Source of the DNA: an uncultured Candidatus Saccharibacteria bacterium
GTDB lineage: Bacteria > Patescibacteriota > Minisyncoccia > Phycocordibacterales > JACOZG01
Reading direction: 5' to 3'
DNA length: 63,433 nt
NCBI GenBank assembly: GCA_964360815.1
Contig: CAYHYA010000003.1
Coordinates: 1-63,433, forward strand
The notes under the pieces: model-generated
Database searches by the model: none
Told to the model about the DNA's origin: nothing
The model's input: only the letters and a program-made list of their open reading frames with translations
Program-made: the position numbers and the translations under genes
Shown: in pieces, positions 1-63,433 of the stretch
Position numbering within the stretch: the stretch's first letter is position 1
Layout of the letters: every line of letters begins with the position of its first letter

Positions 1-19
1 TTACACCACACTCCGGCAA

Positions 20-91
20 TGGGCGACAAAGGGATTGAACCTTTGACCTTTCGCGTGTGAAGCGAACGCTCTACCACTGAGCTAGTCGCCC
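20..91 (-). tRNA. tRNA-Val (anticodon CAC)
   Basis: Reverse complement folds into a canonical cloverleaf. Acceptor is GGGCGAC/GTCGCCC; D-arm is GCTC-AGTGGTAGAGC. The anticodon stem TTCGC/GCGAA carries loop TTCACAC, giving anticodon CAC. T-arm is AAAGG-TTCAATC-CCTTT with discriminator A. No CCA is encoded. Confidence 0.8.
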
Positions 92-136
92 ACCAAACAC
101 CGCTCACCTTATCCTAGCAGAAAGGTTCGTGGGTGT

Positions 137-610
137 TCAATTAAAATTTTTCCAGAAAATGTCGGTGATTTTCCTCACCGGCTGACCGTTATTTTCGCCA
201 TAGGTGTAATGATGTTTCTGGGGTGTTCTGGTTTTGGCATTGTTGCTGACGGCTAGAGCATCCCCGAGATAAAAGCCGAGGTGTTTGTGCGCTTCACCGC
301 GCTCGTCAACTTTTTCCTCCCATACCACCACTGCACCTTTTTCCAGTTCGGCGGTTTTTTGCCAGCCGTGTTCCGCCATGTCCTTAAGCGTACTCGCGAC
401 CGTGCCGTGGACACGGCCGATTTGGTCAAACATTTTCAAGATTGACGAGACGAAGAAGGCGCACGACAGGTCGCCATCGCGCATGAGGTCTTGCTGGGTT
501 CCGTTGACCAGCGCGTACATTGTCCGAAACAGGTTTGCACCAACGGCATTATTGATTACCGCCAGATAAGTCTCGTAGAGTTGAGGAACAACTTTTTCTT
601 TTTCGCTCAT
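137..610 (-). CDS. hypothetical protein, possible papain-like cysteine peptidase/amidase fold
   Basis: 157-aa ORF. A candidate catalytic Cys (DLSCAFFVSSIL) precedes a His (HLGFYLGD), in the non-permuted order typical of NlpC/P60- or C39-like enzymes. It lies upstream of, and in the same orientation as, two envelope-protein genes. The functional call is weak. Confidence 0.55.
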   Translation of the reverse strand: MSEKEKVVPQLYETYLAVINNAVGANLFRTMYALVNGTQQDLMRDGDLSCAFFVSSILKMFDQIGRVHGTVASTLKDMAEHGWQKTAELEKGAVVVWEEKVDERGEAHKHLGFYLGDALAVSNNAKTRTPQKHHYTYGENNGQPVRKITDIFWKNFN

Positions 611-620
611 GTATTAGGGC

Positions 621-1280
621 TCACTTATACTCTCTAATTTCTACAACCACGGACGAGACATTCAAACGTTGGTGTTCCTGACCCCTTGTTGGTAAAAAGT
701 AAAAGGAGTATAGACCTTCTTCGCCAACAAAAGAATAATCCGTAAGCCGTCTCTCGCTAATGCTACTTATTTTGCGTTCGCGCGAAACATGCCCCCCCGA
801 TCTTAAGGGAATGATCTGTTTATATTCACCGCTAGGATACTTGAATTGGAAATTGTAGTTCGGTAGTATCGCAGGGTTTGCGCCGCCTTCAAAAAAACTG
901 TAGCCCAGATCTAAAAGTATCGTATAGCGATGACTATTATCCAAAACCAAATCATCGGGCACCTTAAAGTTTCCGGTGAAGTTACCGGCATTATCTCTTT
1001 GTAAATTAAAACTATAAATTGTCCGAGAAAGGAAAAACCCTCTTCCCATAAAAATACTGACACCGCCAACCAGTAAAAGAATGATCATAAGACCGTAAGG
1101 GAATTTTTTTCCACCAGCCAATCTACCAAAAAGGAGAGACAACGAAAGACTTACAAAAAATAAACCAATAATAATTGGAGTCAGGTCTTTTAAAACGAAG
1201 ATGCCAACAAAAACGCCGATGAAAGACAGTATCGAAATAACCCCAAAAGTTGACCTAATTAAGGAACAGACCCTAATCAT
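621..1280 (-). CDS. hypothetical membrane protein
   Basis: 219-aa ORF. The N-terminal half is hydrophobic with 3-4 predicted TM helices; a soluble C-terminal domain follows. It sits 10 nt downstream of the CARDB protein gene on the same strand, suggesting an operon. Confidence 0.6.
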   Translation of the reverse strand: MIRVCSLIRSTFGVISILSFIGVFVGIFVLKDLTPIIIGLFFVSLSLSLLFGRLAGGKKFPYGLMIILLLVGGVSIFMGRGFFLSRTIYSFNLQRDNAGNFTGNFKVPDDLVLDNSHRYTILLDLGYSFFEGGANPAILPNYNFQFKYPSGEYKQIIPLRSGGHVSRERKISSISERRLTDYSFVGEEGLYSFYFLPTRGQEHQRLNVSSVVVEIREYK

Positions 1281-1289
1281 CTTATTTAA

Positions 1290-2177
1290 CTACGGAACAA
1301 AGTTTATGACCTGATCGATTGCGTTGTTCCCCTCATTACTTTCCGTTATTTTATTATCGTAATCTAGCTCAAAATGGACATTCTTGGGGCCAGGAGAATT
1401 ATCATCAGACAAGAGTAAATAACCGGAATAGGAAATAGTGAATCGTTTGGTCTCACCGGGGTTAATGGTGCCGGCAAATGATCCGGTTTGCTGGTGAGCG
1501 GGATTGGTGCCGATCAAAGCTTTGGTGTTGGCCGAACCAGTAAAAACTTTTGTCCCATTGTTGATAAATCTTGCCTCGATTTTGACAGTCCTATCACCAG
1601 CCTTGGGCGGACTGGGGATAATCTGGATGTCCAAAACTTTCAAATCAACGTAACCACTGGCCGCCGCGGGATTATTTCCTTGGCTTGGTTGAGAAGGTTC
1701 ACCTAACATTTTTTGCATCGTGGCGGGAAAATCGAGCTTCCATGTGCCGGCTTCGTTTGAGAAAACGTAGTAACCCCGTTCAATGTCGCCGTCCTCATCC
1801 GTGCAGTTGCCGACGATAACGATGCGGCCGCTCTCTTCAGTTTCACTCAAATAAGACATACTCTCACAACGGAGACTAAAACCAGGGGTGGAGAGTATCT
1901 GTTGCGAACTAGCCGTAAAGTATTGGGCGAGACTAGCTAACGGCAAATTTTGTTCCACGCCCAGTTTAATCTTGTCGAAAGTCAGCTTGGCCCCGCTTGC
2001 TAGGTTCACCGGTGTCGGTGCGGGCTGATTACTGGTCGGGGCCGTTTCATCTGCTGGTAAATTAGTGTCGGGCGGTGGCGTATCAACCTGACCATTTTGC
2101 CAATAGTAAAAGCCACCGCTAGCGGTGGCTAAAACTACAAGTAGAATAATTATCAGAGCGACGCTACCTTTTTGCAT
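1290..2177 (-). CDS. membrane-anchored protein with C-terminal CARDB-like domain
   Basis: 295 aa with an N-terminal signal/TM segment (ALIIILLVVLATASGGF) and a Pro/Thr-rich linker. The C-terminus carries CARDB-type motifs (GDRTVKIEARFINNGTK ... NEGNNAIDQVINFV). Confidence 0.7.
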   Translation of the reverse strand: MQKGSVALIIILLVVLATASGGFYYWQNGQVDTPPPDTNLPADETAPTSNQPAPTPVNLASGAKLTFDKIKLGVEQNLPLASLAQYFTASSQQILSTPGFSLRCESMSYLSETEESGRIVIVGNCTDEDGDIERGYYVFSNEAGTWKLDFPATMQKMLGEPSQPSQGNNPAAASGYVDLKVLDIQIIPSPPKAGDRTVKIEARFINNGTKVFTGSANTKALIGTNPAHQQTGSFAGTINPGETKRFTISYSGYLLLSDDNSPGPKNVHFELDYDNKITESNEGNNAIDQVINFVP

Positions 2178-2321
2178 ATTATTTTCTAGTTAATTGATTA
2201 ATAATCTTGAGTAACTCTCCCACGATCTTACTAGTCATTGTATCCAAAATTAAATCGTAAATCCACTGCTGGGAAGTATTTGGAAGTCCGACTTCCAAGT
2301 TTTAGGGATTTCTCTATTTTT

Positions 2322-2392
2322 TGGACCTGCGGGGAATCGGACCCCGACCTCATCCATGCCATGGACGCGTAATACCATTTTACTACAGGCCC
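2322..2392 (-). tRNA. tRNA-Ala-like (anticodon GGC), atypical T-loop
   Basis: Reverse complement is GGGCCTG-TA-GTAA-AATGGTA-TTAC-G-CGTCC-ATGGCAT-GGATG-AGGT-CGGGG-TCCGATT-CCCCG-CAGGTCC-A. The cloverleaf is complete, with a G-U pair in the acceptor stem and anticodon GGC. The T-loop reads TCCGATT instead of the TTCRANY consensus (C at position 55), so it may be a diverged or pseudo-tRNA. Confidence 0.5.
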
Positions 2393-2396
2393 GCGC
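2368..2396. repeat. 29-bp perfect direct repeat, copy 1 (tRNA-Ala 5' 25 nt plus 4 nt upstream)
   Basis: cgtaataccattttactacaggcccgcgc is identical at 2368-2396 and 2695-2723. It corresponds to the acceptor 5' strand, D-arm and position 26 of the tRNA-Ala-like gene. Confidence 0.85.
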
Positions 2397-2655
2397 TTGT
2401 TGTTTTTATTTCACCGTCTTCAATTATTCTTTTGATCAAGGATCGGTTCTTCCAACGTTTCAATTTTAATTCCATCTTTCGGGCTTCTGTCGAGGTGGAA
2501 TATCTTTGACATAAAACAATCTCTAGAGGCACAAGATATTTCAGAGATTTTGTCTTGCCGGCATTATGCTCGACGATTCTTCGTGTCGGATCGTTACTGG
2601 ATCCAATGTAGTAACGACCATTCTTTTTGCTCTGTGCGATATAAAGATAACACAT
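2383..2655 (-). CDS. GIY-YIG domain nuclease (small free-standing GIY-YIG protein)
   Basis: 90-aa ORF carrying the GIY-YIG core (MCYLYIAQSKKNGRYYIGSSNDPTRRIVEHN). Its 3' end overlaps the 5' end of the tRNA-Ala-like gene by 10 nt. The ORF is flanked by 29-bp perfect direct repeats. Confidence 0.7.
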   Translation of the reverse strand: MCYLYIAQSKKNGRYYIGSSNDPTRRIVEHNAGKTKSLKYLVPLEIVLCQRYSTSTEARKMELKLKRWKNRSLIKRIIEDGEIKTTSAGL

Positions 2656-2694
2656 CTTTTGTCTTTTACCCGACCTTCCCGATGACCATCGGGA

Positions 2695-2723
2695 CGTAAT
2701 ACCATTTTACTACAGGCCCGCGC
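2695..2723. repeat. 29-bp perfect direct repeat, copy 2 (partial pseudo-tRNA copy)
   Basis: Identical to 2368-2396. Read on the minus strand it continues into a degenerate anticodon arm (TCCCG-ATGGTCAT-CGGGA) and a variable-loop/T-stem start (AGGTCGGGT), after which tRNA similarity is lost. This looks like a truncated paralogous tRNA remnant. Confidence 0.8.
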
Positions 2724-2830
2724 TGATTTGGAAAAGATAACATAAGTTTCTCCAAACAAAAAGATCGTCCCGGTGTACACTGGGACGATCGGATTCAACC
2801 CTCTAGATAATCTCACGCAAACACCTAAAC

Positions 2831-3145
2831 CTAAACACTAATCGCGGCTGTTTCAGGGTGAGAAAGTTCTTTTTGTTGGCCCCTAGTGATTTTAGCCACG
2901 ATCGTCACCGTCTGTTCGGTCTGGTTGGTCGTCAGTCGTCGTGAGTCTTCTGATAACAACAGGTCTAATGTTGTTTGCTCATTGTCAACTGTGCCGGAGA
3001 TGGCGATTCGCACAAGTTCACGAGTCTTCACCCACTCCAAAAGAGTCCTCACGACAAAACCATCATCAATGTCTTCGATTGGAAGACTGCTTTGTCCATG
3101 GTTATCAGTTTTTCTAACGCTCACACCACATGGTTCAATCTTCAT
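2831..3145 (-). CDS. hypothetical protein
   Basis: 104-aa ORF with a strong Shine-Dalgarno sequence (AGGAGG, 7 nt before the ATG). No recognisable motif. Confidence 0.6.
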   Translation of the reverse strand: MKIEPCGVSVRKTDNHGQSSLPIEDIDDGFVVRTLLEWVKTRELVRIAISGTVDNEQTTLDLLLSEDSRRLTTNQTEQTVTIVAKITRGQQKELSHPETAAISV

Positions 3146-3464
3146 GGCAACTCCTCCTTATTGCTTATTGATTGCCTCGTGAGGCTTTTCGACCCCGGTC
3201 GAAATCCATTCCATGGCGGATTCTATCACCCTCCTTCACAAAAGACCAGTTTTAACCAACGCGACCACATTCGTACCACGACAAAGAATTAAAGTAAGGG
3301 CTAAAAAGAAAAAGCCCCCGATGCAGACGGATCTGCGCAAGGGTCTTTTACATGGTGATGTGGCCATTATATCACCGCCACCGGTGGCGGTGGCAGATTT
3401 AGAATTTCAAAAGAAAAAAGGCGGCCATTGCTGGTCGCCCGGTGTGCCCCTGCCATTCTCCGGA

Positions 3465-3782
3465 TTAGTCGTCGTCGCTTGTGGCCCAAATCAGAAATGC
3501 CAGGAAGAGGAAAGAACCCGTTGCGATACCGGCACCAGTCATCGCATCTAGTATGGGACCTTTAAATACTCCATCTAGGAATAGAAAACTACCACCAATA
3601 AATCCAAGAGTTGCAACGATTGTCAGAGCAACAAAAGTCAGGGAAAGAGCAATCACACCGCATGTCTTCAGGTAGTCAATTACATAATCCATACACCCAA
3701 TACCTTTCGTAAAAGACCTTGGTTTATTCCAAAATCCCAACCCCATTCCTACCATGTTTTCTAAAATTTTGCTACCCTTCAC
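3465..3782 (-). CDS. small hypothetical membrane protein
   Basis: 105-aa ORF with two hydrophobic helices and an acidic C-terminus (SDDD). It is divergent from ychF. Confidence 0.5.
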   Translation of the reverse strand: MKGSKILENMVGMGLGFWNKPRSFTKGIGCMDYVIDYLKTCGVIALSLTFVALTIVATLGFIGGSFLFLDGVFKGPILDAMTGAGIATGSFLFLAFLIWATSDDD

Positions 3783-3785
3783 GCC

Positions 3786-4751
3786 ATGTCTCTCTCGATC
3801 GGCATTGTCGGTTTGCCCAATGTTGGGAAGTCCACGCTTTTTAATGCGCTGACGAAAAAAAGCGTCCCGGCGGAGAATTATCCGTTTTGCACGATTGATC
3901 CAGCGGTCGGCGTGGTCGCCGTGCCCGACGAACGGCTGACGAAGTTAAGCGAATTTTCGAAGGCGGCCAAAACGATTCCGGCGGCGGTGGAGTTTGTGGA
4001 CATCGCCGGACTCGTCCGCGGGGCCTCTCGCGGTGAGGGTCTGGGCAACCAATTTTTGTCTCACATCCGCGAGGTGGACGCGATCGCCGAAGTAGTGCGG
4101 GTGTTTGCTGATCCGAAAGTCATTCACGTTAACAATAAAATCGAACCGCTTTCCGATATTGAAACGATAAATTTGGAATTAGCTTTAGCTGATCTCGAGA
4201 CGGTGAAGAAGCGTCGCGCTAGTCTCGGTCGCGAGGTCAAGCGCGGCGACAAGGCCGCCCTGGCCGAAGAGGCCATGTTGGCGAAAATCGAGCAGGACTT
4301 GGAACAAGGCCAACCGGCGCGCGGCGCGCCGAAAGATTTACATTTATTGACGGCCAAACCGGTGCTCTACGTGCTCAACACGTCGGCGGCGACGGAAAAC
4401 GTGCCGGTTACTCTTGGGTCGGCCGAGGTGGTTAAAGTTGATCCGGTTTTCGGTGTTGGCTTGGACGACTTGATTACTGCCAGTTACCAGTTGCTCGGTT
4501 TGATCACCTTCTTTACCACCGGTGAGGACGAAACACGGGCCTGGACGATTCGCCGCGGCGCCACCGCGCCGGAAGCCGGCGCCGCCATCCATTCCGATTT
4601 CCAAACGCGATTTATTCGGGCCGAAGTCATTGGCCACGAAGACTTGCTTAGCACCGGCTCTTACGCCGCCGCGCGCGAGCGGGGATTGCTTCGCACCGAG
4701 GGTCGCGGCTATGTCGTCCAAGACGGCGACGTGGTGGAGTTTAAGATTTAA
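3786..4751 (+). CDS. ychF: ribosome-binding ATPase YchF (Obg-like ATPase)
   Basis: GIVGLPNVGKSTLFNAL P-loop, the NYPFCTIDP motif, and a C-terminal TGS-like end (DGDVVEFKI). Confidence 0.9.
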   Translation: MSLSIGIVGLPNVGKSTLFNALTKKSVPAENYPFCTIDPAVGVVAVPDERLTKLSEFSKAAKTIPAAVEFVDIAGLVRGASRGEGLGNQFLSHIREVDAIAEVVRVFADPKVIHVNNKIEPLSDIETINLELALADLETVKKRRASLGREVKRGDKAALAEEAMLAKIEQDLEQGQPARGAPKDLHLLTAKPVLYVLNTSAATENVPVTLGSAEVVKVDPVFGVGLDDLITASYQLLGLITFFTTGEDETRAWTIRRGATAPEAGAAIHSDFQTRFIRAEVIGHEDLLSTGSYAAARERGLLRTEGRGYVVQDGDVVEFKI

Positions 4752-4878
4752 AACTCGAAGAAAGAAATGTCCCCACATCACAACAAGTGACATGGGGAAT
4801 AGCAGATTTCGGCCAGCTATTTGTGCAGAGATGGTTTCGGAAGTCTATCTACTTCAGATCCTATGCTGACTTTATAGA

Positions 4879-5901
4879 TTAGTCAACCAAACGCGGTTTG
4901 TAATCGGCTGGCGCGGCGGCCAAATATTTTTCGAGAGTCGGTCGATCGAGTAGTCCGGCTTGGGCACCGACTTGTTGCACCACCGACATCGAATTGATTG
5001 GTGCCCAAGTTAAGGCCTCGGAAACGCTTTTCCCCAGCGCCAGCGCGGCAACAAAGGTAGAAGAGAAGGCGTCACCGGCGCCGGTGCGTTCAAGCGGTGG
5101 CTTTGGGTCGGGGTAAGGTGGCATAAACCAAACTCGGCCTTCCTCAAGAACGTGCGCGCCTCTTGGTCCGTCGGTAATCACCACGATTTTTGGCCCGAGT
5201 TCGTGGAGCCCCACGAGTAGTTTTTTTATTTCTGACTCGGTTGTGCCGAGGATTTTTTGCGTCTCGCCGACATTACAGAGAAAAACATCACTGCGTTGAT
5301 AGAGTCCAGTTAGTGTTTCGTGACCAAACTTAATTTGGAAAGTGCCGGGTTGGAAAGCGAACTTGATCTCCGGCGCGCCGTTTAAGTAACCGAGCAGGGC
5401 TTTGTGATAAGAAAGAGAATTTTCGCCGAGCGAACTTAAATACAACCACCGTGGCGGTTTCGAATTAGAATTTTCCGCCGAGATGATTGGCAAAGCGTAG
5501 GGATATTCTTCGTGTTTGATTAAAATGGTGCGATCGTCGGCAAACCACAAGACGTAGTGATAATTAGTCAGCCGGTTTTCGTGAACACGCACGAACCTGG
5601 TCTCCACCCCGGCCCGTTTAAGTGTGGCCAGGGCCTCTCGTCCGTGGTCGTCGGCCCCCAGATCCGTCACGAGTGCCGTTTTCAAACCCAATCGCGCCGC
5701 CGCCACGGCGGCGTTCGGCGAGTTTCCCACGGCTGGCAACACCGTTACCGATTCATAGGGAATTTTCGAACCGTAAGCCAGGCAAATCTGGCAGTTCTCT
5801 TTTTTTAAATCACAATGCAGTTCGGCATTCTTAAGTCGAATAAATGCGTCGGTCACAATATCACCGAGGGCGACAAAATCAAATTGTTCTGGTTCGGGCA
5901 T
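4879..5901 (-). CDS. PfkB-family carbohydrate kinase (ribokinase-like sugar/sugar-phosphate kinase)
   Basis: 340 aa with the PfkB signature TGAGDAF near the C-terminus and an N-terminal GD..D motif. It is divergent from a class II aldolase gene. Confidence 0.8.
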   Translation of the reverse strand: MPEPEQFDFVALGDIVTDAFIRLKNAELHCDLKKENCQICLAYGSKIPYESVTVLPAVGNSPNAAVAAARLGLKTALVTDLGADDHGREALATLKRAGVETRFVRVHENRLTNYHYVLWFADDRTILIKHEEYPYALPIISAENSNSKPPRWLYLSSLGENSLSYHKALLGYLNGAPEIKFAFQPGTFQIKFGHETLTGLYQRSDVFLCNVGETQKILGTTESEIKKLLVGLHELGPKIVVITDGPRGAHVLEEGRVWFMPPYPDPKPPLERTGAGDAFSSTFVAALALGKSVSEALTWAPINSMSVVQQVGAQAGLLDRPTLEKYLAAAPADYKPRLVD

Positions 5902-5905
5902 CGCG

Positions 5906-6811
5906 GTGGATTATAGCACAGGCGACTGTGTTATACTTACACCAATGAAAACCTTGCGTCAGTGGATTAAAGCGGCCGAAGAAAAAAAGGTGGCCATCGG
6001 CCACTTCAACATTTCCAATCTCGAGGGCTTCTGGGCGATTGCCCGCGCCGCGCGGGAACTTGACGTGCCGGTGATTATCGGTGTGTCGGAAGGTGAACGG
6101 GATTTTGTCGGTGTGCGACAGGTGGCGGCACTGGTACGGAGCATCCGCGAAGAATTGGCTCAACCAATTTTTTTAAACGCTGATCATACTTATTCCTTTG
6201 ATCGAGTGAAGGAGGCGATTGGTGCCGGCTTTGATGCGGTAATTTTTGATGGGAGTAAGTTGCCCCTCACCGAAAATATCACTGAAACAAAACGCGCGGT
6301 GGAATATGGGCGAAGTATTAATCCGGAGATCATTGTTGAGGGCGAACTCGGTTACATCGGCACGTCGTCCAAGGTACTCGAAGCGATACCAGACGAAGTA
6401 AGCTTGAAGCAAGAGGCGTTGGTTAAACCGGCCGCCGCGGCCGAGTTCGTGGCGGCAACTGGAGTGGACCTGTTTGCGCCGGCGGTCGGTAACATTCACG
6501 GTATGCTGAAGGGCGGGGTTGATCCAGCTTTGGATATTGAACGAATTAATTTGATCCGTTCGGCGGCTGGTGTGCCGCTCGTGCTGCACGGCGCATCCGG
6601 CAACAGCGATGACGATTTACGGCGGGCGATTGCCGCCGGCGTGGCGATTATCCACATCAATACTGAACTGCGCGTCGCCTATCGCGACGCGCTAAAGCAG
6701 TCGTTACAAGAAAATCCCGAGGAAGTGGCGCCGTATAAAATTTTAAAACCCGCCGTGCTGGCGATGCAAAAAGTTGTCGAGAAGAAGTTAAAGTTATTCA
6801 ATAATTTATAA
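5906..6811 (+). CDS. class II fructose/tagatose-bisphosphate aldolase family protein
   Basis: Class II ketose-bisphosphate aldolase motifs: HFNISNLE, LNADHTYSF, the VIFDGS..E.N region and LHGASG. Confidence 0.8.
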   Translation: MDYSTGDCVILTPMKTLRQWIKAAEEKKVAIGHFNISNLEGFWAIARAARELDVPVIIGVSEGERDFVGVRQVAALVRSIREELAQPIFLNADHTYSFDRVKEAIGAGFDAVIFDGSKLPLTENITETKRAVEYGRSINPEIIVEGELGYIGTSSKVLEAIPDEVSLKQEALVKPAAAAEFVAATGVDLFAPAVGNIHGMLKGGVDPALDIERINLIRSAAGVPLVLHGASGNSDDDLRRAIAAGVAIIHINTELRVAYRDALKQSLQENPEEVAPYKILKPAVLAMQKVVEKKLKLFNNL

Positions 6812-6818
6812 ATTTTTT

Positions 6819-7787
6819 ATGTCGAAAATTTTTGTTACAAAACGGATTCCGAACAGTGGTTTGAGTTTACTGAAGGAAGGTGGCCACGAAGTGGTGGTTA
6901 GCGACAAGATCAGCGACCTAACGAAGGACGAACTGGTCGAGACGCTTAAGACCGGCGGTTATGAGGCCGTTCTTTGCCTTCTGACGAACAAGATTGATGA
7001 CGAAGTGTTCGCCGCCGCCCCAACGGCGAAAATTTTCGCCAACTATGCCGTGGGCGTAGACAACATTGACCTCGCCGCCGCGCGAGCGCGCGGCGTGCTC
7101 GTCACCAACACCCCGGGCGTGTTGACGAATGCCGTCGCCGAACACGCCTTTGCCTTAATGATCGCCGTGGCCAAGCGCGTGGCCGAAGCCGATCGTTTTA
7201 CTCGGGCGGGACAATATGCCGGCTGGGAGCCGATGCTTCTACTCGGTACGGAACTGGCTGGTCAAACTCTAGGCGTGGTTGGCCTCGGGCGAATTGGTTC
7301 GCGGCTGGCGCATTTTGCCGCCCGCGGTTTCGGAATGAAAATTGTTTACTACGACGTGGCGCGGAATGAACAATTTGAACAAGATTACGCGGCCGAATAT
7401 CGGAGCGAGGTGACGGAGGTTTTGCGCGTCGCCGATTTTGTTTCGATTCATGTGCCACTCCTTGACTCAACCAAACACCTGATCAATCGTGAACGACTCG
7501 CCCTGATGAAGCCGACGGCCATCCTGGTTAACACGTCGCGCGGGCCGGTGGTGGACGAAGCGGCCCTGGTTGATGCTTTAAAGAACGGCGTAATCCGTGG
7601 GGCCGGTTTAGACGTGTTTGAGAACGAGCCGCGCCTCGCGGCTGGATTGAACGAACTGGATAACGTCATTCTAACTCCACACACCGCTTCGGCCACCGAA
7701 GAAACGCGCCAGGCCATGTCGCGCCTCGCGGCGGAAAACATTATCGCCGCTTTGACTGGTCAAACGCCACCCAATTTGGTAGTGTAG
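6819..7787 (+). CDS. D-isomer-specific 2-hydroxyacid dehydrogenase (glyoxylate/hydroxypyruvate reductase or PGDH-like)
   Basis: NAD-binding motif GVVGLGRIGSRLA, and the catalytic region carrying the HVPL..ST..LI motif typical of the D-2-hydroxyacid dehydrogenase family. Confidence 0.8.
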   Translation: MSKIFVTKRIPNSGLSLLKEGGHEVVVSDKISDLTKDELVETLKTGGYEAVLCLLTNKIDDEVFAAAPTAKIFANYAVGVDNIDLAAARARGVLVTNTPGVLTNAVAEHAFALMIAVAKRVAEADRFTRAGQYAGWEPMLLLGTELAGQTLGVVGLGRIGSRLAHFAARGFGMKIVYYDVARNEQFEQDYAAEYRSEVTEVLRVADFVSIHVPLLDSTKHLINRERLALMKPTAILVNTSRGPVVDEAALVDALKNGVIRGAGLDVFENEPRLAAGLNELDNVILTPHTASATEETRQAMSRLAAENIIAALTGQTPPNLVV

Positions 7788-7792
7788 CCAAC

Positions 7793-8467
7793 ATGATCAG
7801 TTTGCAAGCCGAAGGGCGGGCAATTTTTGGAAAAAAACTCGAAGCGGCGCGACGCGCCGGAAGTTTGCCGGTGGTGGTTTACGGCCGCAAGGTTAAGGCC
7901 AGCCCGATGTTTGTGCAGACCCAGGAATTCAAGAAAGTTTTTAGTCAGGCCGGCGAATCCTCAATCATTACCCTGCAAACGCCAGGGGGCAAAGAAAACG
8001 TTTTAATTTATGGTTTAGCGTGGCACCCGGTAACCGGTGAACCGATTCACGCCGATTTTTATGTCGTCGAAAAGGACGTGGCGATTAAGGTTAAAATTCA
8101 GATTGAATTTACTGGCACCGCCGGAGCCGTTAAGGAGCTTGGCGGCACTCTGCTTAAAGTATTGCACGAATTAGAGGTGGAAGCCCTGCCGCAAGATTTG
8201 CCCCACTCGGTGGTCGTTGATCTTGCGCCGCTCGCCGCGCTCGACAGTCAAATTTTGGTTCGCGATCTAATTTTGCCCAAAGGGGTGAAGACGCTTAATC
8301 GTCAGGATGAAGTGGTCGTCTCGATTGCTCTGGCCGAGGAAGAATCGGCCGAAGCCGACGCGCCGGTTGATCTCTCGGCGATCGAAGTGGCCAAGCGCGG
8401 GAAGGAGGAAACAACGGAAGACGAAACGACGCCGGCGGCGGACTCGACTTTGCCCGAGAAGAAATAA
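7793..8467 (+). CDS. rplY: 50S ribosomal protein L25 / general stress protein Ctc form
   Basis: 224 aa. The N-terminal L25 domain (LQAEGRAIFGKKLEAARRAGSLPVVVYGRK) is followed by a Ctc-type C-terminal domain and an acidic tail. Confidence 0.8.
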   Translation: MISLQAEGRAIFGKKLEAARRAGSLPVVVYGRKVKASPMFVQTQEFKKVFSQAGESSIITLQTPGGKENVLIYGLAWHPVTGEPIHADFYVVEKDVAIKVKIQIEFTGTAGAVKELGGTLLKVLHELEVEALPQDLPHSVVVDLAPLAALDSQILVRDLILPKGVKTLNRQDEVVVSIALAEEESAEADAPVDLSAIEVAKRGKEETTEDETTPAADSTLPEKK

Positions 8468-8471
8468 AAAA

Positions 8472-9785
8472 ATGAGACAATTTTTTTTAGCCACCCTGAT
8501 TTTCGGGTTGAGCGTTTTTTTGCCACTTGCGGTAGGTGGTCAAACGACCGACGAGGTTAATCGTCGCAAAGCCGCGCTCGAGGCCGAACTCCGACAAGTC
8601 GAAACCGAGATCGCGATTCAAAATAATTTGATTGCCGCCAAACAGCGAGAGGTGGCAACCTTCGAACGCGATCGAGAAATTTTGAATTCGCAAATCGCCA
8701 AAGCCAAACTAGTCATCAAGGCCCACCAGTTGGAAACGGCGCGACTGGGCGGCGATATCAAGAAAAAAGTCGAAACCATTTCCGAGTTGACGGAACGAAT
8801 TGAGCGAAATAAAAATTCTTTAGCCGAATTATTGCGTCAGCGGCGTGACTTGGAGGAGGTCTCTTTGGTCGAAACTATTTTTAATGACGGTCAGTTGTCG
8901 GATTTTTTTCACGAAGTGGATCAATATCAATACGTTGAGGACACGATCCACGATTTGTTTGCTACCACGCGGGCGACGCGAGCCGAAACAGAAAATTTAA
9001 AACAAGCTCTCGAAGAGCGTCGTTCGGCCGAGATTGACGCCGAGAAACTGATCGAACAAGAGCGCCGGCGGGTTGAACGGAAAGAAACCGAGAAACGAGA
9101 GATGATTTCGACGGCCAAGAATCAAACGACCGCGTATAAAAAAGTTTTGGCCAGTCGCCAAAAAAGGAAAACCGAAATCAAGAGCGCCCTCTTCCGACTG
9201 CGCGGTTCCGATAGCATCACCTTCGGCACTGCGCTTGAGCACGCCAATTTTATTTCGAGCAAAACCGGCGTGCGTCCGGCGTTTCTTCTAGCGATCATTA
9301 CTCAGGAGTCAAATCTGGGCGCCAATGTCGGCACTTGTAATCGTCCGGGGGATCCGCCGAACAAACATTGGTCAAAAATTTTGAAACCGGAACGCGATCA
9401 AGCGCCGTTTTTGAGAATCGTCCGCGCGCTCGGGCTTGATCCGGAAATTGTTCCGCTCTCTTGTCCACAGGGCGGTGGTTGGGGTGGAGCGATGGGGCCG
9501 GCCCAATTCATTCCCTCCACTTGGGAGCTTTATCAAAACAAAGTGGTTAATGTGACCGGCAATCAGCCACCCAATCCGTGGACGCCGCGCGATGCCTTCA
9601 CCGCCTCGAGCATTTACCTTAAAGAATTGGGCGGTGTTGGTAGTTGGACGGCGGAACGAACGGCGGCGCTCAAATACTATGCTGGCTCGCGTTGGAATTT
9701 ACCCAAAAACGCTTTCTACGGTAATGAGGTAATGAAAATCGCTGGCGACTATCAGGAACTAATTGACACCTTGCAAGATAACTAG
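8472..9785 (+). CDS. secreted coiled-coil protein with C-terminal MltB-like lytic transglycosylase domain
   Basis: I place the start at the ATG at 8472 (MRQFFLATLIFGLSVFLPLAVGG signal peptide). The first ~250 aa are coiled coil. The C-terminus carries a catalytic ES motif (ITQESNLG) and GAMGPAQFIPSTW, which resembles family-3 (MltB-type) lytic transglycosylases. Confidence 0.7.
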   Translation: MRQFFLATLIFGLSVFLPLAVGGQTTDEVNRRKAALEAELRQVETEIAIQNNLIAAKQREVATFERDREILNSQIAKAKLVIKAHQLETARLGGDIKKKVETISELTERIERNKNSLAELLRQRRDLEEVSLVETIFNDGQLSDFFHEVDQYQYVEDTIHDLFATTRATRAETENLKQALEERRSAEIDAEKLIEQERRRVERKETEKREMISTAKNQTTAYKKVLASRQKRKTEIKSALFRLRGSDSITFGTALEHANFISSKTGVRPAFLLAIITQESNLGANVGTCNRPGDPPNKHWSKILKPERDQAPFLRIVRALGLDPEIVPLSCPQGGGWGGAMGPAQFIPSTWELYQNKVVNVTGNQPPNPWTPRDAFTASSIYLKELGGVGSWTAERTAALKYYAGSRWNLPKNAFYGNEVMKIAGDYQELIDTLQDN

Positions 9786-9800
9786 GTTTTTGTTACTCTT

Positions 9801-10019
9801 TTGAAGATGAAAACTGAAACTCATCCAACTTATTACGACCAAGCGGCGGTGACTTGTTCCTGCGGGAGCAAATTTACCGTCGGTTCAACTCGGGAAAAAA
9901 TCTCAATCGAAATTTGCAGTCACTGCCATCCATTTTTCTCCGGACAAAACAAGATTATCGATACGGCCGGTCGGGTAGAAAAGTTTAAACAACGCCAAGG
10001 CAAAAAGCATCAATCTTAA
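9801..10019 (+). CDS. rpmE: 50S ribosomal protein L31 (zinc-binding type)
   Basis: HPTYY, CSCG ... [10 protein letters not shown], and the TAGRVEKF motif. Confidence 0.85.
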
Positions 10020-10981
10020 TGGACTTAAGTGTTTTCCGCGAAAATCCGGCCACCAGTTTTTTGGTTTCGGAGTTTGATCGTTTGGCCAAGAAAATCGCCG
10101 AGCTCAAACAACTGGTTTCGAGTGACCACGAGGTGGGAGTTTTAGCCGAAGTGGAAATCAAAGAACTGATCACGATGCAAGATTCGTTGATCGAACAAAT
10201 GAAGTTAGTGGTCAACCGCCGCGCCACCACAGACGCCACCGCGCCAACCGACCCCGAGGCGATAATTTTAGAAATCAGGGCCGGCGCCGGCGGCGAAGAG
10301 TCGGCGCTGTTTGCCTCTGAACTGGCGGAAATGTATCGTCGTTACGCTTCGACTCGTGGTTGGACGTTTGGCCTCGTCAGTGAATCGAAAACTGAACTAG
10401 GTGGGTACAAAGAGGCGGTGTTTGAAGTTCGTGGCGCGGCGGTTTATCGTGATCTGCGTCACGAACTCGGCGTTCACCGAATTCAACGGGTGCCCGCCAC
10501 CGAAAAACAAGGTCGGCTCCATACTTCCACCGCTTCGGTGGCGGTTTTACCTCTGCTTGAACACGCGCCGTTGACGATCAACCCAACCGATCTCGAGATC
10601 ACCTTCAGTCGTTCCGGCGGGGCTGGCGGACAAAACGTCAACAAGGTGGAAACGGCGGTGCGGATCGTTCACGGGCCGTCGGGGATCGTGGTTCGTTGTC
10701 AAAGCGAACGAAGCCAGAGTCGCAATCGCGACAAAGCGATGTCAATTTTGGTCAGCAAGTTAGCCGAACTCAAAGAATTAAACGCCGCCTCCGAGCAGGC
10801 CGCCAGTCGGCGCAGTCAAATCGGCACGGCCGCGCGCTCGGAAAAAATCCGAACATATAATTTGCCCCAAGATCGCGTCACTGATCACCGGCTGAAACAA
10901 TCTTGGCCGCAAGCGGAAAAAATTTTAGCCGGTGCGCTTGACCCGATCGTCAAAGAACTGCATTCTGTGGATAAGTCCTGA
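10019..10981 (+). CDS. prfA: peptide chain release factor 1
   Basis: GGQ motif ([20 protein letters not shown]) and the RF1-specific PAT tripeptide ([16 protein letters not shown]). The gene ends with TGA. Confidence 0.85.
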
Positions 10982-11016
10982 TTACCAGAATATTTTTCTG
11001 GTGGTAAAATGAAACT

Positions 11017-12690
11017 GTGATTTACAATCGTCATTGGCGACGCCCGTTTACTCTCGGTGTTTTAGTTTTTGTCGGTTTGGTTTTTTTCTTGACCCTCGGA
11101 TTTTTTAACCCCCAAGTGGTTGAAGGTGCGAGTGGCTCGACTTCGTTATCCGGTTTCGCTTGGAGTTCAAACATCGGCTGGATTAGTTTCAAGGGTTCTG
11201 GTCCTGATTACAGTTACAGTGTCGTCCGTAGCGGTAGCTACTTGCGCGGCTTCGCTTGGAGTTCAAACATCGGCTGGATTAGCTTTAACGATAACACTGG
11301 TGCGCCGCCGGGAAGCATCGCCCCGACTCAGGCTGCCGGTGTCTATTTCCCCATTGGATCTGCTAACCCCAACCAGCTAGCTGGTTGGGCGCGGGCCTGC
11401 GCTGTTTTCGAAAGTGGTTGCTCTGGAACACTAAAACCAGAATCTGATCTAGGCGGTTGGGATGGTTGGATTAGCTTCTTCAGGACAGATGACGGTACCT
11501 TGGGCGGTGATCCAGTCTACGGCGTCGCTCTTAACCCTAGCACGAGCCGATTTGAGGGTTTTGCTTGGGGCGATAGCGTGATCGGCTGGATTGATTTTTG
11601 TCCGGATTCGGCCACTGGCGCCTGCGTGACGCTCGATACGGCCGATGTCTCATGCACGGCAAATGGTCAAGAGCTTGGCGCAGTGGTCAATGTTAATGAA
11701 CCAGTAATTTGGCAAGCCACTGTCAACGGTGTTTCCAATCCCGGCGGCTATTTTTGGATTAGTAATCGTGTCCCCCCAGACGGGGCGAACACCGACCAAG
11801 TAATATCTTCCTACTCTAGTCCCGGTTTTATTGATACTCAGGTTCAGGTTCAGGATAATGTTGGTAATCTTATCGGGACAGGGACTTGTTCAATCACGGT
11901 GGCTGATCTCAATAATCCTAAGTTGACTCTTTATGTTAACGCCACCGGTCCGGCCGGGGGCACGGTGGACATTCCGACTGTTGGCCCCGTTGATGGGACA
12001 CCTAAAAATTGGTGGGTTCCGCCAGGCGGTTGCGGGGTTTCGAGCAGTCCTTGTTTGGGTAACTATGACAGTCTTGGTCAGCAGGATACTCTAGTTGCTC
12101 ACCCCATCCCATTTCCAGACCCGTTAGGTGGTCCGGATATTGTCCCAAATTATACTTGGGTTGGTTGTGATTCTGGTAGCGGTAATCAAAATGGCGTTTG
12201 CGTAGTCACGATGTCTGGGGACAGGGAAGTGAGTGTTAGTTTTTGGGATCCAAATGAGGTGGCGATTACTCTCACGGCCAATCCGCCCTTGGTCGGAATC
12301 GACTTCCAATCCGAAGGCCAACCAGCGGAATCCAATGCCTCGACCATCACCGGCAATGGCAGTGCCGACTGGACGAGAGATGTACGGGTTATCTCATTCA
12401 CTTCATTGATTGACGGCGAAGATATTCAATATAGTGATGATAATCTTGACGATATTTTGGAGTGCGTTTGGGATAACGATAACGCGTACTCTTATAATTG
12501 TTTTGATTCCAGAAGCTATGCCACCATCAGCAATTCTGATCCAACTGCCACACTTAAAGTCAAAGCCACTGACAAGTTAATTGAGATATTAAATAAATCT
12601 CCCTATCGAATCACGGTTGGCACCGGTCGGGCCAACGAAACGACCACTGTGACTTTCGAATATCGCGTTCACGACATCCGGCCACGCTAG
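11017..12690 (+). CDS. secreted/anchored repeat protein with 'GFAWSSNIGWISF'-type repeats
   Basis: 557 aa with an N-terminal TM/signal anchor. The motif GFAWSSNIGWISF(K/N)G is repeated, with further variants (GWDGWISFFRTDDG, GFAWGDSVIGWIDF). The repeat is visible at DNA level as two 41-nt copies with 3 mismatches at 11152-11192 and 11248-11288. The C-terminal region is Cys-rich and beta-rich. Confidence 0.7.
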   Translation: MIYNRHWRRPFTLGVLVFVGLVFFLTLGFFNPQVVEGASGSTSLSGFAWSSNIGWISFKGSGPDYSYSVVRSGSYLRGFAWSSNIGWISFNDNTGAPPGSIAPTQAAGVYFPIGSANPNQLAGWARACAVFESGCSGTLKPESDLGGWDGWISFFRTDDGTLGGDPVYGVALNPSTSRFEGFAWGDSVIGWIDFCPDSATGACVTLDTADVSCTANGQELGAVVNVNEPVIWQATVNGVSNPGGYFWISNRVPPDGANTDQVISSYSSPGFIDTQVQVQDNVGNLIGTGTCSITVADLNNPKLTLYVNATGPAGGTVDIPTVGPVDGTPKNWWVPPGGCGVSSSPCLGNYDSLGQQDTLVAHPIPFPDPLGGPDIVPNYTWVGCDSGSGNQNGVCVVTMSGDREVSVSFWDPNEVAITLTANPPLVGIDFQSEGQPAESNASTITGNGSADWTRDVRVISFTSLIDGEDIQYSDDNLDDILECVWDNDNAYSYNCFDSRSYATISNSDPTATLKVKATDKLIEILNKSPYRITVGTGRANETTTVTFEYRVHDIRPR

Positions 12691-12731
12691 CCACTCTTGC
12701 CACGCCGGTCTAGTTTTGTTAGAGTCACTCC

Positions 12732-13484
12732 ATGACGACTGAATTAATTAAGGAATTATTTGATTGTGGCGCCCATTATGGTTACAGCCGTAGTCGGCGT
12801 CACCCTTCGGCCACGCCGTATCTCTATGGTTTCAAAAACCGCACGGCGATCATTGATCTTGAACGAACCATCCAAACGCTCACCAGTGCCGAAAATTTTT
12901 TTCGCGAACTCGGCCGAAGCGGCCGGCAGTGTCTCTTGGTCGGCACTAAACCCGAAGCGCGGGCGGCGGTTGAATTGATTAGCCAAAAACTCGGTTTCCC
13001 CTATGTCTCCGGACGGTGGATCGGCGGCACCCTGACTAATTTTTCAGAGATTAAAAAGCGTTTGGCTCGGCTGGCCGAACTCAAAAAACAATTCAGCACA
13101 GCCGGTCTCGAGGTTTACACTAAGCAGGAGCGCGCGCGTTTTCAAAAAGAGTTGACTCGACTGGAAACGGCCTTTTCGAGTATCGCCACCTTGACCGGTT
13201 TGCCCGCGGCCGTTTTTGTGGTTGACGCAAAGGCAGAAAAAATTGCCGTGGCCGAAGCCCGAACTCTCGGTTTGCCGGTGGTTAGCATCTCCGGCACCGA
13301 CTGTGATCTTGGGGAGATTGACTATCCGGTTGTGGCTAACGACAACAGTGCTAAAACCATCGAATGGATTCTTCGTCGTTTGGCCACAGCCCACGACCTC
13401 GGCCGACAGGAACAACAGGAGCAAGAACGGGAAAAAGCGTTGGCGGAGACGGCAGTAACCGATGATCAACATCAAACAAATTAA
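12732..13484 (+). CDS. rpsB: 30S ribosomal protein S2
   Basis: S2 family motifs (CGAHYGYSRSRRHP, LLVGTKPEA, VVDAKAEKIAVAEARTLGLPVVSISGTDCD) and an acidic C-terminal tail. Confidence 0.85.
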   Translation: MTTELIKELFDCGAHYGYSRSRRHPSATPYLYGFKNRTAIIDLERTIQTLTSAENFFRELGRSGRQCLLVGTKPEARAAVELISQKLGFPYVSGRWIGGTLTNFSEIKKRLARLAELKKQFSTAGLEVYTKQERARFQKELTRLETAFSSIATLTGLPAAVFVVDAKAEKIAVAEARTLGLPVVSISGTDCDLGEIDYPVVANDNSAKTIEWILRRLATAHDLGRQEQQEQEREKALAETAVTDDQHQTN

Positions 13485-13920
13485 AGACTTGCGGGCGAAG
13501 ACCGGACTCTCTATTGCCGCTTGTCGTCAGGCGCTTGAAGCGGCGCTCGGAGATGAGCTTAAGGCGTTGGCCTGGCTTAAGTCCGATAGCGAACGCTTGG
13601 CCGCAAAGAAAGGCGAGCGAACGCTTGGAGCGGGCGTAATTGCCTCCTACGTCCACAGTAATCATCAACTGGGGACGATTCTTGAGTTGTGTTCGGAAAC
13701 GGATTTCGTCGCCAAAAATGAAGATTTCCGCTCTTTGGCCAACGATCTGGCCATGCAGGTTAGCGCCACTAGTCCGGCCGATACCGCCGAGTTACTGGCT
13801 CAACCGTTCATCAAGGATTCTGGTCAAACTATCAGCGACTTAATCAAAAGTCAGATTCAGAAATTTGGCGAAAGAATCGAGCTTGGTCGTTTTGCCCGTT
13901 TTGAGATCAGGAACGATTAA
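13462..13920 (+). CDS. tsf: elongation factor Ts (short form)
   Basis: N-terminal UBA-like EF-Ts motif (IKQIKDLRAKTGLSIAACRQALEAA). It sits immediately after rpsB, in the conserved rpsB-tsf arrangement. Only 152 aa. Confidence 0.75.
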   Translation: MINIKQIKDLRAKTGLSIAACRQALEAALGDELKALAWLKSDSERLAAKKGERTLGAGVIASYVHSNHQLGTILELCSETDFVAKNEDFRSLANDLAMQVSATSPADTAELLAQPFIKDSGQTISDLIKSQIQKFGERIELGRFARFEIRND

Positions 13921-13927
13921 TCGGCTC

Positions 13928-14341
13928 ATGGCGTCTTTAATTACACCCTTTCTTTTTGCCCTAACGATCGTTTCGTTCGGCTTTCTGGTTGGGATCATTG
14001 TTCACAGTTGGCGGGCCGGTCAAGCGACGCCGAATTCCTCGTCCGGTTTGGCCGAGTCGTTGGTTCCACATTTGAATCTGGTGGCCGGCGGGCTAATCAA
14101 TCAGACCAAACGTCTCTCCGTTGCGGCCTATCTATTCCTCTTGCTCGTTGGACTACGGTTCACGAATTTGGTTAAATTTTACCTCCAAAAAATTGAAAAG
14201 CGTTTTTCGTTTTTGATCGAAACGGTGCGTGGTCGGCGACAGCATTCTTTGTCGGCCAACCCGCGCGGGGCGGTGTCGTTCTTTCTTGAACAAATCAAAC
14301 TAGATCAGGATCAAACCTTTCCACGTTCTAATCGTCGCTAG
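13928..14341 (+). CDS. hypothetical membrane protein
   Basis: The ORF is open from 13865, but the first plausible start is the ATG at 13928 (MASLITPFLFALTIVSF). It has 2-3 hydrophobic helices. Confidence 0.4.
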   Translation: MASLITPFLFALTIVSFGFLVGIIVHSWRAGQATPNSSSGLAESLVPHLNLVAGGLINQTKRLSVAAYLFLLLVGLRFTNLVKFYLQKIEKRFSFLIETVRGRRQHSLSANPRGAVSFFLEQIKLDQDQTFPRSNRR

Positions 14342-14366
14342 GTTTTTCGGTCGTTGTTTTGATCAC

Positions 14367-14438
14367 GCCAGGATAGCTCAGTTGGTAGAGCAACTGTTTT
14401 GTAAACAGTAGGTCGCGAGTTCAAATCTCGCTCCTGGC
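14367..14438 (+). tRNA. tRNA-Thr (anticodon TGT)
   Basis: GCCAGGA-TA-GCTC-AGTTGGTAGAGC-A-ACTGT-TTTGTAA-ACAGT-AGGTC-GCGAG-TTCAAAT-CTCGC-TCCTGGC-T is a canonical cloverleaf with anticodon UGU. Confidence 0.85.
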
Positions 14439-14439
14439 T

Positions 14440-15576
14440 TCAACGGAGATCGGCCGCAAATTGGCGCCTTGTTTCCAGTTCAATTTTTTGTTGGAGCGGT
14501 TCGATTTCTTCGGCGGTGAGGGTTCGATCAATACGCCGATAAACAATTCGATAGGTGTAACTTAATTTGCCCGCGCCAAACTTGGCTTCATTCTCGTACT
14601 TATCGAGCAGGGTCATTTCTTCGACTAAGTTGCCGCCAAGATCGCGGACCAGATCAAAATAATTGTTGGCGATGAAGGTGTTCGGCACAATAAACGAAAT
14701 ATCGCGGGTGATCGGTGGATACTTGGAAACGTTTTGATATTTTTGACCCAACTTCAGTTGTCGTTTAACTCGCTGGTCGTCCGACCAAAGTAATCTGATA
14801 TCGGGCAGATCCATGCTTAAAATCGCCAATCGCTCAAGACCGAAACCGAACGCCCAACCGTTATAACCAGTGACGCCGAAATTCGCCAGAACATTTTGGC
14901 GCGGTTGTCCGCCACCAAGCACCTCAATCCACTGTCCGTCTTTTTCCACCTCGACCTCTAAACTCGGATCGGTGTAGGGAAAGGTGTCAACATTGAAGCG
15001 GAAATTAATTTGCGCCCCGAACAGGTTCTGGGTAATTTCGGTCAGCACCGTTTTCAGGTCATCAAGATTTAGAACCTGCTGATCGGTTGGTGTTAAATAC
15101 AAGCCCCCCAACTGGTGGAAGACGTTCAGGTGACGGCGATCGATTTCATCCTTACGATAAACTTTGCCATAACAGAGTACGCCAAGCGGTTGACGCGCTT
15201 GGACTTGCGCTCGGACTCGCGGATCGTTTAAGTAGTAAGACCACATCACCGTGTCGTGCGGCCGCAAGATTTCTTTTTCGTTCACGTAATAGGTATCTGA
15301 TTTGCTTCGGGCGGGATGGTCGGGGGCGAAATTGAAGAGGTCGAAATTAATTTTAGCCGGGACGATTTCCGGGATCGTAATCGTGTCAAAGTTTTTAAAC
15401 CGAGGCATCTGTTTGATTGTGGCCACAAGTGCCGACAGGGGACTATCAGCCGCCCGCGATAAGTCTGGCAGAGCGAGCAGACGTTTTAAGCGGATGGCTT
15501 CGGCGTCTTGACGCGCGTTTAATTCGGCCAAAATCCTTTCCTCCTCATCTCGCGGTACCACATAATCTGTTCCCAT
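14440..15576 (-). CDS. pheS: phenylalanyl-tRNA synthetase, PheS catalytic core fused to C-terminal FDX-ACB anticodon-binding domain (monomeric mitochondrial-type architecture)
   Basis: Class II motifs are present: HPARSKSDTYY, FPYTDPS, GWAFGFGLERLA. The C-terminal ~100 aa (YPPITRDISFIVP...FYDLVRDLGGNLVEEMTLLDKYE...KLSYTYRIVYRRIDRTLT) match the ferredoxin-fold anticodon-binding domain otherwise found in PheT and in mitochondrial PheRS. Confidence 0.8.
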   Translation of the reverse strand: MGTDYVVPRDEEERILAELNARQDAEAIRLKRLLALPDLSRAADSPLSALVATIKQMPRFKNFDTITIPEIVPAKINFDLFNFAPDHPARSKSDTYYVNEKEILRPHDTVMWSYYLNDPRVRAQVQARQPLGVLCYGKVYRKDEIDRRHLNVFHQLGGLYLTPTDQQVLNLDDLKTVLTEITQNLFGAQINFRFNVDTFPYTDPSLEVEVEKDGQWIEVLGGGQPRQNVLANFGVTGYNGWAFGFGLERLAILSMDLPDIRLLWSDDQRVKRQLKLGQKYQNVSKYPPITRDISFIVPNTFIANNYFDLVRDLGGNLVEEMTLLDKYENEAKFGAGKLSYTYRIVYRRIDRTLTAEEIEPLQQKIELETRRQFAADLR

Positions 15577-15641
15577 ATCGTCACATTGTAAGCATAAAAT
15601 TGGCCTAAATCAAAGAATGTGCTAAAATAGAGCCATAAAAC

Positions 15642-17603
15642 ATGGTCAAAAGTGACAAGATTCGCAAGTACGACGCCGAGGATATTCTGGTTCTTGAGGG
15701 GCTAGAACCGGTGCGGAAGCGCCCGGGGATGTATATTGGCTCAACCGGCGTGGATGGTTTACACCATCTTTTGGTTGAAATTTTTGACAACGCTCGCGAT
15801 GAGGCGATGAACGGGGCTTGTGACGAAATTGAGGTCGCGCTTTTGCCCGGCGAGATTGTGCGAGTGGCGGATAACGGCGCCGGTATTCCAGTCGCGATTC
15901 ATCCAAAAACCAAAGTTTCCGCCCTCGAGACGGTGATGACCACGCTTCACGCCGGCGGCAAGTTCGAGGGTGAGGGTTACGCGATTGCCGGCGGCTTGCA
16001 CGGAGTTGGGGCGTCGGTGGTTAATGCCTTGTCGGAATGGTTGAGGGTTTACGTTTACCGTGACGGCGGGAAACATTTCCAAGAATACGCTCGGGGGAAA
16101 AAGCGCGCGCCAGTTAAAAAACTGGAAGCGTCGAAACAGCACGGCACAGTGGTTGTGTTTAAACCTGACGCCACCGTTTTTTCCGAACTGGTTTATAATT
16201 GGGAACGGATCGTCGCCCATTTGCGCGGCCAGGCCTATTTGGTTAAGGGATTGCGAATTCGTACGATTGACGCCCGATCGTCTGATCGCCAGATTTCGTT
16301 CGCTGACACACTTTACCTTAAAGAGTTAAACCTCGATTTGCCGTCACGGACCTTTTATTTTGACGGTGGACTTTTGTCCTACGTTCGTTTCCAAGCCCAG
16401 AAAGAAAAGGTCATTCACAAAAATATTTTTTACGCGGAGAAGGAAGCTGACGGCGTTCAAGTGGAAGTGGCTTTTCAATATCTTGATGATATCGTGCCGC
16501 GGGAAATCAGTTTTGCCAACAACACCATCACGCCGGAGGGCGGCACCCATTTGACCGGTTTCCGTACCGCGATAACGAGAACTCTGAATGACTATGGCCG
16601 GAAAAATAATTTGGTTAAAGAAGCGGACGGCAACTTAACCGGTGACGATGTGCGCGAAGGGATCATGGCGGTTATTTCGGTTAAACTGAAGAATCCACAA
16701 TTCGAAGGGCAAACCAAAGCCAAGCTTGGTAACGTCGAGGTGCGTGGGGCGGTGGAAGCCGTGTTTGGGCCGGCTCTCGCGGCTTTTCTGGAAGAAAATC
16801 CCGACGACGCACGGGCGATTATCGGTAAAGTTTTATTGGCTCTCGAAGCGCGCAAGGCCGCCAAGGCCGCCAAGGACAGCGTTTTGCGGAAGGGCGCGCT
16901 TGAGGGCATGACCCTGCCCGGTAAATTAGCCGATTGTCAAACGCGCGAGGCCGCTTTGGCCGAGCTGTTTATCGTTGAGGGTGATTCCGCCGGCGGTTCA
17001 AGCAAGCAGGGGCGTGATCGGGGAACGCAGGCGATTTTGCCACTCAAGGGAAAAATTTTAAACGTTGAGCGAACGCGACTGGACAAGATCTTGGCCTTCA
17101 AAGAAATAAAAGCGCTAATTATTGCTCTTGGTACGTCGATCGGGGACACTTTCACTCTCGATAAATTACGTTATCATAAAATAATTATCGCCACTGATGC
17201 TGACGTCGACGGGGCGCATATCCGTACCCTGCTCCTGACACTATTTTATCGTTATTTTCCGGCAATTATCAGCGGCGGATTTCTCTATATCGCCCAACCA
17301 CCACTTTACAAAATCAAGCGCGGCAAAGAAATTCATTATGCTTATTCGGATGAGGAGAAAGCCAAGGTTTTAAAAACGATTAACGGTGAAGCCAATATCC
17401 AACGCTACAAGGGTCTTGGTGAAATGAACCCCGAAGAATTATGGGAAACAACCATGGATCCGGAACGACGCATCCTAAAGCAGGTTAAGGTGGCCGAGGC
17501 GGCCGAGGCCGACAAAATTTTCACCATCTTGATGGGTGACGAAGTCGAACCACGCAAAATTTTCATCCAAACCCACGCCAAACTGGCGACGCTTGATGTG
17601 TGA
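15642..17603 (+). CDS. gyrB: DNA gyrase subunit B
   Basis: GHKL ATPase N-terminus (LEPVRKRPGMYIGST ... DNGAGIP), TOPRIM (LFIVEGDSAGGS) and C-terminal tail motifs, 653 aa. I cannot distinguish it from ParE by sequence alone. Confidence 0.8.
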   Translation: MVKSDKIRKYDAEDILVLEGLEPVRKRPGMYIGSTGVDGLHHLLVEIFDNARDEAMNGACDEIEVALLPGEIVRVADNGAGIPVAIHPKTKVSALETVMTTLHAGGKFEGEGYAIAGGLHGVGASVVNALSEWLRVYVYRDGGKHFQEYARGKKRAPVKKLEASKQHGTVVVFKPDATVFSELVYNWERIVAHLRGQAYLVKGLRIRTIDARSSDRQISFADTLYLKELNLDLPSRTFYFDGGLLSYVRFQAQKEKVIHKNIFYAEKEADGVQVEVAFQYLDDIVPREISFANNTITPEGGTHLTGFRTAITRTLNDYGRKNNLVKEADGNLTGDDVREGIMAVISVKLKNPQFEGQTKAKLGNVEVRGAVEAVFGPALAAFLEENPDDARAIIGKVLLALEARKAAKAAKDSVLRKGALEGMTLPGKLADCQTREAALAELFIVEGDSAGGSSKQGRDRGTQAILPLKGKILNVERTRLDKILAFKEIKALIIALGTSIGDTFTLDKLRYHKIIIATDADVDGAHIRTLLLTLFYRYFPAIISGGFLYIAQPPLYKIKRGKEIHYAYSDEEKAKVLKTINGEANIQRYKGLGEMNPEELWETTMDPERRILKQVKVAEAAEADKIFTILMGDEVEPRKIFIQTHAKLATLDV

Positions 17604-17658
17604 AGTAACCCACACCTCGATTTTTGTTTCCAGTTTTGAGTTGTGGTAAAATTGGGGC

Positions 17659-18657
17659 ATGAAAAACTATAAATTATTTTTGGCGGTGGCGGGGTTGCTT
17701 GGTTTAAGCGGGTTTCTCTTTGGTCAGGTTAACGCCCAAACGGTGTCGACCTGTGATTTTACGAGAAATTTGGAAGTCGGTGACGCGGGGGAAGATGTTC
17801 TGTGTTTGCAAAAATTTTTAAACGGTGCCGGTTTCACGATCGCGACTTCGGGAGTTGGTTCGCCCGGCGCAGAGACTGATCTTTTTGGTGAATTAACGAA
17901 GGAAGCTCTAATGCGTTGGCAGGTGGCCCAAGGGATCACGCCAGCTAGCGGCTATTTTGGTCCCAAATCAAGAGTCGTTTATGGCGGTGGCGGAGCGGGG
18001 AGCTCGAGTGTTGCCGGTGTGGCTAGTCCTATCTCGGCCACCACAACCGTCGCGCCAACCCCCATCCTGCCGACCATTCCGGAACTGGTGACTAAATTAA
18101 ACGAATACGCTGTCATCATTAAAAAAATTCAGGACGAAAGGGACGCGTTAGAACAAAATCTAAAAAACGAGAACGAGACCCGCAAACTACTTCAAAAAGC
18201 TCAAAAATTAATTGAAGAAGCTGACGACCGAATTGATGATGCGGCGGCGGGCGAAGATGTGGCCGACGAGAAGAACGATTTGGACGAAGCCGAGGAGGAA
18301 ATTCTCGACGGTCTCTACGCTTTTATTGACCAAGATTATGTTCAAGCCAGAAGCCATGCCGATGATGCGATTGAATTAGCCGAAGATATCACCGAAGAAC
18401 TGGGTGGCGACGAGGAAGAGGCCCAAGACGCGATTGACGACGCCGATAATGCTGTCGATGATGCTAAAGACGAAATCAGAGAGGCCGACGACGACGGGGC
18501 TAACGTTGATGAGGCGAACGACGTGCTCGACGAGGCCAAAGATAAACTGGATGATGCCGAGGAGGCCTACGATGATGAAGATTTTGACGAGGCGATTGAA
18601 TTGGCCGAAGAAGCCGAAAATCTAGCTCGCCAAGCAGTTAGAGCGATCGAAGACTAA
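17659..18657 (+). CDS. secreted protein with peptidoglycan-binding domain and poly-acidic C-terminal region
   Basis: Signal peptide, then a PG_binding_1-like region (GDAGEDVLCLQKFLNGAGF ... ALMRWQ). The C-terminal 150 aa are rich in D, E and A and predicted helical. Confidence 0.65.
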   Translation: MKNYKLFLAVAGLLGLSGFLFGQVNAQTVSTCDFTRNLEVGDAGEDVLCLQKFLNGAGFTIATSGVGSPGAETDLFGELTKEALMRWQVAQGITPASGYFGPKSRVVYGGGGAGSSSVAGVASPISATTTVAPTPILPTIPELVTKLNEYAVIIKKIQDERDALEQNLKNENETRKLLQKAQKLIEEADDRIDDAAAGEDVADEKNDLDEAEEEILDGLYAFIDQDYVQARSHADDAIELAEDITEELGGDEEEAQDAIDDADNAVDDAKDEIREADDDGANVDEANDVLDEAKDKLDDAEEAYDDEDFDEAIELAEEAENLARQAVRAIED

Positions 18658-19864
18658 TTTCTGTTTGCAGTCGAGCAATAAAAGCGTCAACGGAAACGTT
18701 CTCTAGCTTTTCGTGGCGACCCTCGATGGTTAACTGACCGCTCGCGACCTCTTGATCACCGATAATTACGAGATAGGGGACTTTCTGTTCTTTGGCCTGG
18801 CGGATTTTTTTACCCAGAGTTGCGTTATCGAGATTAAGCTCTACTCGGATGTTTTGTTTTTTCAGTTCGGTCAAAACTTGTTCAGCGTGTTGATGGTGCT
18901 GGTCACTGATTGGTAGCACGGTCACTTGCACCGGAGCAAGCCAGAGCGGGAAAGCTCCGGCATAGTACTCGATCAAGAAGGCCATGACTCGTTCGATGGC
19001 GCCGATGGACGAACGGTGAACCACGAACGCCCGTTGTTCTTGGTTGTGCTCGTCAACGTAAGTGAGATTGAATTTTTCCGGCATACAAAAGTCGTACTGC
19101 ACGGTAAAGGCCGTATCTTCTTTGCCGTTGACGTTCTTCATCTGAATGTCGATTTTCGGACCATAAAAAGCCGCTTCGCCTTTAGCTTCGGTAAACGCTT
19201 TACCGCGCTGGTTCATCAGTTCACGCAAGAGAGTTTCGCCCTTGTCCCAGGCCGACGGATTTTTGAAATATTTTTCAGAGTTAGCTTGATCGCCAAGTGA
19301 GAGTCGGTAATTATAATGTTCGCCAAATTTTAAACCAAAGACACTGGTCACATGTTCGATTAAATCAAGGGCGCCGACAATTTCTTCCATCGCTTGTTTT
19401 TCCGAGGCGCAGATAATGTGCGCATCAGCCAAGCAGAAGGTGCGCAAACGCTGTAAGCCCATCAGTTCACCTGACTGTTCATAGCGGTAGAGCTGGGCCA
19501 ATTCGGCGAGGCGGAGAGGCAACTCCCGATAGCTTCTTGGGCGGTGAAGATAGATTTGGAAATGATGCGGACAGGTCATCGGCCGAAGCATAAATTGCTC
19601 ATCGTCAATTTCAATCGGCGCGTACATTGAATCGCGATAATGTGGATAATGGCCAGATTTCTGATACAGGGTTAACCGCGCCAAATCGGGCGTGTGAACA
19701 TGCTGATAACCCCGCTTCTGCTCCTCCTCAAGAATAAACCTCTCCAGTTCCCGTTTAATTATTGCGCCTTTAGGCAGGAACATCGGCAGGCCCTTGCCCA
19801 CTTCTTGGTCAATGTAAAATAAATCCAGTTGCGGCCCGAGTTTTTTGTGATCGCGTTCTTCCAT
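18638..19864 (-). CDS. thrS: threonyl-tRNA synthetase, N-terminally truncated (catalytic + anticodon-binding domains only)
   Basis: Starts at the class II catalytic core (MEERDHKKLGPQLDLFY ... RPMTCPHHFQIY ... QRLRTFCLADAHI). At 408 aa it lacks the TGS and editing domains. Confidence 0.8.
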   Translation of the reverse strand: MEERDHKKLGPQLDLFYIDQEVGKGLPMFLPKGAIIKRELERFILEEEQKRGYQHVHTPDLARLTLYQKSGHYPHYRDSMYAPIEIDDEQFMLRPMTCPHHFQIYLHRPRSYRELPLRLAELAQLYRYEQSGELMGLQRLRTFCLADAHIICASEKQAMEEIVGALDLIEHVTSVFGLKFGEHYNYRLSLGDQANSEKYFKNPSAWDKGETLLRELMNQRGKAFTEAKGEAAFYGPKIDIQMKNVNGKEDTAFTVQYDFCMPEKFNLTYVDEHNQEQRAFVVHRSSIGAIERVMAFLIEYYAGAFPLWLAPVQVTVLPISDQHHQHAEQVLTELKKQNIRVELNLDNATLGKKIRQAKEQKVPYLVIIGDQEVASGQLTIEGRHEKLENVSVDAFIARLQTEISLRSL

Positions 19865-19895
19865 TTGTTTTTTATCCTAACATAAAACCGCCCGG

Positions 19896-22800
19896 CTAAA
19901 CCAATTCTTTGGCCGCCTCGACAATCAAGCTGGTGTCGCCATTACGGAGTGATAAACGTCCACGCAGGGCCAAACAGCGATCAACCACCAGCAGGTCTTT
20001 AAGCTGATCAAAAACTCGGGCGAAAACCACGGCCTCGATTCGATCGGTAAAATCAGCTAAACGGATAAAGGCCATGCGCTCGCCGCGTTTGGTTAAGATG
20101 ACCCTAACTTCCTCGATTACGCCGGCCGCCACGGCCGGCGACCCATCACCTTTTTCCTTTATTTTTTTGATCGTATTGGCTTCGTTAAACTTGGTGCGGA
20201 ATTTTTCGAGCGGATGGCCGGAAATGTAGAGTCCGAGCAACTCCTTCTCCCAGGCCAATTTTTCTTCAAGTTTGACGGGGGTGGCGTTAGCCAGTTTAAG
20301 TTGCGGCACGGAACGTTGATCGTTCATCGCTTCAAAGAGCGAGGTTTGGCTAGTGACTCCACGGTTATTTTCGCGATGAAATTCAAGAATCAAATCAAGG
20401 TTGGCCAAAAGCCGTCCCCGCTCTTCGTTAAGAGAATCCATAGCCCCGGCCTTAATCAGGGCTTCGAGCGATTTCTTGTTCAGATTGCGATGATTGATTC
20501 GTTCCAAAAAATTAACCAGAGTGGTGAACGGGCCGTGACTTTTCCGTTCGCCGACAATCGAGTCGGCGATGTCGGTGCCGAGATTTTTAATAGTGTAGAG
20601 ACCAAAGCGAATTTTGTCCCGTTCATTCGCCGTGGTGGTTTTGATCACGGTAAAATCGCCAAAACTTTCATTAATATCCGGCGGCAGAACAATCAAGTTC
20701 ATTCGTTGACACTCATTAATCACTTCGGCCACAGTTTCGTTGTTACCAGATTCGGCCGAGAGCACGGCGGTCATATATTCAGATGGGTAATTGGCTTTCA
20801 GATAAGCCGTTTGATAAGCCACGCGACCGTAACTCGCGGCGTGAGCTTTGTTGAAACCGTAAGCGGCGAAGGGTTCGATCAGTTGCCATAGAGCTTGAGC
20901 TTGCTTGTCGTTCAAGCCGTTGGCCACGAAACCCTTGAGCAGTTTTTCTTTCTGGGCCGCCATTTCGGCTGGAATTTTCTTGCCCATGGCTTTACGCAAC
21001 TTATCGGCCTCGGTCCAGGAGTAACCGGCCAAGTGGATCGCTATCAACATGACGTCGTCCTGATAGGTGATGACGCCAAACGATTGATTCAAGATTTCTT
21101 TGAGTCGCGGATCGAGATAGGTGACCAAGGTCGGGTTGTGCTTGCGTTTAATATATTCGGGAATTGATTCCATTGGCCCGGGGCGATAAAGCGCGACCAT
21201 GGCGTTGATGTCGTAGATGGTGTTGGGTTTTAGGTCCTTCAGCCATTTGGTCATGCCGGTACCGTTTAGTTGGAACAAGCCCATGGTTTCGCCTCGGGCC
21301 AACATCGTGAAAGTTTTTTGATCGTCGAGCGGGATTTTTTCAATATTAATTTCTCGCTCGTGGATAATTTTAATCAACCGAATCGCGTCTTCGAGGATTG
21401 ATAAATTACGAATCCCCAGAAAGTCAAATTTCAACAAACCGGCCTCTTCAACCGCGTGCATATCGTATTGCGTGATGATCTTGCCACCCTTGGGATCAAG
21501 TTGCAGCGGCACAAAATCGGTTAAGCTCGTGGGCGCGATCACCACACCGGCGGCGTGAACAGAAATATGCCTCGGGTTGCCTTCAATTTTTAGCGACAAG
21601 TCAATTACTTCTTTCGCTTCGGCTTCGTCAGTGTGGGCTTTGGCCAGTTCGGGAGTAGTTTCAAGGGCTCGATCAATGGTCATCGGGAAGCCCTGCGAAC
21701 CAAGCGGAATAAGGTTAGCGATGCGATCACCGACGGCGTAGGGATAGCCCAAGGCGCGGGCGATGTCGCGCACCGCCGCCTTGGCCATCATCGATCCGAA
21801 GGTCCCGATTTGGGCCACGCGGTCGGCGCCGTATTTCTGTTTAGCGTATTCGATAACTTCATCTCGTCGCTTGTCGGCAAAGTCCATGTCAATATCCGGC
21901 GGCGATGGCCGGTCGGGGTTAAGAAAACGTTCGAAGGGCAAGCCATAAACCAACGGATCAACGTTGGTAATGCCTAGAAAATGAGAAACGAGCGAACCGG
22001 CGGCCGAGCCGCGCGTGTTGGTGTAGATATCATTCGTGTGGGCAAAGTTGATGAGATCGGCCACGACGAGGAAATAGGGCGAATAGCCCTTCTTGGTGAT
22101 CACGGTTAATTCGTGCCGCAGGCGTTCGGTGGCCTCGCGTTGCCGCGCGGGATTTTCCAGTAAATAATTTGCCAGTTTTTGTTCGGCGGTTTGGGTGAGC
22201 AATTCGTCGGCGGTCAAACCGACGGGTAAGGGGAAACTCGGGAAAACCCATTGACCAAGTGTTAGCTTAAGATCGACGCGCTCGGCAATTGCCAGCGTAT
22301 TCCGAAGAGCTTCCGGCGTATCGGAAAAAAGTCGCGCGGCGGTCGGTTGATCAATAAACGAGAAATCTTCATCTTGGTTGGAAAAACGCTTGTTGTCGCC
22401 GCCCTCGGAGTGCGTGCCAATGGCTACGACCGTGTCGTGCGCGCGGGCTTCGTCTGGCTCGAGATAATGACAATCGTGACTGGCAACCAGGGGAATGTTT
22501 AAGCGGCGCGCCAACTCAATCGTGGCTTGTTTAACCGCCAACTGATTTTCAATTTTCGGATGATGCATGATTTCCAGAAAATAATTCTCCGCGCCGAAAA
22601 TTTCCTGATACTCTCTGGCGACTTTCGTGGCCCGCTCCAAATCGTTGGCGGCAAGAGCTCGTCCGAGTTCACTCGCCAAGCAACCAGATAAACAAATCAC
22701 TCCTTCGTGGTGTTCGCGAAGCAGATCTTTATCCATGCGGGGCTTATAGTAAAAGCCCTCGAGATGCGAAGCCGTGACCAGTTTGAGCAAGTTTTGGTAA

Positions 22801-23090
22801 CCGGTTTTGTTGCTGGCGAGAAGCGTTAAATGATAACGCTTGTTGTCGATGTTTGGTTCTTTATTGTGACGCGAGCGGGTGGCGATGTAACCCTCCACAC
22901 CAATAATCGGTTTAATCTCGTTGGCGAGACAGGTTTTATAGAATTCGATGGCACCGTAAAGGTTGCCGTGATCGGTGAGAGCGACCGCGGGCATGCCGAG
23001 CTTCTTGGCCTTGGCCACCATCGCGTCAATTTTCGAAATCCCGTCAAGGAGAGAATAATTACTGTGATTGTGAAGATGGACAAACGACAT
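19896..23090 (-). CDS. dnaE: DNA polymerase III alpha subunit
   Basis: The PHP domain begins at MSFVHLHNHSNYSLLDG, followed by polymerase core and OB-fold regions. The ORF is open to 23159, but that N-terminal extension has no homology. A TATAAT lies 11 nt upstream of the ATG at 23090, which may indicate a leaderless start. Confidence 0.85.
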   Translation of the reverse strand: MSFVHLHNHSNYSLLDGISKIDAMVAKAKKLGMPAVALTDHGNLYGAIEFYKTCLANEIKPIIGVEGYIATRSRHNKEPNIDNKRYHLTLLASNKTGYQNLLKLVTASHLEGFYYKPRMDKDLLREHHEGVICLSGCLASELGRALAANDLERATKVAREYQEIFGAENYFLEIMHHPKIENQLAVKQATIELARRLNIPLVASHDCHYLEPDEARAHDTVVAIGTHSEGGDNKRFSNQDEDFSFIDQPTAARLFSDTPEALRNTLAIAERVDLKLTLGQWVFPSFPLPVGLTADELLTQTAEQKLANYLLENPARQREATERLRHELTVITKKGYSPYFLVVADLINFAHTNDIYTNTRGSAAGSLVSHFLGITNVDPLVYGLPFERFLNPDRPSPPDIDMDFADKRRDEVIEYAKQKYGADRVAQIGTFGSMMAKAAVRDIARALGYPYAVGDRIANLIPLGSQGFPMTIDRALETTPELAKAHTDEAEAKEVIDLSLKIEGNPRHISVHAAGVVIAPTSLTDFVPLQLDPKGGKIITQYDMHAVEEAGLLKFDFLGIRNLSILEDAIRLIKIIHEREINIEKIPLDDQKTFTMLARGETMGLFQLNGTGMTKWLKDLKPNTIYDINAMVALYRPGPMESIPEYIKRKHNPTLVTYLDPRLKEILNQSFGVITYQDDVMLIAIHLAGYSWTEADKLRKAMGKKIPAEMAAQKEKLLKGFVANGLNDKQAQALWQLIEPFAAYGFNKAHAASYGRVAYQTAYLKANYPSEYMTAVLSAESGNNETVAEVINECQRMNLIVLPPDINESFGDFTVIKTTTANERDKIRFGLYTIKNLGTDIADSIVGERKSHGPFTTLVNFLERINHRNLNKKSLEALIKAGAMDSLNEERGRLLANLDLILEFHRENNRGVTSQTSLFEAMNDQRSVPQLKLANATPVKLEEKLAWEKELLGLYISGHPLEKFRTKFNEANTIKKIKEKGDGSPAVAAGVIEEVRVILTKRGERMAFIRLADFTDRIEAVVFARVFDQLKDLLVVDRCLALRGRLSLRNGDTSLIVEAAKELV

Positions 23091-23195
23091 CGTGACCAGA
23101 TTATAGCAGAGCGCCCCGCGCCAAAATAATTTGACAAACTGTCTCCAAACCGTCATCATCTTGAGGGTCAGTGTTCTTTAAGAAAGGAGGCAAAC

Positions 23196-23516
23196 ATGGC
23201 CAAAATATACATCACCCTAGATAGTGATTTTTGTGTGACCGAGGTGGTGCAAATTTCAGAAGAAAACAAGAGGGGGTGGAGAAGTGTAACAATTCCGATC
23301 GGTCGCCACCTGTTTGACGAGACGGTCAACCCTTTTTGTCTTATGTCCGACCGCGACCAACGTTTTCGCACCACCTGGTTGGTTGAGCATGGTACGAACA
23401 AAGGACTGGCGGTTGAGTCCTGGGCGATGGCTCTTAAAGAAGGTCGGTCAGTGAAAAAAATCGAGGGTATTGACGTGGAAGATGTTTGGAAAAAATATAA
23501 AACAGGAAAAAAGTAA
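23196..23516 (+). CDS. hypothetical protein
   Basis: 106 aa with a strong SD (AAGGAGG, 6 nt before the ATG). No recognisable domain. Confidence 0.55.
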   Translation: MAKIYITLDSDFCVTEVVQISEENKRGWRSVTIPIGRHLFDETVNPFCLMSDRDQRFRTTWLVEHGTNKGLAVESWAMALKEGRSVKKIEGIDVEDVWKKYKTGKK

Positions 23517-23593
23517 TCGCAGCAAGGGTCGGGTTATGTAAATCATCCGACCTTTTTCTTTTGTCTTGCTATGGGTGTTAAAATACTGGATCC

Positions 23594-24196
23594 GTGCGGA
23601 AGAAATTTAAATATTTAATTGGCATTGACGAGGCCGGGCGGGGGCCGCTGGCCGGACCGGTCAGCGTGGCCGCCGTGGCCTTAAGTCCAAAACTGAAATT
23701 TGCTCTCAAGCGGGACTCGAAAAAATTAAGCGCAAATAAACGGGAACTATGGTTCGAGTGGTTACAACAAAAACAGAAAGACCAACATCTCAAATTCGCG
23801 GTGTCACTAGTCGGGGAAAAAATAGTTGACCGTTTGGGGATTGTTTGGGCGATCAAAATCGGGATTCGTCGTTGTTTGGAAAAACTAAAGGCCCAACCCG
23901 AACAAGGCCAAATTTTGCTCGACGGGGGATTGGTTGCGCCGGCCGAGTATCGTTGGCAGAAAACGATCATTCGCGGTGACGAGAACATACCGGTCATCGC
24001 TCTCGCCTCGATTGCCGCTAAGGTGACGCGCGATCGCCGGATGATTCGTTTGGCAAAAAAATTTCCAGCATACGAATTCGAGGTTCATAAGGGTTATGGG
24101 ACAAAGAAACATTACGCCGCCCTCGATCGCCACGGCCCATCACCGATCCACCGCCAGTCGTTTTTGAAAAATTTAAAAAGACAACCCCGCGTTTGA
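23594..24196 (+). CDS. rnhB: ribonuclease HII
   Basis: IGIDEAGRGPLAGPV catalytic motif, 200 aa. Confidence 0.85.
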   Translation: MRKKFKYLIGIDEAGRGPLAGPVSVAAVALSPKLKFALKRDSKKLSANKRELWFEWLQQKQKDQHLKFAVSLVGEKIVDRLGIVWAIKIGIRRCLEKLKAQPEQGQILLDGGLVAPAEYRWQKTIIRGDENIPVIALASIAAKVTRDRRMIRLAKKFPAYEFEVHKGYGTKKHYAALDRHGPSPIHRQSFLKNLKRQPRV

Positions 24197-24206
24197 ATGC
24201 GGGGTT
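24161..24206 (-). terminator. putative intrinsic terminator (minus strand) overlapping rnhB 3' end
   Basis: Hairpin aaccccgc-gtttgaat-gcggggtt at 24183-24206, followed on the minus strand by a T-rich run (the complement of tttttgaaaaatttaaaaag at 24161-24180). It is downstream of the minus-strand gene 24222..24692. Confidence 0.45.
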
Positions 24207-24221
24207 GGGAGACAACCAAGA

Positions 24222-24692
24222 TCAATTTTCGGGAAAAGGGGGAATAATAGGAATTTCTTCGGGAAGAAGAAATTTCCAAATCTCCACATGCGCAAGCTCT
24301 GCCCTCTTCTTGTTGTAGACATTTGCGAGCCGGGCGTAACGGTTCACTTGCTTCATGGTCCGATGTTCCAGTCGTGTGATTTGAAGTTCTAGACCGGCGA
24401 CATGGAGTTCTTTAACTGCCTTGATGATGTCTCGATTCTCTTTAATCAGACTGCCTCTTTCGATCAGGCAGTTCTTAATCCGCACCAATTTCATAAACAA
24501 TTTATCGGGATTTTTTTCTTCCTCAACCGTCCGGATGAGATCGCTCACAACCTCTTCCTCTATCCACTCCACTTGTGCGGAGTTAGAATGGTTTATCGGT
24601 GAGAACGGCACTGGTTGATCCGGTGATTTGCAACTTAAAAATCCCAAAAATCCGATTAAGCTCCATCTCAACAAATTGAAAACAAGGTACAC
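24222..24692 (-). CDS. hypothetical secreted protein
   Basis: 156 aa with a hydrophobic N-terminus (LIGFLGFLSC) and a helical remainder. Confidence 0.5.
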   Translation of the reverse strand: MYLVFNLLRWSLIGFLGFLSCKSPDQPVPFSPINHSNSAQVEWIEEEVVSDLIRTVEEEKNPDKLFMKLVRIKNCLIERGSLIKENRDIIKAVKELHVAGLELQITRLEHRTMKQVNRYARLANVYNKKRAELAHVEIWKFLLPEEIPIIPPFPEN

Positions 24693-24850
24693 GATAATCC
24701 TCCTAATTTTGATCCCTCTTCATTTTACCACCGGAACATCCGATAGCTCTGCCCGCCATGCTAACAGATATCAGTATTTTTGTCAAATTTAGTTAGTCTC
24801 TCTGTTTGAGCAGTTGCTTCTTCGGGCCAGATACGCTAAAGTTTAATCCT

Positions 24851-25066
24851 ATGGTAATCCGAATGAGACACACGCGGGCGCATACGGCTAATCGCCGGTC
24901 GCATCACGCGCTTAAGCCGCCGCGGCTTTCGAAATGCGCCAAGTGTGGCGTGGCGCATCTTCGACATCGGGTTTGCCTGAATTGCGGCGTTTATCGCGGA
25001 CGAGTGGTTTTCGATCCGGCGGTGAAATCAGCCAAGATCGAAAAGAAAAAGAAGAAAGGCAAATAA
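24851..25066 (+). CDS. rpmF: 50S ribosomal protein L32
   Basis: MVIRMRHTRAHTANRRSHHALKPPRLSKCAKCGVAHLRHRVCLNCGVYRGRVV matches the L32 pattern, including the C..C....C..C zinc ribbon. The ORF is open from 24806, but the L32-like start is at 24851. Confidence 0.8.
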   Translation: MVIRMRHTRAHTANRRSHHALKPPRLSKCAKCGVAHLRHRVCLNCGVYRGRVVFDPAVKSAKIEKKKKKGK

Positions 25067-25089
25067 TTTTTTTGAAAAACTAATCGCTT

Positions 25090-26001
25090 ATGGCCAACAG
25101 GCATCTGTCGCGCAGTTTGGCTGTGCAATCGCTTTTTGAGTGGGATTTTAATCAACTGCCGCCTGCGGCGGCTCTGCCGATTGTTGAACGTAATCTGAAA
25201 GAATTTGCCCCGGGTTTAGAGGATCGCTCGTTCACCCAAAAATTAATCACCGGGATTTTAGAATCTCGTCAGAAAATTGACCGAATTATCGAGAAGGCCG
25301 CCCCCGAGTGGCCGCTCGACAAGATTGCGATCATTGATCGGAATGTTTTACGGATTGGTCTTTACGAACTCTTGTTTGCCGACCGCGGGGAAGTGCCTGC
25401 GCGCGTGGCGATTAATGAGGCCATTGAGTTGGCCAAAACTTTTGGCGGTGAGACGAGCGGTAAGTTCGTCAACGGTGTTTTGGGCACGGTGTATAAAGAA
25501 ATTGGCGAGCCGGGCAAAGACGAAGTGCCGGCCAAGAAACGACGAGCCAAGGATTTGAAATATGAAGACCTGCCGATCGAAAATTTGGGCGGCGCGGTGG
25601 TTTACTCACACCGTCCCGACGGGCTGATTCTGCTAGCTTTCGTTCATGATATTTTCGGCTACTGGACGTTATCGAAAGGGCATATCAATCCCGGAGAAGA
25701 AGCATCGGCGGCGACGGTTCGAGAAGTTAAAGAAGAACTGTCTTTGACGGTTGAGATTAAAGAAGAGCTTGGGGTGAACGAGTATGTCGCTAGTCATCCG
25801 GAGAAGGGTAAAATTAGAAAGCGGGTCAGTTACTTTTTAGCTCAAGCACACGACGAAAACGAACTACGGCTAAACAAAAATCAAGGTCTCGACGACGCGC
25901 GGTGGTTCCCACTGGAAGAGATTTTGGAACTAAAAATTTATGATGATGTTTTACCGATCGTGACGCGGGCGATTAAAAAATTATCCGAACCAACGCCATG
26001 A
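25090..26001 (+). CDS. nusB: NusB antitermination factor fused to C-terminal NUDIX hydrolase domain
   Basis: aa 1-~140 are NusB-like (AVQSLFEWDF ... RIGLYELLF ... AINEAIELAK). After a basic linker, aa ~165-303 carry a Nudix box (GHINPGEEASAATVREVKEELSL). It is a single continuous ORF. Confidence 0.75.
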   Translation: MANRHLSRSLAVQSLFEWDFNQLPPAAALPIVERNLKEFAPGLEDRSFTQKLITGILESRQKIDRIIEKAAPEWPLDKIAIIDRNVLRIGLYELLFADRGEVPARVAINEAIELAKTFGGETSGKFVNGVLGTVYKEIGEPGKDEVPAKKRRAKDLKYEDLPIENLGGAVVYSHRPDGLILLAFVHDIFGYWTLSKGHINPGEEASAATVREVKEELSLTVEIKEELGVNEYVASHPEKGKIRKRVSYFLAQAHDENELRLNKNQGLDDARWFPLEEILELKIYDDVLPIVTRAIKKLSEPTP

Positions 26002-26702
26002 CTCAGTTACCAGATTTTGCCAAATTTGCCACTCGGGCCAAGTTAGCTTTTCGGGCCCCCGATCTTCTTCGACAAGCCCTGACCCATCGTTCATATTTGA
26101 ACGAACACCGCGAAGCCAACTGGGATCATAATGAACGGTTGGAATTTTTAGGTGATGCGGTTTTGGAGTTAGTGGTCACTGACTATCTTTTCGGGCGTTA
26201 TCCGAAAGAGACCGAGGGCGACCTAACGGCCTATCGTGCCGCGCTCGTCAACACCGACACCCTCGCGGAGGTGGCCATTGATCTCGGGGTTAACGACTAC
26301 CTGCTTTTATCAAAGGGTGAAGCCAAAGATACCGGCCGCGCGCGGCAAGTGATTCTGGCTAACGCCTTCGAGTCAATCATCGGCGCGATTTATCTCGACC
26401 AGGGGTTGACCGCCGCGCGCGACTTTATTGTTAATAATTTTGACGGGCGGGCGGAAGCGGTGATCGCCGCGCGGCGCATCCAAGACGCTAAAAGCTTCTT
26501 TCAAGAAAAAGCTCAAGCCACCGAAGAATTAACTCCGACTTACGAAGTTTTGAGCGAGGTTGGTCCGGATCATCATAAAACCTTCACGGTCGGTTTATAT
26601 TTAGGAACCAATTTGGTGGCCACGGGCGTTGGTCGCTCCAAACAGGAAGCCGAGCAAGCGGCCGCGCGCCGCGCGCTCGTTGAACGGGGTTGGCTAAAGT
26701 GA
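25998..26702 (+). CDS. rnc: ribonuclease III
   Basis: RNase III signature ERLEFLGDAVLELVV, with a C-terminal dsRBD. Confidence 0.9.
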   Translation: MTQLPDFAKFATRAKLAFRAPDLLRQALTHRSYLNEHREANWDHNERLEFLGDAVLELVVTDYLFGRYPKETEGDLTAYRAALVNTDTLAEVAIDLGVNDYLLLSKGEAKDTGRARQVILANAFESIIGAIYLDQGLTAARDFIVNNFDGRAEAVIAARRIQDAKSFFQEKAQATEELTPTYEVLSEVGPDHHKTFTVGLYLGTNLVATGVGRSKQEAEQAAARRALVERGWLK

Positions 26703-26715
26703 ACTCGACAAGCCC

Positions 26716-28914
26716 ATGCGTCTAAAAAGTTTAGAACTAGTTGGTTTCAAGTCTTTTGCCAAGAAAACGACCATGGTCTTTGACGCGCCGGTCGTGGCCG
26801 TGGTTGGTCCAAACGGTTCCGGTAAATCCAATATCGCCGAGGCCTGTCGCTGGGTGCTCGGAGAACAATCGCTTAAATCCCTGCGCGGCCGACGGGGCGA
26901 AGACTTCATTTGGCACGGCAGTTTGGGCACGCCGCGCGCTGTTGAGGCCGCGGCGACGATCATCTTCGATAATCAAGAGCGGCAGTTTCCCGTTGAAGCG
27001 GCCGAGGTCGCAGTGAAGAGAGAGGTTGGTCGTGACGGTAGCAACACGTATTTCTTAAATCAATCACCGCTTCGGCTGAAAGATTTAAACGAATTGCTTC
27101 AGCGCGCTTCGCTCGGGCCGGCCGGTTATCACATCATTAGTCAGGGCGAAGCTGATAAAATTTTAACCGCTAGTCCGGATGAACGCCGCCAGTTGGTGGA
27201 AGCGGCGCTCGGTTTACGTTTTTATGAATGGCAACGTTTGGAAACCGAACGGAAGTTGGAGAAAACGGCCGAGAACTTGAAGCAAGTGGAAATTTTGCGC
27301 AAAGAAATTACGCCGCATTTGAAGTTCCTGAAGAAAGAAATGGAAAAAATTGCCCGTTCGCAAACTCTGCGGCAAGAACTGAAAACTGTGGCCCGAGAAT
27401 ATTTCCAGCATCAAGCGTCGTATTTGACGGTCGAGAAAAAGCGTTTGACCGAAGCCCAAGTTGAACGGGAGGAGAAGATTACCGCCCTGATGACCGAATT
27501 AGCTAAACACGAACGAGCGGCCAAAGAGGTGGGACCCGAGGCGGAAGAACGCCGCGCGCGCCTCTTGTCAGCGGAAAAAAAGTTACGTGACTTAATCGGC
27601 GAACGCGAGAAATTAACTCATCGCTTGGGGCGGGTGGAAGGACTGCTCGAAGCTCAACCGGTTGACCCGACGGACAATCATCAAACCGTGGACGCCAAAC
27701 GTGTGCGTGAGTGGTCGCAGGCAATCGAGACATTGGCCGATTATGGTCAAGGATTAAACGATCCACCGTTAATTCGCGCCGCTTGGGGCAAGCTTAAACA
27801 GTTGGTGTTGGAAATCAAAAATTTGCTTGGCGCGAACCAGCTTCGTCCGACCAGTGTCGGTCAGGCGGCAACGGAAGATCTCAAACAAGAAAAAAGTTCG
27901 CTGGACGAAGCACTGGCCCAAATTAACCAGCAAATTGTTCAGGATGAAAAAGAGCTCACGTCGATCCGTCAGGAACTGGAACGCGAAACTCTCACCCGGA
28001 GTCAAGGCGAACGCGCTGGTTTGCAATTAAAATTTGACTTGACCAGCGAACAAGGGCAACTTGCTCTGATTCAGGCCAATTCTGATCAACTGAAAATTTT
28101 ACAAACCGATTTTGATCGGGAATTGTCCGAGGTGGTGTCGTTAACCGATCGGGAATTGCTCGATCAGATCAAGGCCGCGCCAGTGGTGGAGCGAGAAGTG
28201 TCGCGGGCCGAACAAGAGCCGCGCCACCGACAGTTGGAACGATTGAAAATGCAACTCGAAGAAGCTGGTGGCGGTTCGAGCGATGTGGTCACCGAATACG
28301 AACAAGTTTCCGGACGCGAAGCGCATTTAGCACGCGAGGTGGCCGACCTAACGAACAGTCTTCAGTCGTTAGAAAAAGTCGGTGCTGATTTGAAAGAAAA
28401 AATCAATTTGGAATTCAAGGCCGGTCTTTTGCGGATCAATCGTCAGTTCCAAGAATTTTTTAGTTTACTGTTTGACGGCGGTCAAGCCGAGTTGCGGACA
28501 GTCAAAATTGCCGAAACCGTTAACGAGGAAGAAGCATTATCAGCCAAAACTCCTCCGACCCTCGGTTTGGAAATTGAAATTAATTTGCCGCGCAAGCGCG
28601 TGCGCGGATTAGAAATGCTTTCCGGCGGCGAACGTTCACTCACCTCGATCGCCCTGCTCTTTGCCTTATCGCGCGTTCATCCGCCGCCGTTTATGATTCT
28701 TGACGAAACGGACGCCGCTCTCGATGAAGTTAATTCGCGGAAATATGGCGATATGGTCGAAGCTCTCGGCAAAGAAACGCAACTAATCTTAATTACCCAC
28801 AACCGCGAGACCATGTCTCGCGCTGGCGTAATCTACGGCGTCACTATGGGTTCAGACGGCGTCTCGCGCCTCCTCTCAATCAAGTTCGACCAAGCGACCG
28901 AATACGCGAAGTAG
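26716..28914 (+). CDS. smc: SMC-family ATPase, short (732 aa) with no recognisable hinge domain
   Basis: N-terminal Walker A (VVGPNGSGKSNIAEA), a long coiled-coil middle section, and a C-terminal signature/Walker B (LSGGERSLTSIALLFAL ... FMILDETDAALD). Its position after rnc mirrors the rnc-smc synteny. I see no G-rich hinge motif. Confidence 0.75.
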   Translation: MRLKSLELVGFKSFAKKTTMVFDAPVVAVVGPNGSGKSNIAEACRWVLGEQSLKSLRGRRGEDFIWHGSLGTPRAVEAAATIIFDNQERQFPVEAAEVAVKREVGRDGSNTYFLNQSPLRLKDLNELLQRASLGPAGYHIISQGEADKILTASPDERRQLVEAALGLRFYEWQRLETERKLEKTAENLKQVEILRKEITPHLKFLKKEMEKIARSQTLRQELKTVAREYFQHQASYLTVEKKRLTEAQVEREEKITALMTELAKHERAAKEVGPEAEERRARLLSAEKKLRDLIGEREKLTHRLGRVEGLLEAQPVDPTDNHQTVDAKRVREWSQAIETLADYGQGLNDPPLIRAAWGKLKQLVLEIKNLLGANQLRPTSVGQAATEDLKQEKSSLDEALAQINQQIVQDEKELTSIRQELERETLTRSQGERAGLQLKFDLTSEQGQLALIQANSDQLKILQTDFDRELSEVVSLTDRELLDQIKAAPVVEREVSRAEQEPRHRQLERLKMQLEEAGGGSSDVVTEYEQVSGREAHLAREVADLTNSLQSLEKVGADLKEKINLEFKAGLLRINRQFQEFFSLLFDGGQAELRTVKIAETVNEEEALSAKTPPTLGLEIEINLPRKRVRGLEMLSGGERSLTSIALLFALSRVHPPPFMILDETDAALDEVNSRKYGDMVEALGKETQLILITHNRETMSRAGVIYGVTMGSDGVSRLLSIKFDQATEYAK

Positions 28915-28947
28915 CTTAGGTTTCGTTTCTTTGGACACTTTGACCCT

Positions 28948-28982
28948 CGGTTTGCTTCGGCAGACCGGGGGTCATTTTATTT
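28948..28982 (+). terminator. intrinsic terminator after smc
   Basis: Hairpin cggtttgc-TTCG-gcagaccg (8 bp with a TTCG tetraloop) at 28948-28967, followed by gtcattttattt. Confidence 0.55.
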
Positions 28983-30912
28983 AAGCGAAAACAAAATCAA
29001 TCATTCGTTGGGCGGGGTTGACGGCGGTGACGCGCACGCGCACGCGGTCGCCGAGACGGTAGCGCCGACCGGTGCGTTCGCCGATCATGGCGTAATTTTT
29101 TTCGTCAAAAACATAAAAATCATCGCCAAGCTCGCTTAATCGCACCAGCCCTTCAGCCAAGGTTTCCGTTTCTTGGATAAAGATACCCCATTTGGCCAAA
29201 CCGGAGATTAAACCGTCGAAAGTTTTGCCAATTTTATCCTGCATGAACTCGGCCTGCTTATACTTGATCGAATCACGCTCGGCTTCTTGTGCTTCCAATT
29301 CGCGCGCCGAGGCGTGAGCCGCCAGTCGGTGATAATCTTTCAGCATGGTTGGCGCGGGAGTTTGTCCGGCCAAATAAATTTCCAGCAAGCGATGGACCAT
29401 CACGTCGGGATAACGACGAATCGGCGAAGTGAAGTGGGTGTAGTGGGGGAAGGCCAAGCCATAGTGGCCGATATTTTTCAGATCATAAACGGCTTTAGCC
29501 ATCGTCCGCATGGTGGCGGTCTTGATCATCGCTTCTTCCGGTTTGTCGGTGATGGATTGAAGAAGGAGATTCAGGTCACGACTGTTCACGCCGTTTTTGG
29601 TTAGCGGCAAGCGATAGCCGAGCGGCCGCAGGAAGTCGGCAAGCTGTTTTAGTCGATCACGATCGGGCAGATCATGAACACGATAAACGAACCGATTTGG
29701 CTGATTTTTCACCAACCCGGAAATGTGTTCGGCCACCGCGCGGTTGGCGAGAAGCATGAAGTCTTCGACCAAAAGATGAATGTCGGTGCGAACTTTTTTA
29801 TAAACGCGGAGCGGGCGACCAGCCGGATCAAGTTCAAATTTAATTTCTTCGTTTTCGAAAGTGATGGCCCCGGCGGCGATCTTCTTTTCCCGCAAACGTT
29901 TTGCCAGTCGATCAAGCGTCGCTAGTTCTTGATAAAAGGGTCCGGCGCGGCGATCGAGCGTGGCCTGACCTTCTTCGTAGGCAAAACGTTTCTGGGAGCG
30001 AATAATCGTTTTGGCAAAACGGCGGTCGGTGATCTCGCCCTGATCGGTGAAAGTAAAAATTGCCGAAAAAGTCAGCTTATCTTCGTTCGGGTTTAAGCTA
30101 CAAAGGTCGTTCGACAGCACTTCCGGCAACATTGGGATCGTCCGGTCAACGAGATAAATCGAGGTGGCGCGCTTCTGGGCTTCTTCATCAAGCGCCGTCC
30201 CGGGCCGCACGTAGTGGGAAACGTCGGCAATATGCACTCCCACCTCCCACTGGCCGCTCGGTAACTCTTTAAGCGACAGGGCGTCGTCGAAATCTTTGGC
30301 GTCAAGCGGGTCAATAGTGAAAGTGGAAACACCACGATAATCTAAGCGTTTTTCCGGTTTCCCGCCAGCCGGTTTTTGTTCGGCGGATTTTAATTTGTGA
30401 GCCTCGGCTTCCACGGCCGGCGGGAAACCGGTGCGGAAACCGTGGTCGAGAACAATCGCTAGCATCTCGGTGTTGTGCGCGCCGGGCGGTCCGATCACCT
30501 CGAGCACTTCGCCGAGCGGATCTTTCTTCGGATCGTCCCATTTGGTAATCCGGGCTAAAACTTTCTCACCTGTTTTCGCTTGGCCGATTTTGTCTGGCGG
30601 GATCAAAATATCTTTGTAAACACGCTTGTCGTCCGGCACCAAGTAGGAGAAACCATTTTCCGATTCAAGCACGCCGACAAACTCGAGTCGTTTCCGTTCA
30701 ACAATCTCGGCCACTTCACCGGTTTTCTTATTATCCGCCGTGGGCAGAAGTAAAACCTTAACTCGGTCGCCCGGCAGGCCGGTGTTTAGCGAGTTGGCGT
30801 CAATTTCGATTGCTTCATCGCGATTCTCTTTGCCGTCCGGGCCGAGCGGGTTGACGTAGCCCACGCCCTTGGTCGAAACTCGGAGGACGCCCTCAATTAT
30901 TCGATTGGTCAT
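28981..30912 (-). CDS. rnr: ribonuclease R / RNase II-family 3'-5' exoribonuclease
   Basis: N-terminal cold-shock/OB region, an RNB domain (FTIDPLDAKDFDDALSL ... ) and a C-terminal S1-like domain. 643 aa. Confidence 0.85.
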   Translation of the reverse strand: MTNRIIEGVLRVSTKGVGYVNPLGPDGKENRDEAIEIDANSLNTGLPGDRVKVLLLPTADNKKTGEVAEIVERKRLEFVGVLESENGFSYLVPDDKRVYKDILIPPDKIGQAKTGEKVLARITKWDDPKKDPLGEVLEVIGPPGAHNTEMLAIVLDHGFRTGFPPAVEAEAHKLKSAEQKPAGGKPEKRLDYRGVSTFTIDPLDAKDFDDALSLKELPSGQWEVGVHIADVSHYVRPGTALDEEAQKRATSIYLVDRTIPMLPEVLSNDLCSLNPNEDKLTFSAIFTFTDQGEITDRRFAKTIIRSQKRFAYEEGQATLDRRAGPFYQELATLDRLAKRLREKKIAAGAITFENEEIKFELDPAGRPLRVYKKVRTDIHLLVEDFMLLANRAVAEHISGLVKNQPNRFVYRVHDLPDRDRLKQLADFLRPLGYRLPLTKNGVNSRDLNLLLQSITDKPEEAMIKTATMRTMAKAVYDLKNIGHYGLAFPHYTHFTSPIRRYPDVMVHRLLEIYLAGQTPAPTMLKDYHRLAAHASARELEAQEAERDSIKYKQAEFMQDKIGKTFDGLISGLAKWGIFIQETETLAEGLVRLSELGDDFYVFDEKNYAMIGERTGRRYRLGDRVRVRVTAVNPAQRMIDFVFA

Positions 30913-30970
30913 TAAAGATAAAATAGCATTAGCCGCACCCAGATGACAAACTTTTGATCATCTGTTAGTA

Positions 30971-31285
30971 TTGGCCGACATGGTCACAATCAGATTACAA
31001 CGAGTTGGTCGGAAGCATGACCCGGCATTTCGGGTGGTGGTGGTGGATCGCCGCCGCTCGACGAAAACCGGCAATTTCTTGGAGATTGTTGGTTCGCACA
31101 ACGCTCGCCACGGCCGGCCGAAACTAAAACCGGAACGACTGAAGTATTGGTTGGCCCACGGCGCTCAACCTTCCACCACCGTCCACAATATTCTGGTTGA
31201 TCAAAAAATCATCCCCGGACCCAAAATTAACGCTCTCCCATCGCGGAAAAAGAAGCCAGAGGAAGCCAAGCCCGCAACTGCATAA
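30971..31285 (+). CDS. rpsP: 30S ribosomal protein S16
   Basis: MVTIRLQRVGRKHDPAFRVVVVDRR is the S16 N-terminal signature. Confidence 0.85.
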   Translation: MADMVTIRLQRVGRKHDPAFRVVVVDRRRSTKTGNFLEIVGSHNARHGRPKLKPERLKYWLAHGAQPSTTVHNILVDQKIIPGPKINALPSRKKKPEEAKPATA

Positions 31286-31369
31286 CCCGGAATTTTTTTC
31301 TTTGACAGCAGTTCGGCGGGCGTGATAATCTGGAAGTATTAATAGCCAGTTAAGTCTATTAAAATCATT

Positions 31370-31711
31370 ATGACTGAAAAGTATGCAGATCAGGAATTTC
31401 TTGAGTATGTTATTAAAGCGTTAGTTGACCATCCGGAGGATATTAAAATCACTCGTAAGGTGGACGAAATGGGCGTGTTAATGACGCTCGATCTTAACCG
31501 CGAGGACATGGGGAAAATCATCGGTCGCCAGGGCAACACCGCCAAAGCCATTCGGACAATTTTGCGCGTGGTGGGGATGAAGAACAACGCGCGAGTTAAT
31601 TTGAAAATCAACGAACCGGAAGGATCAGTACGTCCGGCGGCGGGTGAGCGCGGCCCGAAAACGGCTTCGCAGTCGGTTGATGAAATAATGAATGATCTCA
31701 AGCAAGAGTAA
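31370..31711 (+). CDS. KH-domain RNA-binding protein (YlqC/UPF0109-like)
   Basis: KH motif IIGRQGNTAKAIRTIL. It lies between rpsP and trmD, as in the conserved rpsP-ylqC-(rimM)-trmD cluster. rimM is absent here. Confidence 0.75.
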   Translation: MTEKYADQEFLEYVIKALVDHPEDIKITRKVDEMGVLMTLDLNREDMGKIIGRQGNTAKAIRTILRVVGMKNNARVNLKINEPEGSVRPAAGERGPKTASQSVDEIMNDLKQE

Positions 31712-32405
31712 GCCGAAAATCGTTTTTCACCTCGTTACTATTTTTCCCAAACTAATTGACTCGTATTGGCGCGAGTCAATTATTGGTCGGGCGATCAAAC
31801 AGGGCTTGATCAGAGTGGTGACGCATAATTTGCGCGATTTCAGTGCCGATCAGAAACACCGACGAATTGATGGTCGGCCTTACGGCGGCGGCCCGGGGAT
31901 GGTCTTTGAGGCCGAGCCGATTGTTCGGGCGGTAACAAAAATCAGAGGTCGTCGCCGAAGCAAAAAAGTAAAAGTTTTAATCATGGCGGCCGGCGGCCGG
32001 CCTTTCACCAATCGTTTGGCCGAGCGCTGGGCGAAGCAATACGAACAAATTATTTTGATCGCCGGTCGTTACGAGGGGATTGACGCTCGGGTGCGGCGAT
32101 TGATTTCTGGCGCCGAGGAGATTTCCGTTGGTCCCTATGTTTTAACTGGCGGGGAATTACCGGCGGCGGTGATTGTTGACGCCATGTCGAGACAAATTCC
32201 CGGCGTGCTTCATGCCGAGCAGTCGCTTGAAGAGAAACGAATTTCCAGTCGCGCGGTTTACACTCGACCGGAGGTGATCACTTTTCGGGGCCGGCGTTTC
32301 CGCGTGCCCAAAATTTTACTCTCCGGTGATCACGCCAAGATTGACGAGTGGAAAGCTAAACCAAACCGCCAATTTGATTTATCCCCACCTATCCCAGAGA
32401 CATAA
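31692..32405 (+). CDS. trmD: tRNA (guanine37-N1)-methyltransferase
   Basis: TrmD motifs: IDGRPYGGGPGMV and ILIAGRYEGIDARV. Confidence 0.85.
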   Translation: MISSKSKPKIVFHLVTIFPKLIDSYWRESIIGRAIKQGLIRVVTHNLRDFSADQKHRRIDGRPYGGGPGMVFEAEPIVRAVTKIRGRRRSKKVKVLIMAAGGRPFTNRLAERWAKQYEQIILIAGRYEGIDARVRRLISGAEEISVGPYVLTGGELPAAVIVDAMSRQIPGVLHAEQSLEEKRISSRAVYTRPEVITFRGRRFRVPKILLSGDHAKIDEWKAKPNRQFDLSPPIPET

Positions 32406-32422
32406 TGCGATAGGATGAAGAT

Positions 32423-32598
32423 ATGAAAAGAACAACCCTGTGGTCTTGTGGAGTAATAATAGTCGGTGGTTTAATCTTGTGGTGGGAACAAGGTAACCTC
32501 AATTTCAAACTTTTTGATGTTTTTGTTCTATGTTTATTGGCATTTATATGCGAGTGGGCAGCCAAACATAGCAATTTTAACGATAACTCAAAAAATTG
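32423..32598 (+). CDS. possible small membrane protein (58 aa)
   Basis: ATG at 32423 and TGA at 32596. It is hydrophobic (LWSCGVIIVGGLILWW ... FVLCLLAFI) and sits at the start of the low-GC island. It is shorter than the ORF-track cutoff and is weakly supported. Confidence 0.3.
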
Positions 32599-33281
32599 AA
32601 ATTATTGCAAAGCTAGGTTGTATTTGATAGTTATGTACACCTACCCTGAAGGTTTGGGGGTATAATTAAACAAAGCAAAACGCCGCTTTCGGTTTAGGAA
32701 AAACGGCATTTGCTGTGGACCGGCCTTAGCTATTAGCTAGGGCTTTGTCTTTCAAGGGAAAGACAATCCAGTTGCCATTGTGGTGTTGGCACACCATTTT
32801 GTCTCCCGAAGGAAAACAAAAATTAAACCTCGTAGACATAATCTACTCGTTTAATGTCCGACGACATGGGCTGGGGAAGCCCTTAATTACTAAGTCACCC
32901 CAATCAATCGCGGACACTCGCAACTAAAAGGGATTACCTAATAAACAAAAAACCCCACTGGCCGAGGTTTGTGGGTCGCAACAGTTTCCTATTTTGACCC
33001 TGCATGTTGCAGAGTCTTTCGACCCCGCAAACACCCGCCACTAGAGTTTTTAACTTCTTGTCTTAGGTGATTACGTTTTACAAAACTCGGCCATCTCCAA
33101 CCGGAGACTCCTAAACTATACACCCATAGCTTTTTAGCAACAAGCAACATAAAATAGGGGTATCTGTGGATAAACACCCACTTATCCCACTAGGGACATA
33201 ATCTACCGACTGACGCGTGGATAACCTCACGAAGTTGTGCTAGTTGTTATGGTTTATTAAGGTTATAATTTACACAGCATT

Positions 33282-33863
33282 ATGACTCTAAATGACGCCA
33301 TCGAAATAATGAGGATTCTCGGGTTGACTTCGGAGCGGATTGTGCCGGTAGTGGTACTCGGTGCAATCTTTCTTTGGATTTTGTGGAAATATTTTTTGTC
33401 TGGCATCAAGAAAGATGTTGGCGAAATAAAAACCGAGATTGGCGACTTACACAATGCCTCTAAGGAAATCCAAATGCACCTAGAAAAGGACAGTGATGGT
33501 GACTGGCGACCACAACATTCACTCGCACAAAAGCCAGTTTACTGCTATGGAATAACCCAGAGTCCCACTGTGCCAAACGATGCCGGTAAGAAACTGTTAA
33601 CGGATTCCAAGTTTATCGAACAGTACCCCATTTTTAAGCAAGAACTTTTTGCCTTGATGGACGTAATGAGTCTACGAACCCCATACGATTACGAATTGGG
33701 GTCAATTAAGGCACTTGAACAACTGAAAACCCAACCAGTCATTGACCCGCTAAAAAATTACGCCGTTAATCACCCAAACGAACCACTGGATTTGATATTT
33801 AAGGTTGCGTCATGGGTTATCAGAGATGATTACGATTCATACAGGAAGCAAAAAAGTGAATAA
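33282..33863 (+). CDS. hypothetical protein (orphan, in low-GC island)
   Basis: 193 aa with one TM helix near the N-terminus. It is the only substantial ORF in the 1.8-kb AT-rich gap between trmD and rpoB. Confidence 0.5.
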   Translation: MTLNDAIEIMRILGLTSERIVPVVVLGAIFLWILWKYFLSGIKKDVGEIKTEIGDLHNASKEIQMHLEKDSDGDWRPQHSLAQKPVYCYGITQSPTVPNDAGKKLLTDSKFIEQYPIFKQELFALMDVMSLRTPYDYELGSIKALEQLKTQPVIDPLKNYAVNHPNEPLDLIFKVASWVIRDDYDSYRKQKSE

Positions 33864-33987
33864 ACCCCGATTTATTACCTGCGTCAAGTTAGACAAAAGT
33901 AACCCCAACACCCAGTATTTTACTAAGTGTTGCGACTACTTTCTAGGGGATACGTTTTGATTTATCCACAGCCAGTGATTGACAAGA

Positions 33988-34015
33988 TTGACAAAATTTA
34001 CCAATGGTTTAGAAT
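33988..34015 (+). promoter_or_regulatory. putative sigma70-type promoter upstream of rpoB
   Basis: TTGACA (33988-33993), a 16-nt spacer, then TAGAAT (34010-34015). A second TTGACA lies 9 nt further upstream. It is about 165 nt upstream of the rpoB ATG. Confidence 0.4.
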
Positions 34016-34178
34016 GAGCTTGCTATTTGAAGATTGTGTTGCTCCAGACTTTATTTTAATAAGCCGCATTTAACCTTGCAGAAAATAATCCCCAGTTGAG
34101 CCATTAATAATCGTCGTCACCAACCTGCCCCGTGCTGGTAGTGGGTGGTTGGCGCTTTAGTTTTATTTTTTTGGATTT

Positions 34179-37100
34179 ATGGAGAAGAAATATTTTTCTC
34201 GCTACAGAGAGCCACTCTTGCCCCTGCCGGATTCAGTAAGAATCCAGAAGGATTCTTACGACTGGCTGATCAAACACGGCTTACCGGAAATGTTTAAAGA
34301 ATTTTCACCGATCAAAGATTACTCGGAGAAAAAATTTGAGTTGTCTTTCCTTGATTTCGCTATTGATCCACCGAAATTTGACGAACATTATGCGGCGGTG
34401 AACAAGCTCTCCTACGACACGCCACTGCGAGTGCGCGTGCAACTGGTCAATAAAATTTTAAAACAAGAAAAAGAGCAAGAGATCTTTCTGGCCGACTTTC
34501 CCTTAATGACCGATCACGGCACCTTCATTATTAATGGTAACGAACGGGTGGTTGTGCCCCAGCTGGCTCGGAGTTATGGCGTCTTTTTTACCGAAACCGA
34601 ATTTCGCGGCCGGAAAAATTTTGGCGCCAAAATTATTCCGTCAAGCGGGGCTTGGGTCGAGTTTGAAACTGAAAATGACGGGGCGATCTACGTACGAATT
34701 GACCGCAAACGGAAATTCCCCTTTTCTTACCTCTTGAAAGTTTTTGCCGATTTGGCCGATCCGGCCGCGCCAGCTCTGACCAAGGAGCGTATCAAAGAGC
34801 TGTTCGTCGGTATTAGTGGTGCCGAATCCTATCTTGAAAAAACTTTGGCTCGCGACACCCTGAACTCCGTTGACGAGGCCTATCTTGAGATTTATCGCCG
34901 TTTACGCGACAGCGACTTGGCCTCGGTGGCCTCGGCCCGGGAATTTATTACTGGATTATTTAGCCGTGAGAAATACGATCTTTCAGCGATTGGTCGGATT
35001 CGTTTGAATAAGCGTTTTGCGCAGTCGCCGGCGGCAACCGGTGAAGCGCGAACCATCACTTTCGCTGATTTGGTGCTGATCATCGGGCACGTTATCACCT
35101 TGAACAATACGCCCGAGGCCGTGGCCGACGACATTGATCATCTCGGTTTACGCCGTGTGCGCTGTGTTGGCGAAATGTTGCAACAGAAACTGCGCATCGG
35201 CATGATCCAGATGCGCCGAAACATTCAAGATCGCATGTCCACCATTGATTCGAACGCCACTCTGCCGATCCAGTTCTTGAGTCCGCGACCATTGCAGGCC
35301 CGCCTGAAAGAGTTTTTTACCACCAACCAGTTGTCGCAGTTTATGAACCAGAAAAATATTTTGAGTGAGGTTGAACACCTGCGAACGCTCTCGGCGCTTG
35401 GTCCAGGTGGTCTGACGCGCAAGCGCTCTGGTTTGGAAGTGCGCGATGTTCACACTTCGCATTACGGTCGAATTTGCCCGATCCATACTCCCGAGGGACC
35501 AAACATTGGCCTGATCTTACATTTGTCTAACTATGCCCGAATCAACGAGTTCGGCATCATTGAAACACCATATGCGCGAGTTAAAAACGGTCGAATTACT
35601 CCCGAAATCGTTTATCTGAATGCTCTCGAGGAAGAGGCCTATTCAATTGCACATGGCAGTGTTGGTTACGATGAGAATTTAAATTTACTGGAGGAGGAAA
35701 TCGAGGTTCGTTTAAATACCCGACCGACAATTGTGCCTAAGCAACAAGTTGATTTTATTGAAGTGGCACCATATCAACCCTTCTCTTTGGCCACGGCCTT
35801 AATCCCGTTTCTCGAGCACGACGACGCCAACCGTGCCCTGATGGGTTCGAACATGCAGAAACAAGCAATTCCTTGCATTGCTTCGGAGTATCCTTTGGTG
35901 GCGACCGGCATGGAGGATCAGGTGGTGCGTGATTCAGGACGCTTGCTTCTCGCTCGCACGAGCGGAGTGGTCAAAAGTGTTGACGGTCAGAAAGTGGTCC
36001 TCGAAACCGAGCGGGGGATAGAAGAAGTTTATAACCTAATTAATTTCCGTAAAACTAACGACAATACCACTTTCCATCATCGGCCGGTGGTCAATTTGGG
36101 CCAGAAAGTTAAACGCGGCGAACTTTTAGCCGATACCACCTCGAGCGTGAATGGTCAGCTCGCCATCGGACAAAACGTTTTGGTCGCGTTCATGTCTTGG
36201 GGCGGGGCGAATTATGAAGACGCGATCATCATTTCCGAACGGTTGGTGCGAAACAATTTTTTCTCTAGCGTTTACGTTGAAGAATTCAAAACCAACGTGC
36301 GCGATACCAAACTCGGTCCGGAGATTACCACCTACGACATCCCGAACGTTGGCGAAGCGAAATTGAAAAATTTGGATGAGACGGGAATTGTCCGAGTTGG
36401 CGCTGAAGTCCAACCAAACGACATTCTGGTCGGCAAGATCACCCCCAAAGGAGAAACTGAATTGACGCCGGAAGAACGTTTGTTGCGGTCAATTTTTGGC
36501 GACAAAGCCCGCGACGTTAAAGATACCTCCAAACGGGTGCCGAACGGGAAAAAGGGGAAAGTGGTCGGCGTGCGGGTTTTCTCTCGCGAGCGGGGCGACA
36601 AACTGGAGTCCGGTATCACCAAACGTATTCACGTGGAGATTGCCGAACTGCGAAACATTTCGGTTGGTGACAAACTCTGCGGTCGTCACGGCAACAAGGG
36701 CGTGATTGCCAAAATTTTACCCGAGGAAGACATGCCTTATTTGGCCGACGGTACACCGGTGGATGTGATTCTTACGCCGCTCGGGGTACCAAGCCGGATG
36801 AACCTCGGTCAAATTTTTGAAATGCATCTCGGTTTAGCCGCTAATGCGCTAGGTTATCAGGCGATCACGCCGCCCTTTTCCGGAGTGACCGAACAGGAAA
36901 TCAAGTCGGAATTGAAACGGGCCGGATTTTCCGAATCGGGCAAGGTTGATTTAATTGACGGTCGCACCGGCGAGACCTTCAATCAGCAGGTGGCGATTGG
37001 TCACATGTATTTGTTGAAGCTCGACCACATGGTTAAAGACAAGATCCATATGCGTTCGACTGGTCCATACTCTTTGATTACCCAACAACCGCTCGGTGGG

Positions 37101-37346
37101 AAAGCCCAACGCGGCGGACAGCGATTTGGTGAAATGGAGGTCTGGGCGCTTGAAGGTTATGGCGCGGCTTACACCCTGCGTGAGATGATGACGATTAAGT
37201 CCGATGACATCACCGGGCGTTCGCAGGCCTTCGACGCAATTATTAAGGGTGAACCGATTGCTGGGCCGCATCTGCCCGCTTCGTTTAACGTAATGTTGAA
37301 TGAACTTCGCGGTTTGGCCCTGAATGTGGAACTGAAGAAAAATTAG
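34179..37346 (+). CDS. rpoB: DNA-directed RNA polymerase subunit beta
   Basis: 1055 aa carrying conserved rpoB blocks, for example GRHGNKGV and the [42 protein letters not shown] region. Confidence 0.95.
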   Translation: [1055 protein letters not shown]

Positions 37347-37358
37347 TTAAACATAATT

Positions 37359-40300
37359 ATGATCACCAAAAAAACACCCATCGCGACCGTTAATCACGAA
37401 GACGAAATTGGTGCCGTTCAACCAACACGGCCGGCTCGGCCGGCCGGTCGCGAGATTGAACCGTCCGATTTTAATCTAATCTCGCTCAAACTGGCTTCGC
37501 CCGAGAACATCCGTGATTGGTCGTATGGCGAAGTGACCAAGGCGGAGACGATCAATTACCGCACCGGTCGAAGCGAGCGGGGCGGCCTTTTCGATGAACG
37601 AATTTTTGGGCCGGAGAGAGATTACGAATGTTATTGTGGCAAGTATCGGCGAATTCGTTATCGCGATATTATTTGCGAGCGCTGTGGTGTGGAAGTGACC
37701 AGATCGATTGTTCGGCGCGAGCGCATGGGACACATCGAACTGGCCAGTCCGGTTTCGCATATTTGGTTTCTGCGCAGTGTGCCGTCCCGGATCGGTTTGA
37801 TTCTGGATCTTTCGATTAATGATTTGGAAAAAGTAATTTATTTTGCCGGCTATATTGTTACCAAAGTTAACGACGCCGAGCGCCACCGCATTCTTAAAGA
37901 AATTGATACGGAATATAAAAGTAAGGTCAAAAATCTTCAGGACGAACGCAGCCGCGAAGCCCTGAAAGAATCGTTGCTCGAGGTCAAACGTCAACTCAAC
38001 CGCTTGGCCGCCGGGCAAGTGCTCGATGAGGTTTCTTATCATCGTTTCTCGCTAAAATACGGTTCGGTTTTTGAGGCCGGCATTGGGGCCGAAGCGGTTT
38101 ACGATATTTTAAAAAATCTCGATTTAGCCGAAACGATCAAGAAAGTTGAAGGCGAGCTCAAACAAGCTGGAGCTTTAGAGCGCGGCCGAATCCAGCGGCG
38201 CTATAACCTTTTGGCGGCAATCAAGAAGGCCGGCCTGCGTCCGGAGTGGATGTTTTTGACGACGATCCCGGTTATTCCGCCGGATCTACGGCCGATTGTG
38301 CCGCTTGATGGTGGTCGTCATGCGACGAGCGACGTTAATGATTTATATCGTCGAGTGATCAACCGCAACAACCGTTTGAAAAAACTAAAAGAGTTAAATG
38401 CGCCGGAAGTGATTTTGCGCAACGAGAAACGCATTCTTCAGGAGGCGGTTGATGCCTTGATCGATAACTCCATCCGGCGCGGCCAAAACGCCGGCCCCAT
38501 GAGTCAATCTCAACGGCGACCACTCAAATCACTTTCCGACAGCTTGAAGGGAAAGCAGGGCCGTTTTCGGCAAAACCTTTTGGGCAAGAGAGTTGACTAC
38601 TCCGGTCGAAGCGTGATCGTGGTTGGTTCCGAGCTTAAACTTTCTGAATGTGGTTTGCCGAAGCATATGGCCCTCGAACTTTTCCGGCCGTTCGTTATTT
38701 CTAAAATTTTACAAAATGAACTGGCCTTCAATATTCGCGGCACCAATCGGTTAATTGATGATCAGGTGCCGGAAGTTTGGGAAATTCTCGAGCAGGTGAT
38801 TAAAGATAAGTATGTCCTCTTGAATCGCGCGCCGACCCTGCATCGTCTTGGCATCCAGGCCTTTCGCCCGCAACTAATTGAGGGTGACGCGATCCGGATC
38901 CATCCTTTGGTTTGTGCCGCGTTCAATGCCGATTTTGACGGCGACCAAATGGCCGTGTACGTCCCATTATCGGCACCAGCCCAGAAGGAAGCTCGCGAAA
39001 TCATGGCCGCCAATCGAAACATCTTAAAACCCGGCAACGGCCAACCAGTGATTTCTTTAAAGTTGGATATTATCCTCGGTTGCTACTGGGTGACTCGCTT
39101 GGTGCCAAAGGAAACCGGCGCCGGGAAAATTTTCTCTAGTCCCGAAGAGGCGATCACGGCCAATCAGTTTGGCGGCGTCTCACTGCGAGCGCCGATCAAG
39201 ATCATCAATCATCGTCAGGGGAAGTTCGCCAACCTTGATCAAGAAGTTTTTGAAACTTCGGTTGGCCGCTTATTGTTCAACGAAATTTTGCCACCCGACA
39301 TCTTCTTCATCAACAAAGAAATTACCGCCAAAGAAATGACCCGACTGGTTGACGACCTGATTGCGGTTTGTGGGATTAGCCAGATCGCCGAAATCGTTGA
39401 TCGGATCAAAGATTTCGGTTTTGTCCACGCCACCACCTCCGGCATTACCTGGGGCCTCGATGACATTAATGTCCCCGATGGGAAAGAGGCAATTATCACT
39501 CGGGCAAAACAAGAAAGTTTGAAACTCGAACAAACTTACAACGACGGGCTTTTATCGAAAGATGAAAAATATCGAATGGATATCGAAGTTTGGAGTCGAG
39601 CGCGAAGTCAGGTGGAGAAACTCATTCCGACCACGCTCGATCCGGAGGGTTCGGTCATGCACATGTTGAATTCTGGCGCGCGGGGTTCGCTCAGTCAGGT
39701 GGCTCAAATGTCGGCGATGAAGGGTCTCATCGCCAGCCCGGCCGGGCGACTGATTGATTTCCCGATCATTCCGTCTTACAAAGAAGGCCTATCGCCGCTT
39801 GAATATTTCATCACCACTCACGGTTCACGGAAAACTCTTACCGATACCGCCCTGAATACCGCCAAGGCCGGTTACCTCACCCAGCGTTTAGTGAACGTGG
39901 CCCAAGGGATGATTGTGACAGAAGATGATTGTGGCGATCGTCATGGTAAAAAAATAAACAAAAACAACGTCTCCAGTCTCGATCTCGGTCTAGGAAACAT
40001 TCTTCGCGGTCGGGTTTTGGCTGGGGATCTAAAGTCACCAGACGGGTCGGTGTTGTTTCGTAAGGGACATCTGCTCACAAACAACGATGCCAAAACGGCC
40101 GAGGCGGCCGGCGTGGTGGAGGCGGAAATACGAACGGTTTTAAGTTGTCGCTCGGTGCGCGGGGTTTGCCAGACTTGTTACGGCGCCGATTTAGGCCGAG
40201 GCGGTTTGGTGGAAATCGGTGAGGCGGTTGGCATCGTTGCCGCTCAAGCGATTGGCGAGCCGGGAACTCAATTGACCATGCGCACCAAACATTCGGGCGG

Positions 40301-41054
40301 GGTTGACGTTGGTGGCGACATCGTTGGTGGTTTACCACGGGTTGAAGAAATTTTCGAACGACGGATTGCCAAACACTCGGCTCTAGTTTCGCCAGTGGCT
40401 GGGGTGGTGACGGAAATTCGTCAGACCGACAAAGAAAACATCATCTCGGTTTTACCGGAAACAGAAAAGAAGGGGACGGGTTTACCCACGGCGGTTGATT
40501 TTAAGTTGTCGTTGTTTCGAACTCCGCTGGTCAAAAAAGATGATCGGGTGATGGTCGGGCAAATTTTAACCGACGGACCCGCCGATCTGAACGAACTCTT
40601 TAAATTTGCCGGCCGAAATTTTACGGAAGAATATATTATCAACGAAATTAATAACATCTACGAACTCCAAGGGGCTTCAATCAGTCGCAAACATATTGAA
40701 ATAATTATTCGACAAATGTTTTCCCGCCACCGAATCAAGGATCCGGGCAGTACGGCGTTTGAGGTTGGCGAGGTTGTTGAACAGGTTGACTTAATCGAAG
40801 CCAATCTGGAAGCTAAAAAACACGACCACGCCGAAGCCGTCGCCGAAACTTTACTATTCGGTATCTCCGAAGTTTCGCTAACTACCGACAGTTTTTTGGC
40901 GGCAGTGTCCTTCCAACAGTCAACCAAGATGCTCATCAAGACCGCCTTGCGCGGCGGGGTTGATTACTTGAAAGGTCTTAAGGAGAATGTTATTGTTGGC
41001 CGCTTAATTCCGGCCGGCACCGGCCTTAAGCCCGGTTACGGCGACGATTTCTGA
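37359..41054 (+). CDS. rpoC: DNA-directed RNA polymerase subunit beta'
   Basis: 1231 aa with the zinc-binding CxxC...CxxC N-terminus, the NADFDGD catalytic motif, and trigger-loop and bridge-helix regions. Confidence 0.95.
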
Positions 41055-41067
41055 ATGAGGGGCGCGC

Positions 41068-42759
41068 ATGTCTTCAACCGTCGAACAAATCAAATCCAGA
41101 TTATCGGTTGTTGAGGTGGTCGGCAGTTATCTAAAACTAGAAAAAGCTGGCACCAATTATCGCGCGCGTTGCCCGTTTCATCAAGAGAAAACACCCTCCT
41201 TTTTTGTCTCACCTGGCCGTGGTAGTTATCATTGTTTTGGTTGTAATCGCGGCGGCGACCTGATCAGTTTTGTTCAAGAAATTGAAAACCTCGATTTTCT
41301 TGGAGCGTTAAAGTTGTTGGCCGAACGAGCTGGCGTCGAGGTCCAGGTGCTCGACAAACGCCTGGCCTCGGTTAAAGAACGACTCTACGAATTAATGGAA
41401 TCAGCCACCCGTTATTATGTGGAACAACTCTCGAGCAACACCGCGGCACAAAATTATCTAAAAGAACGCGGCTTAACCGACGAAACGATCAAATCATTTC
41501 GTTTGGGCTTTGCTCCAGTTGGCTGGCGGACAATCGGTCCTCTCCTGACCAAACAGGGGTTTACTGTGGCCGAGATCATTCAAGCGGGATTATTAATTTC
41601 TGTCACGGGCAAAGATCCTTACGATCGTTTCCGGAGTCGGCTGATGTTTCCGTTGATGGACAACACCGGTCGAGCGATTGGTTTCTCGGCGCGGATTTTC
41701 GGCTCGGAAGACAGTGCTCCAGTGGCCAAATATATTAATTCACCGGAAACACCGCTTTATAATAAATCTCGAACGCTCTATCTCTATCATCGCGCGCGGT
41801 TGCCGTTTCGCACGGTGGATCGCTGTATTTTGGTGGAGGGTCAGGTTGACGCTCTTCTCTCGCAACAAAGTGGTTTTCTCGAGACAGTGGCGGTGTCGGG
41901 GACAGCCCTAACCAAAGATCACCTCGAAATGATCAAGCGTTTGACCGGCAACTTAATCATGGCTTTCGACGCTGACCTGGCGGGGATTCGCGCGGGACGG
42001 CGAGCGATCGAGTTGGCGCTCGATCAGGGGCTAGAAGTGAAAATCGCTCTCTTGCCGACCAACCGTGATCCGGCCGATTTGATTCGGGAAAATCCGGAAA
42101 GGTGGCGCCAGGCGATTGATCAGGCGGTGCACGTGGTTGACTTCCTGCTGACCACCCTAAAGCGTGAGTGGTCGGAACCGCGTCGCTTGGCCCATGCGGT
42201 GGAGCGAGAAGTTTATCCGTTCTTGATCCGCTTACTCAATCCGATCGACCAGGCCTTTTTTATCAACAAGATTTCCGTTCAGCTTAATTTGCCGGAAAAT
42301 GTGATCAGAGAAGGCGTCGCTCGACTTAAAACTCAATCCCAACCAACGATTAATTCTAATCCGCCGCCGACCGAACTGCCCAATGAAAAAATTTCGCCAC
42401 TGGTCCGGCGCGAACGCCTCGAAGAAGTTATTTTTGGTCTACTTTTTTGGCAAAATCGTCCCGCTTGGGAAAATCTTGTCCGCGCGCGGTTGACGGCCGC
42501 GCTCTATGCGGTCAAATTCGAGGATTTGTCCAAACGCCGGATGGAGTTGGCCCTGACCGCCGAATTGGCCTACGGTCAGTCCGATAAACTCGATCTGGAT
42601 CTCGCCGAGCTCTTGGATTATTGGCAAGAAGAAAGTTGGCGAGAAGAATTAACAGCCCTTCTCGCGCGTTCTCGTTCGGCCTTGCCGGAGGAGGCAATTA
42701 ACTACGCCAACCAGTGTCAGGTGTTGCTCGGAAAAATTAATAGTTTAAAAAAATTATGA
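41068..42759 (+). CDS. dnaG: DNA primase
   Basis: Zinc-binding domain ([34 protein letters not shown]), a TOPRIM domain (EGQVDALL ... AFDADLAG), and a C-terminal helical domain. Confidence 0.9.
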
Positions 42760-43931
42760 GCAAAAAAATTGTGGCCAAGAAAAAGAAGGTTGTTCGAACC
42801 AAAACTAAACCCTCCAGGAAATCTCGAACAGCGAAACCAACGCTCGCGCGGCGCGAGCGCAAAGATTCAAACGAGAGTCGCTTTGAAAATCTTCTAACGC
42901 GTGGTCGGCAACGGGGCTTCATTACCTATGGCGAATTGTTAAAAGAATTTCCAGCGATCGAAACAGACCTAGCTTTCCTTGACGATATTTATAATCGGCT
43001 GGAACAAGTCGGCGTGGATGTGCTCGAGGAAACAGGTTTTCTTGATGAGGCCGGAACAGACGAACTATTGGCTAAATCAAAAGTTTCTCGTTATGGTTTG
43101 TCCTCACTCGATTCGGTACAAATGTACTTGAAAGAAATTGGCCGGCATAAACTCATTTCGGCCGCCGACGAGCGTGATTTGGCTAAACGGATTATTCAGG
43201 GAGACGATGAAGCCAAGCAAATTTTAACCAAAGCCAATCTGCGTCTGGTAGTCTCGATCGCCAAACGCTACATCGGCCGAAGTAACAATTTAACCCTGCT
43301 TGACTTGATTCAAGAGGGGAATCTTGGCTTGTTCAAAGCGGTGGAGAAATTTGACTGGACGCGCGGCTACAAATTTTCCACTTATGCGACTTGGTGGATT
43401 CGGCAGGCCATCACGCGCGCGTTGGCCGATCAATCACGAACGATTCGAATCCCGGTTCACATGGTGGAAACGATCGCTAAATACAAACAAGTGGTGCGGC
43501 GACTACTGCAAGATCTTGGTCGCGAACCACTGCCGGCGGAAATTGCCACGGAAATGGGAGTGGAAGTAGAAAAAATCGCCACGATTGAGAAAATTGATCA
43601 AGTCACGGCCTCGCTCGACAAACCCACGAACAGCGATGAAGAAAAATCAACCATCGGCGAATTTATTCCCGACACCAAGCTATCGTCACCCGGTGAGGAC
43701 TCGGCGCGCCGAATCTTACGTGACCAGATTCAAGAAATTTTGCGCGATCTAACCGATAAGGAACGAAAGATTCTGGAGATGCGTCATGGACTTGAAGACG
43801 GAGTAATGCGGACCCTGGAAGAAGTGGGACGGGAATTTGGCGTTACCCGAGAACGAATCCGCCAAATCGAGGCCAAGGCCCACGAGAAAATCCGTCAGCA
43901 CGATAAGATCAAAAAACTCCTCGGGTATTAA
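42756..43931 (+). CDS. rpoD: RNA polymerase sigma factor RpoD (sigma-70 family, group 1)
   Basis: Regions 1.2 through 4 are present ([32 protein letters not shown]; C-terminal [17 protein letters not shown]). It follows dnaG directly. Confidence 0.9.
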
Positions 43932-43940
43932 GTTTTCGTC

Positions 43941-44663
43941 CTACTTTTTCTCCAGTAGACCGTTAATCAGTTGACGCATACCTTCGATCGGTACGGCCCC
44001 GGCGATCGCAATTTGCTGGTTGTCGGGAGTGATAATAATCGGGAAGGGTGTGCCGTTGCCACCACTCGCGATCGCGTTTTGATAATCTTGATCAACGCGC
44101 TCGGCCTGACGTCCGCTCGCGAGACAAGCGTCAAAAGCTTGTTTGTCTAAACCAATTTGTTCGGCCAAGAGTGGCAACTGGGCCGGATCAAGTTGGTCGT
44201 TCGAAGGAGTGACGGAGAAAAGTTTATCGGTGTATTCCCAAAATTTAGAATTACCGCCAAGTTCGTTGGCACACTCGGTGGCCTCGGCCTCCTTCCGAGC
44301 TTTGGCATGAAGCTGATCAAGTGGGAAGTGGCGAAAAATCCAAGCCACCTGACCGCTCGAGCCGTAATCTTGCATGACCGCGTTCATGGTTTGATGGAAA
44401 CTTTTGCAAAACGGGCATTCCAGATCGGAGTACTCCACAATTTTAATTGGGGCATTTGGATCGCCCAAGATGTGATCATCTGGACCAACCGGCCTTAAGT
44501 TTTCGAGCTTTAACGTGGCTTGGTCGCCGCTCGCAACATTGGCCACCTGATCCAACCCGCCACTCGGGGTTGGACCTTTATAATAAACCGCACCGGCAAC
44601 AAACAGTCCGGCAATAATAATCGCCACCGGAACGGCGTAAGAGGGGGAAGAATTATTTTCCAT
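43941..44663 (-). CDS. DsbA/BdbD-like thiol-disulfide oxidoreductase, membrane-anchored
   Basis: N-terminal TM anchor and a thioredoxin fold with a CPFC active site (YSDLECPFCKSFH). Confidence 0.75.
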   Translation of the reverse strand: MENNSSPSYAVPVAIIIAGLFVAGAVYYKGPTPSGGLDQVANVASGDQATLKLENLRPVGPDDHILGDPNAPIKIVEYSDLECPFCKSFHQTMNAVMQDYGSSGQVAWIFRHFPLDQLHAKARKEAEATECANELGGNSKFWEYTDKLFSVTPSNDQLDPAQLPLLAEQIGLDKQAFDACLASGRQAERVDQDYQNAIASGGNGTPFPIIITPDNQQIAIAGAVPIEGMRQLINGLLEKK

Positions 44664-44739
44664 GATTTTTAGTCTCGTTTAAATAATTGATAATACTGGA
44701 TTCTAACACAAGTTAATTTTTAACGCCATTACTCGAATT

Positions 44740-44778
44740 AAAGAAAAACGGCCACCTTATTTTCGTGGCCGTTTTTGG
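44740..44778 (-). terminator. intrinsic terminator (bidirectional geometry) downstream of 44799..45503
   Basis: Hairpin acggccac-cttattttc-gtggccgt, with an A-run before and a T-run after on both strands. Confidence 0.6.
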
Positions 44779-44798
44779 TCTGTTCATTCACATTCCCC

Positions 44799-45503
44799 TT
44801 ATCGGGTAGCAAACGATGGGTCAAACACTCTCCTTAAATCGCCGTAACTATGGACATGTTTTGAAAATGGCCACAAGTTGTGACAAGAGCAACAATAAAT
44901 AACGTCTGTTTCTTTATTGTCGTTATCTCCACGACGTTCCATTTTACCACCACATGAGTTATTAGAGATGTGAACGCCAATATCCATAGAAAAGATATCG
45001 TCGTCGGTTGTGTGTCTTAAGACATGCGACATCAGGATTGGGTCAAGACATGATGGATTTTTTTCCGCCAGAAAATCTCTGTCCAATGCCCCCTTTTTGC
45101 CTCGCGGTGGCGGAAGTGGGATTGGTTCAAACGGAACGCTGGTTCTGATTATCTTGGTCAGTTCGTCAGCAACATCTTCTCGGGATTCCTTTCCGTGAAA
45201 TAAACCAAAGGCCGTTCGCGAAAGGACTCCATGAAGCCAACCCGAGGCCGACCGATCAATGCATTTGTTTGTCCCAAATACCAGGAAATGGCAATCGCTT
45301 ATTATGCGCCCATGGTGGTTTCCCGGTATGTCTTCTCGAACCTTAACTCGATCTGCCTTAAAACCAGTGGCGTGTAGGATGTCGAGAAGTGTTTTTATTT
45401 CATTCTCCGGCAACACCATAATTTTGTATAAATTGTATCTGTGATACAAAACGAATTTAACAAAACCCACAGCACTATCATATGCATTAGTATTTAACAC
45501 CAC
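44799..45503 (-). CDS. hypothetical protein with C-terminal Cys/His cluster (possible HNH-like zinc finger)
   Basis: 234 aa lying in a stretch of lower GC, flanked by AT-rich DNA on both sides. The C-terminus contains CGGK ... YCCSCHNLW ... HVH. I recognise no family. Confidence 0.5.
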   Translation of the reverse strand: MVLNTNAYDSAVGFVKFVLYHRYNLYKIMVLPENEIKTLLDILHATGFKADRVKVREDIPGNHHGRIISDCHFLVFGTNKCIDRSASGWLHGVLSRTAFGLFHGKESREDVADELTKIIRTSVPFEPIPLPPPRGKKGALDRDFLAEKNPSCLDPILMSHVLRHTTDDDIFSMDIGVHISNNSCGGKMERRGDNDNKETDVIYCCSCHNLWPFSKHVHSYGDLRRVFDPSFATR

Positions 45504-45609
45504 TATCTCCTTTCAAAACTCTCGTTTTCTTTCATTTGGGAACGCCCCTTTCTACGGGCAATCTAGCAGAAAACAACCCAAAAAGCAAGGGTTTAGGGTA
45601 GTATCACGT

Positions 45610-46113
45610 TTATTTTCTGATGACCTCCACCGCGCCGTTTTCTTTGATGTCAATCAGAGTCGAGGGTTTGCCGATTAGGCAACCGGCATCGTGATAAAAA
45701 TCAACATGATTGCCAAAATATGCTTCGGCTTCGGCGGTCGTTTGCGCCGGTGGCCGACCTTCCGGATTGGCTGAAGAGGCGATTAATGGCCCGGTCTTTC
45801 TTAATAGTTCTCTCAACCAGCTTGGTTTTGGCAGGCGGAAAGACAGTTTTGGCGAAAAAATTATGCTCGTCGGCCCGGGCCAAAATTGCTCGATAATTTT
45901 TAGGGTGGCCTTATTCGGGGCAAGTTGAAATTTTTCCAGCTCGGCCAAATCGCCGATCATGACAATAGACGGCTTATCAGGTGAGCGTTTTTTAAGCCGG
46001 TAGATCCTCGCGACGGTTTCCGGGTTCAACGCTTGTCCCACTAGGCCATAAATTGTATCGGTTGGTAGCACGCCCACGCCGCCCGACTTAATAATCTCGA
46101 TCGTCTCTTGCAT
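45610..46113 (-). CDS. tsaC: L-threonylcarbamoyladenylate synthase (YrdC/TsaC family)
   Basis: VLPTDTIYGLVGQA motif. At 167 aa it is of YrdC size. Confidence 0.8.
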   Translation of the reverse strand: MQETIEIIKSGGVGVLPTDTIYGLVGQALNPETVARIYRLKKRSPDKPSIVMIGDLAELEKFQLAPNKATLKIIEQFWPGPTSIIFSPKLSFRLPKPSWLRELLRKTGPLIASSANPEGRPPAQTTAEAEAYFGNHVDFYHDAGCLIGKPSTLIDIKENGAVEVIRK

Positions 46114-46215
46114 TCACTATAATATCCACATCTGGACTTACTAGGGAAGGGTTTTCGGGTTATAATCTAACCGGTCTCGGTTTTATCAACTTATTAATTT
46201 AAATTTAAACAAACA

Positions 46216-46440
46216 ATGAAAGGTTTACATGGTTTGGCATTTTTGCTCTTGATCGTTGGGGGTTTGAACTGGCTGGTCGTTGGTATTTGGAATACTGATC
46301 TCGGAGCTTGGCTCGGTGGCGGTTCGGTTGCCAAGGTGATCTATGTGTTGGTCGGTTTGGCTGCGGTTTACGAGCTTTTTACTCACAAGAAACTTTGCAA
46401 GTCCTGCGACAAAGGGCAAATGTCTGGCGGTAATCAATAA
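46216..46440 (+). CDS. DUF378-family small membrane protein
   Basis: 74 aa with two TM helices carrying LNWLVVGIW ... VIYVLVGLAAVYELF. Confidence 0.6.
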   Translation: MKGLHGLAFLLLIVGGLNWLVVGIWNTDLGAWLGGGSVAKVIYVLVGLAAVYELFTHKKLCKSCDKGQMSGGNQ

Positions 46441-46463
46441 TTCGGTTTAGCGCATTTTTTGAT

Positions 46464-46490
46464 AAACAGTCCGCCCGAGGCGGACTGTTT
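46464..46490 (+). terminator. putative intrinsic terminator
   Basis: Hairpin aaacagtccgcc-cgag-ggcggactgttt (an 11-12-bp stem), followed by tatggcatt. The T-tract is weak. Confidence 0.45.
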
Positions 46491-46521
46491 ATGGCATTAA
46501 TAACCTTAATTTTAAGTAATT

Positions 46522-46983
46522 ATGAACAAAATTTTTATCTGGATTATAATAATCATTCTGGCCGCCCTGGGGATTTGGTATTTTTCCTCGTCTAGTCTAA
46601 ATAATGACGACAAGGGGGAGGTGATGATCCCGCTAACTTCGCCAGCCGGCGAACGCGGCAATCTTGACGACACCGACAACAGCGTGGAAGCCCTACCGGC
46701 GCTCGTGGCGACGCGTGATTTCGTGGTGATCGGCGCCGATTTCAAATTTTCGCCCGCCGAGATCAAAGTTAAGTCCGGTGATCGGGTGAAGCTAACTTTG
46801 AAAAGCTCCGACATGCCGCACGATTGGCGCGTCGACGAATTGAACTTAGCCACGCGCATTCTCCAAGCTGGCGAAGAACAAACGATTGAATTCACTGCCG
46901 GTCCGGCCGGAACCTACGAGGCCTATTGTTCGGTGGGTAATCATCGAGCGAAGGGGATGGTGGGCAAACTGATTATTGAATAG
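46522..46983 (+). CDS. membrane-anchored cupredoxin (plastocyanin/azurin-like blue copper protein)
   Basis: N-terminal TM anchor. Type-1 copper ligands are arranged as H (PHDW), C, H and M (CSVGNHRAKGM). Confidence 0.7.
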   Translation: MNKIFIWIIIIILAALGIWYFSSSSLNNDDKGEVMIPLTSPAGERGNLDDTDNSVEALPALVATRDFVVIGADFKFSPAEIKVKSGDRVKLTLKSSDMPHDWRVDELNLATRILQAGEEQTIEFTAGPAGTYEAYCSVGNHRAKGMVGKLIIE

Positions 46984-47000
46984 CCCTTGCGCCGAGTGAT

Positions 47001-48299
47001 ATGATGAAGCGTTTCTGGTTTGCCTTTTATCTGGCGAACTGGTTCGTCGTTTTCTATTTCTGGGCGGCTAATTTTAACCAAACACTTTTGATCGAGTTCG
47101 GCCAACTGGCTGGATTGGTCGCCGCCAATCTCGTCGTTACGCAGTTCTTCTTAATGAGTCGTTTACCGTGGCTCGAGCATTACTTTGGTCTTGATCGCCT
47201 GTCGCGCTTCCATCAAATTAATGGGAAGATCGTGATCGTCTTCATCTTGCTCCATCCGGCGCTGTTACTCTATGGTTACGCCCGGCAAAGCGGTATCAGT
47301 TTCGGTCAATCGTTGCTCGGTTTTCTGACTGGTTACGAACACGGTTGGCTCACTCTGACCGGCCTAATTCTTTTTGTGATTGTGGTTGTCACTTCGCTCG
47401 CCATCATCCGTCTTCGTCTGCGCTACGAAACTTGGTATTTTACTCACCTCGCGGTTTATTTGGCCGTCTTCTTTTCTTTTTGGCACCAAATTGAGCTCGG
47501 AACGACAGTTACAAGCAACCGCTGGTTCTATGTCTATTGGTTGGCACTGTATCTTTTCGTCGGACTGATTTATTTAACCTTTCGTTTTCTTCGTCCACTT
47601 TATCTTCTTCACCGGCACCGGTTTATCGTGGCGCGAGTGACGGCAGAAAGTCCCGGTACGTCCTCGGTCAGTATTTTCGGCCGTAAGCTCGAGCATTTTC
47701 CGATTCGGGCGGGACAATTTATGATCGTGCGCTTTCTCACACGAAAACTCTGGTGGCAAGCCCACCCTTTTTCGTTGTCCCAGTTGCCTGACGGCCGCGA
47801 GTTGCGCTTAACGATTAAGGCGGTCGGTGATTACACCAAGCAAATTAAAAACCTTCAGCCCGGAACGAGAGTGCTGATTGACGGGCCATACGGAGTGTTC
47901 ACTAGTTTGTTCAACTTGTCGCCAAAAGTCCTGATGATCGCCGGCGGGATCGGGATCACGCCGCTTCGCTCGTTAATGGAGGAAATGTTGCAAACTGGCA
48001 AAGATGTCGTTCTGCTTTATGGTAATCGTCATCAGCCAGAAATTGTTTTCAAACGTGAGTTGGATGAACTCGTAAACCAACACCACACGCGCGTGGTTCA
48101 TGTTATCAGTGATGAGCCGAATTATTCGGGCGAGCGGGGGAGAATTGATGAAGAAAAATTGCGCCGCCTCGTGCCTGATTTGGCCGAGCGCGAGGTTTAT
48201 CTCTGCGGCCCAGAGCCGATGATGCAGGCCCTAATTTCGACCCTGCGCCAACTTGGTCTACCGCGCCAGCGTCTGCACTACGAAAAGTTTTCGTTTTAG
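47001..48299 (+). CDS. ferric reductase/NOX-like transmembrane flavocytochrome (FRD TM domain + FAD + NAD(P)H binding)
   Basis: Six TM helices with paired His residues (HQINGKIVIVFILLHP; FTHLAVYLAVFFSFWH). An FAD-binding HPFS motif and an NAD(P)H-binding segment (MIAGGIGITP) are also present. Confidence 0.75.
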   Translation: MMKRFWFAFYLANWFVVFYFWAANFNQTLLIEFGQLAGLVAANLVVTQFFLMSRLPWLEHYFGLDRLSRFHQINGKIVIVFILLHPALLLYGYARQSGISFGQSLLGFLTGYEHGWLTLTGLILFVIVVVTSLAIIRLRLRYETWYFTHLAVYLAVFFSFWHQIELGTTVTSNRWFYVYWLALYLFVGLIYLTFRFLRPLYLLHRHRFIVARVTAESPGTSSVSIFGRKLEHFPIRAGQFMIVRFLTRKLWWQAHPFSLSQLPDGRELRLTIKAVGDYTKQIKNLQPGTRVLIDGPYGVFTSLFNLSPKVLMIAGGIGITPLRSLMEEMLQTGKDVVLLYGNRHQPEIVFKRELDELVNQHHTRVVHVISDEPNYSGERGRIDEEKLRRLVPDLAEREVYLCGPEPMMQALISTLRQLGLPRQRLHYEKFSF

Positions 48300-48300
48300 T

Positions 48301-48338
48301 TATAAATAAAAGGAGCCACCCAACTGATGAGGGGTGGC
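48301..48338. terminator. bidirectional terminator hairpin between convergent genes
   Basis: Hairpin gccaccc-aactgatga-gggtggc, with AT-rich tataaataaaagga on one side. Confidence 0.45.
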
Positions 48339-48354
48339 GTGTCGAGGATTTGGT

Positions 48355-48699
48355 TTACTTGGCTTTTCCTAAACAAATGAATTCATGGACACGGTTAATG
48401 TCTTCGAGACTAAAGCCATATTCTCGCTTGACCACTTTCATGGTTTTTGTTCCAAAGTTTCCAATCTCTTTCTCGCCCAAATTTTTTAGTTCCGGCCATC
48501 TGGCCTGGAGATTTCTTACTGCCTCGAACACATCTTGGTCATACGTTAAAGTTAAACAAGCATCGGTTTCTCTCCCTAATCTTATCACCGGCTGTTTTAG
48601 ATCTCCTGTCCCGGATAAGAACGACCTCAGAAATAGAACATCGAGACTCCATGAACCGAGACACAACGTCTTGCTCTCTCGCTTGTTTCTTGGTGCCAT
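48355..48699 (-). CDS. hypothetical protein
   Basis: 114 aa with a strong SD (AGGAGG, 7 nt upstream). No recognisable domain. Confidence 0.55.
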   Translation of the reverse strand: MAPRNKRESKTLCLGSWSLDVLFLRSFLSGTGDLKQPVIRLGRETDACLTLTYDQDVFEAVRNLQARWPELKNLGEKEIGNFGTKTMKVVKREYGFSLEDINRVHEFICLGKAK

Positions 48700-48752
48700 C
48701 AGCGCACCTCCTTTCTGCTGGCTAGCATAACAGAAACGGTTCTTTTGTCAAA

Positions 48753-49430
48753 TTAACGATTTTTGGTCACCGACACGATTTGGCCGTCGTCCATTTGGAC
48801 AATTTTTTCGGCCAAACGAGCATATTCGTCTTCGTGCGTCACCATGATGATCGTTTGACCAGCGGCGTGCAGTTCTTGGAAAATTTTCATAATCGTCCGC
48901 GATGATTCGTTGTCGAGGTTGGCGGTTGGTTCATCCGCGAACAAAATTTTCGGTTGATGCGCCACGGCCCGGGCGATGGAGACGCGCTGTTGTTCCCCGC
49001 CGGAAAGTTGGCTCGGTAAGTGATCCAACTGTTGATCTAATCGCACGCTTCGCAGGGCCGCTTCGGCTTTAGCGTAAGCCGCGCGGCGATCGAGGTTTTG
49101 CATCAGGAGTGGCAGGGCGACGTTTTCCAGTGCCAACATTTCCGGCAGGAGAGCGTAGTCTTGAAAGACGAAACCAAACTGGTTGAGCCGGAAACTGGTT
49201 TTTTCTTTAGCGGTGAGCCGGTGCGTTGGTTGATGATCAATGATAATTTCTCCGGAAGTCGGTTCGTCAAGCAAGCCTAGTTGATAAAGAAAAGTGCTTT
49301 TGCCAGCGCCCGACCGACCCATAATGGCGATGAATTCGCCGTCCGTGGCGTGGAAATTTATATTTTTAAGCACAGGCGTTTCCAGTTGGCCGCTGCGGAA
49401 AGTTCGTTTGAGGTTTTTGGTTTCAATCAT
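48753..49430 (-). CDS. ABC transporter ATP-binding protein (MacB/LolD/FtsE-like)
   Basis: Walker A GRSGAGKST, signature LSGGEQQRVSIARA, Walker B ILFADEPT. Confidence 0.85.
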   Translation of the reverse strand: MIETKNLKRTFRSGQLETPVLKNINFHATDGEFIAIMGRSGAGKSTFLYQLGLLDEPTSGEIIIDHQPTHRLTAKEKTSFRLNQFGFVFQDYALLPEMLALENVALPLLMQNLDRRAAYAKAEAALRSVRLDQQLDHLPSQLSGGEQQRVSIARAVAHQPKILFADEPTANLDNESSRTIMKIFQELHAAGQTIIMVTHEDEYARLAEKIVQMDDGQIVSVTKNR

Positions 49431-49432
49431 GA

Positions 49433-50692
49433 TTAAATGCGCCCGAGAATCGAATCCAAAGTGTTTTTGCGAATAATCATCCGAGCCGGAATATAGCCAG
49501 CGATCAAGGTTGAGATAACGAGTAAACCAACGCGGAAAAGCGTGCTGGCAAGCGGCGCCACCAGAATTCCGTCAGAGAAAGGGAAATCAATCGGATGCTG
49601 ATCAATGAACGGCACGAGGAAACCGTAAAGAAACGACAGCCCGATTACCGAACCAGCTAGAGCGTAAAAAACCGATTGGAGAATATAAGAAATTTCAATC
49701 GCCTGACTATTGATGCCAATACCCTTCAAAATTCCAATAAATTTACGACGCGTAATCGCGTTAATAAAGATGACGATGAAGATCGTAATGAAAGAAACAA
49801 CTAAACCGATGGAACTGAAGACGCTACCGAGCAGGGCGAAAGTTTTGATAATATCTTTTAAGAATTGCGGCTGGGCGTCGGCGTAAGTTTGGACTTTGGC
49901 CCACTGATCAACGCCTCGCTGTTTTAAATTCTCTCGAACAGCGAGTGGCGCGGCGCCATCTTGGAGTTTGATGGCGATTTGATCCACGTTGCCATCGGAA
50001 CGGCCGATGAGATTGCGAAACTGCGAATCAACCATATAAACATTTCGGGTGATCTCGTCCACCTTACTTTTCAAAATTCCCTTAACCACGACCTCGCGGG
50101 TTACTTCGCCGACCGAGAAGCGGATTTTCGTGCCAACGGAAACATTTTCCAGCGCCGCAAAGCCCGGCGAATCAATCGGCACGTATTGTTTAAGCAGATA
50201 CTGACCAATAATCACCTGGTCGTTGTCGCCCGGCGCGAGGTATGACCCGGCCGTAATTGAGCTAGACAAACCGGTGACCGCGTCTTCTGCGGCTGGATCA
50301 ATCCCGACCATTTGGGCACTGGCAGTGTTTGGCTTGTCGCTATCCTTGCGGGTCTGATAATTGGCCTCAAGAACCACCCCCTCTTGGTAACGCGGACTGA
50401 TTTTCAAAATGGTCGGCAGGGTTTTAAGCAAACCGATAAGATTTGGACTGTTTTCGATATATTTTTTATCGTTCAGAGTTGAGATGATCACGTCGCTCGT
50501 GTATTCGGTGCGCGCGGCCTCAACCGATCCTTGAATCAAGCCAACCAAAATACCCGAAACCACCACGAGGTTGAGGAAAGTTAAAATCATCACGAAGATG
50601 ATCAGTCCGGTCGTCCACCAACTGGCGCGCTTGATCTGACGAATCGCCAAGTAGAACCCCAGACGCAGGTTGAGGACGAAAGAGCCGAACAT
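49433..50692 (-). CDS. ABC transporter permease, FtsX/MacB-type
   Basis: N-terminal TM helix, a large extracytoplasmic domain, then three C-terminal TM helices (FtsX fold). It sits directly upstream of the ATPase gene. Confidence 0.8.
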   Translation of the reverse strand: MFGSFVLNLRLGFYLAIRQIKRASWWTTGLIIFVMILTFLNLVVVSGILVGLIQGSVEAARTEYTSDVIISTLNDKKYIENSPNLIGLLKTLPTILKISPRYQEGVVLEANYQTRKDSDKPNTASAQMVGIDPAAEDAVTGLSSSITAGSYLAPGDNDQVIIGQYLLKQYVPIDSPGFAALENVSVGTKIRFSVGEVTREVVVKGILKSKVDEITRNVYMVDSQFRNLIGRSDGNVDQIAIKLQDGAAPLAVRENLKQRGVDQWAKVQTYADAQPQFLKDIIKTFALLGSVFSSIGLVVSFITIFIVIFINAITRRKFIGILKGIGINSQAIEISYILQSVFYALAGSVIGLSFLYGFLVPFIDQHPIDFPFSDGILVAPLASTLFRVGLLVISTLIAGYIPARMIIRKNTLDSILGRI

Positions 50693-50699
50693 CGCGAGA

Positions 50700-52151
50700 T
50701 TATTCGTTTGGCGGGACAGTTAAGACCACGCGTTCGCCGGCCGACAAACCAGACAAGATTTCAACTTGACCAAGCGCGGAAACATTTCCCAGCGTGACGA
50801 AACGTTCGACCAACCGATCGTTTTCTTTAACGATCAGGAATTTTTGTCCCTGACGATCCGAGACGAGACCCCGCGGCACACTGATGACCCCGGTTCGTTC
50901 CTCGGTGGTGATCACGGCGTTGGCCGTCATCCCGGGTTTAATGCGTTCGTCTTCTTCCGCCGAGATAAACGCCAGTTTTATTCGATAAGTGGAAACGCCG
51001 TCGCGAACCGTCTCGGCTGGGTCAATGAAGATCACCCTGGCCGCAAAGCTGATCGTTTCGCCGTAAGCGTCGAGGGTGACAGCAACCGGATCACCAACGG
51101 TGATCAAGGGGAGATTGATTTCCGGCACATAAGATTCAATTTGTAGAAACTCATCACCGATTAACGACACCGCCAACTCGTTGGCCGAAAGAACCGCCCC
51201 CACTTCGGCTGGCACATTGGTGACAATCCCCGCGAACGGCGCGTGCAGGGTTCGTTCGACGAGTGCCGTTTCGATCCGCTCAACCTCGGCCTCGGCCTGC
51301 CGAATCTCGGCCTCGGCCACGGTGGCTTCTTCGGTGTTATTGACCAACTCTTCGCCCGCCCGATTGATTTCGCGGTCGCGCGTTCGGAGTGCTTCTTCGT
51401 AGCCATTGTATTGTTCCAGATACGAGGCGCTTTTGGTGTTGGGAATAGTGACATACCAGATCGTGTCAGAGTAAACATCAAGTGCTTCGGGGAAAGAAAT
51501 AAATAAACCGTTCTGACCGAGGGGTGTTGCTTCGTCCTCCAGGATTTCCACCGGCGCGGTCTTTTCCAGTTCAAAAGTTCGCAATTCGTGGCGACCCTGA
51601 TCGGTTGACGACTCGCTTCTGATGATAATTTTGTAGCGACCAGCCGGACCGCGATACAAACCGGTAATTACCGGCGCGGTGGCAGTGTTGCCGGAAGAGC
51701 TAGGCACAGCGACCAAGTCGCTGGAAAACAATTTGCGTTCGGCATTCAAGACCAGTGTGTCTTGCTCTTTCCGAACCTGGTCCAAATTAACGGCAACGTT
51801 TTTATTCTCGGCGCGTTTCAAATCGAGCGTCGCTCGGGCCGCCGAAAGTTCAGATTGCAAGGTGTTGGCGTCGAGTTCAACCATGCTTTGCCCGGCCAGA
51901 ACGCGGTCGCCAACTCGAACCGCCACCCGGGCCACGCGACCAGTTTCCGTGAAGGCCAGATCAACATTTTTTGCCGCCACAACCTTACCGGAAACCGAGA
52001 CCCGTTGCACAAAGTCGCCCGGCTGAACCACCAGAAGATTACCCGCGTCACCGTTTTTTCGGTTAAAAACCAGAAAGCCGCCCGTGACCAGTGCGATAAC
52101 CACCAAAATCAGAAGAATTATCCTTTTACTCATGACTCGCGATTGTAACAA
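50700..52151 (-). CDS. HlyD/MacA-like periplasmic adaptor (membrane fusion protein family)
   Basis: N-terminal TM anchor, a biotinyl/lipoyl-like beta region, a coiled-coil hairpin and C-terminal beta domains. It heads an operon with the ABC permease and ATPase. Confidence 0.75.
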   Translation of the reverse strand: MLQSRVMSKRIILLILVVIALVTGGFLVFNRKNGDAGNLLVVQPGDFVQRVSVSGKVVAAKNVDLAFTETGRVARVAVRVGDRVLAGQSMVELDANTLQSELSAARATLDLKRAENKNVAVNLDQVRKEQDTLVLNAERKLFSSDLVAVPSSSGNTATAPVITGLYRGPAGRYKIIIRSESSTDQGRHELRTFELEKTAPVEILEDEATPLGQNGLFISFPEALDVYSDTIWYVTIPNTKSASYLEQYNGYEEALRTRDREINRAGEELVNNTEEATVAEAEIRQAEAEVERIETALVERTLHAPFAGIVTNVPAEVGAVLSANELAVSLIGDEFLQIESYVPEINLPLITVGDPVAVTLDAYGETISFAARVIFIDPAETVRDGVSTYRIKLAFISAEEDERIKPGMTANAVITTEERTGVISVPRGLVSDRQGQKFLIVKENDRLVERFVTLGNVSALGQVEILSGLSAGERVVLTVPPNE

Positions 52152-52193
52152 GATTTTGTTAGTTTGGCCAGCGATTGTTGAACCCGGCCGGAT

Positions 52194-53102
52194 ATGCTAC
52201 AAAGAAGGGGCGTTATGAATAAACATTATTGGTTTCTGGTGCTTGGCGGCCTCGTTTTTCTGGTCGTGTTGGCTTTCGGTTTTTACCTATATAGAGCGCA
52301 GGGGAGAGAGCTCGCGGCGGTGCGACAAGAACTGGCCTCAACCACGGCGGCATCTACGCAAAAAATATTAGAACTTGAAACCGCGCTGAACCAAACCGAC
52401 CAAGAAAGAAATCAGTTGGCCGAGAACCTGGAAAGCGAACAAGCGCGTCGGCAAGAAGTTGAAGAAGAAGTGGAGAATCTGGATGATCAAGTGGACATGT
52501 TTGAAAAATTAAGCAAGACCGATCCGGAATTATTGCAAAAATATTCAAAGATTTTTTTTCTCAACGAGCACTACGTCCCGGCCCGACTGGTGGACCTTCC
52601 GGTTGAATATTTAAATTCGGCCGACAAACCGCAACAATTCCATTCTCGGATTTGGCGCCATCTCCGCCGACTATTAGAAGCGGCGACCGACGATGAAGTG
52701 ATTTTGAAAATAGTTTCCGGCTATCGTTCTTTTGGCACGCAAGCCACGCTTAAATCAAATTATCGAGTCACTTACGGTGCCGGCACAGCCAATCAGTTTT
52801 CTGCCGATCAGGGTTACTCGGAGCATCAACTGGGCACGACGGTTGATTTTACCAGCCCGGGCGTCAATGCCAGTTTGGTTGGCTTTGAAAAATCTCCCGG
52901 CTACGCTTGGCTGGAAGAGAATGCTTATCGTTACGGCTTCGTGCTGTCTTATCCAAACAACAACGCCTATTACCAATTCGAACCGTGGCACTGGCGGTTT
53001 GTTGGTGTGGACTTGGCCCGCGACCTCCACCGCGAGGGGAAGCATTTCTACGATCTTGACCAGCGCGAGATTGATAAATACTTGATTAGTTTTTTTGACT
53101 AA
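52194..53102 (+). CDS. peptidase M15B (VanY-like D-Ala-D-Ala carboxypeptidase) with N-terminal TM and coiled coil
   Basis: VanY/M15 motifs: SGYRSFGTQ, SEHQLGTTVDF, YGFVLSYP ... EPWHWR. Confidence 0.75.
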   Translation: MLQRRGVMNKHYWFLVLGGLVFLVVLAFGFYLYRAQGRELAAVRQELASTTAASTQKILELETALNQTDQERNQLAENLESEQARRQEVEEEVENLDDQVDMFEKLSKTDPELLQKYSKIFFLNEHYVPARLVDLPVEYLNSADKPQQFHSRIWRHLRRLLEAATDDEVILKIVSGYRSFGTQATLKSNYRVTYGAGTANQFSADQGYSEHQLGTTVDFTSPGVNASLVGFEKSPGYAWLEENAYRYGFVLSYPNNNAYYQFEPWHWRFVGVDLARDLHREGKHFYDLDQREIDKYLISFFD

Positions 53103-53108
53103 ATTTTC

Positions 53109-53137
53109 TTGACCACTTTTCGTGTTGGGAGTATACT
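53109..53137 (+). promoter_or_regulatory. putative sigma70-type promoter
   Basis: TTGACC (53109-53114), a 17-nt spacer, then TATACT (53132-53137). It lies about 75 nt upstream of the small ORF at 53215. Confidence 0.5.
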
Positions 53138-53214
53138 GAAAGTTGGTGAGTCGGTTGTGTCTAGATGGATTTAGATGCCCGAACTCGCAGAGGATCTTTT
53201 AGACCGGAGGATGT

Positions 53215-53433
53215 ATGGGTTCCAAAATGACCAGGAGAGAACTTTGGACTAACGCGACGAAAATATTGAGACAAGAAGGATTCAACGAAAAAGGGGTCTC
53301 GTTGAGTCGTCGCAATCGTGTCAAACAGGTTCGCTTTGAATCAAGGGAGATGCCACCAATAAGCCGTGTTCGATCGGCCGGACCAGATCTTGTACGGGAT
53401 GTTTCAATACCCGACACCGCCATTTGTTTTTAG
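53215..53433 (+). CDS. small basic hypothetical protein (72 aa)
   Basis: The ORF sits between a good promoter and a strong terminator. The GGAGGA is only 3 nt from the ATG, which is suboptimal. The region could alternatively be a noncoding RNA. Confidence 0.35.
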   Translation: MGSKMTRRELWTNATKILRQEGFNEKGVSLSRRNRVKQVRFESREMPPISRVRSAGPDLVRDVSIPDTAICF

Positions 53434-53464
53434 GTTGTAATTTCCCCATAACATTATAAGAACA

Positions 53465-53499
53465 CCGGCAAGCGCATGCGCTTGCCGGTTGTTTTGTTG
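53465..53499. terminator. bidirectional intrinsic terminator
   Basis: A 24-nt perfect palindrome ccggcaagcgcatgcgcttgccgg, followed by ttgttttgttg on the plus strand and T-rich sequence on the minus strand. It lies between the convergent genes 53215..53433 and the GNAT gene. Confidence 0.7.
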
Positions 53500-53525
53500 G
53501 TAGATAAATTTACCTAACTAACCAA

Positions 53526-53978
53526 CTAATTTCTAGTGCGACGGATGTAGTCGCTTGTGGGGTTAGGGTCTGGACATCTAACGAACCCATTCTTCTCCCA
53601 AAACTTCTTCGCTTCGTCACTACTGACTTGGGTCGCCCGGACCTCGTTGAAGTCGTTGTCGGTCGCCCAGTCCAGCAACAGTCTGATCGCTTGACTACCA
53701 AAACCATGACGACAACTGGTTTGGGGTAGGGTCGTCATGTTGGTGATGGTGACATCAGAAGTAGTCTGATATTCTGCAAGCGAGAGAAAAACTGTTACTT
53801 TTGCCAGCGGTGGCACATCCTCAAACCGGAACCCGACGACATACTGGAACGATCCAATATCCACTTCTTCTTGGTTGGTTTCTACAACAACTCCACTGTT
53901 ACGAGCGAGTTGGGCAACTACCAGATTCACCTTGTCCCGATCCCACCCTCGGTCTTTCGGTCTTATTTCTCTTGCCAT
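53526..53978 (-). CDS. GNAT-family N-acetyltransferase
   Basis: Acetyl-CoA binding motif (CRHGFGSQAIRLLLDWA) and a C-terminal KKFWEKNGF. Confidence 0.7.
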   Translation of the reverse strand: MAREIRPKDRGWDRDKVNLVVAQLARNSGVVVETNQEEVDIGSFQYVVGFRFEDVPPLAKVTVFLSLAEYQTTSDVTITNMTTLPQTSCRHGFGSQAIRLLLDWATDNDFNEVRATQVSSDEAKKFWEKNGFVRCPDPNPTSDYIRRTRN

Positions 53979-54080
53979 AACGCCCTCCTTATTACTTCTA
54001 GGTTTAAAGTTCTCATGTTGACAAGGTTAATCCTTGTCACGGCTCCCTAACTAATAACTACCATAGTCGAGCGATGTCCA

Positions 54081-54263
54081 TCAATATCTAATAGACTCTC
54101 GATTACTTCGTTCAATCAAATCCTTGGCGTTCCTGGCTTGGTCGATAGCCCCTCGTCCTTCCTGAATGATATTTTGGCCACCTTCTCGGCCTGTAAATAA
54201 ATCGGTGCGTAGAGTAAAAAAGGCAATTATCGTCACAACAATCAAGATTGCCAACAATTTCAT
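54081..54263 (-). CDS. possible small membrane protein (60 aa)
   Basis: N-terminal TM helix (LLAILIVVTIIAFF). It is upstream of, and co-oriented with, the GNAT gene. No SD is evident, so support is weak. Confidence 0.3.
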   Translation of the reverse strand: MKLLAILIVVTIIAFFTLRTDLFTGREGGQNIIQEGRGAIDQARNAKDLIERSNRESIRY

Positions 54264-54313
54264 GTCTACATATTATCAAATATATGCTTACGCTCAAACG
54301 AGTATTTAATTTT

Positions 54314-54348
54314 TAGAAAAAAGAAAGGGCGACCGCTACTGGTCGCCC
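54314..54348 (-). terminator. intrinsic terminator (minus strand)
   Basis: Hairpin gggcgacc-gctact-ggtcgccc (8 bp). On the minus strand it is followed by CTTTCTTTTTTCT. It ends the ~390-nt noncoding stretch downstream of the zinc-ribbon gene. Confidence 0.7.
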
Positions 54349-54581
54349 GATGAGATCATTCTTCGCAAAGATCCATGGTCTCAATTTGGAAATCGAGTTC
54401 ACCAAGGATCGGGAGGAAAAAAGGGTTTAAGTTTCCTAAAAATCTGCGCGGCCTTTCGGCTTAACTGTTCGCAATCTCTTGCCATCGAATGTCTCCTTTC
54501 TGTTTCTTACTCTATCAAAAAATTTTCCTGTGGGGAAGTACGACTTCCATCACCTAATGAGTTCGTATCTAGTTTTTGTTG

Positions 54582-54631
54582 CTCCCTGTCTTGGACAAGT
54601 TTAGAACCAGTGATTGGCGGAAGGATTGGGG
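54582..54631. repeat. 48-50-nt repeat element, copy A
   Basis: ctccctgtcttggacaagtttagaaccagtgattggcggaaggattgggga. It matches copy B at 56149-56198 with 4 mismatches over ~48 nt. Confidence 0.8.
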
Positions 54632-54733
54632 AGGTTGGGTTGTTTGGGGTAAAGAAAACCGCCCCGTAACACTCTTTGTGTTATTGGGGGGCGGTGAAGG
54701 AGAGAAAGTTTTCTCAACCCTCTCCCGGTAAGT

Positions 54734-54973
54734 TCAGGGTGCCTTCAACCTGGCACGGATTTGCCTTATGAGTGGCTTTGTGTCTATACCGGCCGCGGCC
54801 AATTCTTTGCGAACGTCCTCGATCGGCATACAGGCAATGAGATCTGGATCCTCCTCGAGCCAATCGATAACTTTCTTAATCTGCTTTCTGGCGGCAATAC
54901 CAGCAGAGCAATCACACAAAACGGAGCGTTGTTTAATGTATCCACCGCCACAACACTTCTCACAATCTGGCAT
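54734..54973 (-). CDS. small Cys-rich zinc-ribbon-like protein
   Basis: Likely start MPDCEKCCGGGY ... CDC, with an SD GAGGAG about 8 nt upstream. 79 aa. The ORF is open to 55012. Confidence 0.5.
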   Translation of the reverse strand: MPDCEKCCGGGYIKQRSVLCDCSAGIAARKQIKKVIDWLEEDPDLIACMPIEDVRKELAAAGIDTKPLIRQIRARLKAP

Positions 54974-55108
54974 TATTTTTCTCCTCTGTTTATTGGGTTC
55001 TTGTCGGACCAAAGACCACCTTCAGACCCCCGTTCAGAGTAGCACTTTGTAGTGATAACGTCAATAAAATGGGTATATTTATGTGCCGGATTTACGAGAG
55101 TGCGCCGC

Positions 55109-55699
55109 TTAAATCTTCGGCTTTTTGGCTTGTTGAAATTGAACTAGGTCGATTTGAGAAAATATCCTAGAAACGGAAGACTCCTTGATCATACCGAACG
55201 ATGGCTGGCGGCGCTTGTCGTCTCCGTTTTTAGTTCCAAAACCAATATATTCTACCGTCTTCTTCTTGGCCTTGCGAATATATTTAATCGCCGGAATGAG
55301 ATCGGTGTCTGAACTAACCACGATCGCCGTATCATAAATATTGTCCACGGCACCGACCACTAAATCAACCGACAATTTCACATCCACGCCTTTTTCTCTA
55401 ATTGCTCCGCCGTCATACATTATTCGGCCAAATTTAATCTCAAAACCATCGGCCACTAAACCATTAAGGAAAGTTTGTTGACTTTTAACCATTTGTTCTC
55501 CTTTTGCCGAGCCGTCAAAGTTTTTGACTACACCAACATAATATCTTTTTGAAACAAGTTCTCTTTCTCCGACTAAGTGTTTGACCAGAGCAGAAAAATC
55601 AAACCGCATAGACTTTTCTGGTATTCCTATCTCTTTGAGTCTTCGGTAAGTATTGCCGCCGTCAAAATAGATCGCCACTTTCTCCTTTTTGCTCATTTT
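55109..55699 (-). CDS. NYN-domain (LabA-like, PIN-related) putative ribonuclease
   Basis: Likely start MSKKEKVAIYFDGGNTY. NYN motifs are present: VAIYFDGGN, GVDVKLSVDLV, IVVSSDTDLIPAIKYIRKAKKKTVEYIGFG. The ORF is open to 55777. Confidence 0.7.
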   Translation of the reverse strand, partial: KMSKKEKVAIYFDGGNTYRRLKEIGIPEKSMRFDFSALVKHLVGERELVSKRYYVGVVKNFDGSAKGEQMVKSQQTFLNGLVADGFEIKFGRIMYDGGAIREKGVDVKLSVDLVVGAVDNIYDTAIVVSSDTDLIPAIKYIRKAKKKTVEYIGFGTKNGDDKRRQPSFGMIKESSVSRIFSQIDLVQFQQAKKPKI

Positions 55700-56148
55700 T
55701 CCAATTCTAGCATAAAAACAAACCAACCCTGCCGGTGAAGGCAGAGTTGGTGGTGTTAGTGCCACTAGTATATACAAGCAGATGAAAAAAGCAAGAAGAT
55801 GTGGATAAAGACCACCCCCCCACTCTGCTACTCACCATATTTAGGAACAAAAAACTCCCCCGTGAGGGAAGTTCTTTGTGGGAGTAGCAAACTACTAGAG
55901 GATAAAAAGGATTTCGTCGCCTGTTTGGTTCCTCGTTCGCTTCCCAGCCCTCAATTATGCTTCCGTGGTGCGCGGCTGAACTCTTGGTGTGTCCTTAAAC
56001 CAGTGGTCACTTTTCACCGCTACCCTTGTCCTTGCGGACAATCCACCGCACAAGGCGGATGACGGACTTAATTCACGACCCCCGTTTCTGACCGAAGCCA
56101 GAAAACACCAACTCTCACTACTCCGGTTAGAGTATAGCAGAAATCAAA

Positions 56149-56198
56149 ACTCCCTGTCTTGGACAAGTTCAGAACCAGTGATTGGCGCAAGGTTTGGG
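56149..56198. repeat. 48-50-nt repeat element, copy B
   Basis: ctccctgtcttggacaagttcagaaccagtgattggcgcaaggtttgggaa. It matches copy A. Confidence 0.8.
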
Positions 56199-56240
56199 AA
56201 GAAATGGCACTATTAAATATAGTAGGTTTGGAGAAAGTGT

Positions 56241-63433: not shown

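Follow-up and report, generated by a model that had tools for sequence, protein, structure and literature searches.

In the 63,433-nt stretch of DNA analysed here, referred to as the window, a short ORF for a GIY-YIG nuclease lies between an intact tRNA-Ala(GGC) gene and a disabled copy of the 5' part of that same tRNA, into which a GC-rich palindrome is set. The features of the locus, with the evidence for each, are as follows.

2322..2392, minus strand: intact tRNA-Ala(GGC), 71 nt (ARAGORN, Rfam RF00005, sequence)
2383..2655, minus strand: minimal GIY-YIG nuclease ORF, 90 aa, of the Slx1/UPF0213(YhbQ) type (ORF list, Pfam PF01541)
2656..2668, minus strand: A-rich leader of 13 nt, TAAAAGACAAAAG, from the pseudo-tRNA to the ATG (sequence)
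2669..2676, minus strand: variable loop and 5' strand of the T-stem of the disabled copy, AGGTCGGG, identical to the same positions in the intact tRNA (sequence comparison)
2677..2694, no strand assigned: GC-rich palindrome of 18 nt, TCCCGATGGTCATCGGGA, with a 7-bp stem and a 4-nt loop (palindrome scan)
2695..2719, minus strand: 5' part of the disabled tRNA copy, comprising the acceptor 5' strand, the D-arm and position 26 (repeat finder, pattern search)
2720..2724, minus strand: AGCGC flank inside the perfect repeat (sequence)
2753..2790, minus strand: hairpin and T-run, a likely terminator of an upstream 104-aa ORF (inverted repeat, sequence; absent from the terminator scan's list)

A preliminary description of this locus had reported a 90-aa GIY-YIG ORF between tRNA copies, a 10-nt overlap of its stop codon with an intact tRNA-Ala(GGC), and an unusual C55 in the T-loop of that tRNA, all of which were borne out. 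ARAGORN called the tRNA at 2322-2392 (-), Rfam RF00005 scored 57 bits there against a cut-off of 29, and the sequence contains the G3:U70 alanine identity pair. The T-loop reads UCCGAUU with C55 (GTCCGATTC), and a GTCCGA T-loop with C55 is also found in other tRNAs of Patescibacteria (CPR). The first 10 nt of the tRNA are the final 10 nt of the nuclease ORF, whose TAG stop codon is U8-A9-G10 of the tRNA; the GC content of the ORF falls at the 2.8th percentile of the contig. Upstream, the hairpin at 2753..2790 would mark the boundary of the element's transcription unit and is context outside the element itself. A consensus scan found no sigma-70 promoter upstream of the pseudo-tRNA, and no Shine-Dalgarno sequence is visible in the 13-nt leader, which resembles A/T-rich leaders in homologous loci. 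Among known RNAs, Rfam placed only the tRNA above cut-off at the locus; an 'L20 leader' match at 2751-2880 (25 bits, far below its cut-off of 58.7) overlaps the terminator hairpin and was taken as chance.

The two tRNA copies share a perfect direct repeat, as first described, but its length proved to be 30 nt with a 5-nt flank (2368-2397 and 2695-2724) rather than 29 nt with a flank of 4. It consists of AGCGC and tRNA nucleotides 1-25, the disabled copy matching the intact tRNA at 25 of 25 positions, and it is not expected by chance (0 matches in 100 shuffles). At the intact copy, AGCGC (2393-2397) forms codons of the nuclease ORF, so its presence at both copies points to recent recombination or conversion between them.

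A partially duplicated tRNA is the classic sign of an att site, and a decayed integrative element had been offered as one origin of the locus: an integrase-mediated island or prophage in a tRNA gene, reduced to a single gene. As in tyrosine-integrase islands and prophages that target tRNAs, a partial tRNA repeat brackets DNA and one intact tRNA is kept. Unlike those elements, however, the locus has a repeat made of the 5' part of the tRNA plus upstream flank, with the intact gene distal, and lacks both a 3'-part att repeat and an integrase between the repeats. In place of kilobases of cargo there is a single ORF of 270 nt, with 263 nt between the repeats, and the same lone ORF recurs in more than 70 independent loci, where the tRNA's 5' portion is repeated, or its 3' portion if the ORF lies downstream of the intact gene. 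A conserved palindrome replaces the anticodon arm of the dead copy. These observations contradict the integrase reading, which we hold to be very improbable. Group I introns occur in bacterial tRNA genes and GIY-YIG enzymes are often intron-encoded (PMC3984707), which brings to mind an intron-encoded homing endonuclease within the tRNA gene. That too is contradicted by the sequence, to the point that we attach next to no credence to it: Rfam finds no intron ribozyme at E <= 10 in 1500-3500, the interval is filled by the ORF, and a complete, uninterrupted tRNA adjoins it. TIGR01453, the profile for group I intron endonucleases, reaches 19.3 bits where its cut-off is 56, over residues 4-38 alone.

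The palindrome at 2677..2694 stands exactly where the anticodon arm belongs (tRNA positions 27-43). Past it, tRNA homology resumes with AGGTCGGG (2669-2676), and the ATG of the ORF follows 13 nt further. The hairpin had been read as an anticodon arm with compensatory mutations, in a pseudo-tRNA remnant that decays beyond it, and neither view can be kept. Homologous elements beside other tRNAs carry this palindrome at the corresponding position, its CCGAT..ATCGG core being invariant throughout the family, and the pseudo-tRNA with its hairpin is ~90% identical between the window and a homologous locus, L003, despite saturated synonymous sites in the ORF. Dyad symmetry is retained in 98% of cells, a value as high being reached in 0 of 500 shuffles, and the outer pair shows compensatory changes (UA 11, CG 6, AU 1, GC 1). 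Taken as one unit, the 5' leader reaches a z-score of only -1.4 for a stable fold, with support limited to the palindrome and the D-arm hairpin. Such strong conservation of pseudo-tRNA and palindrome could also reflect a host-level or regulatory function, which weighs against homing.

The encoded protein is a GIY-YIG nuclease by Pfam (PF01541, E 3.5e-14; score 53 bits, cut-off 22.6), and it has the GIY and YIG motifs, the Arg, the metal-binding Glu and the beta-beta-alpha-alpha-beta-alpha core of that superfamily. Y5, Y16-I17-G18, R26, H30 and E62 show little or no variation; across 86 family ORFs, each of the catalytic residues Y5, Y16, G18, R26, H30, N31, E62 and K66 is kept in 97% or more. 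The AlphaFold model (pLDDT 87) predicts strands or helices at E2-9, E15-20, H23-31, E44-52, H55-68 and H71-80. A PDB profile search matched, over the full length, 1ywl (1e-12) and 1zg2 (8.6e-12), followed by SLX1 (1e-5 to 1e-3), with no match to UvrC or I-TevI at E <= 0.01. Foldseek likewise placed 1zg2 first and Slx1 next (rmsd 2.1 A over 72 columns), I-TevI reaching E 0.9, and E. coli YhbQ is 26% identical with an hhalign probability of 94.5%. Like the UPF0213 proteins YhbQ, EF2693 (1ywl) and BH0048 (1zg2) and eukaryotic Slx1, the nuclease is a minimal GIY-YIG domain over its full length. A C-terminal catalytic Asn is typical of the UvrC/I-TevI lineage (PMC1564403). Enzymes of the Seg/I-TevI type combine the catalytic domain with a C-terminal DNA-binding domain; the protein here is a single domain of 90 aa and belongs to the Slx1/UPF0213(YhbQ)-type minimal clade, not to the Seg/I-TevI type. 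A protein with no DNA-binding domain for the recognition of one tRNA gene is an awkward agent of homing.

Judging from the coding sequences, the ORF is under purifying selection (dN/dS ~0.08 between the window ORF and L003; pN 0.195 vs pS 0.734), and with pN far below pS and its catalytic residues conserved the nuclease looks active. Its subfamily carries the signature EHNAGKTKS, is patchily distributed, adjoins tRNA genes and is itself bracketed by tRNA duplications, within a wider profile family of 4,277 clusters at 50% identity (E <= 1e-10). An anti-phage defence role was considered and set aside, the sole PADLOC match being PDC-S14 at E 0.02 and 12 bits. A phage origin was likewise dismissed: a scan of viral contigs returned four weak relatives, none beside a tRNA, and PHROG homing-endonuclease matches cover only the N-terminal motif (residues 1-33). 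The near absence of relatives from viral contigs also counts against homing.

The arrangement recurs well beyond the window. In 70 of 79 loci encoding relatives, each a species representative from a different species, a same-strand tRNA lies within 120 nt of the ORF (53 downstream, 17 upstream), against a background tRNA density of 0.10 per kb elsewhere in the same loci. The stop codon falls inside the tRNA in ~32 of the downstream cases, with recurrent overlaps of -10 and -23. On the far side of the ORF, a threshold of z >= 10 reveals a partial copy of the same tRNA in 49 of 69 loci, and z >= 5 raises this to 58; a downstream intact tRNA goes with a copy of the 5' part, an upstream one with a copy of the 3' part. 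At least 16 isoacceptors are involved. Protein clades follow tRNA type yet switch inside clades, from Ala to Gly, Asp or Arg, from Arg to Met, and from upstream to downstream position. The three-part layout of disabled tRNA copy with palindrome, minimal GIY-YIG ORF and intact tRNA is present in Patescibacteria, Bacteroidota, Margulisiibacteriota, Marinimicrobia and others. Carriers include the cultured Bacteroidota Litoribacter ruber KCTC 22899, Flagellimonas beolgyonensis KCTC 23501, Polaribacter sp. MF5-112 and Marixanthotalea marina. This recurrence next to many tRNA genes in many phyla points to a widespread selfish DNA element.

Presence and absence at a single tRNA type agree with a free-standing homing-endonuclease-like insertion that leaves a partial tRNA duplication as its footprint, the origin that the preliminary description had put beside a decayed element and the one that the data uphold. 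Among 120 metagenome loci with a tRNA-Ala(GGC) bearing the window-type D-arm, 7 were occupied, 94 empty and 19 too short, an occupancy of ~7%, and partial tRNA copies were almost absent from the empty loci. The orthologous pair L117 (occupied) and L131 (empty) differs by ~340 nt, with 69% identity in the upstream flank and 92% in the tRNA. Polymorphism of this kind is one mark of free-standing homing endonuclease genes. The preliminary description had also sketched the opposite outcome, an ancient fixed tRNA pair free of presence/absence polymorphism together with a housekeeping UPF0213/YhbQ-type gene; UPF0213/YhbQ/Slx1 homology and the same arrangement beside YchF in L003, a related genome, were indeed found, but the gene is not a universally conserved housekeeping gene and the polymorphism exists, so the two parts of that outcome do not hold jointly.

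Further marks of a selfish element were seen across the family, among which we also count the low GC content of the ORF and the switches of tRNA type within protein clades. Three family ORFs are pseudogenised by in-frame stops, and two loci (L194, L137) are ORF-less remnants that retain the pseudo-tRNA and palindrome. Tandem arrays occur at L015, L083 and L017, the last with 12.4 copies of a 94-nt unit. In L003 the D-arm allele of the pseudo-copy differs from that of the neighbouring intact tRNA, and L118 has the reverse combination, D-arm mosaics that are compatible with co-conversion of flanks without proving it. Recent horizontal transfer was sought as near-identical ORFs with divergent flanks and did not emerge from the pairs examined: L040/L047, L057/L072 and L032/L033 each proved to be of the same lineage throughout, and the others were too divergent for a verdict. 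For the window itself, an empty allele with exact synteny was not found. A flank BLAST against the 120 metagenome loci recovered YchF homologues, none syntenic with the tRNA, and the CARDB-like gene downstream (P0012, P0013) has its homologues in other contexts with no tRNA. The lack of a syntenic empty site counts against homing at this particular locus. In both the window and L003 the element sits beside YchF despite saturated synonymous sites, so the window copy has been inherited vertically for a long time. Such vertical persistence, together with the single copy in the 63-kb window, is likewise not what homing would lead one to expect.

That history could instead suit a domesticated, host-beneficial module: a vertically inherited accessory operon of nuclease and structured pseudo-tRNA leader, co-transcribed with the tRNA, whose patchiness reflects frequent loss. 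Its possible roles include maintenance or amplification of tRNA genes, resolution of the conflicts that arise there between transcription and replication, or a function at the RNA level. The strong purifying selection on the ORF and its conserved active site speak for such a module, as do the shared YchF-side location and a pseudo-tRNA and palindrome conserved as a functional element would be. E. coli YhbQ carries an annotation as a DNA damage response nuclease, and tRNA amplification driven by the phage nuclease SegB is good for its phage. Published work treats the UPF0213/Slx1-like family as repair enzymes of vertical descent, with a known fusion to a TrmH-like tRNA methyltransferase (PMC1564403). 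A beneficial operon fits poorly, however, with an occupancy of only ~7% of one tRNA type, with ~16 isoacceptors and switches within protein clades, and with the existence of mosaic alleles and of copies whose ORF is pseudogenised or gone. It is difficult to see an adaptation in the dead tRNA fragment that every insertion leaves behind; the canonical YhbQ, unlike the element here, has no tRNA neighbour, and the protein matched no defence family. On balance we think this account improbable, if worth keeping in mind.

Palindromes of this kind interrupt the partial tRNA copies of the family and are concentrated around the nuclease ORFs. In a survey of ~1.5 kb around the ORFs, the density of GC-rich palindromes was 4.4 per kb up to 200 nt from an ORF and 0.78 per kb elsewhere. 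They are clean insertions at varied tRNA sites (in the D-loop after position 22, in the anticodon loop after position 35, in the variable loop and in the T-loop); L049 and L070 have two palindrome types inside one pseudo-tRNA, and in L017 and L024 one copy has the exact reverse complement of another's palindrome loop. These patterns raise the idea that the palindrome is the primary mobile entity, a miniature insertion that enters tRNA loops or replaces arms, with the GIY-YIG protein as its cognate structure- or sequence-specific nuclease. The two would form a new kind of transposition or conversion system in which tRNA duplications are survivable by-products. The invariant CCGAT..ATCGG core suggests sequence-specific recognition, and enzymes of the Slx1 fold cleave branched and stem-loop DNA. 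Against this stand the one copy of the motif in the window, the confinement of the survey to the neighbourhood of ORFs, and the chance that a palindrome type simply travels by inheritance with its unit; moreover, we know of no GIY-YIG DNA transposase. We judge a palindrome-led system to be decidedly unlikely.

Recognition of such a core by a small GIY-YIG enzyme has a possible model in the restriction enzymes Eco29kI and Cfr42I. These are paired with methyltransferases, whereas no methyltransferase is present at the locus here. They are small GIY-YIG type II enzymes that, with no separate DNA-binding domain, act as oligomers on short GC-rich palindromes (CCGC/GG; PMC2241918), which would also favour the palindrome-led reading. 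Both are larger than the nuclease described here, with core insertions and extensions, and belong to another GIY-YIG lineage (PMC1564403).

The closest known analogue of the whole unit is the phage enzyme SegB. Its size is roughly 200 aa or more, and its C-terminal part is a DNA-binding region. In T4/T6-like phages SegB is a free-standing GIY-YIG homing endonuclease within a tRNA cluster that cuts the T-psi-C stem-loop motif of tRNA genes, carries flanking tRNA sequence along as it homes, and drives recombination-dependent tandem amplification of segments that hold tRNA and segB (PMC2330249, PMC13096335). As with SegB, the nuclease genes studied here are embedded among tRNA genes, tandem arrays are present, and in the Ala/Gly clade the ORF begins where the pseudo-tRNA reaches the T-loop. 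SegB differs in being a phage protein of the I-TevI/Seg type that extends beyond the catalytic domain (a C-terminally truncated variant has been described), whereas the protein here is a 90-aa catalytic domain alone, of the Slx1/UPF0213 clade and with a weak fold match to I-TevI. The element here is also bacterial-chromosomal, is flanked by a disabled tRNA copy with a conserved palindrome, and borrows its stop codon from the tRNA. Chromosomal minimal GIY-YIG genes inside tRNA duplications did not appear in the open full-text literature searched, and the tRNA-bound nuclease element is apparently undescribed so far.

We lean, with some reserve, towards the view that a selfish nuclease cassette of the homing type, living inside a tRNA-gene duplication, is represented by one copy at this locus. 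It is best read as using tRNA sequence for its homology arms, its cleavage and mobility being inferred. The unit consists of the disabled 5' tRNA copy with its palindrome, the nuclease gene, and the intact tRNA-Ala(GGC), which would keep the host viable and which supplies the stop codon of the ORF. The tRNA promoter ahead of the disabled copy may drive a joint transcript of pseudo-tRNA, mRNA and tRNA, and RNase P cleavage at tRNA position +1 would then remove the stop codon of the ORF and keep nuclease expression low. The nuclease is predicted to cut DNA in or beside its cognate tRNA gene, and may act on a hairpin or cruciform, as Slx1 does, or on the T-loop or anticodon region, as SegB does. 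Recombinational repair with the tRNA-derived repeats as arms would copy the cassette into element-free alleles, and the same process in cis would yield duplications, arrays and deletions. The palindrome may remove the target from the dead copy and interrupt the homology of the repeat, or may be the nuclease's own binding or cleavage site. One feature that sits uneasily with homing is that the intact tRNA copy would stay a target.

A broader proposal, which we advance tentatively and consider less likely than not, is that the housekeeping-looking Slx1/YhbQ-type mini-nucleases of bacteria include a very large, unrecognised mobile class that colonises tRNA genes, each element bringing its cognate GC-rich palindrome. 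Either this palindrome or a hairpin of the tRNA gene would be recognised or resolved by the 90-aa enzyme, and the resulting breaks would drive cassette copying, replacement of tRNA arms by palindromes and tandem amplification of tRNA segments, a new form of structure-guided homing or transposition by which tRNA genes are reshaped across many phyla.

If the selfish-cassette reading is true, it poses a sharp biochemical question, namely how a 90-aa domain without a DNA-binding module finds one tRNA gene or palindrome, and since the carriers include cultured Bacteroidota the idea is directly testable. It would account for many of the orphan fragments of tRNAs, for assemblies that break at tRNA genes and for mis-called ORFs running through tRNA sequence. 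A family filed as small repair nucleases would hold thousands of selfish elements, parasites specific to tRNA genes, in Patescibacteria, Bacteroidota and further phyla, and the SegB paradigm of nuclease-driven homing and amplification of tRNA genes would extend from phages to cellular chromosomes.

The findings on the GIY-YIG gene in the window and its relatives fit a selfish cassette, built around a nuclease gene and lodged in duplicated tRNA genes. Its components and the support for each, in minus-strand order, are as follows:

2790-2753, minus: terminator-like hairpin, inverted repeat GATCGTCCCAGTGT/ACACCGGGACGATC, then TTTTTGTTT (sequence)
38 nt, minus: spacer between this hairpin and AGCGC (sequence)
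2724-2720, minus: AGCGC flank (sequence)
2719-2695, minus: tRNA 5'-end copy, 25 nt identical (sequence)
2694-2677, read on minus: palindrome TCCCGATGGTCATCGGGA (sequence)
2676-2669, minus: AGGTCGGG segment (sequence)
13 nt, minus: A-rich leader between AGGTCGGG and the ORF (sequence)
2655-2383, minus: GIY-YIG ORF, 90 codons (Pfam, E 3.5e-14)
2392-2322, minus: intact tRNA-Ala(GGC), overlapping the last 10 nt of the ORF (ARAGORN and Rfam, 57 bits)

Both ARAGORN and Rfam uphold the preliminary description of a tRNA-Ala(GGC) gene, which carries G3:U70, and the GIY-YIG ORF, matched by Pfam, ends 10 nt inside it. The identical copies of the tRNA 5' end are present, but as a perfect repeat of 30 rather than 29 nt (2368-2397 and 2695-2724), with a flank of 5 rather than 4 nt; none of 100 shuffles gave such a match. 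Because the identity runs 5 nt into a flank that is also coding sequence, it indicates that the two tRNA copies recombined recently. The upstream copy (pseudo-tRNA), described as decaying after the hairpin, instead resumes its tRNA homology there, in the AGGTCGGG segment. The T-loop GTCCGA (2334-2340), with the C at position 55 noted earlier as unusual, is not peculiar to this gene: it recurs in tRNAs of several isoacceptors in Patescibacteria (CPR; comparison loci L016, L025, L035, L038, L046, L080 and L137), and C55 is a lineage trait, not a defect of the window tRNA gene.

Judging by its sequence, the hairpin at 2753-2790 (minus) is the likely intrinsic terminator of a 104-aa ORF at 2831-3145; an Rfam 'L20 leader' match overlapping it scores 25 bits against a threshold of 58.7 and is probably due to chance. 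Just upstream of the pseudo-tRNA, ATGTTATCTTT (2733-2749) resembles the ORF start ATGTGTTATCTTT (2643-2659) over 17 nt at 82% identity; this likeness may be fortuitous, or else left over from an older tandem ORF-tRNA unit. The element lies in a run of lower-GC3 genes (0.39-0.49; window 600-3200) adjoined by housekeeping genes (YchF, PfkB, aldolase; GC3 0.55-0.67), and the GC content of the ORF itself, 39.9%, is at the 2.8th percentile of the contig. The closest named homologue of the downstream neighbour gene is from Candidatus Vogelbacteria.

An identical protein is encoded on a Hainich groundwater contig (L001); together with the Vogelbacteria homologue, this makes a Patescibacteria genome the most likely source of the window. 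Loci L003-L005 encode a 70%-identical homologue, likewise adjoining YchF, and repeat the window order of pseudo-tRNA, palindrome (CCCCGATGGACATCGGGG), AGGTCGGG, leader, ORF and tRNA-Ala(GGC), while a 52%-identical homologue (L002) has a window-like layout at tRNA-Arg(TCT), with palindrome TCCCGATAATCGGGA; there the duplication takes in the tRNA part and 24 nt of the flank upstream. A scan using one genome per species found 252 relatives, the best 80 of which were used. Among these, in 70 of 79 loci a tRNA on the same strand lies no more than 120 nt from the ORF (53 downstream, 17 upstream), against a background of 0.10 tRNAs per kb elsewhere in those loci. The adjoining tRNAs are Ala (three anticodons), Gly, Arg (five anticodons), Glu, Pro, Ser, Thr, Ile, Asp, Met, Cys, His, Val and Phe, and the hosts span Patescibacteria, Bacteroidota (including cultured isolates), Margulisiibacteriota, Marinimicrobia, Ignavibacteria, Elusimicrobia and others. 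In about 32 of the 53 downstream cases the stop codon lies within the tRNA, where it is usually the TAG at positions 8-10 or else that of the D-loop GGATAG. In 49 of 69 loci the far side of the ORF bears a partial copy of the tRNA in question (z of at least 10); with the intact gene downstream this copy is of the 5' part, and with it upstream, of the 3' part. Some tRNA clusters hold two divergent family members, each at its own tRNA (L029, Cys and Val; L052, Arg-TCT and His; L039, L081, L031, L068).

At E ≤ 1e-10 the family profile finds 4,277 clusters (50% identity). The nearest solved structures are the UPF0213 proteins EF2693 and BH0048, then Slx1, a ranking repeated with an AlphaFold model (pLDDT 87), in which I-TevI is marginal. 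E. coli YhbQ is a full-length homologue (26% identical) with no tRNA neighbour. The 90-aa protein scores far under the cut-off of the intron-endonuclease model TIGR01453 and matches no defence family. Sequence contradicts both an intron and an integrase-island reading. Of 86 family ORFs, at least 97% keep the catalytic residues. In a neighbour-joining tree the ORFs cluster by tRNA type and host; within clades the tRNA switches (Ala to Gly, Asp or Arg-TCT; Arg to Met), as does the upstream or downstream arrangement. A spurious 91-aa ORF (2541-2816, minus) runs through the pseudo-tRNA, and database homologues P0003 and P0004 have an N-terminal (MVLRPDGHRGGR...) or C-terminal (...VTRVHGMDESGVRLPAGPPS) extension that is translated pseudo-tRNA or tRNA; gene calling makes this error systematically in the family.

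A metagenome scan for tRNA-Ala(GGC) genes whose D-arm is of the window type yielded 120 loci: 7 with a GIY-YIG ORF upstream (occupied), 94 without one over at least 450 nt upstream (empty) and 19 too short to judge. Partial tRNA copies occur almost only in the occupied loci. One pair, L117 (occupied) and L131 (empty), differs by ~340 nt and shares 69% identity in the upstream flank and 92% in the tRNA; in L117 the tRNA promoter still has its -10 box ahead of the 5' tRNA fragment. Homologous loci and metagenome flanks yielded no empty allele that is exactly syntenic with the window. L194 and L137 keep pseudo-tRNA, palindrome and leader without the ORF, and in-frame stops mark three pseudogenised copies (L045, L048, L074). 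A 5' tRNA-Ala fragment without palindrome, bearing a third D-arm allele, lies just upstream of an otherwise 'empty' tRNA-Ala(GGC) (L198, 3280-3331) and may be an older scar.

GC-rich palindromes of several forms interrupt the partial copies: YCCCGATGNNCATCGGGR in the exact place of the anticodon arm in the Ala/Gly/Asp/Arg CPR clade, CCTGCCTGCCGGCAGGCAGG after position 22 (D-loop) in the Bacteroidota Arg clade and elsewhere in the anticodon, variable or T-loop, and two TCCGCCGAAGGCGGA units after position 35 in the CPR Glu clade. The density of GC-rich hairpins is 4.4 per kb up to 200 nt from the ORFs versus 0.78 elsewhere. Across 21 copies of the window-type palindrome, 98% of stem cells are paired, the outer pair covaries (UA 11, CG 6, AU 1, GC 1) and the core CCGAT..ATCGG is invariant; 0 of 500 shuffles reached these values. 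In several loci 3'-type pseudo-copies with palindrome follow the intact tRNA, sometimes in long arrays. Directly 3' of the tRNA-Ala(GGC) of L017 (OY970181.1, a complete chromosome; 1794-2960), a 94-nt unit of tRNA positions 44-76, terminator, 3' D-arm piece and palindrome is repeated 12.4 times at 98% identity, and both L017 and L024 have copies whose palindrome loops are reverse complements of each other. A palindrome-centred mobile system is a live rival to the selfish cassette. Whole units of palindrome-bearing pseudo-tRNA plus GIY-YIG ORF are also found in tandem (L015, 593-1746, with three ORFs; L083, 1387-1800), and the L015 palindromes have long AT-rich inserts nested within their loops.

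Between the window and L003 ORFs, synonymous sites are saturated (pS 0.73; pN 0.195; dN/dS ~0.08), yet the non-coding pseudo-tRNA, palindrome and AGGTCGGG are ~90% identical, which argues that this module is conserved, with no decay, and under constraint. A domesticated function of the nuclease/tRNA module is also a live rival. The L003 pseudo-copy has the window's D-arm (GTAAAATGGTATTAC) while its own tRNA has GTATAGCGGTAGAAC, and L118 shows the reverse combination, so the ancestry of the disabled copy can differ from that of the adjoining tRNA gene.

A selfish cassette would spread, or at least rearrange, via break-induced recombination, with tRNA sequence serving as homology. We infer its cleavage specificity, its actual transfer and the role of the palindrome, which may remove the target or interrupt homology or, alternatively, may be the enzyme's own substrate. 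The best experimentally characterised analogue is phage SegB. This GIY-YIG enzyme, found in tRNA clusters, cleaves tRNA genes at their T-psi-C motif and homes together with the tRNA genes beside it; the segmental amplification that it drives depends on recombination (PMC2330249, PMC13096335). Unlike phage-borne SegB, the cassette is on cellular chromosomes, its nuclease is of another lineage (a minimal enzyme of the Slx1/YhbQ type that lacks a DNA-binding domain), and the conserved disabled tRNA copy with palindrome and the stop codon borrowed from the tRNA are its own features. In the standard superfamily survey, Slx1-like proteins of bacteria count as repair enzymes inherited vertically (PMC1564403), and we found no description for bacteria of a GIY-YIG gene in a tRNA duplication in the full-text literature. 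Free-standing nuclease genes exploiting tRNA genes are already known, and the mechanism here has a real chance of being new.

Follow-up and report, generated by a model that had tools for sequence, protein, structure and literature searches.

The 63,433-nucleotide stretch of DNA from an uncultured, ultra-small Candidatus Saccharibacteria bacterium that was analyzed here (the window) contains a gene for a phenylalanyl-tRNA synthetase (PheRS) in which a PheS-type catalytic core and an anticodon-binding domain are joined in a single chain. Reviews describe the bacterial PheRS as a heterotetramer with editing by the β subunit and the single-chain form as mitochondrial (PMC3275996, PMC11580382), and the literature searched, including reviews of the aminoacyl-tRNA synthetases, yielded no account of a single-chain PheRS in bacteria. 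The locus raises the question of whether this enzyme serves the bacterium in place of the two-gene PheRS and, if so, where it came from.

The gene is complete and occupies positions 14440–15576 of the minus strand, as defined by the open reading frame (ORF) listing and a two-domain Pfam match. It is read from an ATG at 15576 to a stop codon at 14440–14442 and encodes 378 residues; every peptide quoted in the initial annotation is present in its translation, and the product is identical to protein P0001 of a public collection. Residues 1–41 (15454–15576; these and the following segments are all on the minus strand) form a short helical hairpin in the AF2 model, with helices at residues 10–21 and 25–35, and no Pfam match to the N-terminal coiled-coil domain of PheS (PF02912) was found in the protein. 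The class II catalytic core, residues 42–273 (14758–15453), was delimited by the tRNA-synt_2d domain (PF01409, E = 2e-53, far above the gathering score) and by alignments to E. coli PheS and the organellar enzymes. It contains the core motifs HPAR, motif 2 (VYRKD...FHQLGG), FPYT, and motif 3 (GWAFGFGLER); the second strand of motif 2, FHQLGG, corresponds to residues 153–158 (15103–15120) and the pocket segment HDTVMW to residues 107–112 (15241–15258). A linker of residues 274–283 (14728–14757) connects the PheS module with the anticodon-binding domain and, in the alignment to E. coli PheS, begins where that protein ends (...DLRFLKQFK aligned with ...DQRVKRQLK). The FDX-ACB anticodon-binding domain comprises residues 284–378 (14443–14727), assigned from PF03147 (E = 1e-20, also far above the gathering score) and from alignment to the C terminus of E. 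coli PheT. The two Pfam matches thus bear out the fusion of a PheS core with a C-terminal FDX-ACB domain that the initial annotation had proposed.

The same annotation had likened the architecture to that of organellar PheRS, and both sequence and fold agree. The closest sequence in the PDB is human mitochondrial PheRS (E = 1e-57), and the AF2 model (pLDDT 91.9) superimposes over its full length on 3tup_A, the tRNA-bound open state, with a TM score of 0.76 and an rmsd of 3.9 Å. Mitochondrial PheRS (FARS2/Msf1; TIGR00469; "PheRS-M" of AARS Online; PDB 3CMQ and 3TUP) is built from the same two modules in one chain, a core without the N-terminal coiled coil followed by FDX-ACB, and the homology extends over the full length. 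Taken by itself, the FDX-ACB domain resembles its mitochondrial counterpart (63 bits) far more than it does PheT (29 bits for the best solved PheT). Unlike mitochondrial PheRS, however, the window enzyme is encoded in a bacterial genome, lacks an insertion of ~30–40 residues between motifs 2 and 3, and belongs with the other Patescibacteria enzymes to a separate sister clade. The canonical (αβ)2 enzyme resembles it in the catalytic motifs and phenylalanine pocket of PheS (FPxT and GxAFG with its Ala) and in domain B8 of PheT, which is homologous to the FDX-ACB domain and has the same G34-binding residues. Canonical PheRS comprises two chains, whereas the window enzyme is a single one without PF02912 and without domains B1–B7, and consequently it has neither the B3/B4 editing site nor the B2 tRNA-binding domain. 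Canonical PheS proteins of Patescibacteria are 329–348 residues long (one ORF call is shorter, at 275 residues), and PF02912 is listed for PheS in the published annotations of two such metagenome-assembled genomes (MAGs) (PMC10936435, Table S2; PMC9763046). The two-domain architecture is also found, in about 350 residues, in the single-chain PheRS of huge phages, such as P0277, which is encoded on a phage-like contig of 340 kb, and the product of a gene carried by the uncultured phage LR745206.1 (634 kb). Of the scanned relatives of about 350 residues, these two and Vitrella P0160 are the only ones with a known source; the sequences sampled in trees fall with the organellar clade and not with the Patescibacteria clade.

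Family models gave scores below their cut-offs. The pheS_mito model, TIGR00469, which was built on eukaryotic sequences with the insertion that is absent from the window enzyme, scored 219.6 against a cut-off of 258.35, a value passed by 17 of 18 scanned relatives of about 350 residues; neither TIGR00468 (pheS, 157.2 against 237.45) nor TIGR00472 (pheT, 68 against 403) reached its cut-off. The top NCBIfam match was NF051887, "PheS-related mystery ligase SrmL," which has the same layout of core plus C-terminal domain and was matched over nearly its whole length (model positions 17–345 of 349) with a score of 225.5, below the cut-off of 300. Of 21 proteins scanned, comprising family members and relatives, not one reaches this cut-off, so the true SrmL proteins constitute a different, narrower group. 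No true SrmL member was found among 20 distant relatives in the NCBIfam scans, and no paper on SrmL was found in the literature searched.

Residue conservation was assessed in 239 family members, 119 from the subclade of the window enzyme and 120 from its sister subclade. The window enzyme retains every ATP, catalytic, and phenylalanine-pocket motif. Among the catalytic and pocket residues, HPAR, R141, H154, F199, T202, A242, and R249 are invariant in all 239 and Q155 is kept in 238. The residues assigned to contacts with the anticodon (G34/A35/A36), D292, S294, D325, Y327, and R378, are strictly or almost strictly conserved; their equivalents in the M. tuberculosis enzyme, Asp745, Ser747, Asp778, Phe780, and Arg830, have anticodon-contact roles (PMC8136816). 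In the pocket segment, where H-T-S-x-x-Q is usual, Thr is replaced by D108 and Gln by W112; the equivalent residues of M. tuberculosis PheRS, His175, Ser177, and Gln180, take part in a network of hydrogen bonds that surrounds the amino group of the substrate (PMC8136816). Trp at position 112 is common to both subclades, whereas D108 is present in 119/119 members of the window subclade but in 0/120 of its sister. Position 157 is Gly in all 119 members of the former and Asp in all 120 of the latter, and it is Glu or Asp in every other PheRS compared, canonical and organellar. The exchanges Asp157 to Gly and Thr108 to Asp co-vary perfectly (119/119 versus 120/120), on top of the change of Gln to Trp112. 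W112 and G157 correspond to Gln124 and Glu159 of the human enzyme, and Glu159 hydrogen-bonds the meta-hydroxyl of m-Tyr (PMC3275996). Since Gly replaces the Glu/Asp of FHQxE/DG and Trp replaces the Gln of HTSxxQ, the amino acid specificity may have changed in the window subclade.

The gene is surrounded by genes for bacterial housekeeping functions (rpsB, tsf, gyrB, dnaE, rpoB, and rpoC). Its stop codon is abutted by a convergent tRNA-Thr(UGU) gene that is not part of the enzyme (14367–14439, plus strand; ARAGORN). The initial annotation had described this tRNA gene as lying downstream where the usual pheS-pheT operon would be expected; it does lie beside the PheRS gene, but, being on the opposite strand and convergent, it does not take the place of pheT in an operon. 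As many relatives have the same convergent arrangement, the tRNA-Thr gene is a conserved neighbor. At the other end, a divergent intergenic region of 65 bp (15577–15641) separates the PheRS gene from gyrB (15642–17603, plus strand), which was identified from its ORF translation and by tblastn, encodes a product 58% identical to the GyrB of locus L093, and served as the synteny anchor of the PheRS slot. Promoter-like hexamers are present on both strands of the intergenic region, TTGATT-17-TACAAT on the minus strand, ending 8 nt before the PheRS ATG, and TTGGCC-17-TAAAAT on the plus strand; these are consensus matches only, with three sites found versus 1.6 expected. No rplT or infC anchor was found in the window.

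The initial annotation had stated that no pheT is adjacent, and this holds for the whole 63-kb window. When E. coli PheT and five Patescibacteria PheT sequences minus B8 were used as tblastn queries, the only match in the window was the FDX-ACB domain of the ORF itself. A Pfam scan of 46 ORFs, which covered every window ORF of 200 residues or more except one antisense inside dnaE as well as most of those of 150–199 residues, detected no B3_4, B5, or tRNA_bind domain. Neither a pheT B3–B7 region nor an extra pheS was found in the window or in the single-chain loci, about 2.1 Mb being searched. Across 80 gyrB loci, the slot upstream of gyrB is occupied by canonical pheS-pheT at 7 and by the single-chain gene at 10, and both are present at none. 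In related genomes nusG-rplK often follow gyrB at this slot; the order is pheS-pheT-gyrB-secE-nusG-rplK in MAG PMX.50 and single-chain gene-gyrB-NUDIX-secE-nusG-rplK in L093. Neither the canonical nor the single-chain slots have conserved upstream flanks, and the slot is therefore defined by its gyrB side only. The location of the single-chain gene in the slot of the two-gene enzyme makes it very probable that it replaced that enzyme. In the published gene lists of two Paceibacteria MAGs with pheS-pheT, FDX-ACB occurs once, in PheT, and the fused gene is absent (PMC10936435, Table S2; PMC9763046).

One sublineage, with genomes of the Doudnabacteria type, has a stand-alone B2 (tRNA_bind) ORF of 140 residues directly upstream of the single-chain gene, as in L001 (B2 ORF-single-chain gene-x-gyrB...nusG-rplK). 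It is 62% identical to the N terminus of a related canonical PheT and, judged by this similarity, is a decayed leftover of PheT. All 120 matches listed for the protein are B2-only and about 140 residues long. In IMG, the 140-residue protein is labeled "beta chain." In L001, the B2 gene is preceded by a 516-residue ORF that was considered as a further PheT remnant and was rejected, having no Pfam match.

We favor, with a probability of about 0.75, the reading that the gene encodes a working enzyme of the PheRS-M type that is most likely the only PheRS of the organism, in a clade that displaced pheS-pheT beside gyrB. The class II core would activate phenylalanine with ATP, and the fused FDX-ACB domain would hold tRNA-Phe by its GAA anticodon, where Tyr327 would stack on G34 and Asp325 and Arg378 would form hydrogen bonds to the same base; phenylalanine would then be transferred to A76. 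The whole reaction would proceed with no β subunit and, hence, no B3/B4 editing site. By homology to the human and yeast mitochondrial enzymes, we infer that the protein is monomeric and charges tRNA-Phe. On this reading, pheS-pheT would also be absent from the rest of the source genome. Its role as the only PheRS is strongly backed because occupancy of the gyrB slot is either/or and because the gene lists with pheS-pheT do not include the fused gene. The relative PMX_810_sub, in which the canonical operon adjoins rpsS and not gyrB, weighs against this reading, as do the scores below the pheS_mito and pheS cut-offs, the top NCBIfam match to SrmL, the NCBI annotation of most family members as hypothetical, and the exchanges at the Glu/Asp and Gln positions of the pocket.

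The protein might instead be an accessory SrmL-like paralogue that coexists with an ordinary pheS-pheT at another site in the genome and acts on a substrate other than phenylalanine, or with a special tRNA or other acceptor. Such a role would be in line with SrmL as the best NCBIfam match, with the subclade-specific changes in the pocket (G157, D108, and W112), and with the NCBI label of the family as hypothetical. We consider it improbable, however, given that the SrmL score is below the cut-off and that both the G34-reading triad and the phenylalanine-pocket residues F199, T202, and A242 show little or no variation. The occupation by this gene of the pheS-pheT slot of relatives, with the two together at no locus, its absence from the two published gene lists, and the decayed PheT remnant beside it in one lineage also argue for displacement of the canonical enzyme rather than for an accessory function.

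With regard to origin, the initial annotation had offered minimization or horizontal transfer, and neighbor-joining trees separate the two. The trees included 5 and then 12 canonical PheS sequences as outgroup, the larger set containing 7 from Patescibacteria taken from the same gyrB slot, and in both the canonical and single-chain enzymes were split with 100/100 bootstrap support. The fused enzymes of Patescibacteria, organelles, and huge phages form one clade that excludes canonical PheS from Patescibacteria, a topology that favors replacement by a foreign gene over local minimization; the resident pheS-pheT operon would have been displaced in situ, next to gyrB, by a Patescibacteria-wide clade. 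A deletion within the resident operon that left PheS fused at its C terminus to the final PheT domain could explain why the gene is in the same slot, why the PheS module ends exactly where FDX-ACB starts, and why one lineage retains a B2 remnant. The larger tree nevertheless gave 0/100 support to a grouping of the Patescibacteria single-chain and canonical enzymes, the core is 30–37% identical to Patescibacteria canonical PheS versus 43% to the organellar enzymes, and the FDX-ACB domain is likewise nearer to the mitochondrial one; local fusion was rejected on the tree and is very unlikely. A eukaryotic source, whether through recent acquisition of a mitochondrial PheRS gene by this bacterium or through contamination of the assembly with eukaryotic DNA, is even less probable, although the closeness of the human mitochondrial structures could be taken to point to it. 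Contamination was rejected on the bacterial gene context, and the enzyme lacks the organellar insertion, is present across many candidate lineages, and falls in a Patescibacteria clade of its own (83–89% bootstrap) that lies next to the organellar and phage group without nesting in it. Transfer in the sense of displacement by a foreign homologue is thus the part of the earlier proposal that the trees support.

The gene is not the singular case that the initial annotation implied. At least 6,915 homologues were found at E ≤ 1e-10, the best 120 of them at 63–74% identity, and relatives at 59–74% identity are present in at least 555 GTDB species-representative genomes of Patescibacteria, the closest among the representatives listed being 74% identical. 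The single-chain gene is also carried by a second subclade of Paceibacteria. Most family members are annotated as hypothetical by NCBI. The single-chain PheRS is a class-wide trait of thousands of Patescibacteria. One homologue, P0124, comes from a MAG labeled "Oligoflexia"; because a search with it returned the second Patescibacteria subclade, the assignment probably reflects faulty binning.

Bacteria of a very large group, with at least 555 species-level genomes, probably run on the single-chain form, most likely as their only PheRS. Given the sister relationship between the Patescibacteria lineage and the organellar enzyme, mitochondrial PheRS throughout the eukaryotes may derive from a pre-existing prokaryotic single-chain PheRS, or may have a bacterial or phage donor in common with it, and the fused form may not be a eukaryotic invention. 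The prokaryotic enzyme would have spread by displacement of pheS-pheT in situ, possibly with huge phages as carriers. A putative relocation of the pocket carboxylate from position 157 to 108, together with Trp112, may provide an editing-free means of excluding m-Tyr and Tyr. The combination of a prokaryotic origin with this exclusion mechanism is a tentative reading that we think somewhat unlikely to hold as a whole. The family offers a prokaryotic sister group for tracing the origin of mitochondrial PheRS and natural experiments on life without PheRS editing, including the 119/119 versus 120/120 charge swap in the pocket. It also explains artefacts of annotation and marker genes, such as the NCBI "hypothetical" and IMG "beta chain" labels, and completeness markers based on pheT would fail in single-chain lineages. 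Finally, these enzymes are compact, β-independent bacterial PheRS scaffolds for engineering.

The single-chain phenylalanyl-tRNA synthetase (PheRS) gene of the window is an ORF of 378 codons on the minus strand (15576–14440), and the peptides quoted from it in the initial annotation are all present in its translation. The protein comprises a PheS catalytic core and a C-terminal FDX-ACB domain and lacks the N-terminal coiled-coil domain of PheS. In a sequence search of solved structures, the best relative was human mitochondrial PheRS (E = 1e-57), followed by bacterial PheS alpha chains (1e-34), and PheT matched through its last domain only (1e-4); for the FDX-ACB domain alone, the score was 63 bits with the mitochondrial enzyme and no higher than 29 bits with any PheT of solved structure. 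The AlphaFold2 model (pLDDT 91.9) superimposes along its full length on the open, tRNA-bound human mitochondrial enzyme (3tup_A; TM 0.76, rmsd 3.9 Å), whereas the closed apo form fits poorly (TM 0.58). By homology to the human enzyme, the window protein is expected to be monomeric and to have charging activity. It reaches none of the curated NCBIfam cut-offs, scoring 225.5 bits with NF051887 "PheS-related mystery ligase SrmL" (cut-off 300), 219.6 with TIGR00469 pheS_mito (258.35) and 157.2 with TIGR00468 pheS (237.45), and for this reason most relatives carry the NCBI label "hypothetical protein." The "mystery ligase" of the NCBI curators is a neighboring model.

A gap of 65 bp separates the PheRS gene from the start of gyrB, which lies upstream on the other strand; promoter-like hexamers in both directions within this gap match the consensus weakly. 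At the other end, a tRNA-Thr(UGU) gene (14367–14439, plus strand) touches the PheRS stop codon. The suggestion that this tRNA takes the place of pheT does not hold, since it is on the opposite strand, convergent with the PheRS gene, and is a conserved neighbor, found within a few bases of the stop codon in many relatives of the window's subclade (for example, loci L010, L011, L014, L015, L036, and L038). Housekeeping genes (prf, rpsB, tsf, gyrB, dnaE, rnc, smc, trmD, rpoB, rpoC, dnaG, and rpoD) crowd the rest of the window, and a second class II synthetase of 408 residues, with tRNA-synt_2b and HGTP_anticodon domains, is located 1 kb past gyrB (18641–19864, minus strand). A single 303-residue ORF that joins NusB and a NUDIX hydrolase domain (25090–25998, plus strand) overlaps the start of rnc by one base. 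This Patescibacterium also encodes a bacterial MVP-like protein of 848 residues (57459–60002, minus strand), with a Major Vault Protein shoulder (PF11978, E = 6e-26), a vault repeat (PF17795), and a Band_7/SPFH domain. Redox proteins, surprising in a bacterium with a reduced genome, are encoded at 46522–48296 (plus strand): a 153-residue cupredoxin-like protein followed by a 432-residue NOX/FRE-type protein (Ferric_reduct, FAD_binding_8, and NAD_binding_1). The 557-residue product of 11017–12690 (plus strand) has a transmembrane segment at its N terminus, contains GFAWSSNIGWISF motifs in multiple copies, and matches no Pfam family.

Residue conservation was assessed in an alignment of 119 sequences from the window's subclade and 120 from its sister subclade. 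HPAR, Arg141 of motif 2, His154, the pocket residues Phe199, Thr202, and Ala242, and Arg249 of motif 3 are invariant in all 239, and Gln155 is present in 238. In the FDX-ACB domain, Asp292 and Ser294 (RDIS), Asp325 and Tyr327 (LDKY), and the C-terminal Arg378 align with RDIA, FDVY, and the terminal LR of Escherichia coli PheT and correspond to Asp745, Ser747, Asp778, Phe780, and Arg830 of the Mycobacterium tuberculosis beta chain, which stack on G34, form hydrogen bonds with it, and also touch A35 and A36 (PMC8136816). Across the family these positions are invariant or show conservative exchanges (Tyr/Phe, Ser/Thr). Such conservation in both core and FDX-ACB domain is characteristic of an enzyme able to recognize the GAA anticodon still and to activate a phenylalanine-like amino acid.

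The amino acid pocket is altered at two positions. Residue 157, in the FHQx-E/D-G segment (window 15103–15120), is Gly in 119 of 119 members of the window's subclade, Asp in 120 of 120 of the sister subclade, and Glu or Asp in canonical and organellar enzymes. Residue 108 (segment 15241–15258), which begins helix 108–116 in the AlphaFold2 model, is correspondingly Asp in 119 of 119, Thr, Met, or Ala in 120 of 120, and mostly Thr or Met, not Asp, in canonical and organellar enzymes. Because this co-variation is perfect across the 239 sequences (Asp108 with Gly157 versus Thr/Met/Ala108 with Asp157), it suggests that a carboxylate has been relocated in the pocket of the window's subclade. Both Patescibacteria subclades also have Trp112 in place of the Gln of HTSxxQ. 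In M. tuberculosis PheRS, the equivalent residues Glu217, Ser177, and Gln180 form a hydrogen bond network behind a water that touches the substrate amino group (PMC8136816), and in human mitochondrial PheRS, Gln124 and Glu159 make hydrogen bonds with the meta-hydroxyl of m-Tyr, a toxic analogue (PMC3275996). It is tempting to speculate that the change could tighten specificity in an enzyme without an editing site.

Among 5.8 billion protein clusters, with 8,000 candidates scored, at least 6,915 homologues were found at E ≤ 1e-10; the best 120 of these are all two-domain proteins, 63–74% identical, and named Patescibacteria, Paceibacterota, Zambryskibacteria, or Vogelbacteria. When each GTDB species was represented by one genome, relatives were encoded at no fewer than 555 loci, and the titles of the best 80 include Zambryski-, Vogel-, Kaiser-, Adler-, Taylor-, Colwell-, Harrison-, Lipton-, Nomura-, Jorgensen-, and Doudnabacteria. 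The second subclade (∼381 residues, with a catalytic core ∼43–47% identical to that of the window protein) spans Wolfe-, Staskawicz-, Nealson-, and Portnoybacteria. The single-chain PheRS therefore characterizes much of the class Paceibacteria and its neighbors and is not peculiar to this contig. Some taxon labels look wrong: MBX7144632.1, labeled Oligoflexia bacterium, falls within the second subclade, and many loci among the relatives are titled "uncultured Candidatus Saccharibacteria," although these co-assembly MAGs carry Paceibacteria-type genes.

Searches of the window with PheT from E. coli and with five PheT sequences from Patescibacteria detected neither pheT nor a second pheS, and neither gene occurred in the flanks of loci with the single-chain gene, within ∼2.1 Mb searched. 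Two published gene lists with canonical pheS-pheT lack the fused gene. The MAG PMX_810_sub (Ca. Yanofskyibacterium, Paceibacterales), for which all 866 genes are listed, carries canonical pheT and pheS side by side and no fused gene, because PF03147 and PF01409 are each listed once (PMC10936435, Table S2). The MAG PMX.50 (Ca. Microsyncoccus) has pheS (00316) and pheT (00317), and the fused gene is absent (PMC9763046). The order in PMX.50 is pheS-pheT-gyrB-secE-nusG-rplK; in the Staskawiczbacteria locus L093 it is single-chain gene-gyrB-NUDIX-secE-nusG-rplK. Among 80 metagenomic loci retrieved with L093 GyrB, the position upstream of gyrB is occupied by canonical pheS-pheT in 7, by the single-chain gene in 10, and by both in none; nusG-rplK follows in some loci of each type, and the type varies among loci whose GyrB is 71–76% identical to that of L093. 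The lone "Phenylalanyl-tRNA" column in a list of 43 CPR markers (PMC9166423, Table S2) is a hint of a single PheRS.

In Doudnabacteria-type loci, the single-chain gene is immediately preceded by a 140-residue tRNA_bind ORF (L001, 9558–9980; also L019, L037, L059, L072, L127, L130, L131, and L132), the order in L001 being tRNA_bind (B2) ORF-single-chain gene-x-gyrB...nusG-rplK-rplA. The best NCBIfam match of this ORF is pheT_bact positions 35–151, it is 62% identical to the N terminus of canonical PheT in the related locus L129, and at least 736 stand-alone homologues exist, with the IMG label "phenylalanyl-tRNA synthetase beta chain." Possibly, the ORF is what is left of PheT, retained as a tRNA-binding factor acting in trans. 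Five indirect lines (window, flanks, gene tables, slot, and decayed PheT) agree, and the genome of the window organism probably has no pheS-pheT (probability about 0.75–0.8). Canonical PheT in the gyrB slot of L098, L101, L105, L106, and L107 has just 640–701 residues and lacks the B1/B2 N terminus, consistent with a remark in PMC5370408; in L116 and L129 this N terminus is kept (780–795 residues).

The initial annotation had raised minimization or horizontal transfer, on condition that pheT is absent genome-wide. Neighbor-joining trees of the catalytic core (simple distance) first included 5 canonical PheS; 7 others, from the gyrB slot of Patescibacteria, were then added. The split of all canonical from all single-chain enzymes had 100% bootstrap support with both 5 and 12 canonical PheS, the Patescibacteria single-chain clade had 83–89%, and its grouping with Patescibacteria canonical PheS had 0%. 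In its core, the window protein shares 43% identity with organellar enzymes, compared with 30–37% with Patescibacteria canonical PheS and 34–35% with the PheS of E. coli and Staphylococcus. Topology and identities thus speak against minimization by a local deletion-fusion of a resident pheS-pheT and favor horizontal transfer, in which a homologue of foreign origin would have taken over the site of the operon. The other single-chain branch, with the organellar enzymes of S. osmophilus (Msf1), a fern, and Vitrella and enzymes of ∼350 residues, is weakly monophyletic (34–47%); when the tree is rooted on canonical PheS, the Patescibacteria clade branches as the sister of this organellar and phage group, not nested inside it. 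At least one ∼350-residue enzyme, P0277, is encoded on a 340-kb phage-like contig (ERZ19027398 scaffold_19; L006, 10001–11047) among PhageMetallopep, PcfJ, SNF2, and many unknown genes, and its 90% cluster representative, P0138, scores above the cut-off of pheS_mito and falls with the organellar enzymes. Another, from a 634-kb uncultured phage (LR745206.1), has a basal, unstable placement. The complete genome of Ruminococcus phage NatCom_28775 (PV036440.1, 3613–7046) has a canonical-type pheS-like gene (350 residues) followed by a 789-residue ORF in the pheT position, both annotated as hypothetical.

The single-chain PheRS of mitochondria is already known as PheRS-M (PMC11580382). In the literature searched, the bacterial sister clade, which is probably the only PheRS in much of the Patescibacteria, the in-place displacement of pheS-pheT, the B2 remnant beside the single-chain gene, and the charge swap at 108/157 appear to be undescribed. 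The Patescibacteria single-chain PheRS is not unique to the window and is relevant to specialists in aminoacyl-tRNA synthetases and organelle evolution.
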